NCBI GenBank assembly: GCA_002269645.1
Contig: NIVC01000199.1
Coordinates: 248,001 to 312,000, forward strand
Source of the DNA: Macrostomum lignano
Taxonomy: Eukaryota
Direction: 5' to 3'
Length of the DNA stretch: 64,000 nucleotides
This document shows positions 1 to 64,000 of this stretch, in pieces. The position numbers and the translations under genes were made by a program. Numbering within the stretch: position 1 is the first letter of the stretch; each line of letters begins with the position of its first letter. Under the pieces are notes generated by a model that was not told the DNA's origin, made no database searches, and saw nothing but the letters and a program-made list of their open reading frames with translations.

Positions 1-71
1 TATTATTATCAATTTAAAATAATTATTTTCATGATTGCTTCAAGTGTTATATATAACTCATTGTCTATACA

Positions 72-3000
72 ATGGAGGATATATCAGCTGATATGCTTGT
101 CACTGTTAACCAGTCTTCATTGGAACCTCAACTTGCTGAAGTAACTGCAACAGCACCTATCCTTACTAGAGTAAGTATTTTCATTTGATCTTTTATTCAA
201 TTAATCAATAACTTAAAGATAGAAGCATTACCACTTTTTGAAAATTCACATAATAATTACATTGAGCAATTCAATGCATGTATTTGCATTCTAGGAACTC
301 CCCATATAGTTATAATAGACTTGCTATTAAACCTGAAGAAAGTAGGCTTAGTGACCTCTGGCTAGTACATTATTTCTACATAAATTTCTCATTGAAAAAA
401 TCTTCTCCCCAATGCCTTAGCAACCAGAGCTGAGTCAGGCAACAGGAGACAGTCGCCTAGCCAAGCCTGCCAGTCTTTGTCACGAGCAGCCGCTGCAGGT
501 CAGTGTGATGAGGCCGCAGAAAAAAGGCGATGGAATGTCAGCGTACGTTGTGTACACAGTGAATCACTCTACCAAGTTGGAGCACTTCTCCAGCTCAGGC
601 GGCGGCAGCGTCACTCACAGATTCTCAGATTTCCTTGCTCTCTGGGAGCGACTTCGAGATCGCTACGCCAGGTGAGTCACCACAGCTGCCAACTGATGAA
701 GAGACAGAGTAACTCCTCCAGTAGCTGGCGGTGCACCAACTTCTCTACCAAAGGGGGGCCGTAGCCCAGCGGTAGCGCAGCTGCTCTGGTGTGCCAGCGA
801 CCCAGGCTCGATTCCAAGTGCAGTCACATTAATTTGAGGCTGAATTGGAATCTCGGCTTGGCTCTGCTCGTGCAATTAACGGCCTTGAGAGCCAACCCCC
901 CAAGGCACAGTGAAGTGTACATGCCTAACGATAGAATAAAGTTAGGGCCGCTGTACACTCCTGTGTGAGTGTGTGCCTGCGTACGTATCCGCGCGCTTGT
1001 ATGCCTGCTCAGGGAGTCGGCGGAATGGGCAGTAATGCCTCTCGCCGGTTGTGTGCCTATGTCGCTTAAAGTGCGCCAGGGTGCACACAACCCCCCTGCC
1101 TCTAATAAAAAAAACTTCCCTACCAAAAAATGCTCACCCCCCAAAAATATTCTGCACGTAGTACTAATTACATGACGAGAGTGATAATACAGTCTTAGTT
1201 ACTTCTGCCGTTTACCCATTTACGCTAGTATTGCCTAGGTTTCCTTGATAGGTTAAGTAGCATTTTTGGTAAAAAAATAAGTCGCACGGTCGGTGTAACT
1301 CAGGGGGTTGCGCATGTACGCTCCCCATGCTTTCTTTCATAACTCCTTCAGCGAAGGCGTCGTTCTGCCGCCAAAGCCGGAAAAATCGATAATTGGCGCT
1401 GCCAAAGTGAAGCTCGGCAGCGGAGGAGGCGCCGGAGGCGTTGCCAATGACGATGAATTCGTGGAGCGTCGTCGCGGCGAGCTGGAACGATTCTTAACTT
1501 ACTGTTGCGAGCATCCCCGTCTCCGACTGGATGCCGATTTGTGCGACTTTCTTGAGCGCCCCGGAGCCGTCAGCGTTGCGGCTGGCGGCTCTGGCAGCGG
1601 CTCGGGTCTGGGCGGCGTTCTTCGAGCATTCACTTCCGCCGTGGCCGCAGCTGGAGGCGGCGCAAGCGGCAGCTCTAGCGCTTCCGGCAGCAAGGCTGAA
1701 GAGGAGAGCGACCCGGTTAGTGGCATTCACTGTTTGAGCATTTGCGGCATATCATGTCATCTTATGGCAGATCATGTCACTGTTGACATGTCACTTTGTT
1801 GACATGTCACTTTGCTGACATGTCACTTTGTTGACATGTCACTTTGTTGACATGGCATGATCATGTCATGTCATGTCACCGAAGGCGTAGCGCTAGTGGG
1901 CCTGCAGCCCTCCTGCAAATAGTTTTTGAATATGCTTGTAAAACCGTGACCTTCATTTGACCCCTTCTTGCAATTCTCTCAACAGTGGTTCGAAGAGTTG
2001 TACTGCCGCCTGCAGCAGCAGGAGTCCAGCCTGCGACCTTGGCACGCCGCGGCCAGTCGCTTAGCAACCAAGCGACGCGACTACGCCAGACAGGCGCATC
2101 AGCTGGCAGCCTCGATGGCCCGGGCGGCCGCCATAGCCGAGTTTCCTGCGGAGGCGGCGGCATTAAGTGGCAGCTCGGATAGCAGCGAGCCCGATGGCTG
2201 CCATTCTGCCAGGCTGATGGTAGCCTTTGGCCGGCTGGCCGAGACTGAGGTGGGCAGCCGCTTGTGGGACTGACGGGACTGAGGGGCCTGAGGATGCTAC
2301 AGCCCAGTCCTTAGCCCTGAGGATGCTGCAGCCCCAGTCCTTAGCCCTGAGGGTCCTGCAGCCCCAGTCCTTAGCCCTGAGGATCCTGCAGCCCCAGTCC
2401 TTAGCCCTGAGGATCCTGCAGCCCCAGTCCTTAGCCCTGAGGATCCTGCAGCCCCAGTCCTTAGCCCTGAGGATCCTGCAGCCCCAGTCCTTAGCCCTGA
2501 GGATCCTGCAGCCACGCCCGCTTGCCCGCCCCGCAGGATCGAATCGCCAGTCTGCAGGCAGCCCAGGCCGAGTGCGAGTTCGCCGAGCTGTGTGAGCAGC
2601 TCCGCCACCACCTGGCCATGCTGGAATCGCTCCGGTCGGCCTGTCATGAACGCCGACGCCTGCGCCGGTGCCAAGCCGATGCGGAGGCGGGTCTGAGCCG
2701 CCGGCGCGAGGAGCGTGTCAAACTGGAGCGTGCGGGACGCGACCTGACGCTCTGCGAGACGCAAATTGCAGAGGCTGAGGCGGCGGTAAGAGTTTTGCTC
2801 GGGCTGCACAGTCCTCGCAGAAGTTGGACAAGTATGCAGACTACAAGTTTAAAGATTTACTCCAGTTTGACAATTGATAAAAGTCTTGAAATCCCCAGAG
2901 TCCCAAAATATATTCTATACTTCAAGTTAGATATGAATCAAAGAAAATATGGCATTAAATGGCATTCAGCTTAGAAAAAAAATAGTGCCAATTTGACAAT

Positions 3001-3637
3001 CCGGATGCTTTAAGCTTAGGCTAGCCTGAAGTCAGGGTGGCCGTAGTGCTCTGATGTGCCAGCGGCCCAGGCTCGATTCCAAGTGCAGTCACATTAATTT
3101 GGGGCTGAATTGGAATCTCGGCTTGGCTCTGCTCGTGCAGTTAATTTTCTTTGAGGGCCAACCAACCCCCAAGGCACAGTGAAGTGTACATGCCTAACGA
3201 TAAATAAAGTTAGGACCTCCTGTGTGAGTGTGCCTGTGCGTATGACTGCATACGTATCCTCGCGCTTGTGTGCCTGCTCAGGGGAGTCGGCCGGAATGGA
3301 CAGCAATGCCTCTCGCCGGCTGTGTAACAATGTCGCTTAATAAAGCTCCTCTAATACAAAAGCCTGAAAAGTCACCTTTAAAAAATCAATTGACTTTTGC
3401 CAACACTCCCGCCCAGGTGGACCGATGCCGTTCGGATTTCGAATCGGCGTCAGCCGCAATCAAATCGAGTCGGATCGGATCGATCTGCTTCGCGGCTTTG
3501 AGCTGCGCTCGGCTCTGCTGTGCAGCATGGAGCACCAGCTGTTGCAGCAGCAGCAGGTGGCCGACGCCTGGCAACAATTTTTGCCAGAGGCGCACAAAAT
3601 TAGCCCAAACTCACCGGGTGAAGTTGAAAACAATTGA
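72..3637 (+). CDS. SNX1: Sorting nexin 1/2 (Vps5)-like PX-BAR protein. Exons approx 72-170, 421-671, 1352-1715, 1986-2249, 2537-2785, 3417-3637; 1-nt frameshift near 3467
   Basis: Spliced translation gives PX motifs (VSVMRPQKKGDGMSAYVVY, HRFSDFLALWERL, VLPPKPEKSIIG, FVERRRGELERFL), the BAR start EESDP-WFEE and the C-terminus QQQVADAWQQFLPEAHKIS. GT-AG junctions are phase-compatible. The first exon is less certain. Confidence 0.88.
753..1140 (+). mobile_element. tRNA-derived SINE copy in SNX intron 2
   Basis: A-box-like TAGCCCAGCGG (762), B-box GGCTCGATTCC (805) and an A-rich tail near 1105. Near-colinear homologue at 3035-3345. Confidence 0.75.
1155..1320 (+). repeat. Interspersed repeat module, also present at ~48760-48930
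   Basis: Shared blocks GTAGTACTAATT, CTGCCGTTTAC, GCATTTTTGGT, TAAGTCGCA, CGGTGTAA.TCAGG. Confidence 0.65.
1788..1855. repeat. Short tandem repeat (TGTTGACATGTCACTT-type units)
   Basis: About 4 directly visible copies in SNX intron 3. Confidence 0.8.
2284..2515. repeat. 30-bp minisatellite CTTAGCCCTGAGGATCCTGCAGCCCCAGTC filling SNX intron 4
   Basis: About 7-8 near-perfect copies. Confidence 0.95.
3035..3345 (+). mobile_element. tRNA-derived SINE copy (A-box partly deleted) in SNX intron 5
   Basis: High similarity to 753-1140 (GGCTCGATTCCAAGTGCAGTCACATTAATTTG ... AAGGCACAGTGAAGTGTACATGCCTAACGAT). Confidence 0.75.
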
Positions 3638-3794
3638 TCGATTGATTGTTGATATTCGGGATTTTTTGCTATTTATCGAATCTATTTATAATATCGAAAA
3701 GGTACGAATTTGAAGGTCTACATATATCGAGATTTGTTTTGAAGACTGGAATTGGATGCTGTCTATATGAATAAATTACTCTGAAAATAGTTTT

Positions 3795-3915
3795 CGGGAT
3801 TCAGGATCTGTTTCGGGATTCAGGATCTTCTGTTTCAGGATTCAGGATCTTCTGTTTCATATTCAGGATCTTCTGTTTTGGGATTCAGTGTCTGTTTTAG
3901 GATTGGGCTTCAGGA
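3795..3915. repeat. Degenerate ~23-bp tandem repeat (GGATTCAGGATCTTCTGTTT)
   Basis: About 5 copies visible. Confidence 0.75.
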
Positions 3916-5638
3916 TTCTAAGATTCCTGGTTGATGAGGTCTCATTCAGGTGTTTGGATTCTTAATTTAAGAAAAACGCTATTTTGTCCCTTTGGCCAAG
4001 TGGTCTGGCATAGAATAGAGTTGGGTTATTTGAATCTCAAAACAATCGCGTTTGATTTACGAGTATCGAAGGGACTCTAAAGACTATGTTATAATGAATA
4101 TTTAGTCAAATGGTTGCAAATGTATTCTGCGCATCGTATAGCGCTATTCCGATTTTTCTCATTTAATTTCATGATAGAGCACGTTTCTACGACGCAGATT
4201 GATTTTATTTTCGTCCATTTTACGTTTATTTACGCTAATTTCATTCATCAAGTATTTAATAATTGGAATTTTGTTTGCAAAGATTTAACGTATACGCTGG
4301 CAATGATGCCGAATCCATTTTTATATTATATGCCTGGTAGGTCGGTGGAAATTTTTCGGAAAAGATTTTTCTTTTTTTTATGTTGTTGCGTTTCAAAAAA
4401 ATCAATATCTCCAAAGTGCAATCAGTCGATGATTTTGATTCAAATCAAATTTACACGCGCCTCATTATATTTAATTAGAACTTTTTTTTAATTTGCATAA
4501 CAACAATCGGTTATTGTCAAGAAAATTTATGATGCGTCAATTTTTTAAAAAGCACGTATTTCACTATTCTTAATAGATTTTTCTGAATCTATGTATTTTT
4601 GTTTTAACTTCTGATGCCTTAATTCTATTATTTTTATAAAAATATTGGAATCACAGGTGCTAAGTGTACTTTCTGTTGATTTTTGCTGTCAGAGTTTTTG
4701 AATTTAAATATTCCAATTGCGACATACAGTATTTTATTTATATCGATTTAGTTTTAATAAAAGATACCAAAATCATGCTATAGTAAATAAAGTTCTACAA
4801 TTTCTATTAAAAAATTAGTGTGCCTAGCTTGTAAATGTTTCCTTTATCGTGTAGCTGCGCTTTTAGTTTCGAAGCGCCATGAATTGATGCCACAGTACAA
4901 TTAATTTACGCTTAAACTGCATGACTCGAATATACATAATTCAAATACTACATTACGGCAGGAGATTATACATAAAATTATTTAGTATGGGATGGCTAAT
5001 TTTGCCTTTTTCGGACAAATAAGTTTGAAACCGTTCTTAATTTGTTCATTTTTTATAGCACCAAAACTCTGCTAGGTCACGGACTGGTACAATGTAAATA
5101 TAACAAAACTACTACAATAAGTTTGAAGTAGTCGACTGCATATAAAAAGCTAACTTGCTAGACATTGCTGAATAAAAAGCTTTCAGTTAAATAAAGATTT
5201 TTTAACTTCTTAAAGACTCCATATCTTTCAAATTTTGCAATGGGCTAATAATTGCTTGTCATGTCGCGTTGTTTCGCGTGTGAGAAAAAATTAATAATTC
5301 TTAGTGTTTTATCATTGTAACTAAAAATTTCCACCTGTTGATTAATTGAATAAATAGTAATTAAAATACCAATCTGCAGAAAATACACAGCGTGTATCTG
5401 ATGTTTTTAAACAGTCTCTAAAGATCACAATAGGCTTATCGCCATCGTCTATTGCATTGATAATTGAACGTTTTAGCTAGGCCTAGCCGCCTAGCCACCT
5501 AGGCTTAGCCATAGCCATAGCATAGGCATTAGCCCTAATCTATTCACTGTCTCGGGTTAAACGTCAATTATCTGATATTTTTTCAATTTTTATTATCATT
5601 TTTCTAAACAAATGAATAGATAAAAAATCAAGCTTGCT

Positions 5639-8600
5639 ATGCTAGTTTCAAATTCTGAATCTGAAATGTTGTTGGACAATGCAACACAATATGTAACCAA
5701 TCCCAATCCAATTCCAATATTTACTACAAGCCAAGTGCATAATACAACTAATTCAAGCTCCCATTGTCCAAATGGCTCAACTTTAATAAACTCAACTTGT
5801 AATGCTGGAAAAAGCAAGCCATTCCTTGCAAATGCAACAACTCAAATTCTAAATTTTGTTAGTAGCAACAAAAAAACTTTATTGAACAGTGCAATTGTTC
5901 TATGTGTCTTAACTAGCATTGTGGTAATTTTCTTCATTATCAAAGCCATTAGGTAAGTTTTTTTAAAATGATTTTATTAAATATGTATTTAGCTTTTGCC
6001 ACTTGCTTGATTTAGGCTATTTATTATCAATTACTTGAGATAGGCCTAGAACAAAAGTCTTGTTTATATTATAACTCTGCTAAAAATAGCTATCATTCCA
6101 TAATTTTTCACTTGAATAAAAATGGCCATAAACAAACGGTTTCAACCCACTTCGGCGAAAGTCAATAACAGCGAAAAATACTTTGACAATGACTATTTCG
6201 TCTAAAAGCTGACCATTTTTGCGAAAGATTTGTTTCAAGGTTTGGTGAAAAGTTTTTGTTGTTTTACACTTGTAGGAGAAAGTTAGGAAGAAACGAACTT
6301 TATAAAGACTAATTTTATTGTGACATGTTTTTTGTTCTGTCGCAGTTTAATTCAGTTGTTTTATTGGATGCTATTTCGTTACTGCAGGATTTAAAAGTTT
6401 GATTTTAGAAACTAGAAGATCAATGGAACAACTTAAAAACCACAATTGTTACACACTGTCATCATCCCTAATCTCTCGATTGCATATTGATAGATCGCGC
6501 ATGTACATAACATAGCTACCGGCTAAGTCATAAGTTTTTAAATTTTCTAACTGCAAATAAATTGCAGCAATGAATAATTTATTAAAAGCTTCAATCACCA
6601 AATATATATTTGCAATTATTGATATATAGGCCTACGTACTACGTAGCTGATCTTTTCGCCAAACTAGTCACTTTCTTTTGCTGAAATGTATATCGATTTA
6701 AACTAAAAATTCACTTTTGCCAAAGTGTCTTTCGCCAAAAATTCCTTTGCCGAAATGGGCTGCACCCAAAACTAATAAATAACTGGCTTGCCATGAGAAA
6801 AGCTGACTTAAAGCCAGGCTCAAAACCTTTGAGTATCTATAGGGCCTGCAATAAGCCTTAAAATTTTGGAATAACTTTTTTAAAGCCCTCTCTGCACCCT
6901 GAGAGTGGAGAGGCTACACTTAGCCATGATAGTTTAGTGAGAAATTCTAACCACTGCCCTCTATATAGGCAAACTCTGCAGCAGTTTAATGGTGGATGGC
7001 AATTGGCAAATCAAGACAATCCAGTATAGTTTGTAAAAGTGAAAGATTTATGAGAAAGCGATGCAAAGCAATATAACCCTTCTAAATTAGTCACACCATG
7101 GAAATTTAAGGTTTCTCTTAAAGGTACTTTAAAATTTAGCCTTCTAATAAATGCATATTTCCTTGGTTGTTAGGCTGATGTAGACTGCAGTAAAGCTGAA
7201 AATATACAAATTCCTGTCAGGGCTACAAATTTGCAAGAAAGAAAGATGATATGATCTAAGCCTAAGACCAACCATGAGTAGTACGTCTCACAAATTGGCT
7301 TTCTAAGCAGGGATGGGTAGACTTTTAGGGAAGAGGATAGAGAAGGTTGTAGAGATAAGAGAGGTGTAAGGAAAGATGAGAAATAAGAGATGAGAGATGA
7401 AGGAGGAGAAAGGAAAGTAGAGAGAGAAGACATGAGACAAGAGAGGTAGAGTACAGAAGAAGGAAAAGAAAAGAAAAGAGAAGAAAGGAGAAAGAAAAGT
7501 AAGGAGTCAAAAAAGGGGAAAGAAAGAGTACAGAGAGAGGTAAGAGAACATATAAGAGAGTAAAGACTATAGATGAGAGAGGGGAGATAAAAGAGCAGAG
7601 ACGAGAGTGAACAGACGAGAGATAGGAGAGTAGAGAAGAAAAGGAGAAATAAGAGGTAAGAGAAATGAGATTACAGAAACCAGAGGAGAGAGCAGAGACA
7701 AAGGGAGAGAGAAGTGAGTCAGGAGAGAGGAGAGGAAAGAGAAGAATGGAGAGAGAGAGAGAGAGAGAGAGTAGAGAGGGGAAGAGAAATGGATAGGAGA
7801 GATACATGTAAGAGAGAGGGAGAAAGGTGGGGAGAAAAAGGGAGAGAGAATGGAGAAAAATGAGAAAAGATAAAAGATAAAAAAAGAGAAAGGAGAAATG
7901 ACAGAGCAAAGATGATAAGAGAGGTGAGGGAAGAGACGAGAAGAGAAGAGAGAGGAAAAAGAAAAGAAGAGAAGAAATGAGAGGAAAGAGTAGAGATGAA
8001 TAAGTAGAGGAGATAGTTGAGAGAAGAAAGGAAAAAAGAGGGAAGTGTTAAGAGAGGGAAGAGTGAGGAGTGAGAAGAGAATAAAGAGAAAAGATAAAGA
8101 GGAGAGAGAAAAGAGTAGAAAGGAGAGAGGAAAAAAGAGAAGAGATGAGAGAGGAAAAAGAAGAGATGAAAGGAGAGACAAGAGACAAGAAAGAAGAAAA
8201 GAAAATAGAAGTTTCAAAGGATCCAAGGGATATAGGGAGAGGCAGAGGCCAGAGTCTTCTAATACATGTTTAAAAGTCAGACAGACATTGCCCGACATTC
8301 TGCATAGCACCCCAACCAGCAAGATAAATACTTGCCTCAAATCTTAATTTTACATGAATTTACTCTATTTTATGTTTACCTCTATCCTAACTATTAACAA
8401 GTTTTTGTTTGAGTGTGACTTCAGATGGTAGAATACATGCAAAAATAGTTCCGGTTATGGGAATTCCACGGGTTCAAAATCCGAGGGTTTCAACAGCTTG
8501 TATTATTATAAACTAAGACAATTTTGAAATTTACCTTGTCGTAAAAACATTCTTTATGAACTATAACTATACATAACTATACATAACTATAATTATGAAC

Positions 8601-11600
8601 TATATACAATATATAAGGCAAAAAGAATTATATTTTTCTTTATAGCATGCCTCCTATTGGAATAACTTTCAAAAACCCACAGATATGCAAGATAGATGCA
8701 AAAAAGTAGGTTAAATGGAATAAATGCACAACACATACAACAAAAGAATACAAAATACAATGCAGTACAAAATTACTAAAATATTGTTTAGAAATTTTTC
8801 TGTTCCCACTTATTAATTAGCAAAAATAAAACAGAAAGGCAAAAAATAATGATTAAAAATCATAGAACATGGCAGAAAAAAACAGATAACAACCAAGATA
8901 TTAAAATTTACAAAAAATGAAGTAAAAATTCTGAAAGTCTATACTGAAATTCTCAAGTGACAACTGATTAATCCTATGGTAAAAAATAAGCAACATGCTT
9001 CTAGCACTATTGCCCATTCACTGCACTTTGTTACAAGACATAATAATACTACCCTGCTCTTTATTGCTATTCAATGTGATGCAATTGCCACTTTCTTGGA
9101 TTGGCAATATAACATTGTGAAGAGTTTAAGAGTGCTGATCAGTCACTCAAAAACTCCCACTTCTAGACACTGGGGAACAAGTGCCTAGGTCCGAGCATAT
9201 ATGCAAAATCAAATACCTCTTACTCCAGCGGATCCTTTAGTGGCTTATGGACTTCTTGGTTTGGCTTAGGTGACTCAGTACCTCCGGGAGTCCTTGACTT
9301 TTATCTGTGGGTCAACCAAAAACAAGAGAGAATCAGAACTTCTTGACAGTCCTCGAGCTCAGAATTAACAGTAGAATGTGCACCCTAATGAACAATTAAA
9401 TTCTCTAATTTTCTGTGATAGGTCCTCCTGAAGGGCGGCTTCTTTGTTACATCCGAAACATAACGGATAACTCAATTAAATAAATAAATCCTCTAGGAAT
9501 ATATCCTAGGAAACAAGGAGGCCTTTCTTAACTGTGTCGACAATAAACAGCTCTTGTAAACTCAATTGAAGTACTAACTACTCCTTCTCGGGTTCTTGAA
9601 GATGTTCCTAGAATTAGAACCCGCTGCTCCTGAAGTAGCTAGATAGCACCGTTGTACTACTTATCAATTTGCCTAAAAATGAACCTAAAACGTTAGCCGT
9701 GACTTGGTAGGGTTGCTGCCACCTTGGTGTGCAGACTCGACGCGTCGGCAGAGTTGTCTATCCGTCACCTGAAAGAAAAATAACAAAGTCGCTCGGAGCA
9801 AAGGCAAATCTGAAAATGTCTCGACAGTCGATCATCTTAGTAGAATGCTGCTCGAACCTGAAAAACCTGAAATGAGAGGGGAGAGCTCGGAGGAGGCTTC
9901 ACTAGTCAGCCACGATGCTACGCAGTTTGACTCCGTGTTGCTCCATGAGACGTCGCAGTTTGACTCCATGTTGCTCCACGAGACGTCGCAGTGTGGCTCC
10001 GTGTTGCTCCACAAGACATCGCAGTCTGGAGAAAAATGGCTCGCAGATGCTCCGTATTTATAGCCGAGCGGACCCCCAAAAGTCACATGAGTTTCATGCG
10101 GTGAGCGCATGAAACTTCCTTATTTGGGCATTGAAATCATGCGAACGACGCATGATTCAAGGCCAACTTCCAAATAAGGCAACCTTGTCACGCAGCAGTG
10201 GCGTGACTCAAGGTCAAAGGCCACGCACAGCATGCGTGCACAGTCACGTGCTTTTCTGTGCTAAAAATAGAACTTGGGTGGATGAGTCATCCTGTTTACT
10301 CCCTCTAGGCAGCCATTACACTCCGCGCAGGGGATGAGTCATCCTGCTACGCCTCTCAGCGCGAGTGGGAAGACATTGAGTGTGGCTGCCCACGCCTGCT
10401 CAGGCGATGAGTCATTGGGCAGTAAACACTTAGGCCCAGCACAGGGTACCTCTCTCACTAGATCAGGTGGACTGAGCCACTGTGCAGTGGATCACAGCGC
10501 CCTTAGGGAAAGCTAGTGAATGCTGCTGAATAGCCAGTTAGCAGCCAGTCACTACACAATGAATCAACTTATTAACGCTAACAATAAAATAACTAAAACC
10601 GGTAAATGCTTACCAATTGGACAGGTGTGGTCCCTCAGAGATTGGTCTTCTCATTTCTTTGGAATCTTCTTAGAGACCACTCTGAGTCAGAATTTTTGAC
10701 TCGAATTTTGACTTATATTTATAGCAAAATTTTAGAGAAAAACCAGTTTGGGATTGGTTATTTACTTAGGTCAAAAATGTTTGATTAAGCAGTCATGCAT
10801 GTTTGAGCATTACCATATATGGAGTTAAACAAATACAGCTGTTGTCATCCAGTTCCTTGATCAAACAATGTAGGGTTCTAAATCATTCTGTTTGCGTGTG
10901 ATTCCTAAAATAGATATGACTCATTTTGAAAGAAATTGACTTCCTTAGAATATTACTTTAACTAGAGTATTATTGTTTGGTCTAATAACTCTCTACAACA
11001 GGAAAATATAGAAAAAATGTGATGGGTGGCTATATGTGATTTGTTAACTTATTCCAATAGGTAGTATGCCTTAGTCAAGAAAGCCTTTGCCATGGAAATT
11101 TGAATGCACACAAGGGGTCCCAAATACACTTGTTGCATTAAAGGGATCCTTAAGGTATTTGGCATACAATCATAGCATATACTTAGATTGGTGTATAAAG
11201 TGCACATATTTTTTTAAAACAATGTAAAATAAGTTGTTTTAATAAATTATTTGTTAATCTATTTTGCATTTCTTATTGTTTTTAACTTCTATATCTCTTG
11301 TAAGGTGCTACTAGATTTTGAGTAAATAAATTTATTAAAAGTATAGGCTACTACCTACTAAGCTAGGTAACATAAAATTTACCTCTTCTCTAAATAATAG
11401 TGTAACCTATCACTCATTATTAGCAGGTCTGATGCTTATTATATATAAGAATGGCTAGGATTGCCTTCACCCTAACTTTAGCCCCATATTACCCTATCTT
11501 AATGGTGTAAAATGTGCCTGTGGCATCAAAATATTTTGTTTGAGTCCCCAACCCCAGGGGCTTAAGGGTTCCCTTCATCAAGGCTTTGAAATTAGCAAAA

Positions 11601-12035
11601 TTCATTCATTTCTACTGCTGTACAAACAACCATGACACTTCGGTGTCAGTTTTTTGTACTATTAGATATGGGAAATATCCATAATTTCCCATACCATATG
11701 TATAGCTGTAGTGGAACTCTTGCATGTAGTTTTAAACAACAAAAAATCATTTATTGTACTTGAGTATTATAGATTAGAAATATGTCTCAAGTTGTATGGC
11801 ATACGCCCTAGGGCCCAGTTTTGTTATTATTAATGCTAATCTTTATACTTAAAACAACTCACCCCAAAGGCTGAAGCGAGCAGCCAGACGGTCCAAGCGC
11901 TACGGTCTGGTGGACGCTGACAAGCTGGAGATGCAGCGGCTTGGCGACGAGGACGATGATGATGACGAAGACATCACCGTGTTCGATGTGAATGGGTCGC
12001 AGCAGGCCAGAGATAGGGGCTCTGCTGGTCGATAG
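5639..12035 (+). CDS. FAM174: FAM174-family single-pass membrane protein; exons 5639-5952 and 11870-12035 (159 aa)
   Basis: Exon 1 encodes a Ser/Thr/Asn-rich ectodomain with NxS/T sites and the TM SAIVLCVLTSIVVIFFIIKAI, with a donor at 5953. Exon 2 is phase-compatible and encodes LKRAARRSKRYGLV...KLEMQRLGDEDDDDDEDITVFDV, matching the FAM174 tail (R/K-Y, EM.PL, acidic run, TVFD). Confidence 0.82.
6137..6767. mobile_element. Non-autonomous DNA transposon (MITE) relic
   Basis: Imperfect ~24-bp terminal inverted repeats (GGTTTCAACCCACTTCGGCGAAAG vs CTTTGCCGAAATGGGCTGCACCC) and subterminal TTCGCCAAA/GCGAAA motifs. Confidence 0.5.
7320..8220. repeat. Purine-rich (A/G) low-complexity tract in the FAM174 intron
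   Basis: About 900 bp almost devoid of C/T on the + strand. Confidence 0.9.
9920..10025. repeat. 33-bp triple tandem repeat just downstream of a minus-strand TATA box
   Basis: CGCAG recurs at 9921, 9954, 9987 and 10020. Confidence 0.85.
10055..10415 (-). promoter_or_regulatory. Candidate antisense promoter: TATAAATA plus a cluster of four AP-1 (TGASTCA) sites
   Basis: TATTTATA at 10055-10062; TGASTCA at 10204, 10283, 10335 and 10408; E-box CACGTG near 10245. Confidence 0.55.
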
Positions 12036-12289
12036 TTCACGCTTTCTTTATCAATCATTTGTTGGCAGTGCTGTAGTCATTGTGTATTGAGCGTTTGTTT
12101 GGCTGTTGCTGTTTAAGACTAGGTTTTGTCTGTTTAAATATAGCTTTTGTGCTTGAAATCTGTTTATTTGTTTCCAATCCGTATTGGATAGTTTTTTGGT
12201 TAGAGGTTAGCAATCCCGCTAAATTCTTGCCGCTCCACTTTTCTGCTACCCTGGGAAAACTTCTCGCAATACCTCAGCCCTCTTCAGGT

Positions 12290-12600
12290 CTTCAGCTCCT
12301 TCAGCCCTCTTCAATACCCCAGCCCTGGGAAAACCTTCAGGAGTCTGCTACCCCAGCCCTGGGAAAACCTTCAGGAGTCTGCTACCCCAGCCCTGGGAAA
12401 ACCTTCAGGTTGCTTGCTTAATACCCCAGCCCTGGGAAAACCTTCAGGAGTCTGCTACCCCAGCCCTGGGAAAACCTTCAGGTTGCTTGCTTAATACCCC
12501 AGCCCTGGGAAAACCTTCAGGAGTCTGCTACCCCAGCCCTGGAAAAAGCCTTCAGGTTGCTCGTCTAATACCCCAGCCCTAGCAAAACCATCAGGATCTG
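12290..12600. repeat. 34/38-bp minisatellite (ACCCCAGCCCTGGGAAAACCTTCAGG...) downstream of the FAM174 stop
   Basis: About 8 copies with two alternating unit types. Confidence 0.9.
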
Positions 12601-13134
12601 CTACCCCTATGTTTTTTGTTTTAAAATTCTTCCCTTTAAGGTCACCAGCCAAATTCTACATTCAAGCTTCCACTGCTGTGCAAGTGTCTTTTTATTGTTT
12701 TTTTTAACGATTGTAAACAAAGGTGGTGGTCATTGTTGTTTAATTTCTGAGCAGTCTTGAGTTTTACGAGATTATCGGTTTAGGACTTTGCGATTTGATT
12801 TATTATTTATGTATTGTTTGTGTGCGTACGAGTATATTATTAACATTATATATAAATTGATTTATATATTCCGGCCCTATAAACGACCGCTCGTTTTTGT
12901 CTTCCATGTCATTTTCAGTTTGCCTTTTTTGAGAGCCACTATCCCGTGATGTACCATTGTTAACATGGATGTTTTTTCACAACCATTTTGCTTGATTTTT
13001 GTGTTGTCAGCATCTAGGGAACATTATGAAGTCACGAATTTTTCTTGACACTGAATTCTTATTGGATCTGTTTTGTTTGGGCTGTTTTTTCATTTTATTA
13101 TTTACACCTGTCTAATTCTATCATTGTGTTTAGT

Positions 13135-13612
13135 GATTGACATGGGAATAGAGATATAAGACATAGGAATAAAGATAAAAGACATGGGAATAGAGATGGA
13201 AGACATGGGAATAGAGATAAACGACATGGGAATAGAGATAAAAGACATGGGAATAGAGATAAACGATATGGGAATAGAGATAAAAGACATGGGAATAGAG
13301 ATAAAAGACATGGGAATAGAGATAAACGACATGAAAATAGAGATAAAAGACATGGGAATAGAGATAAACGACATGGGAATAGAGATAAAAGACACGGGAA
13401 TAGAGATAAAAGACATGGGAATAGAGATAAAAGACATGGGAATAGAGATAAAAGACATGGGAATAGAGATAAAAGACATGGGAATAGAGATAAAAGACAT
13501 GGGAATAGAGATAAAAGACATGGGAATAGAGATAAAAGACATGGGAATAGAGATAAATACATAGGAATAAAGATAAAAGACATAGGAATAGAGATGGAAG
13601 ACATGAGGATGG
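13135..13612. repeat. 21-bp minisatellite GACATGGGAATAGAGATAAAA upstream of HEN1
   Basis: About 22 copies; source of spurious DMGIEIK/MSFISIP ORFs. Confidence 0.95.
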
Positions 13613-13691
13613 AGATGAGGCATAAGTCAGGACGATAGAGACACATACAGATGAGTATAGGCCGCACTATTGCACACAGCCAAATGCATTC

Positions 13692-15986
13692 ATGGCAGTC
13701 GCAGTACCGGACACAGACGAACCAGTGGCGACCAGCCGGCTGGATGAGTTGAGCAGCCCGCCTCCTCTGCCGCTGCATTCGCCACCGGCTAAACAGCAGC
13801 TGCAGCAGCAATCCAGCAATAACAGTTGCTGCTCAGAAGATGAGCACGATCGCGTAGAAGCATCCGTGGTGTTCTCTCCGCCGCTCTATATTCAGCGCTA
13901 CTCAACCGTTTGCAATTTATTATCGAACAGTTTAAAACATTTCGCAGCGAATTCCGATAGTAATGCTACTACTAATACTACTATGAGTAGCTCCGGCATT
14001 AAAGTAGTAGATTTTGGCGCCGCCGAATGTAAAATGTTTCGACGCTGGATTAAACCGTTGGACTTTGTGACTCAATACATTGCTGTTGATGTGGCCGCTT
14101 CTCATGCCGCGTTGGCCGAATCAGCCCGGCACAATTTGAAACCGGAGCTGTCTGACTACCTGGCTAAAAGGCGCCTGCCTCTGCACGCCAGGCTGATGTG
14201 CGGCAGCGTGTGCGAGCCGGACCCCCGCCTAGTTGGAGCTCACGCTGCCCTGCTTGTTGAACTCATTGAGCACCTGCATCCTAGGGATTTGGATCGGCTG
14301 CCGGAGCAGGTACTTGTAAAGCTCTGCTGTCTTAGAAAATCTTCAAATAAACTTTGATTCTTTCTTTTCATCATTCTACTGAAGTCGTCTTTGGGGAGTA
14401 ATGTCAGAGAAGTTTCAACTTCAATGCTATTTATGCGCAGCAAGTTAAGCAGAGATTGGCCGCGGTTAGTTACGCAACTCACAAATCAATGTAGTGTCAG
14501 TGAGCGAGTTGAAAATTAAACTGAGTTAAGTTGGGGGCTGCGAACTCGACTGCACCGAGAGTTTTACTCGTTTTATTTCAAGGGCTAGATAGATAGAGTC
14601 TGACTGCGGGCCAGAAGAGGGTAGAGAGAAGAGGGAATAAATAAGAGATGGGACAAAGGGGGAGAGACGAAGGAACAGAGAAGAGAGTAGAGCAGATGAG
14701 AGGTAGAGGAAGGAAAAGGAGAAAAAAGGGAGAGGAGGAGAGAAGGGAGAGGAGAGGAGAGAAGGGAGAAAAGAGGAGAGAAGGGAGAAGAGAGGAGAGA
14801 AGGGAGAAGAGAGGAGAGAAGGGAGAAGAGAGGAGAGAAGGGAGAGGAGAGGAGAGAAGGGAGAGGAGAGGAGAGAAGGGAGAGGAGAGGAGAGAAGAGA
14901 AGGGAGAAAAGAAAATAGAAAAGAAGGGAGAGGAGGGGAGAGGAGAGAGGAGAGAAGGGAGAAAAGAGGAGAGAAGGGAGTGGAGAGGAGAGGAGAGAAG
15001 GGTGAAGAGAGGAGAGAAGGGAGAAGAGACGAGAGGAGAGAAGAGAAGGGAGACAAGAAAATAGAAAAGAAGGGAGAGGAGGGGAGAAGAGAAGACACAA
15101 GCCTTGAGCCGTAGACATAGATTGCTATTGTGAGTTTTAAAGCACCTGAAGGCAGGATAGAGGCTTTGCAGGCCCCGGAGTTTTTGCCGACCCCTGGTGT
15201 ACAGCGACCCTGCCGGGCATGTACACTCTGTTCCTTCATGGCTATAAATCGCCCGACAACTCTTGGGCCATTTTTTGCACAAGCCCGAAAAGAATGTGGC
15301 CGCGTTTACTTGTTTAAATTCATTCCTTTATTATCAGGTATTCGGCTGTTTGAAGCCGCGCATAGTGATTGTAACCACGCCAAATGCCGACTTCAATGTT
15401 TGCTTCGGCCCGAGCTTTGCCGGCTTCCGACATTGGGATCACAAATTCGAATGGAGTCGTGCGGAGTTCGAGGCCTGGGCAAAGCCGCTGGCTAGTCAGT
15501 ACTCGTACTCGGTTGAGTTTATTGGCATTGGCTCGCCTCCGGCTGGCATGGAGTCTGTTGGGCACTGCACTCAGGCCGCGGTGTTCCGCCTGCTGGAGTC
15601 GTCCGGCTCCGCCAGCTGCGATAGGGTGGCCAAGGATTGGCCAGAACGGTACACGGTTGTGTACGAGATTCACTACCCTTACCAGCCGCAGGCGGATGTG
15701 CCCAGGTGAGCTATTCTATTTTATATCCGTATTTCACCTCTCATTCACGAATGCTAGGTAATATGCTAAGGGCTGACTATTATTCTACCATAGCTCGCAA
15801 AGTATGAAATTTATTTGGCTAGAAAACACAAAACTACTACTACTGCTTCTGCTACTGCTACTAATACTACGACTACTACTACCACTACTACTACTACTAA
15901 TATTACAACTACCACTACTACTACCACCACACGACTACTACTACTATTACTGCTACTACTAATACTACAACTACTAATACTAATGA

Positions 15987-16022
<36 letters not shown>

Positions 16023-16031
16023 AACTACTAT

Positions 16032-16065
<34 letters not shown>

Positions 16066-16410
16066 GTTACTACTACTACCACTACCACTACTACTACTAC
16101 TACTACTAATACTACTTCTACTACTTGCAGGGAGCAGCGCCTGGCCGAGGAGGCGGCCTACTGCGCCCGCAGTCTGCTGGCCTACGAGCGTCGCCGTCGT
16201 CGCGCCTCGGCTGCCGCGGCCGGCGAGGACAACGCCGTGTCGGCGGACGCGGCCGCAGATTGTCGGGTGCAGCTGCAGTCGGTGGTGCGGCACCCGTGCA
16301 TCGCGCCATTCGAGGCCAGCGCAGTTGAACTGGCCAAGCTGCTGAGCAGCGCCGGATTTCTAGTTGACGAGAATTTCGAATGGGTACGCGAATCAGCTGA
16401 GAAAGCTTGA
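13692..16410 (+). CDS. HENMT1: Small RNA 2'-O-methyltransferase HEN1; exons 13692-14309, 15338-15705, 16131-16410 (421 aa)
   Basis: FSPPLYIQRY, SAM-binding VVDFGAAEC, metal-binding ELIEHL, TTPNADFN and FRHWDHKFEWSRAEF; junctions are phase-compatible. Confidence 0.95.
14580..15196 (+). mobile_element. hAT-like non-autonomous element carrying an internal GAGAAGGGAGAGGA array (HEN1 intron 1)
   Basis: Terminus TTTGCCGACCCCTG at 15183-15196. Flank 15085-15185 is homologous, inverted, to 34013-34130. A similar end GTCGACCCCTG lies near 55945. Confidence 0.55.
15828..16122. repeat. (CTA)n/(ACT)n trinucleotide microsatellite filling HEN1 intron 2
   Basis: Directly visible; ends ~8 nt before the acceptor. 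Confidence 0.95.
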
Positions 16411-16709
16411 GCTGTGAGTTGAAGGAAATCAAAATGTTCTGTTCGTGTGCGTCTAATCTGGTGTTGTCTTTTCGCGGCTCTGTTGCACTGTGTTTTTTCA
16501 CAGAGAGGCGACAATCTGTTAAATATTGTACATATTTTTGATATTATCGATATGCATTGTTTGTTGGCATGTAATTATTTTTTGTCATAATTTATATAAC
16601 AGAGTTGTCCTAGTTTTGTCATGGTTGAAGAATTTACGTTTAAATTTATAATATATCGGCGCTTTTCAATAATTTCCCTAAATTGCAGTTTTTCCCGCTA
16701 ATACCCCAA

Positions 16710-17200
16710 ATATGCCATTCATAGAATAGCCTAAATACCCAAAATATACCTCTCAAAGAATAGCCTAAATACCCCAAATATGCCAATGAAAGATTCACCT
16801 AAATACCTCAAATATACCTCTCAAAGAGTCGTCTAAATACCCCAAATATACCACTATAAATAGCCTAAATACCCCAAATATACCACTGTAAATAGCCTAA
16901 ATACCCCAAATATACCACTGTAAATAGCCTAAATACCCCAAATATACCACTCTAAATAGCCTAAATACCCCAAATATACCACTATAAATAGCCTAAATAC
17001 CCCAAATATACCACTGTATAAATAGCATAAATACCCCAAATATACCACTCTATAAATAGCCTAAATACCCCGAATATACCACTCTATATATAGCCTAAAT
17101 ACCCCAAATATGCCACTCAAATATTCGCCTAAATACCACAAATAAATACCCTAAATACCCCAAATATACCACTCTCAGAATGGCCTAAATACCCTAAATT
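16710..17200. repeat. ~32-bp minisatellite (AAATACCCCAAATATACCACT..AAATAGCCT)
   Basis: About 14 copies. Confidence 0.9.
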
Positions 17201-17749
17201 CGAGTATACCTCTAAGAACTGTGCCCAATTAAAACAACGCCCAGATTAAAAAGGCAGACTAAGAATCGCCCGTCTCGAAAAATCTCCCTAAGTCAGTTGT
17301 CTCGTCTGTCCTGCAATCCATCAATAGATTTATTTGTCCACAATTTTATTTCCAGCCCTGTGTTTAAGTCTCCCAACATTTTGGCATTTTATGCTCCGTA
17401 TTATCAGTCTTTTTTCTTGTCTGTCAATTTTAAAAAGCTGTATATTAATCGTCATGCTTTTTATTTTTTGGAGTTTCAGTCAGAAAGTTTATCTTCTTTT
17501 TTTGCTAAACATATTTTGTCAGTACAAGTTTTCTGCCTTGCTAGCTAGATTAGGGACGGTGTTGTGAAGGAGACAGAGGCGGAATGAGATAAGAGAAGCA
17601 GGGAGAGAAACGGAGACTGGATTGGATACCGAAGAGAGGGGTGGAGAGTCGGTGAGAAAGAGGCGATGGAAGTATAGGGGGAGAGAGGCGACTAGACTCA
17701 GGGAGAATCCAGGGAGTCAGGGAGAGAAGCGGAGCGTCAGGTAAAGAGG

Positions 17750-18200
17750 AGAGGTGAAGAAGAGAGGCGGAGATAGGTGGAGAAGAGAGGCGGAGATAGG
17801 TGGAGAAGAGAGGCGGAGATAGGTGGAGAAGAGAGGCGGAGATAGGTGGAGAAGAGAGGCGGAGAGAGGTGGAGAAGAGAGGCGGAGATAGGTGGAGAAG
17901 AGAGGCGGAGATAGGTGGAGAAGAGAGGCGGAGATAGGTGGAGAAGAGAGGCGGAGATAGGTGGAGAAGAGAGGCGGAGATAGGTGGAGAAGAGAGGCGG
18001 AGAGAGGTGGAGAAGAGAGGCGGAGATAGGTGGAGAAGAGAGGCGGAGATAGGTGGAGAAGAGAGGCGGAGATAGGTGGAGAAGAGAGGCGGAGATAGGT
18101 GGAGAAGAGAGGCGGAGAGAGGTGGAGAAGAGAGGCGGAGATAGGTGGAGAAGAGAGGCGGAGATAGGTGGAGAAGAGAGGCGGAGAGAGGTGGAGAAGA
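17750..18200. repeat. 23-bp minisatellite AGAGAGGCGGAGATAGGTGGAGA within a purine-rich tract
   Basis: About 19 copies. Confidence 0.95.
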
Positions 18201-19077
18201 TAGGTGGAGAGCTTCAGGTATAGAGGAGAGTTGGAGACAGCTACAGAGGCGGAGAGAGTCAGGTAGAGGTGGAGAGCTTCGGGTAGAGAGATGGAGAAAG
18301 GCGGAGAGCTTCAGGAAGAGAGGTGGAGAGCCAGGGGAGAGGGAGGCACAGGAAAAGTCAGAGAAATGCAGAACAAGGATGGACAAACACTGCATGAATG
18401 TGTGCATGACGTTATGCTGCCCTAAGTCCCTTAAAACGCGGAACTATGCTACTGTACATCTGTCCATTGACAGGCAGGTATTATATTCATTGCTCACATT
18501 GATGCCACAGTCTTTTATTGTATGTGGAGATAGTGTAACTTCCAATTAATAAGCAGGAAATTCTGGGGTTAGCCTTGATTTAGAAATTGTCTTTGTACAT
18601 ACAGATATGATAATCTGAAATTCATATTTTTGTGTCCCATTTTTCTACCTTGGTCTGTTTTACAAATTTCGTTTCTTTCTCTGCTTCTGTGTCTTAAATA
18701 TTATTATTAGACTCAATTTCGTGACTTCAAATTCTGCATTATAGAAGTCTTAATCTGAAATGTTCTGAACATTTTACTAAAAGTAGGTTTAGCGTAATTT
18801 TTATCTTCTGCTTCTTGTTTGGTGTATTTTCAGAGAGATAAAAAATAGCACCTGCACATAGCTTGAATTTGATTTCGCTTATGAAATATATTTGTATCAA
18901 GCTTATATTGCAATATAATAAACCCCCAGTTCATGCACACCTTCCGTGTTTAACAGATGCAAGTTTTTGTTTTGTTCTGTCAAATTGTGTTCTAAAAAAT
19001 ATAGTCGGGGACGAAAGCAACTGTTGTTTTTGTTTATTTGCTTATTTTGCCGTCTCTAGTTTTATTTTTTGAATTGC

Positions 19078-19885
19078 GCTGGCACCCACTGAAGGATCAG
19101 GGGGAATAGCAAGCAGCACTCGCTGAAGGATCAGGGGAATAGCAAGCGGCACTCGCTGAAGGATCAGGGGAAATAGCAAGTAGCACCCCACTGAAGGATC
19201 GGGGGGAATAGCAAGTAGCACCCACTGAAGGATCAGGGGGAATAGCAAGCAGCACTCGCTGAAGGATCAGGGGAATAGCAAGCGGCACTCGCTGAAGGAT
19301 CAGAGGAAATAGCAAGTAGCACCCCACTGAAGGATCGGGGGGAATAGCAAGTAGCACCCACTGAAGGATCAGGGGGAATAGCAAGTACGCTCGTAGCACC
19401 CCACTGAAGGATCAGGGGAATAGCAAGCAGTACTCGCTTAAGGATCAGGGGGAAAAGCAAGCGGTACTCGCTGAAGGATCAGGGGGAATAGCAAGTACAC
19501 TCGTAGCACCCCACTGAAAGATCAGGGGGAATAGCAAGTAGCACCCCACTGAAGGATCATGGGGAATAGCAAGTAGCACCCACTGAAGGATCAGGGGGAA
19601 TAGCAAGCAGTAGCACTCGCTGACAGATCAGGGGGAATAGCAAGCAGTACTCGCTAAAGGATCGGGGGGAATAGCAAGTAGCACCCCACTGAAGGATCAG
19701 GGGGAATAGCAAGTAGCACCCCACTGAAGGATCAGGGGGAATAGCAAGCAGTACTGGCTAGTAGCACCCACTGAAGGATCAAGGGAACAGCAAGGAGCAC
19801 ACGCTGAAGGATCAAGGGAACAGCAAGGAGCACACGCTGAAGGATCAGGGGGAATAGCAAGCGGCACTCGCTGAAGGATCAGAGG
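19078..19885. repeat. ~32-35-bp minisatellite (CACTGAAGGATCAGGGGGAATAGCAAGTAGCACC) upstream of NSFL1C
   Basis: More than 20 variant copies. Confidence 0.92.
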
Positions 19886-19948
19886 GAATGACAAATAATC
19901 ACTAATCTATCAACCCAATTATCATTCCATGCTTTGCACTGATACGCC

Positions 19949-22221
19949 ATGGACTCCGAGAAGATTTCCACATTCATGTCGGTGACATCGGCGGACGCAG
20001 AGCGCGCCCGCGCCTACTTGGAGGCTGCCCAGGGCGATCTGGACGCCGCCGTTGCGATGTTCTTCGCCGCAGGCGAGGAATCCGCCGAAGGTCAGCAGCC
20101 GCCGCCGCCGCCGATGAACACTTCGGCAAAAGCCACGGCGGTGGGAGCTGCCGAAGATCCGAGGAACCCGGCCTCCAGACCGCAGGAGAGGCAGCAGACA
20201 GCGGCTAGCGGCGGTCGTTTTGTCACCATGGACGCGCTGAGGTCACGAAAAGGTCACGGCGGCGGCGGCGGAGGCAGCGACGCTGAAGATCCTGACAGCG
20301 ACGAAGATGATGGAGCTCAAGCGTTCTACGTTGGTGGCTCTGAGAAAGGCGGCGGACAGCAGGTATTGACCCAGCTAGCGATGACCCAGGTGTTGACCCA
20401 GCTGTTGACCCAGCTAGCGATGACCCAGGTGTTGACCCAGGTGTAGACCCAGCTAGCGATGACCCAGCTGTTGACCCAGCTAGCGATGAACCATGTGTTG
20501 ATCCAGCTAACTATGACCTAGCTGTTGACCCAGGTGAAGACCCAGCTAGCGATGACCAGTTGTTGACCCAGGTAGCGATGGCCCAGGTGTTGACCCATCT
20601 GTCAGTGGTCATACATCAATACAAACCGAGCACAAAGTTGACCCAATCACCATGCTGACCCAAGCACCATGCTGACCCAGGCATCATGCTGACCCAAGCA
20701 CCATGCTGACCCAAGCATCATGCTGACCCAAGCACCATGCTGACCCAAGCATCATGCTGACCCAAGAACCATGCTGACCCAAGAACCATGCTGACCCAAG
20801 CACCAAGCTGACCCAAGAACCATGCTGACCCAAGAACCATGCTGACCCAAGCATCATGCTGACCCAAGAACCATGCTGACCCAAGCACCATGCTGACCCA
20901 AGCATCATGCTGACCCAAGCATCATGCTGACCCAAGAACCATGCTGACCCAAGCATCATGCTGACCCAAGCATCATGCTGACCCAAGCACCATGCTGACC
21001 CAAGCACCATGCTGACCCAAGCACCATGCTGACCCAAGCACCATGCTGACCCAAGCACCATGCTGACCCAAGCATCATGCTGACCCAAGCACCATGCTGA
21101 CCCAAGCACCATGCTGACCCAAGCATCATGCTGACCCAAGCATCATGCTGACCCAAGCATCATGCTGACCCAAGCACCATGCTGACCCAAGCATCATGCT
21201 GACCCAAGCATCATGCTGACCCAAGCACCATGCTGACCCAAGCATCATGCTGACCCAAGCACCATGCTGACCCAAGCATCATGCTGACCCAAGCACCATG
21301 CTGACCCAAGCATCATGCTGACCCAAGCACCATGCTGACCCAAGCACCGAGCCGCCAATCCTCACCCGCTCCGCACAGGTGCTCGGCCCTCCGGGTTCCC
21401 GTCGCGCCGACGCCGGTCGCATAGCAACCAGCCTGTTCGCCTCGGCCCGTCGTCACGGCGCCACTGAAGTCGGCTCGGCCGACGATCCCGGCCACGGAGC
21501 CGCAGGCGGGTTCGCCGCTTTTGCCGGCCGCGGCCTCCGACTGGACGCTGAGCAGCCGGCTGAGACCGCCGCCGCTGCTTTATCCGCAGCCTCTGCCAGT
21601 CAGCAGCAGCCGCAGCAGCCGGTCTGTCGAGTGCTGAAGCTCTGGTCAAACGGCGTCTCCATCGACGCCGGTCCGTTGCGCTCGTTCGAGGAGCCGGCCA
21701 CCAGGGAGCTGCTGCAGGCGGTGGCGCAGGGCCGAGTGCCTGCCGAGCTGCGCAGCGAGGCACGCGGCGCACGCGTGGACCTGCAGCTCGAGGATCACCG
21801 GGACACCGAATATCAAGCCGGAAGCAGCGGCAGCAGCAAGTTCAAAGCGTTCGCTGGCTCCGGCCAGGTGCTTGGAAGCCCCGCGCCAGCCGCTTCAGTG
21901 CAGGCTGCCCCCACCGCCGCTGCTGCCGACGCTGGCACAGGCAGTGGCGGGGCAGTGGCTGTGCCTGTGGACCCCAGCCAGCCCACCACCAACTTGAATG
22001 TCCGCCTGCCATCCGGCGGCCGGCCGCTGACCGTGACCCTGAACCAGGCCAAGCACACGGTTGCGGATCTGCGCAGGTTCGTGTCCGCCGAGAGGCCCGA
22101 GCTGGCGGACCGGACCTTCGTGTTCCTCACCACCTTCCCCACTGCCGAGATCGCTAACGAGGAGCAGACGCTGGAAGCTGCTGGTCTGGTGAATGCCGCT
22201 GTGGTTGTGAGGATTAAGTGA
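19949..22221 (+). CDS. NSFL1C: NSFL1 cofactor p47 (UBA-SEP-SHP-UBX); exons 19949-20362 and 21379-22221 (418 aa)
   Basis: UBA (ISTFMSVTSA...ARAYLEAAQGDLDAAVAMFF), QAFYVGGSEKGGGQQ|VLGPP, SEP (LKLWSNGVSIDAGPLRSFEEP), SHP (FKAFAGSGQVLGS) and UBX (FLTTFPT, TLEAAGLVNAAVV). Confidence 0.95.
20363..21346. repeat. GACCCAG/GACCCAAG-based minisatellites (15-bp CATGCTGACCCAAGC) filling the NSFL1C intron
   Basis: The array starts at the donor GT and ends ~30 nt before the acceptor. Confidence 0.95.
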
Positions 22222-22254
22222 TTATCATCTGCCTTGGGACCTGGACTTGAAAAT

Positions 22255-22578
22255 CCCCATGATCCCGTAAATGTAGATGTGTGATACTGTTCACAAAACT
22301 CCCCATGATCCCGTGAATGTAGATGTGTGATACTGTTCACAAAACTCCCCATGATCCCGTAAATGTAGATGTGTGATACTGTTCACACAAATCCCCATGA
22401 TCCGGTGAATATATCAGTGTGATACTGTTCACACAACTCCCCATGATCCCGTGAATATATCAGTGTGATGCTGTTCACACAACTCCCCATGATCCCGTGA
22501 ATATATCAGTGTGATGCTGTTCACACAACTCCCCCATGATCCCGTGAATATATCAGTGTGATACTGTTCACACAACCT
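22255..22578. repeat. ~50-bp minisatellite in the NSFL1C 3' region
   Basis: 6-7 copies of CCCCATGATCCCGTGAAT...GTGTGATACTGTTCACA. Confidence 0.9.
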
Positions 22579-23379
22579 CCTATGAAAATGCCAGCTAAAT
22601 AATTGCATGCAAAAATGCTCATATATTTGTTTATTTAACTACGAGCCTAAACTGTCTTCAAGGCGCCTTAATGTGCTTTGATTTAATATTAACATAATAA
22701 TTTCTGCAGTATAAATATTCAGTCATGGCATTTTTGTGCTGTCCTGCAAGTCGGTTAACCCGAGACTTTGCGTAATAATCTTTCTAACCTCTTGTACTTT
22801 TCTCTCTGTTACAATTATTCAGTTCGCTAGGCACTTTAAAACACTTCTTTGCTGTCACGATTTGTCAAGGTTTGTGGAGACCGCTAATATTCAGTTGTAT
22901 GAACATCAAATAAACAAATTAATTCGTCAGATTTAAACACAAAACTGAACTATTCATAAACAAAATTGTCAAAGAAATGTGTGATGTTTATTATTTTTAT
23001 TGATTGTTTATGACCTAAGGCTAGATATACCGCATTAAGTTACGGAAGTCAGAGTATGTACGAGTATGTACGTATTAAGCTATAGATGCACTTGGTGCGG
23101 TGACTTACAAAAAACACGATATGCAAATATAAAATATGTAGATTCAAAAGTAACGAAAAGTAGTCGTAAAAACACGCTTCTAAATTGCAAAGTAGAATAC
23201 CCGAAGCTGTCAACCAATAATACAGATTAAACCAACAGATTAACAATTATTGCTCACACAAACATGATTAGATCCATTTGAGCCAAGCAGCCATTTTGTC
23301 AAGACTAGTTGAGACTAGTTCTAGTTGAAATGCCTTGAACTAATTAATACTCAAATATCTTGCTTCACTTTGGTTCGAA

Positions 23380-23650
23380 CTTCATTTTGGCGCAACGCAT
23401 TCGTCGACATTGTCTCACAGCCACCATTCTGCCGATTTCGCTGAATCCTGAGCACCCATGCACACGCTCACACAGGGTGTACAGCTGCCCTCACTTTCTA
23501 ATCCTTATGGAAAACCCCTTTGGGCCAATTTTCCGCATGCTTAAAACCCCAAACAAATGTGACCAAGAACGGAATCAAGGGTGCTTACCTACTTAGGGGT
23601 AACTGAGCATCATACTCAGACGCGTTAACCGCTGTGCTACAACACCGCCT
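23380..23650 (-). mobile_element. tRNA-headed SINE copy, minus strand
   Basis: Reverse strand starts GGCGGTGTTGTAGCACAGCGGTTAACGCGTCTGA and carries the shared core GCTGTACACCCTGTGTGAGCG...TGCTCAGG. Confidence 0.6.
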
Positions 23651-23810
23651 GATTACTATTCGCCTTTTACGTAAGTAGCAAAATATTTAATACCGCTGCT
23701 TTAGTGTAGACACACAAAACCAAGTCGCTATCATTTGCATAATAAATAGAAAACAACTGAGTGGTCATCATTGGTACAGCAAAGAATATCATCAAAAAGC
23801 CACTGTCTCA

Positions 23811-25688
23811 TCAGACCCACAGAAAAAGTACACCCCGAATGAAGGCTCTGCAGATGGGGCACGTCTTCAGCGACTTGGCGCACACTGAGCAGCAGGCCAC
23901 GTGACCACAGTCCAGCAGCATGTTGTTCACCTCCTTGTCCATGCACACCTTGCACGTCTTCCAGTCGACCTGCTCACGAAATTTGGGCTGCGTATGATAA
24001 TTGTCCAACTTCCGTTGACAATGCTCATAAGGGTCCTGCGACTGCTTGCGCATGCGGCGGCTCTCAGTGAGCATGAAGTCGAGGAACAGCTCCGATGTGG
24101 CAAAGTCATCGCCTCGCTGTCTGAGATGCAGCTCTGTGAACAGTCTCACTTGCAGAGCGGAGAATCCGAGCTGAGTGAGCAGTCTCACAACGGGCAGGTC
24201 GGCTCTCGCCTTGATGTCTCTGGCCTCGACTCTGAACTCGACTCCAGGAGTGACTGCGAGAGCCTCGTTTGCATGACGGTGGCGATACAAGTTACTTAGT
24301 TCAATTGTGCTCATTTGACGGAGTGCAGCTGTCTGTTGCTGCACGGGAGGCGACAGTCGGTGCACCGCCTGTACAAAGTCGCTGCCTCGCTCCAACAACA
24401 CGTGAGGACACCGAGGTGACCACCTGGCGTGCTCAACCCACACATCATCGTCGCAGCTCCACTCGCTCATGCAGAGTCCGCAGCTGAAGCAGCAGGTCGC
24501 TCTCTCGGCTTCCGAGTAGAAGAAGCCCGTCTTTGCAAGCAAGTACACTGGCTGCTGAACGAGAGCCGAGTGCAGAGACTGCGACCGCGCTTGGTAGGTC
24601 TCGAACTGTGCGTGTTTGGCAGTCACACTCGATGGATCACTCTCGAGACTGTGCTGCAGAGCGGACAGGTTCGTGAGCGCTCTCTCGGAGCACGCAGATC
24701 TCGCTACTTCGCTCGACACTGGAAGCTGAGGACGCTTCATCATGTCGACTGCGATCAGCTCGTCGTCCACAACGCGTCCTGCACCAGCAGCAGCATTTGG
24801 TTCACGAGTTCCGCGTGTTGCCCACTCTTTCAGTCCAGCGAACTCCATCGGTGGTAGCTCAGCGACCAGCTTCATGCTCCAGTCTCCGTTCACCATCAGT
24901 GCTGCATCATCTGCAGTCTGATCACTGCACTGCATTGCCTCTACCAGCTTTGCTGACCTCGAGGCTCCTTCCGGCTCTCTGTGTTCTCGAGGCACGTTGC
25001 CGACTTCGACGAACAGAACGAACGGACAGGTGGAGAAGTGGCGTCTGTGAGCCTCTCGGACCTGCTCGCCCGCCTCCCAGTCCTTGAGCACACCCTTGCA
25101 GAATGCACACTTTACTCTGTCCGACTCCTGCAGGTAGAAGAATCCGTCAGCAGCCAGATCCGTCACTGACACCAGGTGAGCCGCTGTGAAGCTGGCATCT
25201 GGCAGGTGGAAGGACTGCCACCTGTTCTCCTCTCGTCTCATGTCCCACAGGTGTTGTGGAATCGAGGCCGGCATTCCACTCGTGTCCCATCGCTGATTGC
25301 GGAAGTCCAGAGTCTGCGGCACGGATGACGCTCTGCCACCAGGTGTGCTGTTGTTGTAGTACCGCAGTACCTTGCTCTTACCTGTTTGACTCCCAGAGTT
25401 AGCAAAATTTGGTTCTCTTCGCCCCAGCTGGCTTGCAATTTCGATCCTTTTTTTCAAAAAGCCGTGTTCCGAAGTCTGGAGTAGATTTGGCAGCAACTCG
25501 AAAATTCGTGAATCCTTTAGTAAAGTCGGATCTTGACTTGCATCCTGAGCAGATTTGCCTAGCTGTTGTTCGACTGTATTGAATGTTGCCATACGAACAC
25601 CTTTCTGCTGCATGCCTCGGTGCTGCAGGTGATTGATCAGACCTTGAATTCGCACGTCATTGTTGTTTGGCTGGTTACCACTGCTCAT
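23811..25688 (-). CDS. Inhibitor of apoptosis (2 BIR + RING), copy 1, intronless, 625 aa
   Basis: Two CX2CX16HX6C BIRs (CAFC...H...C and CFSC...HARWSPRC) and the C-terminal RING CKVCMDKEV...CGH...CPICR. Confidence 0.95.
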   Translation of the reverse strand: MSSGNQPNNNDVRIQGLINHLQHRGMQQKGVRMATFNTVEQQLGKSAQDASQDPTLLKDSRIFELLPNLLQTSEHGFLKKRIEIASQLGRREPNFANSGSQTGKSKVLRYYNNSTPGGRASSVPQTLDFRNQRWDTSGMPASIPQHLWDMRREENRWQSFHLPDASFTAAHLVSVTDLAADGFFYLQESDRVKCAFCKGVLKDWEAGEQVREAHRRHFSTCPFVLFVEVGNVPREHREPEGASRSAKLVEAMQCSDQTADDAALMVNGDWSMKLVAELPPMEFAGLKEWATRGTREPNAAAGAGRVVDDELIAVDMMKRPQLPVSSEVARSACSERALTNLSALQHSLESDPSSVTAKHAQFETYQARSQSLHSALVQQPVYLLAKTGFFYSEAERATCCFSCGLCMSEWSCDDDVWVEHARWSPRCPHVLLERGSDFVQAVHRLSPPVQQQTAALRQMSTIELSNLYRHRHANEALAVTPGVEFRVEARDIKARADLPVVRLLTQLGFSALQVRLFTELHLRQRGDDFATSELFLDFMLTESRRMRKQSQDPYEHCQRKLDNYHTQPKFREQVDWKTCKVCMDKEVNNMLLDCGHVACCSVCAKSLKTCPICRAFIRGVLFLWV

Positions 25689-26710
25689 TATCGCTGCCTG
25701 AAATTGCAGAAAACAATTTGTTTTGCATAATTGAAGTGATGATGGACAAAGTGAAGCAATATTTGCAGTATTTTCTTATAGCTATACTTATCTTGTATAG
25801 ATAATATCGAAATTATTAAATAAGTAATTATTTACTCAGCTAATATACTTGTATGAATTTGATTGGATTCAACTACTAAAGTAACAGTCAAATGATAAGT
25901 TACATTACAACAGTTAACTGTTTATTAAAGAAATAAATAAAGTTAAATGAAAATTAAACACTAGTTCTGCAACTGCAACTCTAAAAGTACGTGAAACTAC
26001 TCACTTTTAGATTATGACTTTGTTCCTGTACTTTTTGCTATCTTTGCAGACACACAAGATGTTGATGAATAGTTAATACTAAATGGTAATGGCCGGGGTA
26101 GCAATATTTTAATCTTGATTGTTTTCATGTTTTGAATATGCAGAGAATATGTATCAAACTTATTTTGAGTACTTTCTCAGCAAAATTGAAGACACACGCT
26201 CCTATCTGTAAAAATGTTAATACATATCGATTTCTTTAGGCCATATTTATGTAAAAGGCATTGTTTAACTTATTAATTGTCGTTAATTGCTTATTACCAA
26301 TTTTGAAACTGTTACCATATGATTCGACGTAGTGCAGCTAATTGAAATTATGATTTTTTAAGTCTTCATTAGATAATAACAGTTGTCAGTAATAACAAAA
26401 CAGTTTTATTTGTCTCAAATATTTTCTGTTTTATAGCGCAACATACTTTTACATTGTGTACATGTATATTAGCTTGTACAGTATGCGAAAGCTAATGTAC
26501 ATACTCGTACATTGGTAGCAAGTTCCCTTTCTGATAAATTAAAACTAATCTCTATTGCAGGCCAAGAGTTTCTGTTTGTCTATTAATAGCAGTGTGTTTG
26601 CCTGTGCGCGTACCGCGCAAAACATTGTTTGCTGCCCCCACTCCACTTATTGATAATAAATTGCATACCCCAGCCCAGCTGTACAAACGCACACTAAATG
26701 CATTTTTGTT

Positions 26711-26830
26711 TTCTCTCAAGTCTGCGCTTACCGCCAGAGAGCGAGCGTTGTTGTTCCAGGCGGTGGTCGGGACCGCGTCCTGCTGTACAGGGCGAGACCT
26801 GGCTACTAGCGGCTCCAGCTCCAACTCCAC
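26711..26830 (+). mobile_element. Degraded non-LTR retrotransposon (LINE) fragment, RT C-terminal region
   Basis: With a frameshift it reads RALLFQAVV-TVLLY-AETW, the xVxTVLLYxxETW motif of RTE/CR1-like LINEs. The same motif is at 46470-46530. Confidence 0.65.
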
Positions 26831-27180
26831 CGTACAAGTACATCAGGATTATGACGTTGTAGCTTTTATGCGTGTATACGATGCATTTGTACTTAGATCG
26901 TTCTGAATGCTTACTTTTAAATTTTTTAATTGATTATGAGGATGGCTTATCCTAGAGCTTAATTTGAATAAGTCTTAAGTCTACCAATCCATGCTTTTTT
27001 GACATGTTTAACTTAATGTGCTACAGATGTCAATTGTTTAACCTGCTCTGCTGTCTGTCCTTCTGAAATGGTTAATTATATTTTTTCACTACAGTTTTGT
27101 CTCCCAGTACGAGCGTAAAAAAACCACACAAGATATATATAAATTAACCAAGCACATCAGAATGCACAACTAATTTTTAC

Positions 27181-30100
27181 CAGACTGTGGATGACGCCTC
27201 CGATACTAAACACTTGTTTGCGTTCACAGCTCACAGGCTGAGAGCCTGACAGACTGACTGAGCTGTGGTTAATAGCAGCGTTCATCATTAAAGCGCCTCA
27301 AAACTGCAAGCGCCTCCAGCCATGGAGAGAATCGGGTCATAGACAGAATCGGGTCATAGAGAGAATCGGGTCATAGACAGAATCGGGTCATAGAGAGAAT
27401 CGGGTCATAAACAGAATCGGGTCATAGAAAGAATCGGGTCATAGAAAGAATCGGGTCATAGAAAGAATCGGGTCATAGAAAGAATCGGGTCATAGAAAGA
27501 ATCGGGTCATAGAGAGAATCGGGTCATAGAGAGAATCGGGTCATAGACAGAATCGGGTCATAGAAAGAATCGGGTCATAGAAAGAATCGGGTCATAGAGA
27601 GAATCGAATCATAGAAAGAATCGGGTCATAGACAGAATCGGGTCATAGAGAGAATCGGGTCATAGACAGAATCGGGTCATAGAGAGAATCGGGTCATAGA
27701 AAGAATCGGGTCATAGAGAGAATCGGGTCATAGAGAGAATCGGGTCATAGACAGAATCGGGTCATAGACAGAATCGGGTCATAGACAGAATCGGGTCATA
27801 GAGAGAATCGGGTCATAGAGAGAATCGGGTCATAGAGAGAATCGGGTCATAGAGAGAATCGGGTCATAGACAGAATCGGGTCATAGACAGAATCGGGTCA
27901 TAGACAGAATCAGGTCATAGAGAGAATCGGGTCAGAGACAGAATCGGGTCATAGACAGAATCGACTCATAGACAGAATCAGTTCATAGACAGAATCGGGT
28001 CATAGACAGAATCGGGTCATAGAGAGAATCGGGTCATAGAGAGAATCAGGTCATAGACAGAATCGGGTCATAGAGAGAATCGGGTCATAGAGAGAATCGG
28101 GTCATAGACAGAATCGGGTCATAGACAGAATCGGGTCATAGAGAGAATCGGGTCATAGAGAGAATCGGGTCATAGACAGAATCGGGTCATAGACAGAATC
28201 AGGTCATAGACACTATCGGGTCATAGACAGAATCGGGTCATAGAAAAAATCGGGTCAGAGACAGAATCAGATCATAGAGAGAATCGACTCATAGACAGAA
28301 TCAGGTCATAGACAGAATTGGGTCATAGACAGAATCGGGTCATAGAAAGAATCGGGTCATAGAGAGAATCGGGTCATAGACAGAATCGGGTCATAGACAG
28401 AATCGGGTCATAGAAAGAATCGGGTCATAGACAGAATCGGGTCATAGAGAGAATCGGGTCATAGAGAGAATCGGGTCATAGAGAGAATCGGGTCATAGAA
28501 AGAATCGGATCATAGAGAGAATCGGGTCATAGAGAGAATCGGGTCATAGACAGAATCGGGTCATAAAAAAATCGCATCATAGACAGAATCGGGTCATAGA
28601 CAGAATCGGGTCACAGACAGAATCGGGTCATAAAAAAATCGGGTCATAGACAGAATCGGGTCACAGACAGAATCGGGTCATAGGAAAAATCGGGTCAGAG
28701 ACAGAATCAGGTCATAGAAAGAATCGGGTCAGAGACAGAGTCGGTCATAGACAGAATCGGGTCATAGAGAAAATCGGATCAGAGACAGAATCTGGTCAGA
28801 GACAGAATCGGGTCATAGAGAGAATCGGGTCATAGAAAGAATCACGTCACAGACAGAATCGGGTCACAGACAGAATCGGGTCATAACCAGAATCGGGTCA
28901 TAACCAGAATCGGGTCATAGAAAGAATCGGGTCATAGAAAGAATCGGGTCATAGACACAATCGGGTCATAGACAGAATCGGGTCATAGAAAGAATCGGGT
29001 CATAGACAGAATCGGGTCACAGACAGAATCGGGTCATAAAAAAATCGGGTCATAGACAGAATCGGGTCATAGACAGAATCGGGTCACAGACAGAATCGGG
29101 TCATAAAAAAATCGGGTCATAGACAGAATCGGGTCACAGACAGAATCGGGTCATAGGAAAAATCGGGTCAGAGACAGAATCAGGTCATAGAAAGAATCGG
29201 GTCAGAGACAGAGTCGGTCATAGACAGAATCGGGTCATAGAGAAAATCGGGTCAGAGACAGAATCTGGTCAGAGACAGAATCGGGTCATAGAGAGAATCG
29301 GGTCATAGAAAGAATCACGTCACAGACAGAATCGGGTCACAGACAGAATCGGGTCATAACCAGAATCGGGTCATAACCAGAATCGGGTCATAGAAAGAAT
29401 CGGGTCATAGAAAGAATCGGGTCAGAGACAGAATCGGGTCATAGAAATAATCGGGTCAGAGACAGAAACGGGTCATAGAAAGAGTCGGGTCATAAACAGA
29501 ATTGGGTCTTAGACAGAATGTGGTCATAGACAGAATCGGGTTATAGAAAGAATCGGGTCATAGACAGAATCGGGTCATAGAAAGAATCGGGTCTTAGATA
29601 GAATCGGGTCATAGACAGAATCGGGTCATAGACAGAATCGGGTCATAGAAAAAATCGGGTCAGAGACAGAATCGGGTCATAGACAAAATCGGGTCATAGA
29701 CAGAATCAGGTCATAGAAAGATTCAGGTCATAGACAGAATCGGGTCATAGAAATAATCGGGTGAGAGACAGAAACGGGTCATAGAAAGAATCGGGTCATA
29801 AACAGAATTGGGTCTTAGACAGAATGTGGTCATAGACAGAATCGGGTCATAGACAGAATCGGGTCATAGAAAGAATCGGGTCATAGACAGTATCGGGTCA
29901 TAGAAAGAATCGGGTCAGAGACAGAATCGGGTCATAGAAATAATCGGGTCAGAGACAGAAACGGGTCATAGAAAGAATCGGGTCATAAACAGAATTGGGT
30001 CTTAGACAGAATGTGGTCATAGACAGAATCGGGTCATAGAAAGAATCGGGTCATAGAAAGAATCGGGTCATAGAAAGAATCGGGTCATAAACAGAATCGG

Positions 30101-30700
30101 GTCACAGACAGAATCGGGTCATAAAAAAAATCGGGTCATAGACAGAATCGGGTCACAGAAAGAATCGGGTCATAGAAAAAATCGGGTCAGAGACAGAATC
30201 AGGTCATAGAGAGAATCGGGTCAGAGACAGAGTCGGTCATAGACAGAATCGGGTCATAGAAAGAATCACGTCACAGACAGAATCGGGTCACAGACAGAAT
30301 CGGGTCATAACCAGTATCGGGTCATAGAAAGAATCACGTCACAGACAGAATCGGGTCACAGACAGAATCGGGTCATAACCAGTATCGGGTCATAGAAAGA
30401 TTTCGATCATAGACAGAATTGGGTCATATAAAGAATCGGGCCATGGAGAGAATCGGTTCATACAGAGAATCATGTCATACAGAGAGTCGACCCAGCGGAG
30501 GCAGCGGAGCCCTTCAGCTCGAAGCTGCTCACATTGTCAATGAGAACTGAGTCGGTTGCGACCGGCGGCTTGGCTTGGTTCACGTTGGCGTCGAACCTGG
30601 CGAGGATCAGCTTATTCAGATTTTCAGCGGCTGTTTTGACACTCAACATCACATAATTTGGCGCCATCGATGAGCATTTGACGATTCTGATCACACCCAT
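27181..30700 (-). CDS. Unidentified putative gene fragment: exons 30700-30481 and 27296-27181 separated by the 18-bp satellite
   Basis: GC3-rich open frame MGVIRIVKCSS...ELKGSAASAGSTL with donor GTATGA, then a phase-compatible second exon ALMMNAAINHSS...GGVIHSL with donor GTAAAA. No recognisable family; downstream exons not found. Confidence 0.4.
27322..30480. repeat. ~3.1 kb 18-bp satellite (AGAATCGGGTCATAGA[C/G/A]) with higher-order duplications
   Basis: About 175 units; diagnostic variant blocks repeat at ~473-bp spacing (28681 and 29154). Confidence 0.97.
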
Positions 30701-31130
30701 GTAGGGCAACCGCCGGGTCGCAGAGAGTGTACATTACTGATTATTAGAAAGCCAGGCCCGCTGTACTTATCATCAAGAGATGAAACTCCAGTTATTATTC
30801 CATTGATACATGTATTCATTTACAGTGAGAAGGTTCGTAAGATAAGAATAACTTTTTGATTTAAAACAATTCAGTTTAACCCTAAAAATAAAAGTGTACT
30901 TGAGACTTCGTCAAATAAAGAGCATACTTAACATAACGTCTATTCGTGGGCTGTACGTATACGTAGATATGGTGAAGTTACCAGTTCCAGTACACAATTA
31001 GTTTACAAAAAAATGACAATATGTTGCTTTGATTGGCAACGAGTCCCGGTTTTGTTTGTGTCCCGGTCGAGATACCATATTTGCTATCCGAACGGCGAGA
31101 CTTGAATAGATCAAGTTAGGAACTTTAGAG

Positions 31131-31420
31131 TCAACCAATCAGCGGCTGAGAGCGAGGGCAAACAGAGAGAGAGAGAGGCCCGTCAGCCAATCAGTGGCTG
31201 AAGGCGAGGCAAACAGAGGCCCGCAGCCAATCAGTGGCTGAGAGCGAGGCAAACAGAGGCCGTCAGCAAATCAACGGCTATAGCTGAGGGCGAGGCAAAC
31301 AGAGAGGCCCGTCAGCCAATCAGTGGCTAGCTGAGGGTGAGGCAAACAGAGATGCTCGTCAGCCAATCAGCGGCTAGCTGAGGGTGAGGCAAACAGAGGC
31401 CCGTCAGCCAATCGGCGGCT
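31131..31420. promoter_or_regulatory. Tandem ~40-50-bp repeat in which each unit carries an NF-Y-type CCAAT box (AGCCAATCAG)
   Basis: CCAAT at 31135, 31187, 31227, 31316, 31363 and 31408, plus one variant near 31267. Confidence 0.6.
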
Positions 31421-31684
31421 TTAGCGTTAAAGTTGCAACACAGCAGAACATAAATTTTTGTTGTGCCTGAATAAATATGTGAATAGTAAAGAGCTTCATC
31501 GTCCACAATCTGGCGCATCCTGGCATCTTTTAATGAGACAATCAATGAGATACCAATATCAGGGGTTTTAAAACCAATATCAGGGCGAATAAACATAGTA
31601 CATAAGGACTGTAAATAGTGCACAACTAAACAACTAAAGTGATTATTGGTAAAATAGGAAAAACATCAAAAAACACTTTCTCAT

Positions 31685-33658
31685 TCAGTCCCGCAGAAAA
31701 ACTACACCCCGAATAAAGGCCCTGCAGATGGGGCACGTCTTCAGCGACTTGGCGCACACTGAGCAGCAGGCCACGTGACCACAATCCAGCAGCATGATGT
31801 TCACCTCCTTGTCCATGCACACCTTGCACGTCTTCCAGTCGGTTGTGTCTCGGTGTCTCGGCTGTTGGTTCAGAGACTCTCGAATCTCCGACATCCTGCT
31901 CTCGAAGAACGCCTCCGGGTCCTGCGACTGCTTGCGCATGCGGCGGCTCTCAGTGAGCATGAAGTCGAGGAACAGCTCCGATGTGGCAAAGTCATCGCCT
32001 CGCTGTCTGAGATGCAGCTCTGTGAACAGTCTCACTTGCAGAGCGGAGAATCCGAGCTGAGTGAGCAGTCTTACAACGGGCAGGTCGGCTCTCGCTTTGA
32101 TGTCTCTGGCCTCGACTCTGAACTCGACTCCAGGAGTGACTGCGAGAGCCTCGTCTGCGCGACTGCTGCGGACTGCGGACCCGTCGACAGTCGCAGCACC
32201 AGCTGATGCAGTTGAGTCCATCTGTACCGATGCAGTGTGACGCTGAGCAGAGGCGCCACAAGTCGGGTGCTGCACGGGAGGCGACAGTCGGTGCACTGCC
32301 TGTACAAAGTCGCTACCTCGCTCCAACAACACGTGAGGACACCGAGGTGACCACCTGGCGTGCTCAACCCACACATCATCGTCGCAGCTCCACTCTCTCA
32401 TGCAGAGTCCGCAGCTGAAGCAGCAAGTCGATCTTTCGGCTTCCGAGTAGAAGAAGCCCGCCTTTGCAAGCAAGTACACTGGCTGCTGAACGAGAGCCGA
32501 GTGCAGAGACTGCGACCTCGCTTGGTAGGTCTCGAACTGTGCGTATTTGGCAGTCACACTCGATGGATCACTATCGAGACTGTGCTGCAGAGCGGACAGG
32601 TTCGTGAGCGCTCTCTCTGAGCACGCAGATCTCGCTACCTTGCTCGACACTGGAAGCTGAGGACGCTTCATCATGTCGAAAGCGACCAGCTCGTCGTCCA
32701 CAACGCGTCCTGCATTCGTTCCACGGGTTCCGCGTGTCGCCAGCGCCCACTCGTTTAGTCCAGCGAACTCCATCGGTGGTAGCTCAGCGACCAGCTTCAT
32801 GCTCCAGTCTCCGTTCACCATCACTGCTGCATCATCTGCAGTCTGATCACAGCATTGCACTGCCTCTACTATCTTTGCTGAAATCAAGACTCTTTCTGGC
32901 TCTCTGTGTTCTCGAGGCACGTTGCCGACCTCGACGAACAGAACGAACGGACAGGTGGAGAAGTGGCGCCTGTGAGCCTCTCGGACCTGCTCGCCCGCCT
33001 CCCAGTCCTTGAGCACACCCTTGCAGAATGCACACTTTACTCTGTCCGACTCCTGCAGGTAGAAGAATCCGTCAGCAGCCAGATCCGTCACTGACACCAG
33101 GTGAGCCGCTGTGAAGCTGGCATCCGGCAGGTGGAAGGACTGCCACCTGTTCTCCTCTCGTCTCATGTCCCACAGGTGTTGTGGAATCGAGGCCGGCATT
33201 CCACTCGTGTCCCATCGCTGATTGCGGAAGTCCAGAGTCTGCGGCACTGATGACGCTCTGCCACCAGGTGTGCTGTTGTTGTAGTACCGCAGTACCTTGC
33301 TCTTACCTGTCTGATTCACTGAGTTAGCCGGATTTTGTTCCCTTCGCCTCAGCTGGCTTGCAATTTCGATCCTTTTTTTCGAAAACCCGTGTTCCGAAGC
33401 CTGGAGTAGATTTGGCAGCAACTCAAAAGTTCGTGAATCTTTTAGTAAAGTCGGAATTTCTCCTTTGCTGGCACCGTCTGTGGAAATATTCAGTCCTGAG
33501 AGTTCCCCGAACTTTGCTTTGTTTCTTGCTGCCGTGTTCTCCTCTCTTCCAGATCTTTGACCGGATTTCAGCCAATTTTTTGTGTCGTCGACATAAAATT
33601 TCTTTCTTCTGGGGATTATTGATTGAAAATTTGAGTCTTGGTTTTGAAGTTGAGCCAT
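31685..33658 (-). CDS. Inhibitor of apoptosis (2 BIR + RING), copy 2, intronless, 657 aa
   Basis: Same BIR and RING motifs; near-identical to copy 1 from PTLLKDSR onward apart from divergent patches. Confidence 0.95.
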   Translation of the reverse strand: MAQLQNQDSNFQSIIPRRKKFYVDDTKNWLKSGQRSGREENTAARNKAKFGELSGLNISTDGASKGEIPTLLKDSRTFELLPNLLQASEHGFSKKRIEIASQLRRREQNPANSVNQTGKSKVLRYYNNSTPGGRASSVPQTLDFRNQRWDTSGMPASIPQHLWDMRREENRWQSFHLPDASFTAAHLVSVTDLAADGFFYLQESDRVKCAFCKGVLKDWEAGEQVREAHRRHFSTCPFVLFVEVGNVPREHREPERVLISAKIVEAVQCCDQTADDAAVMVNGDWSMKLVAELPPMEFAGLNEWALATRGTRGTNAGRVVDDELVAFDMMKRPQLPVSSKVARSACSERALTNLSALQHSLDSDPSSVTAKYAQFETYQARSQSLHSALVQQPVYLLAKAGFFYSEAERSTCCFSCGLCMREWSCDDDVWVEHARWSPRCPHVLLERGSDFVQAVHRLSPPVQHPTCGASAQRHTASVQMDSTASAGAATVDGSAVRSSRADEALAVTPGVEFRVEARDIKARADLPVVRLLTQLGFSALQVRLFTELHLRQRGDDFATSELFLDFMLTESRRMRKQSQDPEAFFESRMSEIRESLNQQPRHRDTTDWKTCKVCMDKEVNIMLLDCGHVACCSVCAKSLKTCPICRAFIRGVVFLRD

Positions 33659-34012
33659 TTGCTACAATGTCTAGCCAGCTGTGTCCGTGTCTTGGAGTTT
33701 TATGATGCACAGGGCTTTCCAAAGACGGATAAATTTGTCGTATTCTTTTCCTGAGTTCTTGAAGAGAACAAACTGTTCTAAGGTTTTCTTGGCTGTTTTT
33801 GGACTTTGTTGGAGACGTTTTTTCTGCTGTTATCTGAAATGTTACAAATACAACCACTTCTGAATAAACTTTTTCTTTTTCAAACTTTTTTAAGCCTCTT
33901 CGCAATCCCTACTGTTACTTTTTGAATTGATTTAAACTATGTTCCTGCATGTAAGAGTACTGCCCTTCAACTTCTGAAACCTCACGCTCAAACAGTCTAG
34001 AGAACTGACATG

Positions 34013-34905
34013 AAAACTCCAGCCCGCGGGCAACATGCGGCCTGCAAAGCCTCTCTACCCGACCTTCGGGTCGCTTGAAACTCACAATAGCAATCTGGCC
34101 CGCTCAAGGCTTGCGTCTCTTCTCAGCTGCCTTCTGTTTAATCTCTTCTCTTCTCCTCTCCTCTCCCTTCTCCTCTCCTCTCCCTTCTCCTCCTCTCGTC
34201 TCCCTTCTCCTCTCCTCTCCCCTCTCTTCTCCTCTCCCTTCTCCTCTCCTCTCCCCTCTCTTCTCCTCTCCCTTCTCCTCTCCTCTCCCCTCTCTTCTCC
34301 TCTCCCTTCTCCTCTCCTCTCCCTTCTCCTCTCCTCTCCCTTCTCCTCTCCTCTCCCTTCTCCTCTCCTCTCCCCTCTCTTCTCCTCTCCCTTCTCCTCT
34401 CCTCTCCCCTCTCTTCTCCTCTCCCTTCTCCTCTCCTCTCCCTTCTCCTCTCCTCTCCCTTCTCCTCTCCTCTCCCTTCTCCTCCTCTCGTCTCCATTCT
34501 CCTCTCCTCTCCCCTCTCTTCTCCTCTCCCTTCTCCTCTCCTCTCCCTTCTCCTCTCCTCTCCCTTCTCCTCTTCTCGTCTCCATTCTCCTCTCCTCTCC
34601 CCTCTCTTCTCCTCTCCCTTCTCCTCTCCTCTCCCTTCTCCTCCTCTCGTCTCCCTTCTCCTCTCCTCTCCCAGCCCTTTTCCTCTCCTCTCCCCTCTCT
34701 TCTCCTCTCCCTTCTCCTCTCCTCTCCCTTCTCCTCTCCTCTCCCTTCTCCTCTCCTCTCCTCTCCTCTCCCTTCTCCTCTCTTCTCCCTTCTCCTCTCC
34801 TCTCCCTTCTCCTCTCCTCTCCCTTCTCCTCCTCTCGTCTCCCTTCTCCTCTCCTCTCCCTTCTCCTCTCCTCTCCCTTCTCCTCTCCTCTCCCTTCTCT
34901 CTAAT
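34013..34905 (-). mobile_element. Second copy (inverted) of the hAT-like element with an expanded CTCCTCTCCCTT array
   Basis: The reverse complement of 34013-34130 matches 15085-15185 (CAAGCCTTGAGC, AGATTGCTATTGTGAGTTT, GAGGCTTTGCAGGCC) and is followed by ~770 bp of CT array. Confidence 0.6.
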
Positions 34906-35565
34906 CTGTTGGGGAAATTATGTTGTGTCCAGTTCATAACGGTTGATGACAGCCTCTACGGGTTCCTCACAGATGGCCATGGCGACCAGCAGGAAAGCTG
35001 CTGGCAGCAGGAAAGCTGCAGGAGGCAGGCTCGTAGACAGGCAGCAGGAAAGGTGTTAGAGACCCAATTGCCCATTTTGTTTTTTGACTGCTCCAGCCAG
35101 CAGAAGTAGCTGATGATTAGGTCAACATTTGGTCCCACTGAATCAGCCACTGATCTATCTGAGTGACCCGAAAACTTTCCTAAACAGGATTTGAGGTAGC
35201 GGATTTAATTACCTGATCGACTGCAGTCAAATCTTGAGCAGCTTCTTGCCCACAGTCTATATCGACTAGATCCTCTAGCTTCGAGCTAAAATTCAAAGAA
35301 AAATTCGATAAAAAGCATTAGTAGAAATACTCGTAGGTTCACGGAGGCTTAAAAAACCGTGCCATACTCTATGCATGTAGATGTAGCTGGCAGTTTTGAA
35401 ATGGAAAAAAAGTATTGCTCAGTGAAAACTGGAAAAATAGCTTGCATGGGGACTAATGATACGTGCATTTGTGCGAAGATTGGCCCTCATCATAACACTC
35501 CATCCTCGAGAAATTCCAAAACTTCACGCACTGGACTTGAAAAAACGCCCCTAAACTCGTGTACG

Positions 35566-35710
35566 AGAGGAGAAGGGAGAGGAGAGGAGAAGGGAGAGGA
35601 GAGGAGAAGGGAGAGGAGAGGAGAAGGGAGAGGAGAGGAGAAGAGAGAGGAGAGGAGAAGGGAGAGGAGAGAAGGGAGAGGAGAGGAGAAGGGAGAGGAG
35701 AGGAGAAGGA
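35566..35710. repeat. GAGAAGGGAGAGGAGAG array, inverted relative to 34140-34905
   Basis: Directly visible. Confidence 0.9.
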
Positions 35711-36674
35711 GTGGGGTGGGGCGGGTGAGTGTCCCTTAGGATCCAGGGAAGCGCAGCGAACATTAGAGGCTGCCCTGGCGATGCCTCTAACTCAGCCTAT
35801 TTTACGAGAGAAAGTGGTTCTAAAAATAGCTACAACATATTCAAATTCCGTGGAAATGCCACGGGCAGTCCATGGAACAGCCAAAAGAATTTAGTTCCAT
35901 GTTTTAAGGATTCTCCAATACAACTTAAGAACGTTTAAATGCAATTTTGTGATCCCATAAGATAATTCAGCTCGAACTAATTTAATTTCAATCGTTTTGA
36001 TTTAACAGCAGCTGTAGAGAGTGCGATTTATATACATGTACATTTGCTTGCACATGATGCTGTCCTTCCATCGTTGGGGGAAGTATAACAGAGCTATTTT
36101 GTTGAGTACAAACTGTTTTTAAATAGTTTATTCGTTTGACTTACCTTGGCTGTGAAACGCAGAAATTTATTCTCGAAAATAATGTTACAACAACGGTTAT
36201 AATGCAAATAGAACAGCTTTCTAAAACTATGCTTGCTAAAAGTTCAAAATTTGGTGTCAAAATTGAAATTGACATTTCAAAATCGGGAAATCATTCTACC
36301 AAGATCGGTAGAATGTACTCAGCGTGGAAGAATGTTGACTTATGTTTAGCCGTAAATCGACTAAAACTTTTAACAGTTCCGAAACGTCTGTTGTATTTCT
36401 GCTACAGTAGAGTCATTATATAACTTGTAGGTATAAAACATGCTAAATAATACAGCCAATGGCAATACTCGTAGATCTCTGATACGACAGCTAGCCAAGC
36501 CAATAGAAAAAACCGTCAGCCTTACCATATAGTTTTAAACTGCTAGTGCTATAATTATTTAAAAAATAGCATTGCCAACATTCTAACCGTATCAGAGTGA
36601 TGTTAATTCAACACCCAATGAATTGTAGGTAAGGATATCCCTAACCTATCTGATGGGGGTAAATCAATGCTTTG

Positions 36675-37130
36675 CGGCGCCTAAATGAGTGCCTGACTGC
36701 GGCACCTAAATGAGTGCCTGACTGCGGCACCTAAATGAGTGCCTGACTGCGGCACCTAAATGAGTGCCTGACTGCGGCACCTAAATGAGTGACTGACTGT
36801 GGCGCCTAAATGAGTGACTGACTGTGGCGCCTAAATGAGTGACTGACTGCGGCACCTAAATGAGTGCCTGACTGCGGCACCTAAATGAGTGCCTGACTGC
36901 GGCACCTAAATGAGTGACTGACTGTGGCGCCTAAATGAGTGACTGACTGTGGCGCCTAAATGAGTGACTGACTGCGGCGCCTAAATGAGTGACTGACTGC
37001 GTCGCCTAAATGAGTGACTGACTGCGTCGCCTAAATGAGTGACTGACTGCGGCGCCTAAATGAGTGCCTGACTGCGGCGCCAAAATGAATGCTTGAATGC
37101 GGCGCCAAAATGAGTGCTCGCGGCGCCAAA
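36675..37130. repeat. 25-bp minisatellite ACTGCGGCACCTAAATGAGTGCCTG
   Basis: About 17 copies. Confidence 0.93.
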
Positions 37131-37542
37131 CAGTGTTGCGGTTTTTGCTATAGTATGACTGTTAGATAAATAAGTTCAGCTATCAATAAACCTACGACAA
37201 AGAAAGCAGAATGTAGCAAATGCTACTTCACATATTTAGTCAGTAGCCATAAGTATGAACCAACAAAACATTACAGTTGCTCGTGATACCGAACACAATC
37301 TTGACAGAAAAGCTTTTGGTTACAACTTTTTAGCTCCATGTTTTTTCATACCTCCACTGCTTTGGGTCTATGGGGTATGAGCAGTGTTTTGAGTACATCA
37401 TTTTGATGTAGCTATTAAATATTTCATATGTAGGTAAAAATAACACTATAGCGAAAATGATACGACACTATCAGGTGCATAATTTTGTTCGTAACTTACC
37501 GAAAAGACGTGATGAATAACGAAGAATGACCAAGTATTTGTA

Positions 37543-48050: not shown

Positions 48051-50376
48051 ATGGACACAAGCAGCAAGAGCAATGCAGCTAACTTTCCGATTCGAAGTCA
48101 AGAAGATCTTATTGGCCTGATGTCTATGGCAAAGATCTCTACCTCGGAGGTGCAGCCAGTTGTGCAAAGCGTTCACTTTGCCAATGAACTGCTTGATGAT
48201 CAAGTGATGCTGCTAGAGCTTGATGAAGCTCTGTTAGCTAAACTGATCAAGGGAGAAGATCGACTGGAGGTGAAGGGTTCCATTGACCAGGAGGCTGTGC
48301 TGTGCACCAGCGAATGCACTTATGAAGTGCGCGAAGTTGAAACTTCTAATAGTTTGATGTTGTCAACTGACACTCTGATGCCACCGGCTACCGCCTCCGC
48401 TGAGGGACTGGATGGAGGAGGCATTCAGGTTAGAGAGCTGGAGTTTGTTGTTTTTAATTGCTTCAAGTTTGCTTTTAACCAGCAAGTTTGTGCCCGAGGA
48501 TAAACCTGATTTCTGTAGAATTCTCCTGCAAAGGATGCAGAGCATTTTTCCCAGTGATAAACGCTTCTGACTCTCGCGCCACGGACCCCTGGTTCGATTC
48601 TTGGCTAAAGGGGTTGTTTCACAGTCCATGAGGGCCAACCCCCAAGGCACAGAGAGTGTACATACATGCGCAACTGCTGGCCGACATGGCCGATCTGGCC
48701 ACCGTAAATTGTGGTGGACCAGGGGTAAGTCGCAAAAATGCCCACCCCAAAGAATACGGACGTAGTACTAATTAGATAACGAGGCATTTAGCCCTTGTAA
48801 GACAGTAATAGTTACTCCTGCCGTTTACTCAAAATTGCGTTAATTTGCTTAAGTTCAGTTCATTGGTTAGTCGCATTTTTGGTCACAAAGTAAGTCGCAT
48901 AGCCGGTGTAAATCAGGTGGTTTAGGCATGTATGATTGGCGCGCTTGCATATGCTCACTGCTCAGGATTCATTCAGCGGAATGGGCAGATGGGAAATAGA
49001 TGAAACTCACCTGTCGCTCAGGTGCGCCGCAGCTCAATAGCCGCAGTGAAGCACAGCTACGCCGAGCTCAGACGATTGAAACCCGGGCCAGCCTCTCTGC
49101 GCTGCCTGCTGCCCCAGTCTGCCAGCTATCGCGGCCTAGTTGAAGAGCAGGAGGCGGATGCCGATGCTGCAGCTGCCGTAGCCGCCGAGTCGCCTACAAT
49201 GGAACAGCTGAGAACTACTGCTCAGGTATAAAGTTTATATAGCCAGGCGTTCTTTAAGCTATTTGGTATGCTATCAGTAGCGTAGTACTGCACTTTTAGC
49301 CACATCTATAGACTGGTGAAACTGCAAAATAACTCGACATGCTGCTCAAGACGTATAACATTTTTTTACATTGTAAGCATTGTTTTAAAAATAAGAATGT
49401 TGTACCCAGAAAGTTTGTTAATATGGTCAGCAGAAGGCTTCAGTATCAACTAATGTGTATCAGCCTGGATGCATCAGCGAGTAGCAAAGTTCAGGGCAGA
49501 CCTCGAAATAAAAATTACCTTTAAGTGAGCAGGACAGGACAGACGGACACGAAGACAGACAGGCACACAGACAGGCAGACAGACAGGCAGACAGACAGGC
49601 CGACAGACATACAGGCAGACAGATAGAGACTAAGACAGACAGACAGACAGACACCAAGACAGACAGACACTAGACAGACAGACAGACACAGACAGACACA
49701 CAGACACTAAGACAGACAGACAGACAGACAGACAGACAGGCAGGCAGACAGGCAGGCAGGCAGACACACAGACAGACAGACAGACAGGCAGACAGACAGA
49801 CAGACAGACAGACACACAGACACTAAGACAGACAGACAGACAGACAGGCAGGCAGGCAGGCAGACAGACAGACACACATACACTAGACAGACAGACAGAC
49901 ACACAGATAGACACACAGACACTAAGACAGACAGTCAGACAGACAGACAGGCAGGCAGGCAGACAGACAGACACACAGACACTAAGACAGACAGACAGAC
50001 ATACAGACAGACAGACAGACAGACACACAGACACTAAGACAGACAGACAGACAGACAGACAGACAGGCAGACAGACACACAGACACTAAGACAGACAGAC
50101 AGATAGACAGACACCAAGACAGACAGACACACAGACACTAAGACAGACAGACACACAGACAGACAGACAGACACACAGACACTAAGACAGACAGACAGAC
50201 AGACAGACAGATAGACAGACAGACAGGCAGACAGACAGACAGACAGGCAGACAGACAGACACACAGACAGACAGACAGACACACAGACACTAAGACAGAC
50301 AGACAGACAGACAGATAGACAGACAGACAGACAGACAGGCAGACAGACAGACAGGCAGACAGACACACAGACACTA

Positions 50377-50408
<32 letters not shown>

Positions 50409-50664
50409 TCACAGACACTAAGACAGACAGACAGACAGGCAGGCAGACAGACAGACACACAGACACTAAGACAGACAGACAGGCAGGCAGACAGACAGAC
50501 AGACAGGCAGACAGACAGACAGACAGGACAGACAGATAGAGACTAAGACAGACAGCAAACAGACAGACACACAGACACTAAGACAGACAGACGGACAGAC
50601 AGACAGACACACAGACACTAAGACAGACAGACAGATAGACAGACAGACAGTCAGAAAGACAGGC

Positions 50665-50697
<33 letters not shown>

Positions 50698-53693
50698 CAC
50701 AGACACTAAGACAGACAGATAGACAGGCAGACAGACAGACAGGCAGACAGGCAGACAGACAGACACACAGACACTAAGACAGACAGACAGACAGACAGAG
50801 AGCAGCTCAGTGATAAACGCGTGACTCCCGCGCCATGACCCCTGGTTCGATTCCCTGCGCAGCCACATTCATTTGGGACTTATGCACGAAAATTGCCGAG
50901 CGGGTTGTTGTGCGATTCACAACACCCACGAGGCGCAGAGAGTTCCTGACGATTAGAAGTCAAAAAGGCCGCTGTACAGTCGCGTACAGTATTGGCGCGC
51001 TTGCATGTGCTCAGGAGTCAGGGGATGAGGCAGAATTCCTCTGCGAATATTGATTTTTATCTTCTTGCCCGAAGATGAGTGACTCCGAGCTCTCCAGACT
51101 GCTGGACTCTGTCAACGCCATCGAGCTGGATGGCAGGGTTCGCCTGCTGCACGAAGATCTGCCACAGCAGGTGCTGTCGGCCCTGATGTCTGCAGCAGTT
51201 GAGAATGACTGGACTCTGGCCGCCCTGCCAGTTGAAGACGCCTGCGCCTCTCTGGCGGACCTGTACGATCCGAGGGTGACGCGGCGGGTCATTCAGCTGC
51301 ACTCAGTGCAGTCTGGCGTCCTTGGAGACTGCGTTGAGTTGGACTCCAAGCTGGTGAGGAGAAGCTTTTGATTGTGTGCATTGGTAATCTATGCATTGCT
51401 GCTTGTGCCAGTGCTGGCCCTACGGGTTTTACTGAAACTCGCGGAGAGAGCACTGGTTGCCTCTGCCATTTCTCTCTCTTCATTTCACTCTCCCTCTTCA
51501 TTCCCTCTCTTTCTGTCCTCTTAATTCCCTCTCTGTCACTCTTCATTCTCTCTCTTCCCGCTGTCACTCCTCTCACTCCCTCTCCCGCTGTCACTCCTCT
51601 CACTCCCTCTCCCGCTGTCACTCCTCTCACTCCCTCTCCCGCTGTCACTCCTCTCACTCCCTCTCCCGCTGTCACTCCTCTCACTCCTTCTCCCGCTGTC
51701 ACTCCTCTCACTCCCTCTCCCGCTGTCACTCCTCTCACTCCCTCTCCCGCTGTCACTCCTCTCACTCCCTCTCCCGCTGTCACTCCTCTCACTCCCTCTC
51801 CCGCTGTCACTCCTCTCACTCCTTCTCCCGCTGTCACTCCTCTCACTCCCTCTCCCGCTGTCACTCCTCTCACTCCCTCTCCCGCTGTCACTCCTCTCAC
51901 TCCTTCTCCCGCTGTCACTCCTCTCACTCCCTCTGTCACTCCTCTCGATTCCCCTTCCTCTGTCACTCCTCTCAATTCCCCTTCCTCTGTCACTCCTCTC
52001 ACTCCCTCTGTCACTCCTCTCACTCCCTCTGTCACTCCTCTCACTCCCTCTGTCACTCCTCTCACTCCCTCTGTCACTCCTCTCAATCCCCCTCCCTCTG
52101 TCACTACTTATCACTGTCACTCCTCTCCCTCCCTCTTGTCTCCCCTCCTCTCTCTTGCTCTACCTCCCTCTGTCTCACTCCCTAGGCCTACTCAGTATAT
52201 GTGGCCTGCAGTATTCTAAATTTATTATTAAATCCCCACAACGCTCATCACCAGATCAGTCGCACATTCGGGCACTTCCTGCTTCGGCTCGGATCAGCCT
52301 ACGATCTGTCAGTGTTCCTGCCGCTGTGGCAGGAGGCGGTCTCGGACGCTGCCACTGTCAGCTTGGATCATCTAGCTGGCCTCTGTTTAACATCTTCCAG
52401 CCCAGGAGACTGCAGCGAGTCTGCGGACTCCATTACTGTCCGATATTTCCCAGCTGATCTGCTGCCTGACAACCATGCTGCTAGGTTTGCCGAGCTGTTC
52501 AAGGTGAGCGTCTCTGCCTAGCTACTTCTGAGTCTACTTCTGAATCTATATCCCTAGCTACTTGTGAGTCTACCCCTAGCTACTTGTGAGTCTACCCCTA
52601 GCTACTTGTGAGTCTACCCCTAGCTACTTGTGAGTCTACCCCTAGCTACTTGTGAGTCTACCCCTAGCTACTTGTGAGTCTACCCCTAGCTACTTCTGAG
52701 TCTACCCCTAGCTACTTGTGAGTCTACCCCTAGCTACTTCTGAGTCTACCCCTAGCTACTTCTCAGTCTACCCCTATCTACTTCTCAGTCTACTCCTAGC
52801 TACTACTCAGTCTACCCCTAGCTACTTCTCAGTCTACCCCTAGCTACTTCTCTGTCTACCCCTAGCTACTTCTCTGTCTACTCCTAGCTACTACTCAGTC
52901 TACCAATAGCTACTTCTCACTCTACTCCTAGCTACTACTCAGTCTACTCCTAGCTAATACTCAGTCTACTACTAGCTACTTCTCAGTCTACTCCTAGCTA
53001 CTACTCAGTCTACTCCTAGCTACTACTCAGTCTACTCCTAGCTACTACTCAGTCTACCCCTAGCTACTTCTCAGTCTACTCCTAGCTACTACTCAGTCTA
53101 CCCCTAGCTACTTCTCAGTCTACTCCTAGCTACTACTCAGTCTACCCCTAGCTACTTCTCAGTCTACTCCTAGCTACTACTCAGTCTACCCCTTGTTCTT
53201 CTGAGTCTATCCCCTCTAGCTACCTACTTCCTACCTCTCCCAGTCTAGCCACCTGTCAGTCTCACTCTCTTTACTATCTACCTCTCAGTATGCTACTTAG
53301 CTATATCTCAAACTACTTCCATCTCCTTTTCTCCTCCCAGACTACTCGACCTCTCATTCTACGTCTTAGCCTACCTCCTAGCTACATCTCGATATAATCT
53401 AGATTTCTCTTAGTCTACCTTAGTTTCTACCTGTCTACTTCTCAATTACCTTGAGAAGCTACTTTAAACTCTATGGGTGTGTTATGTAGGTAAGCCATTA
53501 ATTAATGTCTCACTACACTACTCAAATGTGCCAAATTACTCGTACTTCGCAGGCCAGGGCCAAGTGGACATTGGAAGATTTGCAGCCCTATCTAGAGTCG
53601 GTCTGTTACGGCAAGGTAACGCCCGGCTCGTTGCTGGCTCGATACGCTCGAGTGTCCAACGCCAACGGTAGAAAGTATTACTCGGCTAGGTGA
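48051..53693 (+). CDS. DSCC1: Sister chromatid cohesion protein DCC1; exons 48051-48428, 49022-49225, 51075-51353, 52255-52503, 53553-53693 (416 aa)
   Basis: [52 protein letters not shown]|[22 protein letters not shown]; all junctions are phase 0. Confidence 0.93.
48545..48995 (+). mobile_element. tRNA-headed SINE plus the second module, DSCC1 intron 1
   Basis: B-box GGTTCGATTC; shares GGCCAACCCCCAAGGCACAG..AGTGTACAT with 753-1140 and the module with 1155-1320. Confidence 0.65.
49525..50800. repeat. Compound (GACA)n/(GGCA)n microsatellite, DSCC1 intron 2
   Basis: About 1.27 kb, directly visible. Confidence 0.97.
50800..51045 (+). mobile_element. tRNA-headed SINE copy
   Basis: AGCTCAGTGATAA A-box-like, GGTTCGATTCC B-box, and the core GGCCGCTGTACA / GCGCGCTTGCATGTGCTCAGG. 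Confidence 0.65.
51545..52095. repeat. 27-bp minisatellite CCCGCTGTCACTCCTCTCACTCCCTCT, DSCC1 intron 3
   Basis: About 14 full units plus shorter derivatives. Confidence 0.95.
52517..53200. repeat. 22-bp minisatellite CTTGTGAGTCTACCCCTAGCTA, DSCC1 intron 4
   Basis: About 30 copies with a polar variant gradient. Confidence 0.95.
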
Positions 53694-54284
53694 AGCTGAC
53701 GCATTCCAATTCTATTTAACTCTAAGCAGTTGCTTAATGCAAGTGCAGTCCATGGTTCATTTTCTTCAAGCGCTGAAAAACTCCATTAGTTTGTCTAGGA
53801 AGCTTTCTGTATGTGGCGGTTTACTTTACGCCTGCAACACGGACGATATATCTACGGCCTTATTTAGAACTGGGGCATATAACCCTGTGTGTACTTCCTC
53901 AAAAAGCGGGAGATCTCCTTGCTGCTATCCTAGCTTTTTTCTTGACGTGAACGATTTTGTCAATTCCAAGTGGCATTTTTGTGGTTTTCTACTGCTGCCT
54001 GTGCTATCAGGGCTAGCAACAAGTTTAAAGCTTTTAAATTCTACATTTAATAATTGCATTTCAATATCGTTGCAATGCTATTCATAATATAACAGCTAAA
54101 AATTGATAAACTGTATCTGTTGGTGTTTCTTTGTTACCGGTTTTTGTCGTTCCTCATTTAGTTTCAAAGTTTTTTGGTGTATTTCATTCTCCTGTAATCT
54201 CCTCGTTTACTTAATACTTTTGCAACAGATTCTTTATTGGTATCTCCATCTCTAACAAAAAACCTCGATAATCTCCACGAAAGT

Positions 54285-54405
54285 ACCTTGATTATCCATG
54301 CAAAAGTACCTCAATAATCCACACCAAAGTACCTCGACAATCCCCACCAAAGTAGCTCGATAATTCACACCAAAGTACCTCGATAATCCCCTTTAAAGTA
54401 CCTCT
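54285..54405. repeat. Short ~23-bp tandem repeat AAAGTACCTCGATAATCC...
   Basis: About 5 copies between DSCC1 and the next gene. Confidence 0.75.
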
Positions 54406-54510
54406 ATAGTTGCAGTCGTACCCCTGAATCTATCTCAAGAAACAGATCTCCCAAGTACCTGAGAATGGAAAACTCAACTGCCTTTTATGCATGTCCTAGC
54501 AACCGCGGTT

Positions 54511-57307
54511 ATGCAGCGCCATCAACACCAGCAGGCGGAATCGCCCAGTCTCAATCGAACCTTTGCTCTGATTGGCTGCGCCACTGCGGCCTGTTTGGTT
54601 GCCGTGTGCGCAGCTGCGGCCGTCGCTTCCGGCGTATTGCCTTCCTTTCGACTGGAATTGTCCACGTGCTCATTGGAAGAGACTACTAGCAGTAGTCTAA
54701 AAGACCGATTGAGCATTCAGCAGCAGTTGCAGAACGTTCGGCGCGACTTGACGAAGGGCCTGTCCAGCTGCGCTGCGGAAGCTTCCGCTGGTAGCGGGGA
54801 GACCGGAGCCCAGTTGGAGTCGGTTCGGTTTGCATTGATCGAATTGCGTCACAGACTAGATCGGCTGTCTTCGGATGTGGCCGAATTGACAGTTGCTATG
54901 CGAAGGCAGCAATCGGTGGCGACACCGGAAGTTAAGCCGAAAGAAAAGCAAGCACCAATCAGGCCTCTGCCAGAGTCTAATGCGGCTCTTACTCAGTCTA
55001 AAAAAGCTGCTAAAGAGAAACCGGAAGTAGCTAAGACTAAGCCGGAAGTAGTTAAAACTAAACCGGAAGTAGCTAAAGCTAAACCGGAAGTAGTTAGAAC
55101 TAAACCAGACATAAAAACCACCGATGCATCTGCTTCAAAAGCGCCCCCGGCGCCGCAAAGAATCCAGCCAAATGCTGGCGATAGAGCGACCCCGCCGATT
55201 CGGGTGATGTCGCAGGTCGACATGCGCCAAGCGGAACTCGACAAGCAGCCGATGGTGCGAGCTGGCAGCGGCGAACTGCTTGGTCGACAGGTGCTGCACG
55301 GCATTAAGCCGAAGAAGATCTTTCAAGATGGCAGACGAATTCCGCCGGTGAAGTTGGAGAGAATCATTGCTGCACCTGGCAGCTCTGTGCAGGTAAAGCT
55401 GAGACAGACTGGCAGACAGGCAGAAAGACAGAAAGACAGACAGACAAAGAATACTATGACGGACGCGAATGCGGCACTAATACGAAATCTCAACAAATTT
55501 CATGCCGCATGCACTTGAAGGGATCTATTTTTAGTCGTACTCCTGTATTACCTCGACTATAAGTAAACAACCTTTGTGATTGCATCATCAGATTAAGTCA
55601 GGCGAATCCGCCAACAGTAAAACTTTCTACCAACTCCGAAAACCCCTCTTCTCACCTGTCAGGTATACATGTTCGACGAGTTGTTATCGGATGTGGAATC
55701 AGACAGCCTGGCTGCCGTTCATTTCAAACGGTTGGAGGCTCTGTCTAACAGGCAGCCAATTGTCTGTTTCGATTCGGAAGCTACAATGCAACGGCTCGTA
55801 GCTGATGAGGCCGGAGTTGTACGCAGAGGGGTGAGCTATTGAGGTTTGGTTTGGTTTTAGCTTCCATAGCTAGCAGCTTGATATTTCTGCATTGGTGAGT
55901 CATGCTCTTGGTTCTCGATCTGGCCCTTGAGGTAAAAAAGTGTGTCGACCCCTGATTTATACAGAATTTTATTATTCAAATTAGAAGCTTCCCATTAAGA
56001 CTTTCCATTAAGAAGCAGAGCTAAAATTCAGGGAATGAGGCAGGTACTATTTTATCTATCTATCTTGACCAACCCGAAACAGCTCTCGTCAGCTGATTTC
56101 ACCGCCGGCACGCGTTGCCTGAACGCGAGTCTGTCCGCAAAAGCTGCTAGTTGGCTTCGCTTTAATTGGACCCGATCGACTGTGTTCTACCCTGGCGAGA
56201 GCCGGTTCACCGCCGGCCCACTGGCTGACAGATTCCTCAAATCCATGGGCTTGCCAGCTAGTCATGCCGGACGCTTGGACGTCACCAGCCATCCTCTTGG
56301 CCAGGGATTCTCTGAACAACTCGATTGTAAAGCTAAAAATGGTGCCAGCGGTGAAATTTTTGCCACCGTGCGGGTGTTTCTGGACACGGTGACGCGTGGT
56401 GGAGAATTTCACCTGCCCAAGCTGGGTATTTGGCTGCGACCGAGGAAGTCTAGGGCGCTGCTTGTGACGCAACTGGCACCAGATACCGGAGCTTGCGAGC
56501 CAGCTGCTGCCTACAATTCTAGCTGGGTGAGTTGCTATGAACTCATATTAAAGTAGCACCCGTGAAAGTTCTTCAGTAGCGTCCTTAAACAGCAGTAGGG
56601 CATGTGACCCTTAATTGTGACCCTCCAATCTGACCGTCAGATAAACGGTTAATAACGTGACGATTAAATAAACGGTTACTATTGTGACCATCAATGTGAC
56701 TCTCCGATGTGACCGTCACCTATACAAATTTGTTCGTTTTTGACGTTTATGTTTTTTATCGAGTCAACCTAACACATAACGGTCACAATGACGGTCTTTT
56801 CATCTTTTGACGGTTACAAATTTGATTAGCAATGTAAAATTTTTTAACGGTCACCCACTTTATACGGAGAAGTATCGTTGTGACTGCCACTTTTAATTGC
56901 ATCTGGGGGCACACAAATAGTATTTTATGTTACTTGTCAATAGTGAAGGATTCTTTCTAAAAAACCAAACTGCCTTTTGAAGTGCCAAAATGTCAATCAT
57001 AACTTCGAATTAAGTCAGCCTTGACACCAAGGGGTTATTTTTCATTTTCAGCCTGTGACGCTGCTATACTTGTGCTGTAATTAATGAGTAAATATTTTCC
57101 ATGAAAATCAATTCGATGCAGGTGCAAACAGGTCGTTCAATAACGCTGACGCAACGATTTCATTACGCTACATTTCCTGGAATTGGCCAGCGGCCAAGCG
57201 AACCGGCACTGCCAATCCGGCCGGCCGACACCCCGGCTGTGATGTGCGACTCCACCGCGCCGCCCTGTCGCTGGAGCGACGAATGGACGGACGAGCATCT
57301 GATCTGA
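54511..57307 (+). CDS. Type II membrane prolyl-4-hydroxylase-fold (2OG-Fe(II) dioxygenase-like) protein with degenerate active site; exons 54511-55392, 55663-55830, 56083-56526, 57122-57307 (559 aa)
   Basis: N-terminal TM, coiled coil and KPEVAKT repeats, then VYMFDELLSDVE, ATVRVFLDTVTRGGEFHLPKLGIWLRPRKSRALL and VQTGRSITLTQRFH, which match the P4H double-stranded beta-helix. All junctions are phase 0. Confidence 0.8.
56595..56860. repeat. MITE-like relic with inverted TGTGACC(G)/CGGTCAC subterminal motifs
   Basis: Several TGTGACC on the left and ACGGTCAC/ACGGTTAC on the right. Confidence 0.4.
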
Positions 57308-59099
57308 GCACTATTGCGTTTTAGATTGTATGCTTACATTCTTATCGTAGCTAAACGTTTGGTTTACATTCAAATTTGACTATTGTTCAGGTATTGCAGT
57401 GCAACAGAACATGATCGTTTTGATCTTATTTACAATAATTGAATCGTAGTCTTTCAAATTGATTTTGATATAGCACTTTAATTGCCTTTTCAAGATTTTT
57501 ATGAATTTTGCTATTTATACTCGTAGAAACTGACTCAATAAGAATGATTTCTAAACTTATCTAGAATCTAGGGATTATGCGATTTAGTTTAATGTTTGAT
57601 TTCAAATTAAAGTTAATTTAGTTCTTAAATGATTTTTGCAGACATCCTGGTATTATGCTTTTAATACATTATATTCCAGATTGATACTTTTGTTGGTTGC
57701 GTCTCGGCTTCTCTGCTTACGAACAAATTTGCTTGTCTGACTTTTGCAAACCAAGTTTTAAAGCAATAAAACAGTCAACAGTGCCTTAATAACATCGAAA
57801 GGTTAGGAAAATTTTATAAACTTAAGAAATTTGGAATGCCTAATTTGCGGAATTTTTATTTCTAATACAATCTGGTAAAATGAAGTATTTAATAAGCCCG
57901 ATTCTTTTATTCCAAGATTTACATGAAAATTTATGAGTTCGTAGAGCATTGTTTTGTTACAATAACATCATTTAAGTTGCTTTTAGGCTGGGTTGCAAAT
58001 AAGGGGGTATCGAGCCTTATCGTGGTGTCCATGTTCAGCACATCGTTAGTGAAGCAGAACTGCAATTGTCGAAGCTAAATATAAGTGTTCTTATCTTACT
58101 CTTGATAGTTTGGTTAATGAAAACTTGAACGTGCTTATATAGCGTTCAAAATCGCATAGCAAATCCAAATTTATCTTGCAGAGAAGTATATCGTATAAGA
58201 AATTTGTCCTCTATTCTTTCTTTCTTGCGATCTAATCCTCGCTTTCCTCTCTTCTCTTACTTTCTTTCTTCTTGGTTTTCTACCATAGACTACCGAATTT
58301 GACTCTGGCTGAGAGCTCGCGAAATACTGTGCTGTGCGACAAACATTTTTCTCCAGACTCTCATACTCGTTATCTCAATTAGGGTCTTTCGCCAATGGAA
58401 AGAGAAAAAACCTAAACCCTGGCGCAATACCAATACAATACCCAGCTACGCTGCAGCTTTGTTATATGCAAGTTAGTCAGAAAAAATAACGAAAAAATTG
58501 ACAAACATTTCTTCATAACTATTTCCAACTTGGCCACATAAAAAGTATCGGCTTCTTTCTTTTAATTTTAGCATAGAGTATCAGCAAATAAAGGTTTCCA
58601 ATTCGAATATGGTTCTAAATAAGCTATGAAAAGTAACTTGACATTTTTACTTTTCACTTTTTGACTAACTTGCACAATCGCTTTATGCTTATAGTTGTCT
58701 TGTTTCTTAACTTTTGCAACAATTTGTTATTTGTTTCAATCACTGCCTCCTTCAATTCTCTCTACATAATCAGTCAAGTACAAAAAATACAAACTAACTG
58801 CCGGTCTATCAAAAGGCAAAATTTGTTTACCAGTCATGTCAGGTCATGTTACTTAGCTTGTATTGCCTTCAAAATAGTTTAGTGCATTCTTTTCCTATAC
58901 GCGTTAATCCGTGATTTTGGAATTTTCCCTCGTACAAGCTTCAGCCAGTAAAAATGTAGGGGGGGCTATCATTAAATTCCATCAGCCAATAAAATTCATG
59001 GGGGGATATCCCCAATTTTAAGGAAGTCTTGGCCATAGACTTGGCTTTCAGATGAGCGATCCTTTCTAATCCTTAATCCATGCCTAGCACCCCCTGCCC

Positions 59100-59170
59100 C
59101 CGGTTGCCGCTGTGAGCCTGTGACTGACTGTGACCCCCCCCCCCCAAAACGAAATCCTAGCTACGCCACT
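59100..59170. mobile_element. Single DNA-transposon-like terminus (..AAATCCTAGCTACGCCACTG)
   Basis: Reverse complement CAGTGGCGTAGCTAGG is a common MITE end; partner end not found. Confidence 0.35.
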
Positions 59171-60288
59171 GTTAAAGCGCACTTCAGATTCCAGCTAAGG
59201 GTCGTTATGCTTGTAGAAGTCGCTGTTAGATACGGATACTTTTAAATTAACGACATAATTCCTAGAAAGTTGGCTCAAATTGAAACGAAATCGAATTTTC
59301 ATCGTGACTTAGTGCTCTAAGCGATCATCAGTGTCGATCATGCAATGCAAACGATGACATGACCGGGAAGACCTGTCTAGTCTTAGTGATGAATACAAAG
59401 TAGTCCTTCACAAACAAGAACGATTAAAGTAGAAGGGGAAATCTGCTTTAAATCAGCATTTTGATTCTTGGTTTGCACGAAAAACATTAACTTTTACCGA
59501 TTTCGGCATAGTTCATGAAAGTAATTTTATAAAAAATCGAATAATATAGGCCTATTCATACTAATTGTACATTTTGGTGGACGTTTGATTTTTAAATCTT
59601 TGATTTAATTAAAAAAAATAGGCCCTAGGTCTAAAGTCCAAATAATGTTTCTTTAAAAAGTTCTACAAATGTTAAAATGCCTGTGTGTGCAAAGTGTGTG
59701 CCTGTGCTTTTCTAATAATAGTAATATAAATAATAATAGGTCCTAGACTAAACTAAACCTAACTTGTTTAATTTCATACTGCAAACATTTAACATTCTGA
59801 TGAAACTATCATACTTTTGTCCTAGACTATAGTCTATAGTTTAAAACAATTATCTGTCTGTTTTGGAACTGAAACATGTCTATATAACCATGTCAGTTTA
59901 ATACAGTTTGACACTCTTTTAAAATTGAAACACTGACAGTGACACTGACTAGCCATGTAACAGTTTTATTTATAGTTTTACTTATAATATAGCCTATATT
60001 ATATAAATCAACATAAATAATCATGATACATATTTTTGTTTGCTATTTTAACTTTTTAAGTTCATTAGCCAAGAACTCAACTATTTGATCCAAGCTTAAG
60101 CTATAATCTATTATAGCTAATTTGTTCTTAATAGTATTATTTTTTATAAAATATAAATTAGTATTTTTATTATAGAGTTAAGGACCCTAAAACATTTTGG
60201 TCTAAAAAATATATATAAAGTAATAATTTTATTTTAAAGCTGAATCTTTATAGACTATGATTTTTTCAAATTTCAGTTATCAATCAAG

Positions 60289-63200
60289 ATGAGAAAACCA
60301 GCATCAAACATAGAGAAAAAGATTGTGGCCAAGATATTGGAGAATGTGCCAGACAATCAGTTTACTCCTATACCTTACTATGTGAGTTTGTTTAGGTTTT
60401 AAAAGGCAAATATAAGGTAGACAATAAAATATCAAATAGATATATAGATAAAGGAGAAAGGTCAAGTAGTACAGGGGCAGATTAGCAGTCTAGAATAGAA
60501 AGGGTGGATTGGGATTGGTAGAGGATTGAAGGGGCAAATTGGTAAAGGATAAAAGGTGCGAATCGGTAGAGGATTGAAGGGGCAATTGGTAAAGGATAGA
60601 AGGGGCGGATCAGTAGAGGATAGAAGGGGCGGATTGGTAGAGGATGGAAGGGGCGGTTTGGTATAGACAGATGGAAGGGGCGGATCGGTATAGGCAGATG
60701 GAAGGGGCGGATTGATGTAGGCAGATGGAAGGGGCGGATCGATGTAGGCAGATGGAAGGGGCGGATCGATGTAGGCAGATGAAAGGGGCGGATCGGTCTA
60801 GGCAGATGGAAGGGGCGGATTAAAGTGAACTAACAAAGCCACATTAAGCAATGCATTCAAGCCATCCCAACCAATCCCAGTACGAGCTGCTAGACAGTGT
60901 ACGCGATAGCGCCAGCGGCATAATCTGCACGGAGAGTCAGTCATGCATAGACTTTGTGCTGTACAGCGTGATCCGTGACGCCCTGTCAGAGTTGGCCACA
61001 GACGATGTAGGCAGCAGTGCTGACATAGCAACTCCTGTTGTGTATCTGCATCAGTCTGGTGAGAGCAGCCTTAAATTGTACTTTTGAGAATTTTTAAATC
61101 TTTATGTCAAGTCGCATTTAATATGAAATCTGCACACTCTCCTACGCACAGAGAGTCAGTGTCAGACAATTGCCGCCACGCTAAATCGCCACCTACCCTG
61201 GTTAGCAACTAATTCTCTTAACAATTTGGCCTATATCCTGGTTACCACGCCTGCTTTGTTGCATAGCAACCTGATGAAGGAAGCAGCGACTGCCGATTCA
61301 ATTGTTGGTAACCGACTAGTTGTGCTGGAGAATTCGGACCTCTACGCCGATTCGGGCACAGAAGATTGCCGGATAATACGGGAGTTGTTGGACTGGGCGA
61401 AGCCGAGACAGTTTGTCGGCAGCTCTGCCGGACTGCTGCAGGGACTGACTGGAGCGCAGGTGAGGCGGCTGGTGTGGGTTTCTGTCTGATTTTTTAGTTT
61501 TGTGCGCTGTGTGTGCACAGTGAGAAAGTCAGCGCCGCTGTACACCCGTGTGAGTGCGTGCTCAGAGTTTAGCGGAATTTGCGAATCTAACCTTTGCTTT
61601 GGTTGTTTTGGTTGTGCTTTGGAAGCCTCCCATCAGCTGCTGAGCCAGCCTCCCAGATCCTGAGTTGCTGAGCCCCCAGCCTCCCAGATCATGAGTTGTT
61701 GACCACCAGCCTCCCAGATCATAAGTTGTTGACCACCAGCCTCCCAGATCATAAGTTGTTGACCACCAGCCTCCCAGATCTCCAGTTGCTGAGCCAGCCT
61801 CCCAGAGTGTCAGTTGCTGGGCCAGCCTCCCAGATCCTCAGTTGCTGGGCCAGCCTCTCAGATCCTGAGTTGCTAGGCCAGCCTCCCAGTTCCTCAGTTG
61901 CTGAGCCAGCCTCTCAGATCCTGAGTTGCTAGGCCAGCCTCCCAGATCCTCAGTTGCTGGGCCCCCAGCCTCCCAGATCATGAGTTGTTGACCACCAGCC
62001 TCTCAGATCTCCAGTTGCTGAGCCAGCCTCCCAGAGTTAGTTGCTGGGCCAGCCTCCCAGTTCCTCAGTTGCTGAGCCAGCCTCCCAGATCCTCAGTTGC
62101 CGGGCCAGCCTCCCAGAGTGTCAGTTGCTGGGCCAGCCTCCCAGATCCTCAGTTGCTGGGCCAGCCTCCCAGATCTCCAGTTGCTGAGCCAGCCTCCCAG
62201 ATCCTCAGTTGCTAGGCCAGCCTCCAAGATCCTCAGTTGCTGGGCCAGCCTCTCAGATCCTGAGTTGCTAGGCCAGCCTCCCAGATCCTCAGTTGCTGGG
62301 CCCCCAGCCTCCCAGATCATGAGTTGTTGACCACCAGCCTCCCAGATCTCCAGTTGCTGAGCCAGCCTCCCAGAGTTAGTTGCTGGGCCAGCCTCCCAGT
62401 TCCTCAGTTGCTGAGCCAGCCTCCAAGATCCTCAGTTGCCGGGCCAGCCTCCCAGAGTGTCAGTTGCTGGGCCAGCCTCCCAGATCCTCAGTTGCTGGGC
62501 CAGCCTCCCAGATCCTCAGTTGCTGGGCCAGCCTCCCAGATCCTCAGTTTCTGGGCCAGCCTCCCAGATCCTCAGTTGCTGGGCCAGCCTCCCAGATCCT
62601 CAGTTTCTGGGCCAGCCTCCCAGATCCTCAGTTTCTGGGCCAGCCTCCCAGACCCCAGCCGTGAGCAGGCACTCTACACCAGCTGAAATGCCGATACCGC
62701 AGGGCCCCTGTCTGTCCGACCTGATCGCCGGCCTGAAGGCCACATTCCGCTGCCCAGTCACATTCGCATCTGACGTGCTCAGCGCACTGATTTACGGCGG
62801 TCAACCCGACGAAGAAGTCCTTGACTGTCCGTCACCGGATGACGCATTCGGCCTGTACACCTGCATGCGCCAGCTGCTGCAGTCCCACCTGGACTGGCTG
62901 ATGGATCTCGATCAGGAATTCACCGTGTCACCGCCGTGCTGTCCGGAGGCGAAGCAGTTTTGTATTAAAGCTTTGAGGCAGTGCCTGAACGGCTTGGACA
63001 ATCTGGGACCCTGGGGATGCAATGTCATTGCTAGGGTCTGCTTGAAGCACCTGGTTAGTTCAGATTCACTTTTGTTTGGAGTAAACTTGTGGGCTCGCAA
63101 AGATGAGTGGTCAGATGGAACAGAGGAAGAATAGGAAAAGAGTGCAGATGAGAGGTTAACGAGTGCAAAGGAGAGGTTAAAGAGTGCAGATGAGAGGTTA

Positions 63201-64000
63201 ACGAGTGCAGCTCTAGGAGAGGTTAACGAGTGCAAAGGAGAGGTTAAAGAGTGCAGAGGAGAGGTTAAAGAGTGCAGATGAGAGGTTAAAGAGTGCAGCT
63301 CTAGGAGAGGTTAACGAGTGCAAAGGAGAGGTTAAAGAGTGCAGAGGAGAGGTTAAAGAGTGCAGAGGAGAGCTTAACGAGTGCAAAGGAGAGGTTAAAG
63401 AGTGCAGATGAGAGGTTAACGAGTGCAAAGGAGAGGTTAAAGAGGGCAGAGGAGAGGTTAAAGAGTGCAGAGGAGAGGTTAAAGAGTGCAGAGGAGAGGT
63501 TAACGAGTGCAGAGGAGAGGTTAAAGAGTGCAGCTCTAGGAGAGGTTAGAGTGCAGAGGAGAAGTTAACAAGTGCAGAGGAGAGGTTAAAGAGTGCAGAG
63601 GAGAGGTTAAAGAGTGCAGAGGAGAGGTTAAAGAGTGCAGAGGAGAGGTTAGAGTTGAGCGGGGTCAGTGCAAGTCCCAGATTGAAATAGCGCCAATTGA
63701 TATTCAATATTTAAATGGTTATAAACAAACTGGCAACCATACAGGTAAGCCTGGAGCAGGAGCTGCTGCTAGAAGCTGACCAGCTGGCCCGCTGCCTGGT
63801 CAGATCAACCGTGACCCGCCTAGCGATGCTGCAGAAGCGGTTCCACGCCGTTCAAGAGCACTTCGCCGATGTTGACGATTTTCGTCGTTGCGTGCCGCCG
63901 AATGTGCATCGGCTGCTGGAGCTGCTGGCCCGCTTCCGGCCTCGGACAGAGTTTAGCATTGAATTTATTAATGAGAGCTTCGGTTGCGGTGGCGCTACTA
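60289..64000 (+). CDS. DCR1: Dicer-1-type ribonuclease, 5' part (helicase-like domain), truncated by the window end; exons 60289-60381, 60881-61058, 61152-61459, 62703-63053, 63745->64000
   Basis: FTPIPY|YELL, GIICTESQS, LVVLENSD, FRCPVTFASDVLSALIYGGQPDE, LGPWGC and PNVHRLLELLARFRP parallel the Drosophila Dcr-1 N-terminus (FTPRDFQVELL, IICLG, IVLEDCH, CQIETASDI, GPWC, SPKVRRLL..L..FKP). Junctions are phase-compatible. Confidence 0.85.
60490..60820. repeat. ~25-bp G-rich minisatellite GATGGAAGGGGCGGATCG.., Dicer intron 1
   Basis: About 12 variant copies. Confidence 0.88.
61625..62660. repeat. ~28-bp minisatellite GCCAGCCTCCCAGATCCTCAGTTGCTGG with higher-order blocks, Dicer intron 3
   Basis: About 35 units; variant GTTGTTGACCACCAGC recurs at 61695, 61985 and 62323. 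Confidence 0.95.
63135..63655. repeat. 21-bp minisatellite GAGAGGTTAAAGAGTGCAGAG, Dicer intron 4
   Basis: About 24 copies. Confidence 0.95.

What the first reader, a model, noticed from the sequence alone, without database searches (positions are those of the whole stretch)
54511..57307. Membrane-anchored prolyl-4-hydroxylase-fold protein that has lost its catalytic residues (pseudoenzyme candidate)
Seen: the fold motifs are intact, but the expected HxD iron motif reads Q-L-D-C (Gln at 56317), the distal His position reads AAY (Tyr at 56512), and the 2-oxoglutarate-binding Lys of GxKW reads GRS (Ser at 57137). Known: P4H-type 2OG dioxygenases need His-x-Asp...His plus a basic residue. The ORF is unbroken across four phase-0 exons, with a TM anchor, coiled coil and a Lys/Pro KPEVAKT stalk. 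Inference: it is maintained as a non-catalytic substrate-binding, chaperone or decoy protein in the ER/Golgi or on the cell surface.
Basis: partly seen in the sequence, partly recalled or inferred. Interest (0 to 1): 0.7.

Follow-up and report, generated by a model that had tools for sequence, protein, structure and literature searches.

The report
Catalytically dead membrane-anchored prolyl hydroxylase homologue
A flatworm (Macrostomum lignano) gene encodes a membrane-anchored protein that keeps the shape of a prolyl 4-hydroxylase enzyme but has lost the residues needed to bind iron, co-substrate and target proline, yet is still kept intact by selection, so it is a credible but not extraordinary "dead enzyme".

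Summary
The four-exon, phase-0 gene (54511-57307, +) equals the RNA-seq-derived GenBank model PAA88232.1 of Macrostomum lignano. It encodes 559 aa: a TM anchor, two long helices, a disordered Lys/Pro/Ala stalk with KPEV repeats, and a 300-aa C-terminal domain.

That domain is predicted with pLDDT 91.5, and its best structural matches are all prolyl 4-hydroxylases. It belongs to an uncharacterised type-II-membrane P4H-like family found from sponges to amphioxus and in protists. In that family 104 of 126 hits that cover all four positions carry His-Asp-His-Lys. The flatworm reads Gln-Asp-Tyr-Ser.

It has also lost the equivalents of Cr-P4H-1 Tyr140, Arg161 and Trp243. Three M. lignano copies agree on Tyr and Ser; the first-His position is Gln, Gln or Arg.

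Two copies differ by 12 non-synonymous and 17 synonymous changes (dN/dS 0.23, p=1e-4), so this is not a decaying pseudogene.

The pseudoenzyme reading is supported. The "substrate-binding decoy" idea is not, because the proline clamp is gone too. Similar degenerate members occur in a rotifer and in rotifer-like contigs. Function remains inferred. Interest is moderate.

The parts
54511..55392 (+). Exon 1 (residues 1-294): start codon, cytoplasmic tail, TM anchor, helical stalk, disordered stalk, start of the P4H-like domain
   Evidence: Identical to annotated CDS PAA88232.1, which starts 15 nt upstream as 'partial'.
54562..54639 (+). Signal-anchor / TM helix (about residues 18-43), type II orientation inferred
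   Evidence: Kyte-Doolittle 19-mer maximum 2.39; AF2 helix 13-42. Homologues have the same N-terminal anchor.
54694..54915 (+). Two long helices (residues 62-93 and 98-135); candidate coiled coil or oligomerisation stalk
   Evidence: AF2 full-length model, pLDDT 63-79. All a/d heptad positions are hydrophobic in 100-127.
54916..55269 (+). Disordered Lys/Pro/Ala-rich stalk (residues 136-253)
   Evidence: pLDDT below 50 over 137-257. Composition A17 P17 K17 of 118 residues. This is the most variable part among the three M. lignano copies.
55018..55101 (+). Four tandem 7-aa repeats KPEV[AV][KR][TA] (residues 170-197); a fifth unit is present in copy A0A1I8IFB9
55270..57304 (+). P4H-like luminal/extracellular domain (residues 254-559, spliced over exons 1-4): N-terminal beta-meander PKKIFQDGRRIPP, alpha/beta subdomain, double-stranded beta-helix core, C-terminal disulfide hairpin CRWSDEW
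   Evidence: AF2 pLDDT 91.5, pTM 0.89. Foldseek top hits are all P4Hs. Family profile against PDB gives E=1e-32.
55663..55830 (+). Exon 2 (residues 295-350)
   Evidence: tblastn self-check.
56083..56526 (+). Exon 3 (residues 351-498), most of the beta-helix core
56308..56310 (+). Phe426, at the position of family-invariant Tyr (Cr-P4H-1 Tyr140)
56317..56319 (+). Gln429 (CAA) at the HxD histidine position; Arg (CGA) in the second genomic copy L004
56323..56325 (+). Asp431, the only retained member of the metal triad
   Evidence: invariant D178.
56356..56358 (+). Ile442 at the position of the substrate-proline clamp Arg (Cr-P4H-1 Arg161; 97% Arg in intact family members)
56512..56514 (+). Tyr494 (TAC) at the distal histidine position
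57122..57307 (+). Exon 4 (residues 499-559 plus TGA stop)
57137..57139 (+). Ser504 (TCA) at the 2OG-binding lysine position
57155..57157 (+). Arg510 at the position of the family-conserved Trp (Cr-P4H-1 Trp243)

Best explanation
This is a real, transcribed Macrostomum lignano gene (BOX15_Mlig007966g2). It encodes a type-II membrane protein: a short cytoplasmic tail, a signal anchor, a helical and then disordered Lys/Pro-rich stalk, and a C-terminal prolyl-4-hydroxylase-fold domain that faces the secretory lumen or the cell exterior.

The domain is the flatworm ortholog-like member of an uncharacterised, ancient family of membrane-anchored P4H-like proteins. That family occurs in sponges, molluscs, nemerteans, annelids, echinoderms, hemichordates, cephalochordates, tunicates and several protists. 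Its other members keep the His-x-Asp...His iron triad and the 2OG-binding Lys.

In M. lignano the pocket has been dismantled. Both His, the Lys, and the Tyr, Arg and Trp that position the target proline are replaced. The protein therefore cannot act as an Fe(II)/2-oxoglutarate prolyl hydroxylase, and it probably does not hold a proline peptide in the canonical way.

The fold framework has been kept under purifying selection. This covers six Cys, the Gly and Pro positions, the N-terminal subdomain, the PKKIFxDGRRIPP beta-meander and the CRWxDEW hairpin.

Shown: the gene model, the homology, the fold prediction, the residue losses, and selection since the recent genome duplication.

Inferred: topology and location; inactivity, which has not been assayed; and the present role. 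My best guess for that role is a non-catalytic scaffold or binding module that works through the retained outer surfaces and an oligomerising stalk rather than through the old active site.
For: - Gene model and identity with the annotated, RNA-seq-derived CDS.
- Sequence homology to solved P4Hs: E=5e-6 for the protein alone, E=1e-32 for the family profile.
- AF2 model has pLDDT 91.5. The best Foldseek matches are B. anthracis P4H, Chlamydomonas Cr-P4H-1, PBCV-1 P4H, human C-P4H-II and P4H-TM, with TM-scores up to 0.75 on the target.
- Family census: 4472 hits, 46 below 1e-30. HDHK is present in 104 of the 126 hits that cover all four columns; the window reads QDYS.
- 23 of 56 family-conserved columns are changed, and 20 of those lie in core positions 159-258. 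All six Cys are kept.
- Per-region identity: the beta-helix core is 0.34-0.36 identical to Aplysia or Tubulanus, against 0.61-0.64 among intact members. The N-subdomain is 0.45-0.47, against 0.46-0.54.
- Mapping onto Cr-P4H-1 His143/Asp145/His227/Tyr140/Arg161/Trp243.
- Selection: 12 non-synonymous and 17 synonymous differences between the window and L004, dN/dS 0.23, p=1.1e-4.
- Among three copies, 3.6% of domain positions vary against 10.7% of anchor plus stalk positions.
- Q429 is Arg in copy L004, so that position is not a conserved ligand.
Against: - No biochemical test exists, so inactivity is inferred from sequence.
- Model coordinates could not be inspected, so a re-formed site from migrated residues is not strictly excluded. 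Candidates are His420, Arg503 and Arg510, which now sit on pocket strands.
- The selection signal comes from only 29 differences between very recent duplicates. Within the C-terminal domain alone it is weak (7 N to 7 S, omega 0.33, p=0.04), and 5 of the 7 replacements cluster at residues 427-463.
- Divergence between the copies is mosaic: introns 1-2 are almost identical while exons differ by about 2%. This points to gene conversion or a chimeric assembly and complicates rate estimates.
- No ortholog from another flatworm was found, so the age of the loss is unknown.
- I could not determine whether M. lignano also has an intact paralog.
- The proposed scaffold role has no direct evidence.
Confidence: 0.7

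Rival explanations
1. Canonical decoy or substrate trap. The dead domain still binds proline-rich substrates of the family in the normal peptide groove, without turnover, and so acts as a chaperone, lectin-like reader or competitor.
For: The fold and overall groove architecture are predicted to be preserved. Asp431 is retained. Many pseudoenzymes keep ligand binding (review PMC10211241, listed; abstract only read).
Against: The residues that hydrogen-bond the target proline in the Cr-P4H-1-peptide complex are replaced: Arg161 equivalent to Ile442, Tyr140 equivalent to Phe426, Trp243 equivalent to Arg510. The pocket strands are the most divergent region relative to orthologs. They are also the most variable part of the domain among M. 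lignano copies: 5 of 11 variable positions lie at 427-463, and position 441 has three states.
Confidence: 0.1
2. A young unprocessed pseudogene or gene in decay. Catalysis was lost, constraint is relaxed, and the ORF has simply not been hit yet.
For: - The branch is long, with 33-43% identity to homologues that are 54-68% identical to one another.
- The Pfam HMM no longer detects it.
- Replacements between copies cluster around the dead site.
- Within the domain alone omega is 0.33 with borderline significance.
Against: - Whole-gene dN/dS is 0.23, p=1.1e-4.
- Three copies all have intact 4-exon ORFs with canonical splice sites.
- All six Cys and most Gly/Pro framework positions are retained.
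- The domain is three times less variable than the stalk among copies.
- The gene model derives from transcript evidence.
Confidence: 0.12
3. Still an enzyme. It would have a re-wired active site built from migrated residues or a different metal, or a different chemistry carried out on the same fold.
For: Asp431 is kept. New His420, Arg503 and Arg510 lie on pocket strands. Migrated catalytic residues are a known pitfall in calling pseudoenzymes (PMC10211241 abstract).
Against: - No second His or carboxylate appears at or next to the triad positions.
- The Gln at the first-His position is Arg in a sister copy.
- The family-invariant Thr of the GGET motif, the Lys and the Tyr residues are all lost together.
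- To my knowledge no 2OG oxygenase uses a Gln/Asp/Tyr site; this rests on memory and was not searched exhaustively.
Confidence: 0.06
4. Artefact: a sequencing, assembly or annotation error produced the non-canonical residues or the gene model.
For: The Mlig_3_7 assembly is redundant, and divergence between the two copies is mosaic.
Against: Tyr494, Ser504 and Asp431 are identical in three separately assembled copies from two assemblies. Twenty-three conserved columns are changed, not three, and no single-base error explains that. The splice sites are canonical and match the annotation.
Confidence: 0.02

Closest known systems
Uncharacterised membrane-anchored P4H-like family (e.g. Aplysia californica LOC101861812, Tubulanus polymorphus LOC141901865, Branchiostoma floridae LOC118425129, Sycon ciliatum LOC135808376)
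   Same: Same architecture: N-terminal anchor, disordered charged stalk, 300-aa C-terminal domain. Identity is 33-43% over the whole domain. It shares six invariant Cys, conserved N-glycosylation sequons, the PKKIFxDGRRIPP beta-meander (with gastropods and the nemertean) and the CRWxDEW C-terminal hairpin.
   Different: Those proteins keep HTDC...H...K and hit Pfam PF13640. The flatworm protein reads QLDC...Y...S, gets no Pfam hit, has a beta-helix core about twice as divergent, and has a helical segment in the stalk.
Algal/plant type-II-membrane prolyl 4-hydroxylases (Chlamydomonas Cr-P4H-1, PDB 2JIG/3GZE)
   Same: Monomeric-type P4H catalytic fold; Foldseek E about 1e-10 to 1e-11; family profile E=1e-27. 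Plant members are N-terminally anchored in the secretory pathway (from general knowledge).
   Different: The equivalents of His143, His227, Lys237, Tyr140, Arg161 and Trp243 are all replaced. There are extra N-terminal strands and a C-terminal Cys hairpin. No hydroxylase activity is expected.
Bacillus anthracis P4H (PDB 3ITQ, 5IAX, 5HV0)
   Same: Closest solved structure by both sequence (E=5e-6) and fold (E=4e-12, TM-score 0.75 on the target).
   Different: It is a soluble bacterial enzyme with an intact triad and no anchor, stalk or disulfide framework.
Human transmembrane prolyl 4-hydroxylase P4H-TM (PDB 6TP5) and collagen P4H alpha subunits (7ZSC)
   Same: Animal P4H-fold proteins in the secretory pathway. 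P4H-TM is also N-terminally membrane-anchored. Foldseek E about 1e-8 to 1e-9.
   Different: There is no EF-hand insert (P4H-TM). There is no P4Ha_N or peptide-substrate-binding domain (collagen P4H): no Pfam hits at all. The relationship is only distant, and the catalytic residues are absent.
Pseudoenzymes within the 2OG-oxygenase superfamily (e.g. the JmjC protein JARID2; from general knowledge)
   Same: A double-stranded beta-helix fold is retained while the Fe/2OG ligands are lost, and the protein is kept for a non-catalytic role.
   Different: A different subfamily (P4H rather than JmjC), a different compartment (secretory/extracellular rather than nuclear), and a function that is unknown here.
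Other degenerate members of the same family: Seison nebaliae KAI3386608.1 (EDYS), metagenomic eukaryote proteins P0021 (RDNK), P0026 (YDYP), P0032 (HDYK)
   Same: They show independent-looking loss of triad or Lys residues in the same family. Tyr often replaces the distal His. P0026 sits 1.2 kb upstream of an intact HDHK paralog.
   Different: They are only 28-33% identical to the flatworm protein, whereas it is 41-43% identical to the intact gastropod and nemertean proteins. The NJ grouping with them has 58% bootstrap and is probably long-branch attraction. Their sets of substitutions differ.

Membership tests
Active Fe(II)/2-oxoglutarate prolyl 4-hydroxylase (P4Hc / Pfam PF13640 2OG-FeII_Oxy_3) | Double-stranded beta-helix fold superimposable on solved P4Hs | tested here: met
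   AF2 pLDDT 91.5. The top 34 Foldseek PDB hits are all P4Hs, with E down to 4e-12.
Active Fe(II)/2-oxoglutarate prolyl 4-hydroxylase (P4Hc / Pfam PF13640 2OG-FeII_Oxy_3) | Significant match to the family HMM | tested here: not met
   No Pfam family at E<=10 for the window protein or its paralog. The Aplysia homologue scores 48.8 bits, E=1.4e-12. Homology is still detectable by phmmer against PDB P4Hs, E=5e-6.
Active Fe(II)/2-oxoglutarate prolyl 4-hydroxylase (P4Hc / Pfam PF13640 2OG-FeII_Oxy_3) | His-x-Asp...His iron-binding facial triad | tested here: not met
   It reads Gln429-Leu-Asp431...Tyr494. The first position is Arg in copy L004.
Active Fe(II)/2-oxoglutarate prolyl 4-hydroxylase (P4Hc / Pfam PF13640 2OG-FeII_Oxy_3) | Basic residue (Lys) on strand VIII binding the 2OG C5 carboxylate | tested here: not met
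   Ser504 occupies the position of the family-invariant Lys, which aligns with Cr-P4H-1 Lys237 by counting from His227 in the alignment.
Active Fe(II)/2-oxoglutarate prolyl 4-hydroxylase (P4Hc / Pfam PF13640 2OG-FeII_Oxy_3) | Substrate-proline positioning residues (Cr-P4H-1 Tyr140, Arg161, Trp243) | tested here: not met
   Phe426, Ile442 and Arg510.
Active Fe(II)/2-oxoglutarate prolyl 4-hydroxylase (P4Hc / Pfam PF13640 2OG-FeII_Oxy_3) | 2OG-dependent hydroxylation activity | not testable with these tools
   Needs recombinant protein and an assay.
Uncharacterised membrane-anchored P4H-like family (Aplysia LOC101861812-like) | Homology over the whole 300-aa domain, including the family-specific N-terminal strands and C-terminal extension | tested here: met
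   41% identity to Aplysia over residues 265-554, E=2e-62. Profile alignment covers positions 1-306.
Uncharacterised membrane-anchored P4H-like family (Aplysia LOC101861812-like) | Six invariant cysteines and the CRWxDEW C-terminal hairpin | tested here: met
   C329, C362, C432, C488, C540 and C547 are invariant in 33 sequences. CRWSDEW is present.
Uncharacterised membrane-anchored P4H-like family (Aplysia LOC101861812-like) | N-terminal membrane anchor followed by a long low-complexity stalk | tested here: met
   for the window protein. Homologue sequences show the same layout, though for those it was judged by eye only.
SUN domain protein (UniRef's name for the paralog A0A1I8IFB9) | C-terminal Sad1/UNC (SUN) domain | tested here: not met
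   No Sad1_UNC or any other Pfam hit. No SUN-domain structure appears among the listed 50 best Foldseek PDB hits. The name is not supported.
Pseudogene | Disrupted ORF or splice sites, or neutral evolution (dN/dS about 1) | tested here: not met
   The ORF and GT-AG sites are intact in the copies examined. dN/dS is 0.23, p=1.1e-4.
Collagen P4H alpha subunit / P4H-TM | P4Ha_N plus peptide-substrate-binding domain (collagen P4H), or an EF-hand insert (P4H-TM) | tested here: not met
   No such Pfam domains. The relationship is only a distant fold match.

The most novel reading that the evidence does not exclude
The membrane-anchored P4H-like family may have a second, non-enzymatic function carried by its conserved outer surfaces: the N-terminal beta-meander, the disulfide framework and the C-terminal hairpin. 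That function would be enough to keep the protein alive after catalysis is lost. This would explain why dead versions arose repeatedly in fast-evolving spiralians: Macrostomum, Seison, and rotifer-like contigs where a dead copy sits beside a live one. In M. lignano the dead form may be the only family member, which would make it a natural separation-of-function allele for an otherwise unstudied, sponge-to-amphioxus animal protein family.
Probability: 0.2. Interest if true: 0.55.

Novelty: new variant of a known kind. Interest (0 to 1): 0.35.

Why it matters
If the reading is right, this protein is a naturally inactivated member of a widespread but unstudied family of membrane-anchored animal prolyl-hydroxylase-like proteins. 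It sits in an organism where RNAi and transgenesis are available.

It could show what the fold does apart from hydroxylation. It also flags the intact family, found in molluscs, echinoderms, amphioxus and sponges, as candidate non-collagen prolyl hydroxylases of the secretory pathway.

On its own it is one more pseudoenzyme. Such proteins are common in large enzyme superfamilies, so the value is moderate rather than high.

Tried and rejected
1. A word-index homology search with the C-terminal domain alone returned nothing. With the 33-sequence profile it returned only two already-known hits. This was unproductive, so I could not list further flatworm homologues or test for an intact M. lignano paralog.

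2. An exact-sequence look-up of the window protein and of P0001 found no record. The DNA of a second copy was obtained through P0165 instead.

3. The NJ tree groups M. lignano with the other degenerate members at 58% bootstrap. I rejected this as evidence of a shared ancient loss. Raw identity is highest to the intact gastropod and nemertean proteins, all of these sequences are long branches, and lineage-specific motifs (GIW, PKKIFxDGRRIPP) are shared with gastropods and the nemertean.

4. UniRef's name 'SUN domain-containing protein' is rejected.

5. Literature searches found nothing on this gene or on dead P4Hs. The terms were Macrostomum plus prolyl 4-hydroxylase, the locus name, and pseudoenzyme plus P4H. 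Supplementary tables of two M. lignano expression papers do not contain Mlig007966.

6. A Fisher test for excess replacements in residues 424-465 against the rest of the gene was not significant, p=0.22.

7. There is no second copy of the gene within the window.

Full report
**What is in the sequence**

The exons are 54511-55392, 55663-55830, 56083-56526 and 57122-57307. All introns are GT-AG and phase 0, and the product is 559 aa. A tblastn of this protein back on the window finds only these four exons, so there is no second copy in the window.

The window is 100% identical to Macrostomum lignano scaffold NIVC01000199.1 of assembly GCA_002269645.1. The GenBank protein PAA88232.1 (BOX15_Mlig007966g2, P0164) is exactly this model plus five residues upstream of the ATG. 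That annotation was built from RNA-seq transcript assemblies (StringTie/TACO plus de novo transcripts, cut at trans-splice and poly(A) sites; PMC5730564). The exon structure therefore rests on transcript evidence. The annotated neighbours are Dcc1 upstream and Dicer downstream.

**The observation**

The codons at 56317, 56512 and 57137 are CAA (Gln429), TAC (Tyr494) and TCA (Ser504).

phmmer against PDB sequences aligns residues 390-509 with Bacillus anthracis P4H at E=5e-6. It places Gln429 under the His of HYD, Tyr494 under the distal His, and Ser504 under the Lys of GEKW. The closest named homologue outside M. lignano is Aplysia californica LOC101861812 (41% identity over the C-terminal 290 residues). 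It reads HTDC...H...GSKY in the same columns and matches Pfam PF13640 at E=1.4e-12. The two M. lignano proteins tested get no Pfam hit even at E<=10.

The N-terminal features also hold:
- A hydrophobic anchor, with a 19-mer Kyte-Doolittle maximum of 2.39 at 20-38 and an AF2 helix at 13-42.
- Two long helices at 62-93 and 98-135, with a perfect heptad pattern at 100-127.
- A disordered Lys/Pro/Ala stalk at 137-257.
- Four KPEV[AV][KR][TA] repeats.

**The family**

An exhaustive HMMER search with a profile of the M. lignano and Aplysia domains found 4472 proteins at E<=1e-3 and 46 representative clusters at E<=1e-30. Many of these align over the whole 306-position profile.

Source names show the following taxa:
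- gastropods (Aplysia, Lymnaea, Elysia, Patella, Haliotis) and a cephalopod;
- a nemertean (Tubulanus) and an annelid (Owenia);
- echinoderms (Diadema, Antedon, Apostichopus);
- Saccoglossus, Branchiostoma and Ciona savignyi;
- the sponge Sycon;
- the rotifer Seison;
- Picozoa and unnamed metagenomic protists.

None has a characterised function; the names are 'uncharacterized', 'Fe2OG dioxygenase domain-containing' or automatic 'P4HA'.

A 33-sequence alignment has 11 invariant columns, including six Cys. Its profile hits solved P4Hs at E=1e-32 (B. anthracis), 1e-27 (Chlamydomonas Cr-P4H-1) and 9e-27 (human P4HA2).

I counted along that alignment from the residue numbers given in PMC5684110 (His143, Asp145, His227, Tyr140, Trp243, Arg161) and in bioRxiv 10.1101/2024.03.26.586753 (Arg161 and Tyr140 contact the peptide). 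The family columns H176, D178, H241, K251, Y173, R189 and W257 correspond to Cr-P4H-1 His143, Asp145, His227, Lys237, Tyr140, Arg161 and Trp243.

**How degenerate the flatworm protein is**

Across all retrieved sequences, the four columns read HDHK in 104 of the 126 that cover them. The window and its paralog read QDYS.

Of 56 columns that are at least 80% conserved among intact members, the window keeps 33 and changes 23. Twenty of the 23 lie in the beta-helix core (domain positions 159-258). The changes include Y167H, Y173F, H176Q, T177L, R189I, Y196F, T206F, F208L, H241Y, K251S and W257R. All six Cys and most Gly/Pro positions are kept.

By region, the core is the best conserved part among intact members: Aplysia-Tubulanus 0.64, Aplysia-Branchiostoma 0.61. 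It is the worst conserved part in M. lignano (0.34-0.36). The N-terminal subdomain is almost as conserved as among intact members, 0.45-0.47 against 0.46-0.54. The loss of constraint is therefore focused on the catalytic core, not spread over the protein.

**Fold**

AlphaFold2 with the 33-sequence alignment gives pLDDT 91.5 and pTM 0.89. Gln429 is at the end of strand 426-429, Tyr494 is at the start of 494-496, and Ser504 is at the start of 504-512. These are the canonical places for the triad and the Lys.

The best Foldseek matches against the PDB are exclusively prolyl hydroxylases: B. anthracis P4H, Cr-P4H-1, PBCV-1 P4H, human C-P4H-II and P4H-TM. More distant PHD-type enzymes follow. No SUN domain appears, so the UniRef name of the paralog ('SUN domain-containing protein') is not supported.

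Coordinates are not exposed to scripts. I could not check in 3-D whether other residues could rebuild a site.

**Is it maintained?**

The assembly contains a second copy (L004, NIVC01003819.1, protein PAA49665.1) with the same Dcc1 and Dicer neighbours. UniProt holds a third copy (A0A1I8IFB9) from another assembly. All three are intact and keep Asp431, Tyr494 and Ser504. Position 429 is Gln, Gln, Arg and position 441 is Glu, Ala, Gly. A Gln that can become Arg is not behaving as a metal ligand.

Codon comparison of the window with L004 gives 17 synonymous and 12 non-synonymous differences. Nei-Gojobori dN/dS is 0.23, and the binomial p against neutrality is 1.1e-4. For the N-terminal half omega is 0.16. 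For the C-terminal domain omega is 0.33, p=0.04.

Among the three proteins, 10.7% of anchor plus stalk positions vary, including one repeat-unit indel. Only 3.6% of domain positions vary, and five of those eleven lie at 427-463.

This argues for purifying selection on the gene since the recent duplication, with the old pocket as its loosest part. There are three caveats:
- Only 29 differences are available.
- Divergence is mosaic. Introns 1-2 differ at 1 of 522 sites, while the exon differences cluster at 54538-54859 and 56311-56509. This suggests gene conversion or a chimeric assembly of homeologs.
- No ortholog from another flatworm was available to measure older constraint.

**Mechanism**

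It is shown that the residues for iron, 2OG and proline positioning are gone while the framework is kept. Enzymatic inactivity is therefore the most likely state. This is an inference; nothing was assayed.

That is weakened because the proline clamp (the Arg161 and Tyr140 equivalents) and the Trp243 equivalent are replaced as well.

What selection still holds in place is:
- the N-terminal beta-meander PKKIFQDGRRIPP, identical in 12 of 13 residues to gastropods;
- the alpha/beta subdomain;
- the disulfide framework;
- the C-terminal CRWxDEW hairpin.

My best guess, at low confidence, is a non-catalytic scaffold or binding module displayed on a dimerising helical stalk in the secretory lumen or at the cell surface, acting through these outer surfaces. 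The type-II topology and luminal location are inferred from the anchor, the six Cys and the conserved sequons N364 and N378.

**Other degenerate members**

- Seison nebaliae reads EDYS.
- Three metagenomic eukaryote clusters read RDNK, YDYP and HDYK/HDYA.
- In locus L002 the YDYP gene lies 1.2 kb upstream of an intact HDHK paralog.

An NJ tree groups M. lignano with these sequences at 58% bootstrap. However, M. lignano is most similar to the intact gastropod and nemertean proteins, 41-43% against 28-33%. I read the grouping as long-branch attraction and the losses as independent, but this is not settled.

**Verdict**

The finding is real, and the pseudoenzyme label is well supported by sequence, fold prediction and selection. 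It is a new, previously undescribed dead variant within the P4H family. No paper in the searchable library mentions it. Dead members are a familiar phenomenon in large enzyme superfamilies, and the function here is unknown. Interest is moderate (0.35).

**Unproductive steps**

- Two word-index homology searches.
- Literature and supplement searches.
- The exact-sequence look-ups.

Noticed in passing
window 54511-57307 versus L004 10001-12795: Divergence between the two M. lignano copies is mosaic. Introns 1 and 2 differ at 1 of 522 sites. Exons differ at 29 of 1680 sites, clustered in 54538-54859 and 56311-56509. This suggests gene conversion between homeologs or a chimeric assembly.
   Followed up: partly
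window 56527-57121 (intron 3): Intron 3 is rich in repeated GTGACC/GGTCAC-type motifs. It contains a segment of about 250 bp (56649-56895) that does not align with the second copy L004, so it may be a small inserted or rearranged element.
   Followed up: no
window 54262-54408: A 23-bp tandem repeat (6.4 copies, unit ACCTCGATAATCCCCACCAAAGT) lies directly upstream of the gene start. A 22-bp array lies at 53000-53215, near the 3' end of the annotated Dcc1 gene model (L003 3514-9198, i.e. window about 48009-53693).
   Followed up: no
window 54487-54510: There is an in-frame ATG at 54487, 24 nt upstream of the annotated start. The GenBank CDS is marked partial and starts at 54496, just before an AG at 54498-54499 that could be a trans-splice acceptor. 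An older gene model (A0A1I8I0C7, 991 aa) fuses the upstream Dcc1 gene to the second copy of this one (it matches L004, not the window). This is consistent with both genes lying in one transcriptional unit.
   Followed up: partly
window 23811-25688 and 31685-33658 (minus strand): Two long uninterrupted ORFs (625 and 657 aa) each carry BIR domains plus a C-terminal RING finger. They look like a tandem pair of IAP-like genes.
   Followed up: partly
window 37615-38763 (minus strand): An ORF of 382 aa has Mos1-type HTH and mariner transposase (partial DDE) domains, so it is a mariner-family transposon copy.
   Followed up: partly
window 21379-22221 (+): An ORF has SEP and UBX domains (p47/NSFL1C-like cofactor).
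   Followed up: no
L002 3039-3950 and 5121-6008: In a metagenomic eukaryotic contig (ENA ERZ19050867), a degenerate family member (YDYP) sits 1.2 kb upstream of an intact HDHK paralog. This is a dead/live tandem pair.
   Followed up: partly
window 56515-56523 (residues 495-497): An N-x-S sequon (NSS) lies immediately after Tyr494, on the strand that normally carries the distal His. It is not present in intact homologues such as Aplysia, and glycosylation there is untested.
   Followed up: no
P0001 (UniRef A0A1I8IFB9): The public name 'SUN domain-containing protein' for the paralog has no support from Pfam or from the fold search. It looks like an automatic mis-annotation.
   Followed up: yes
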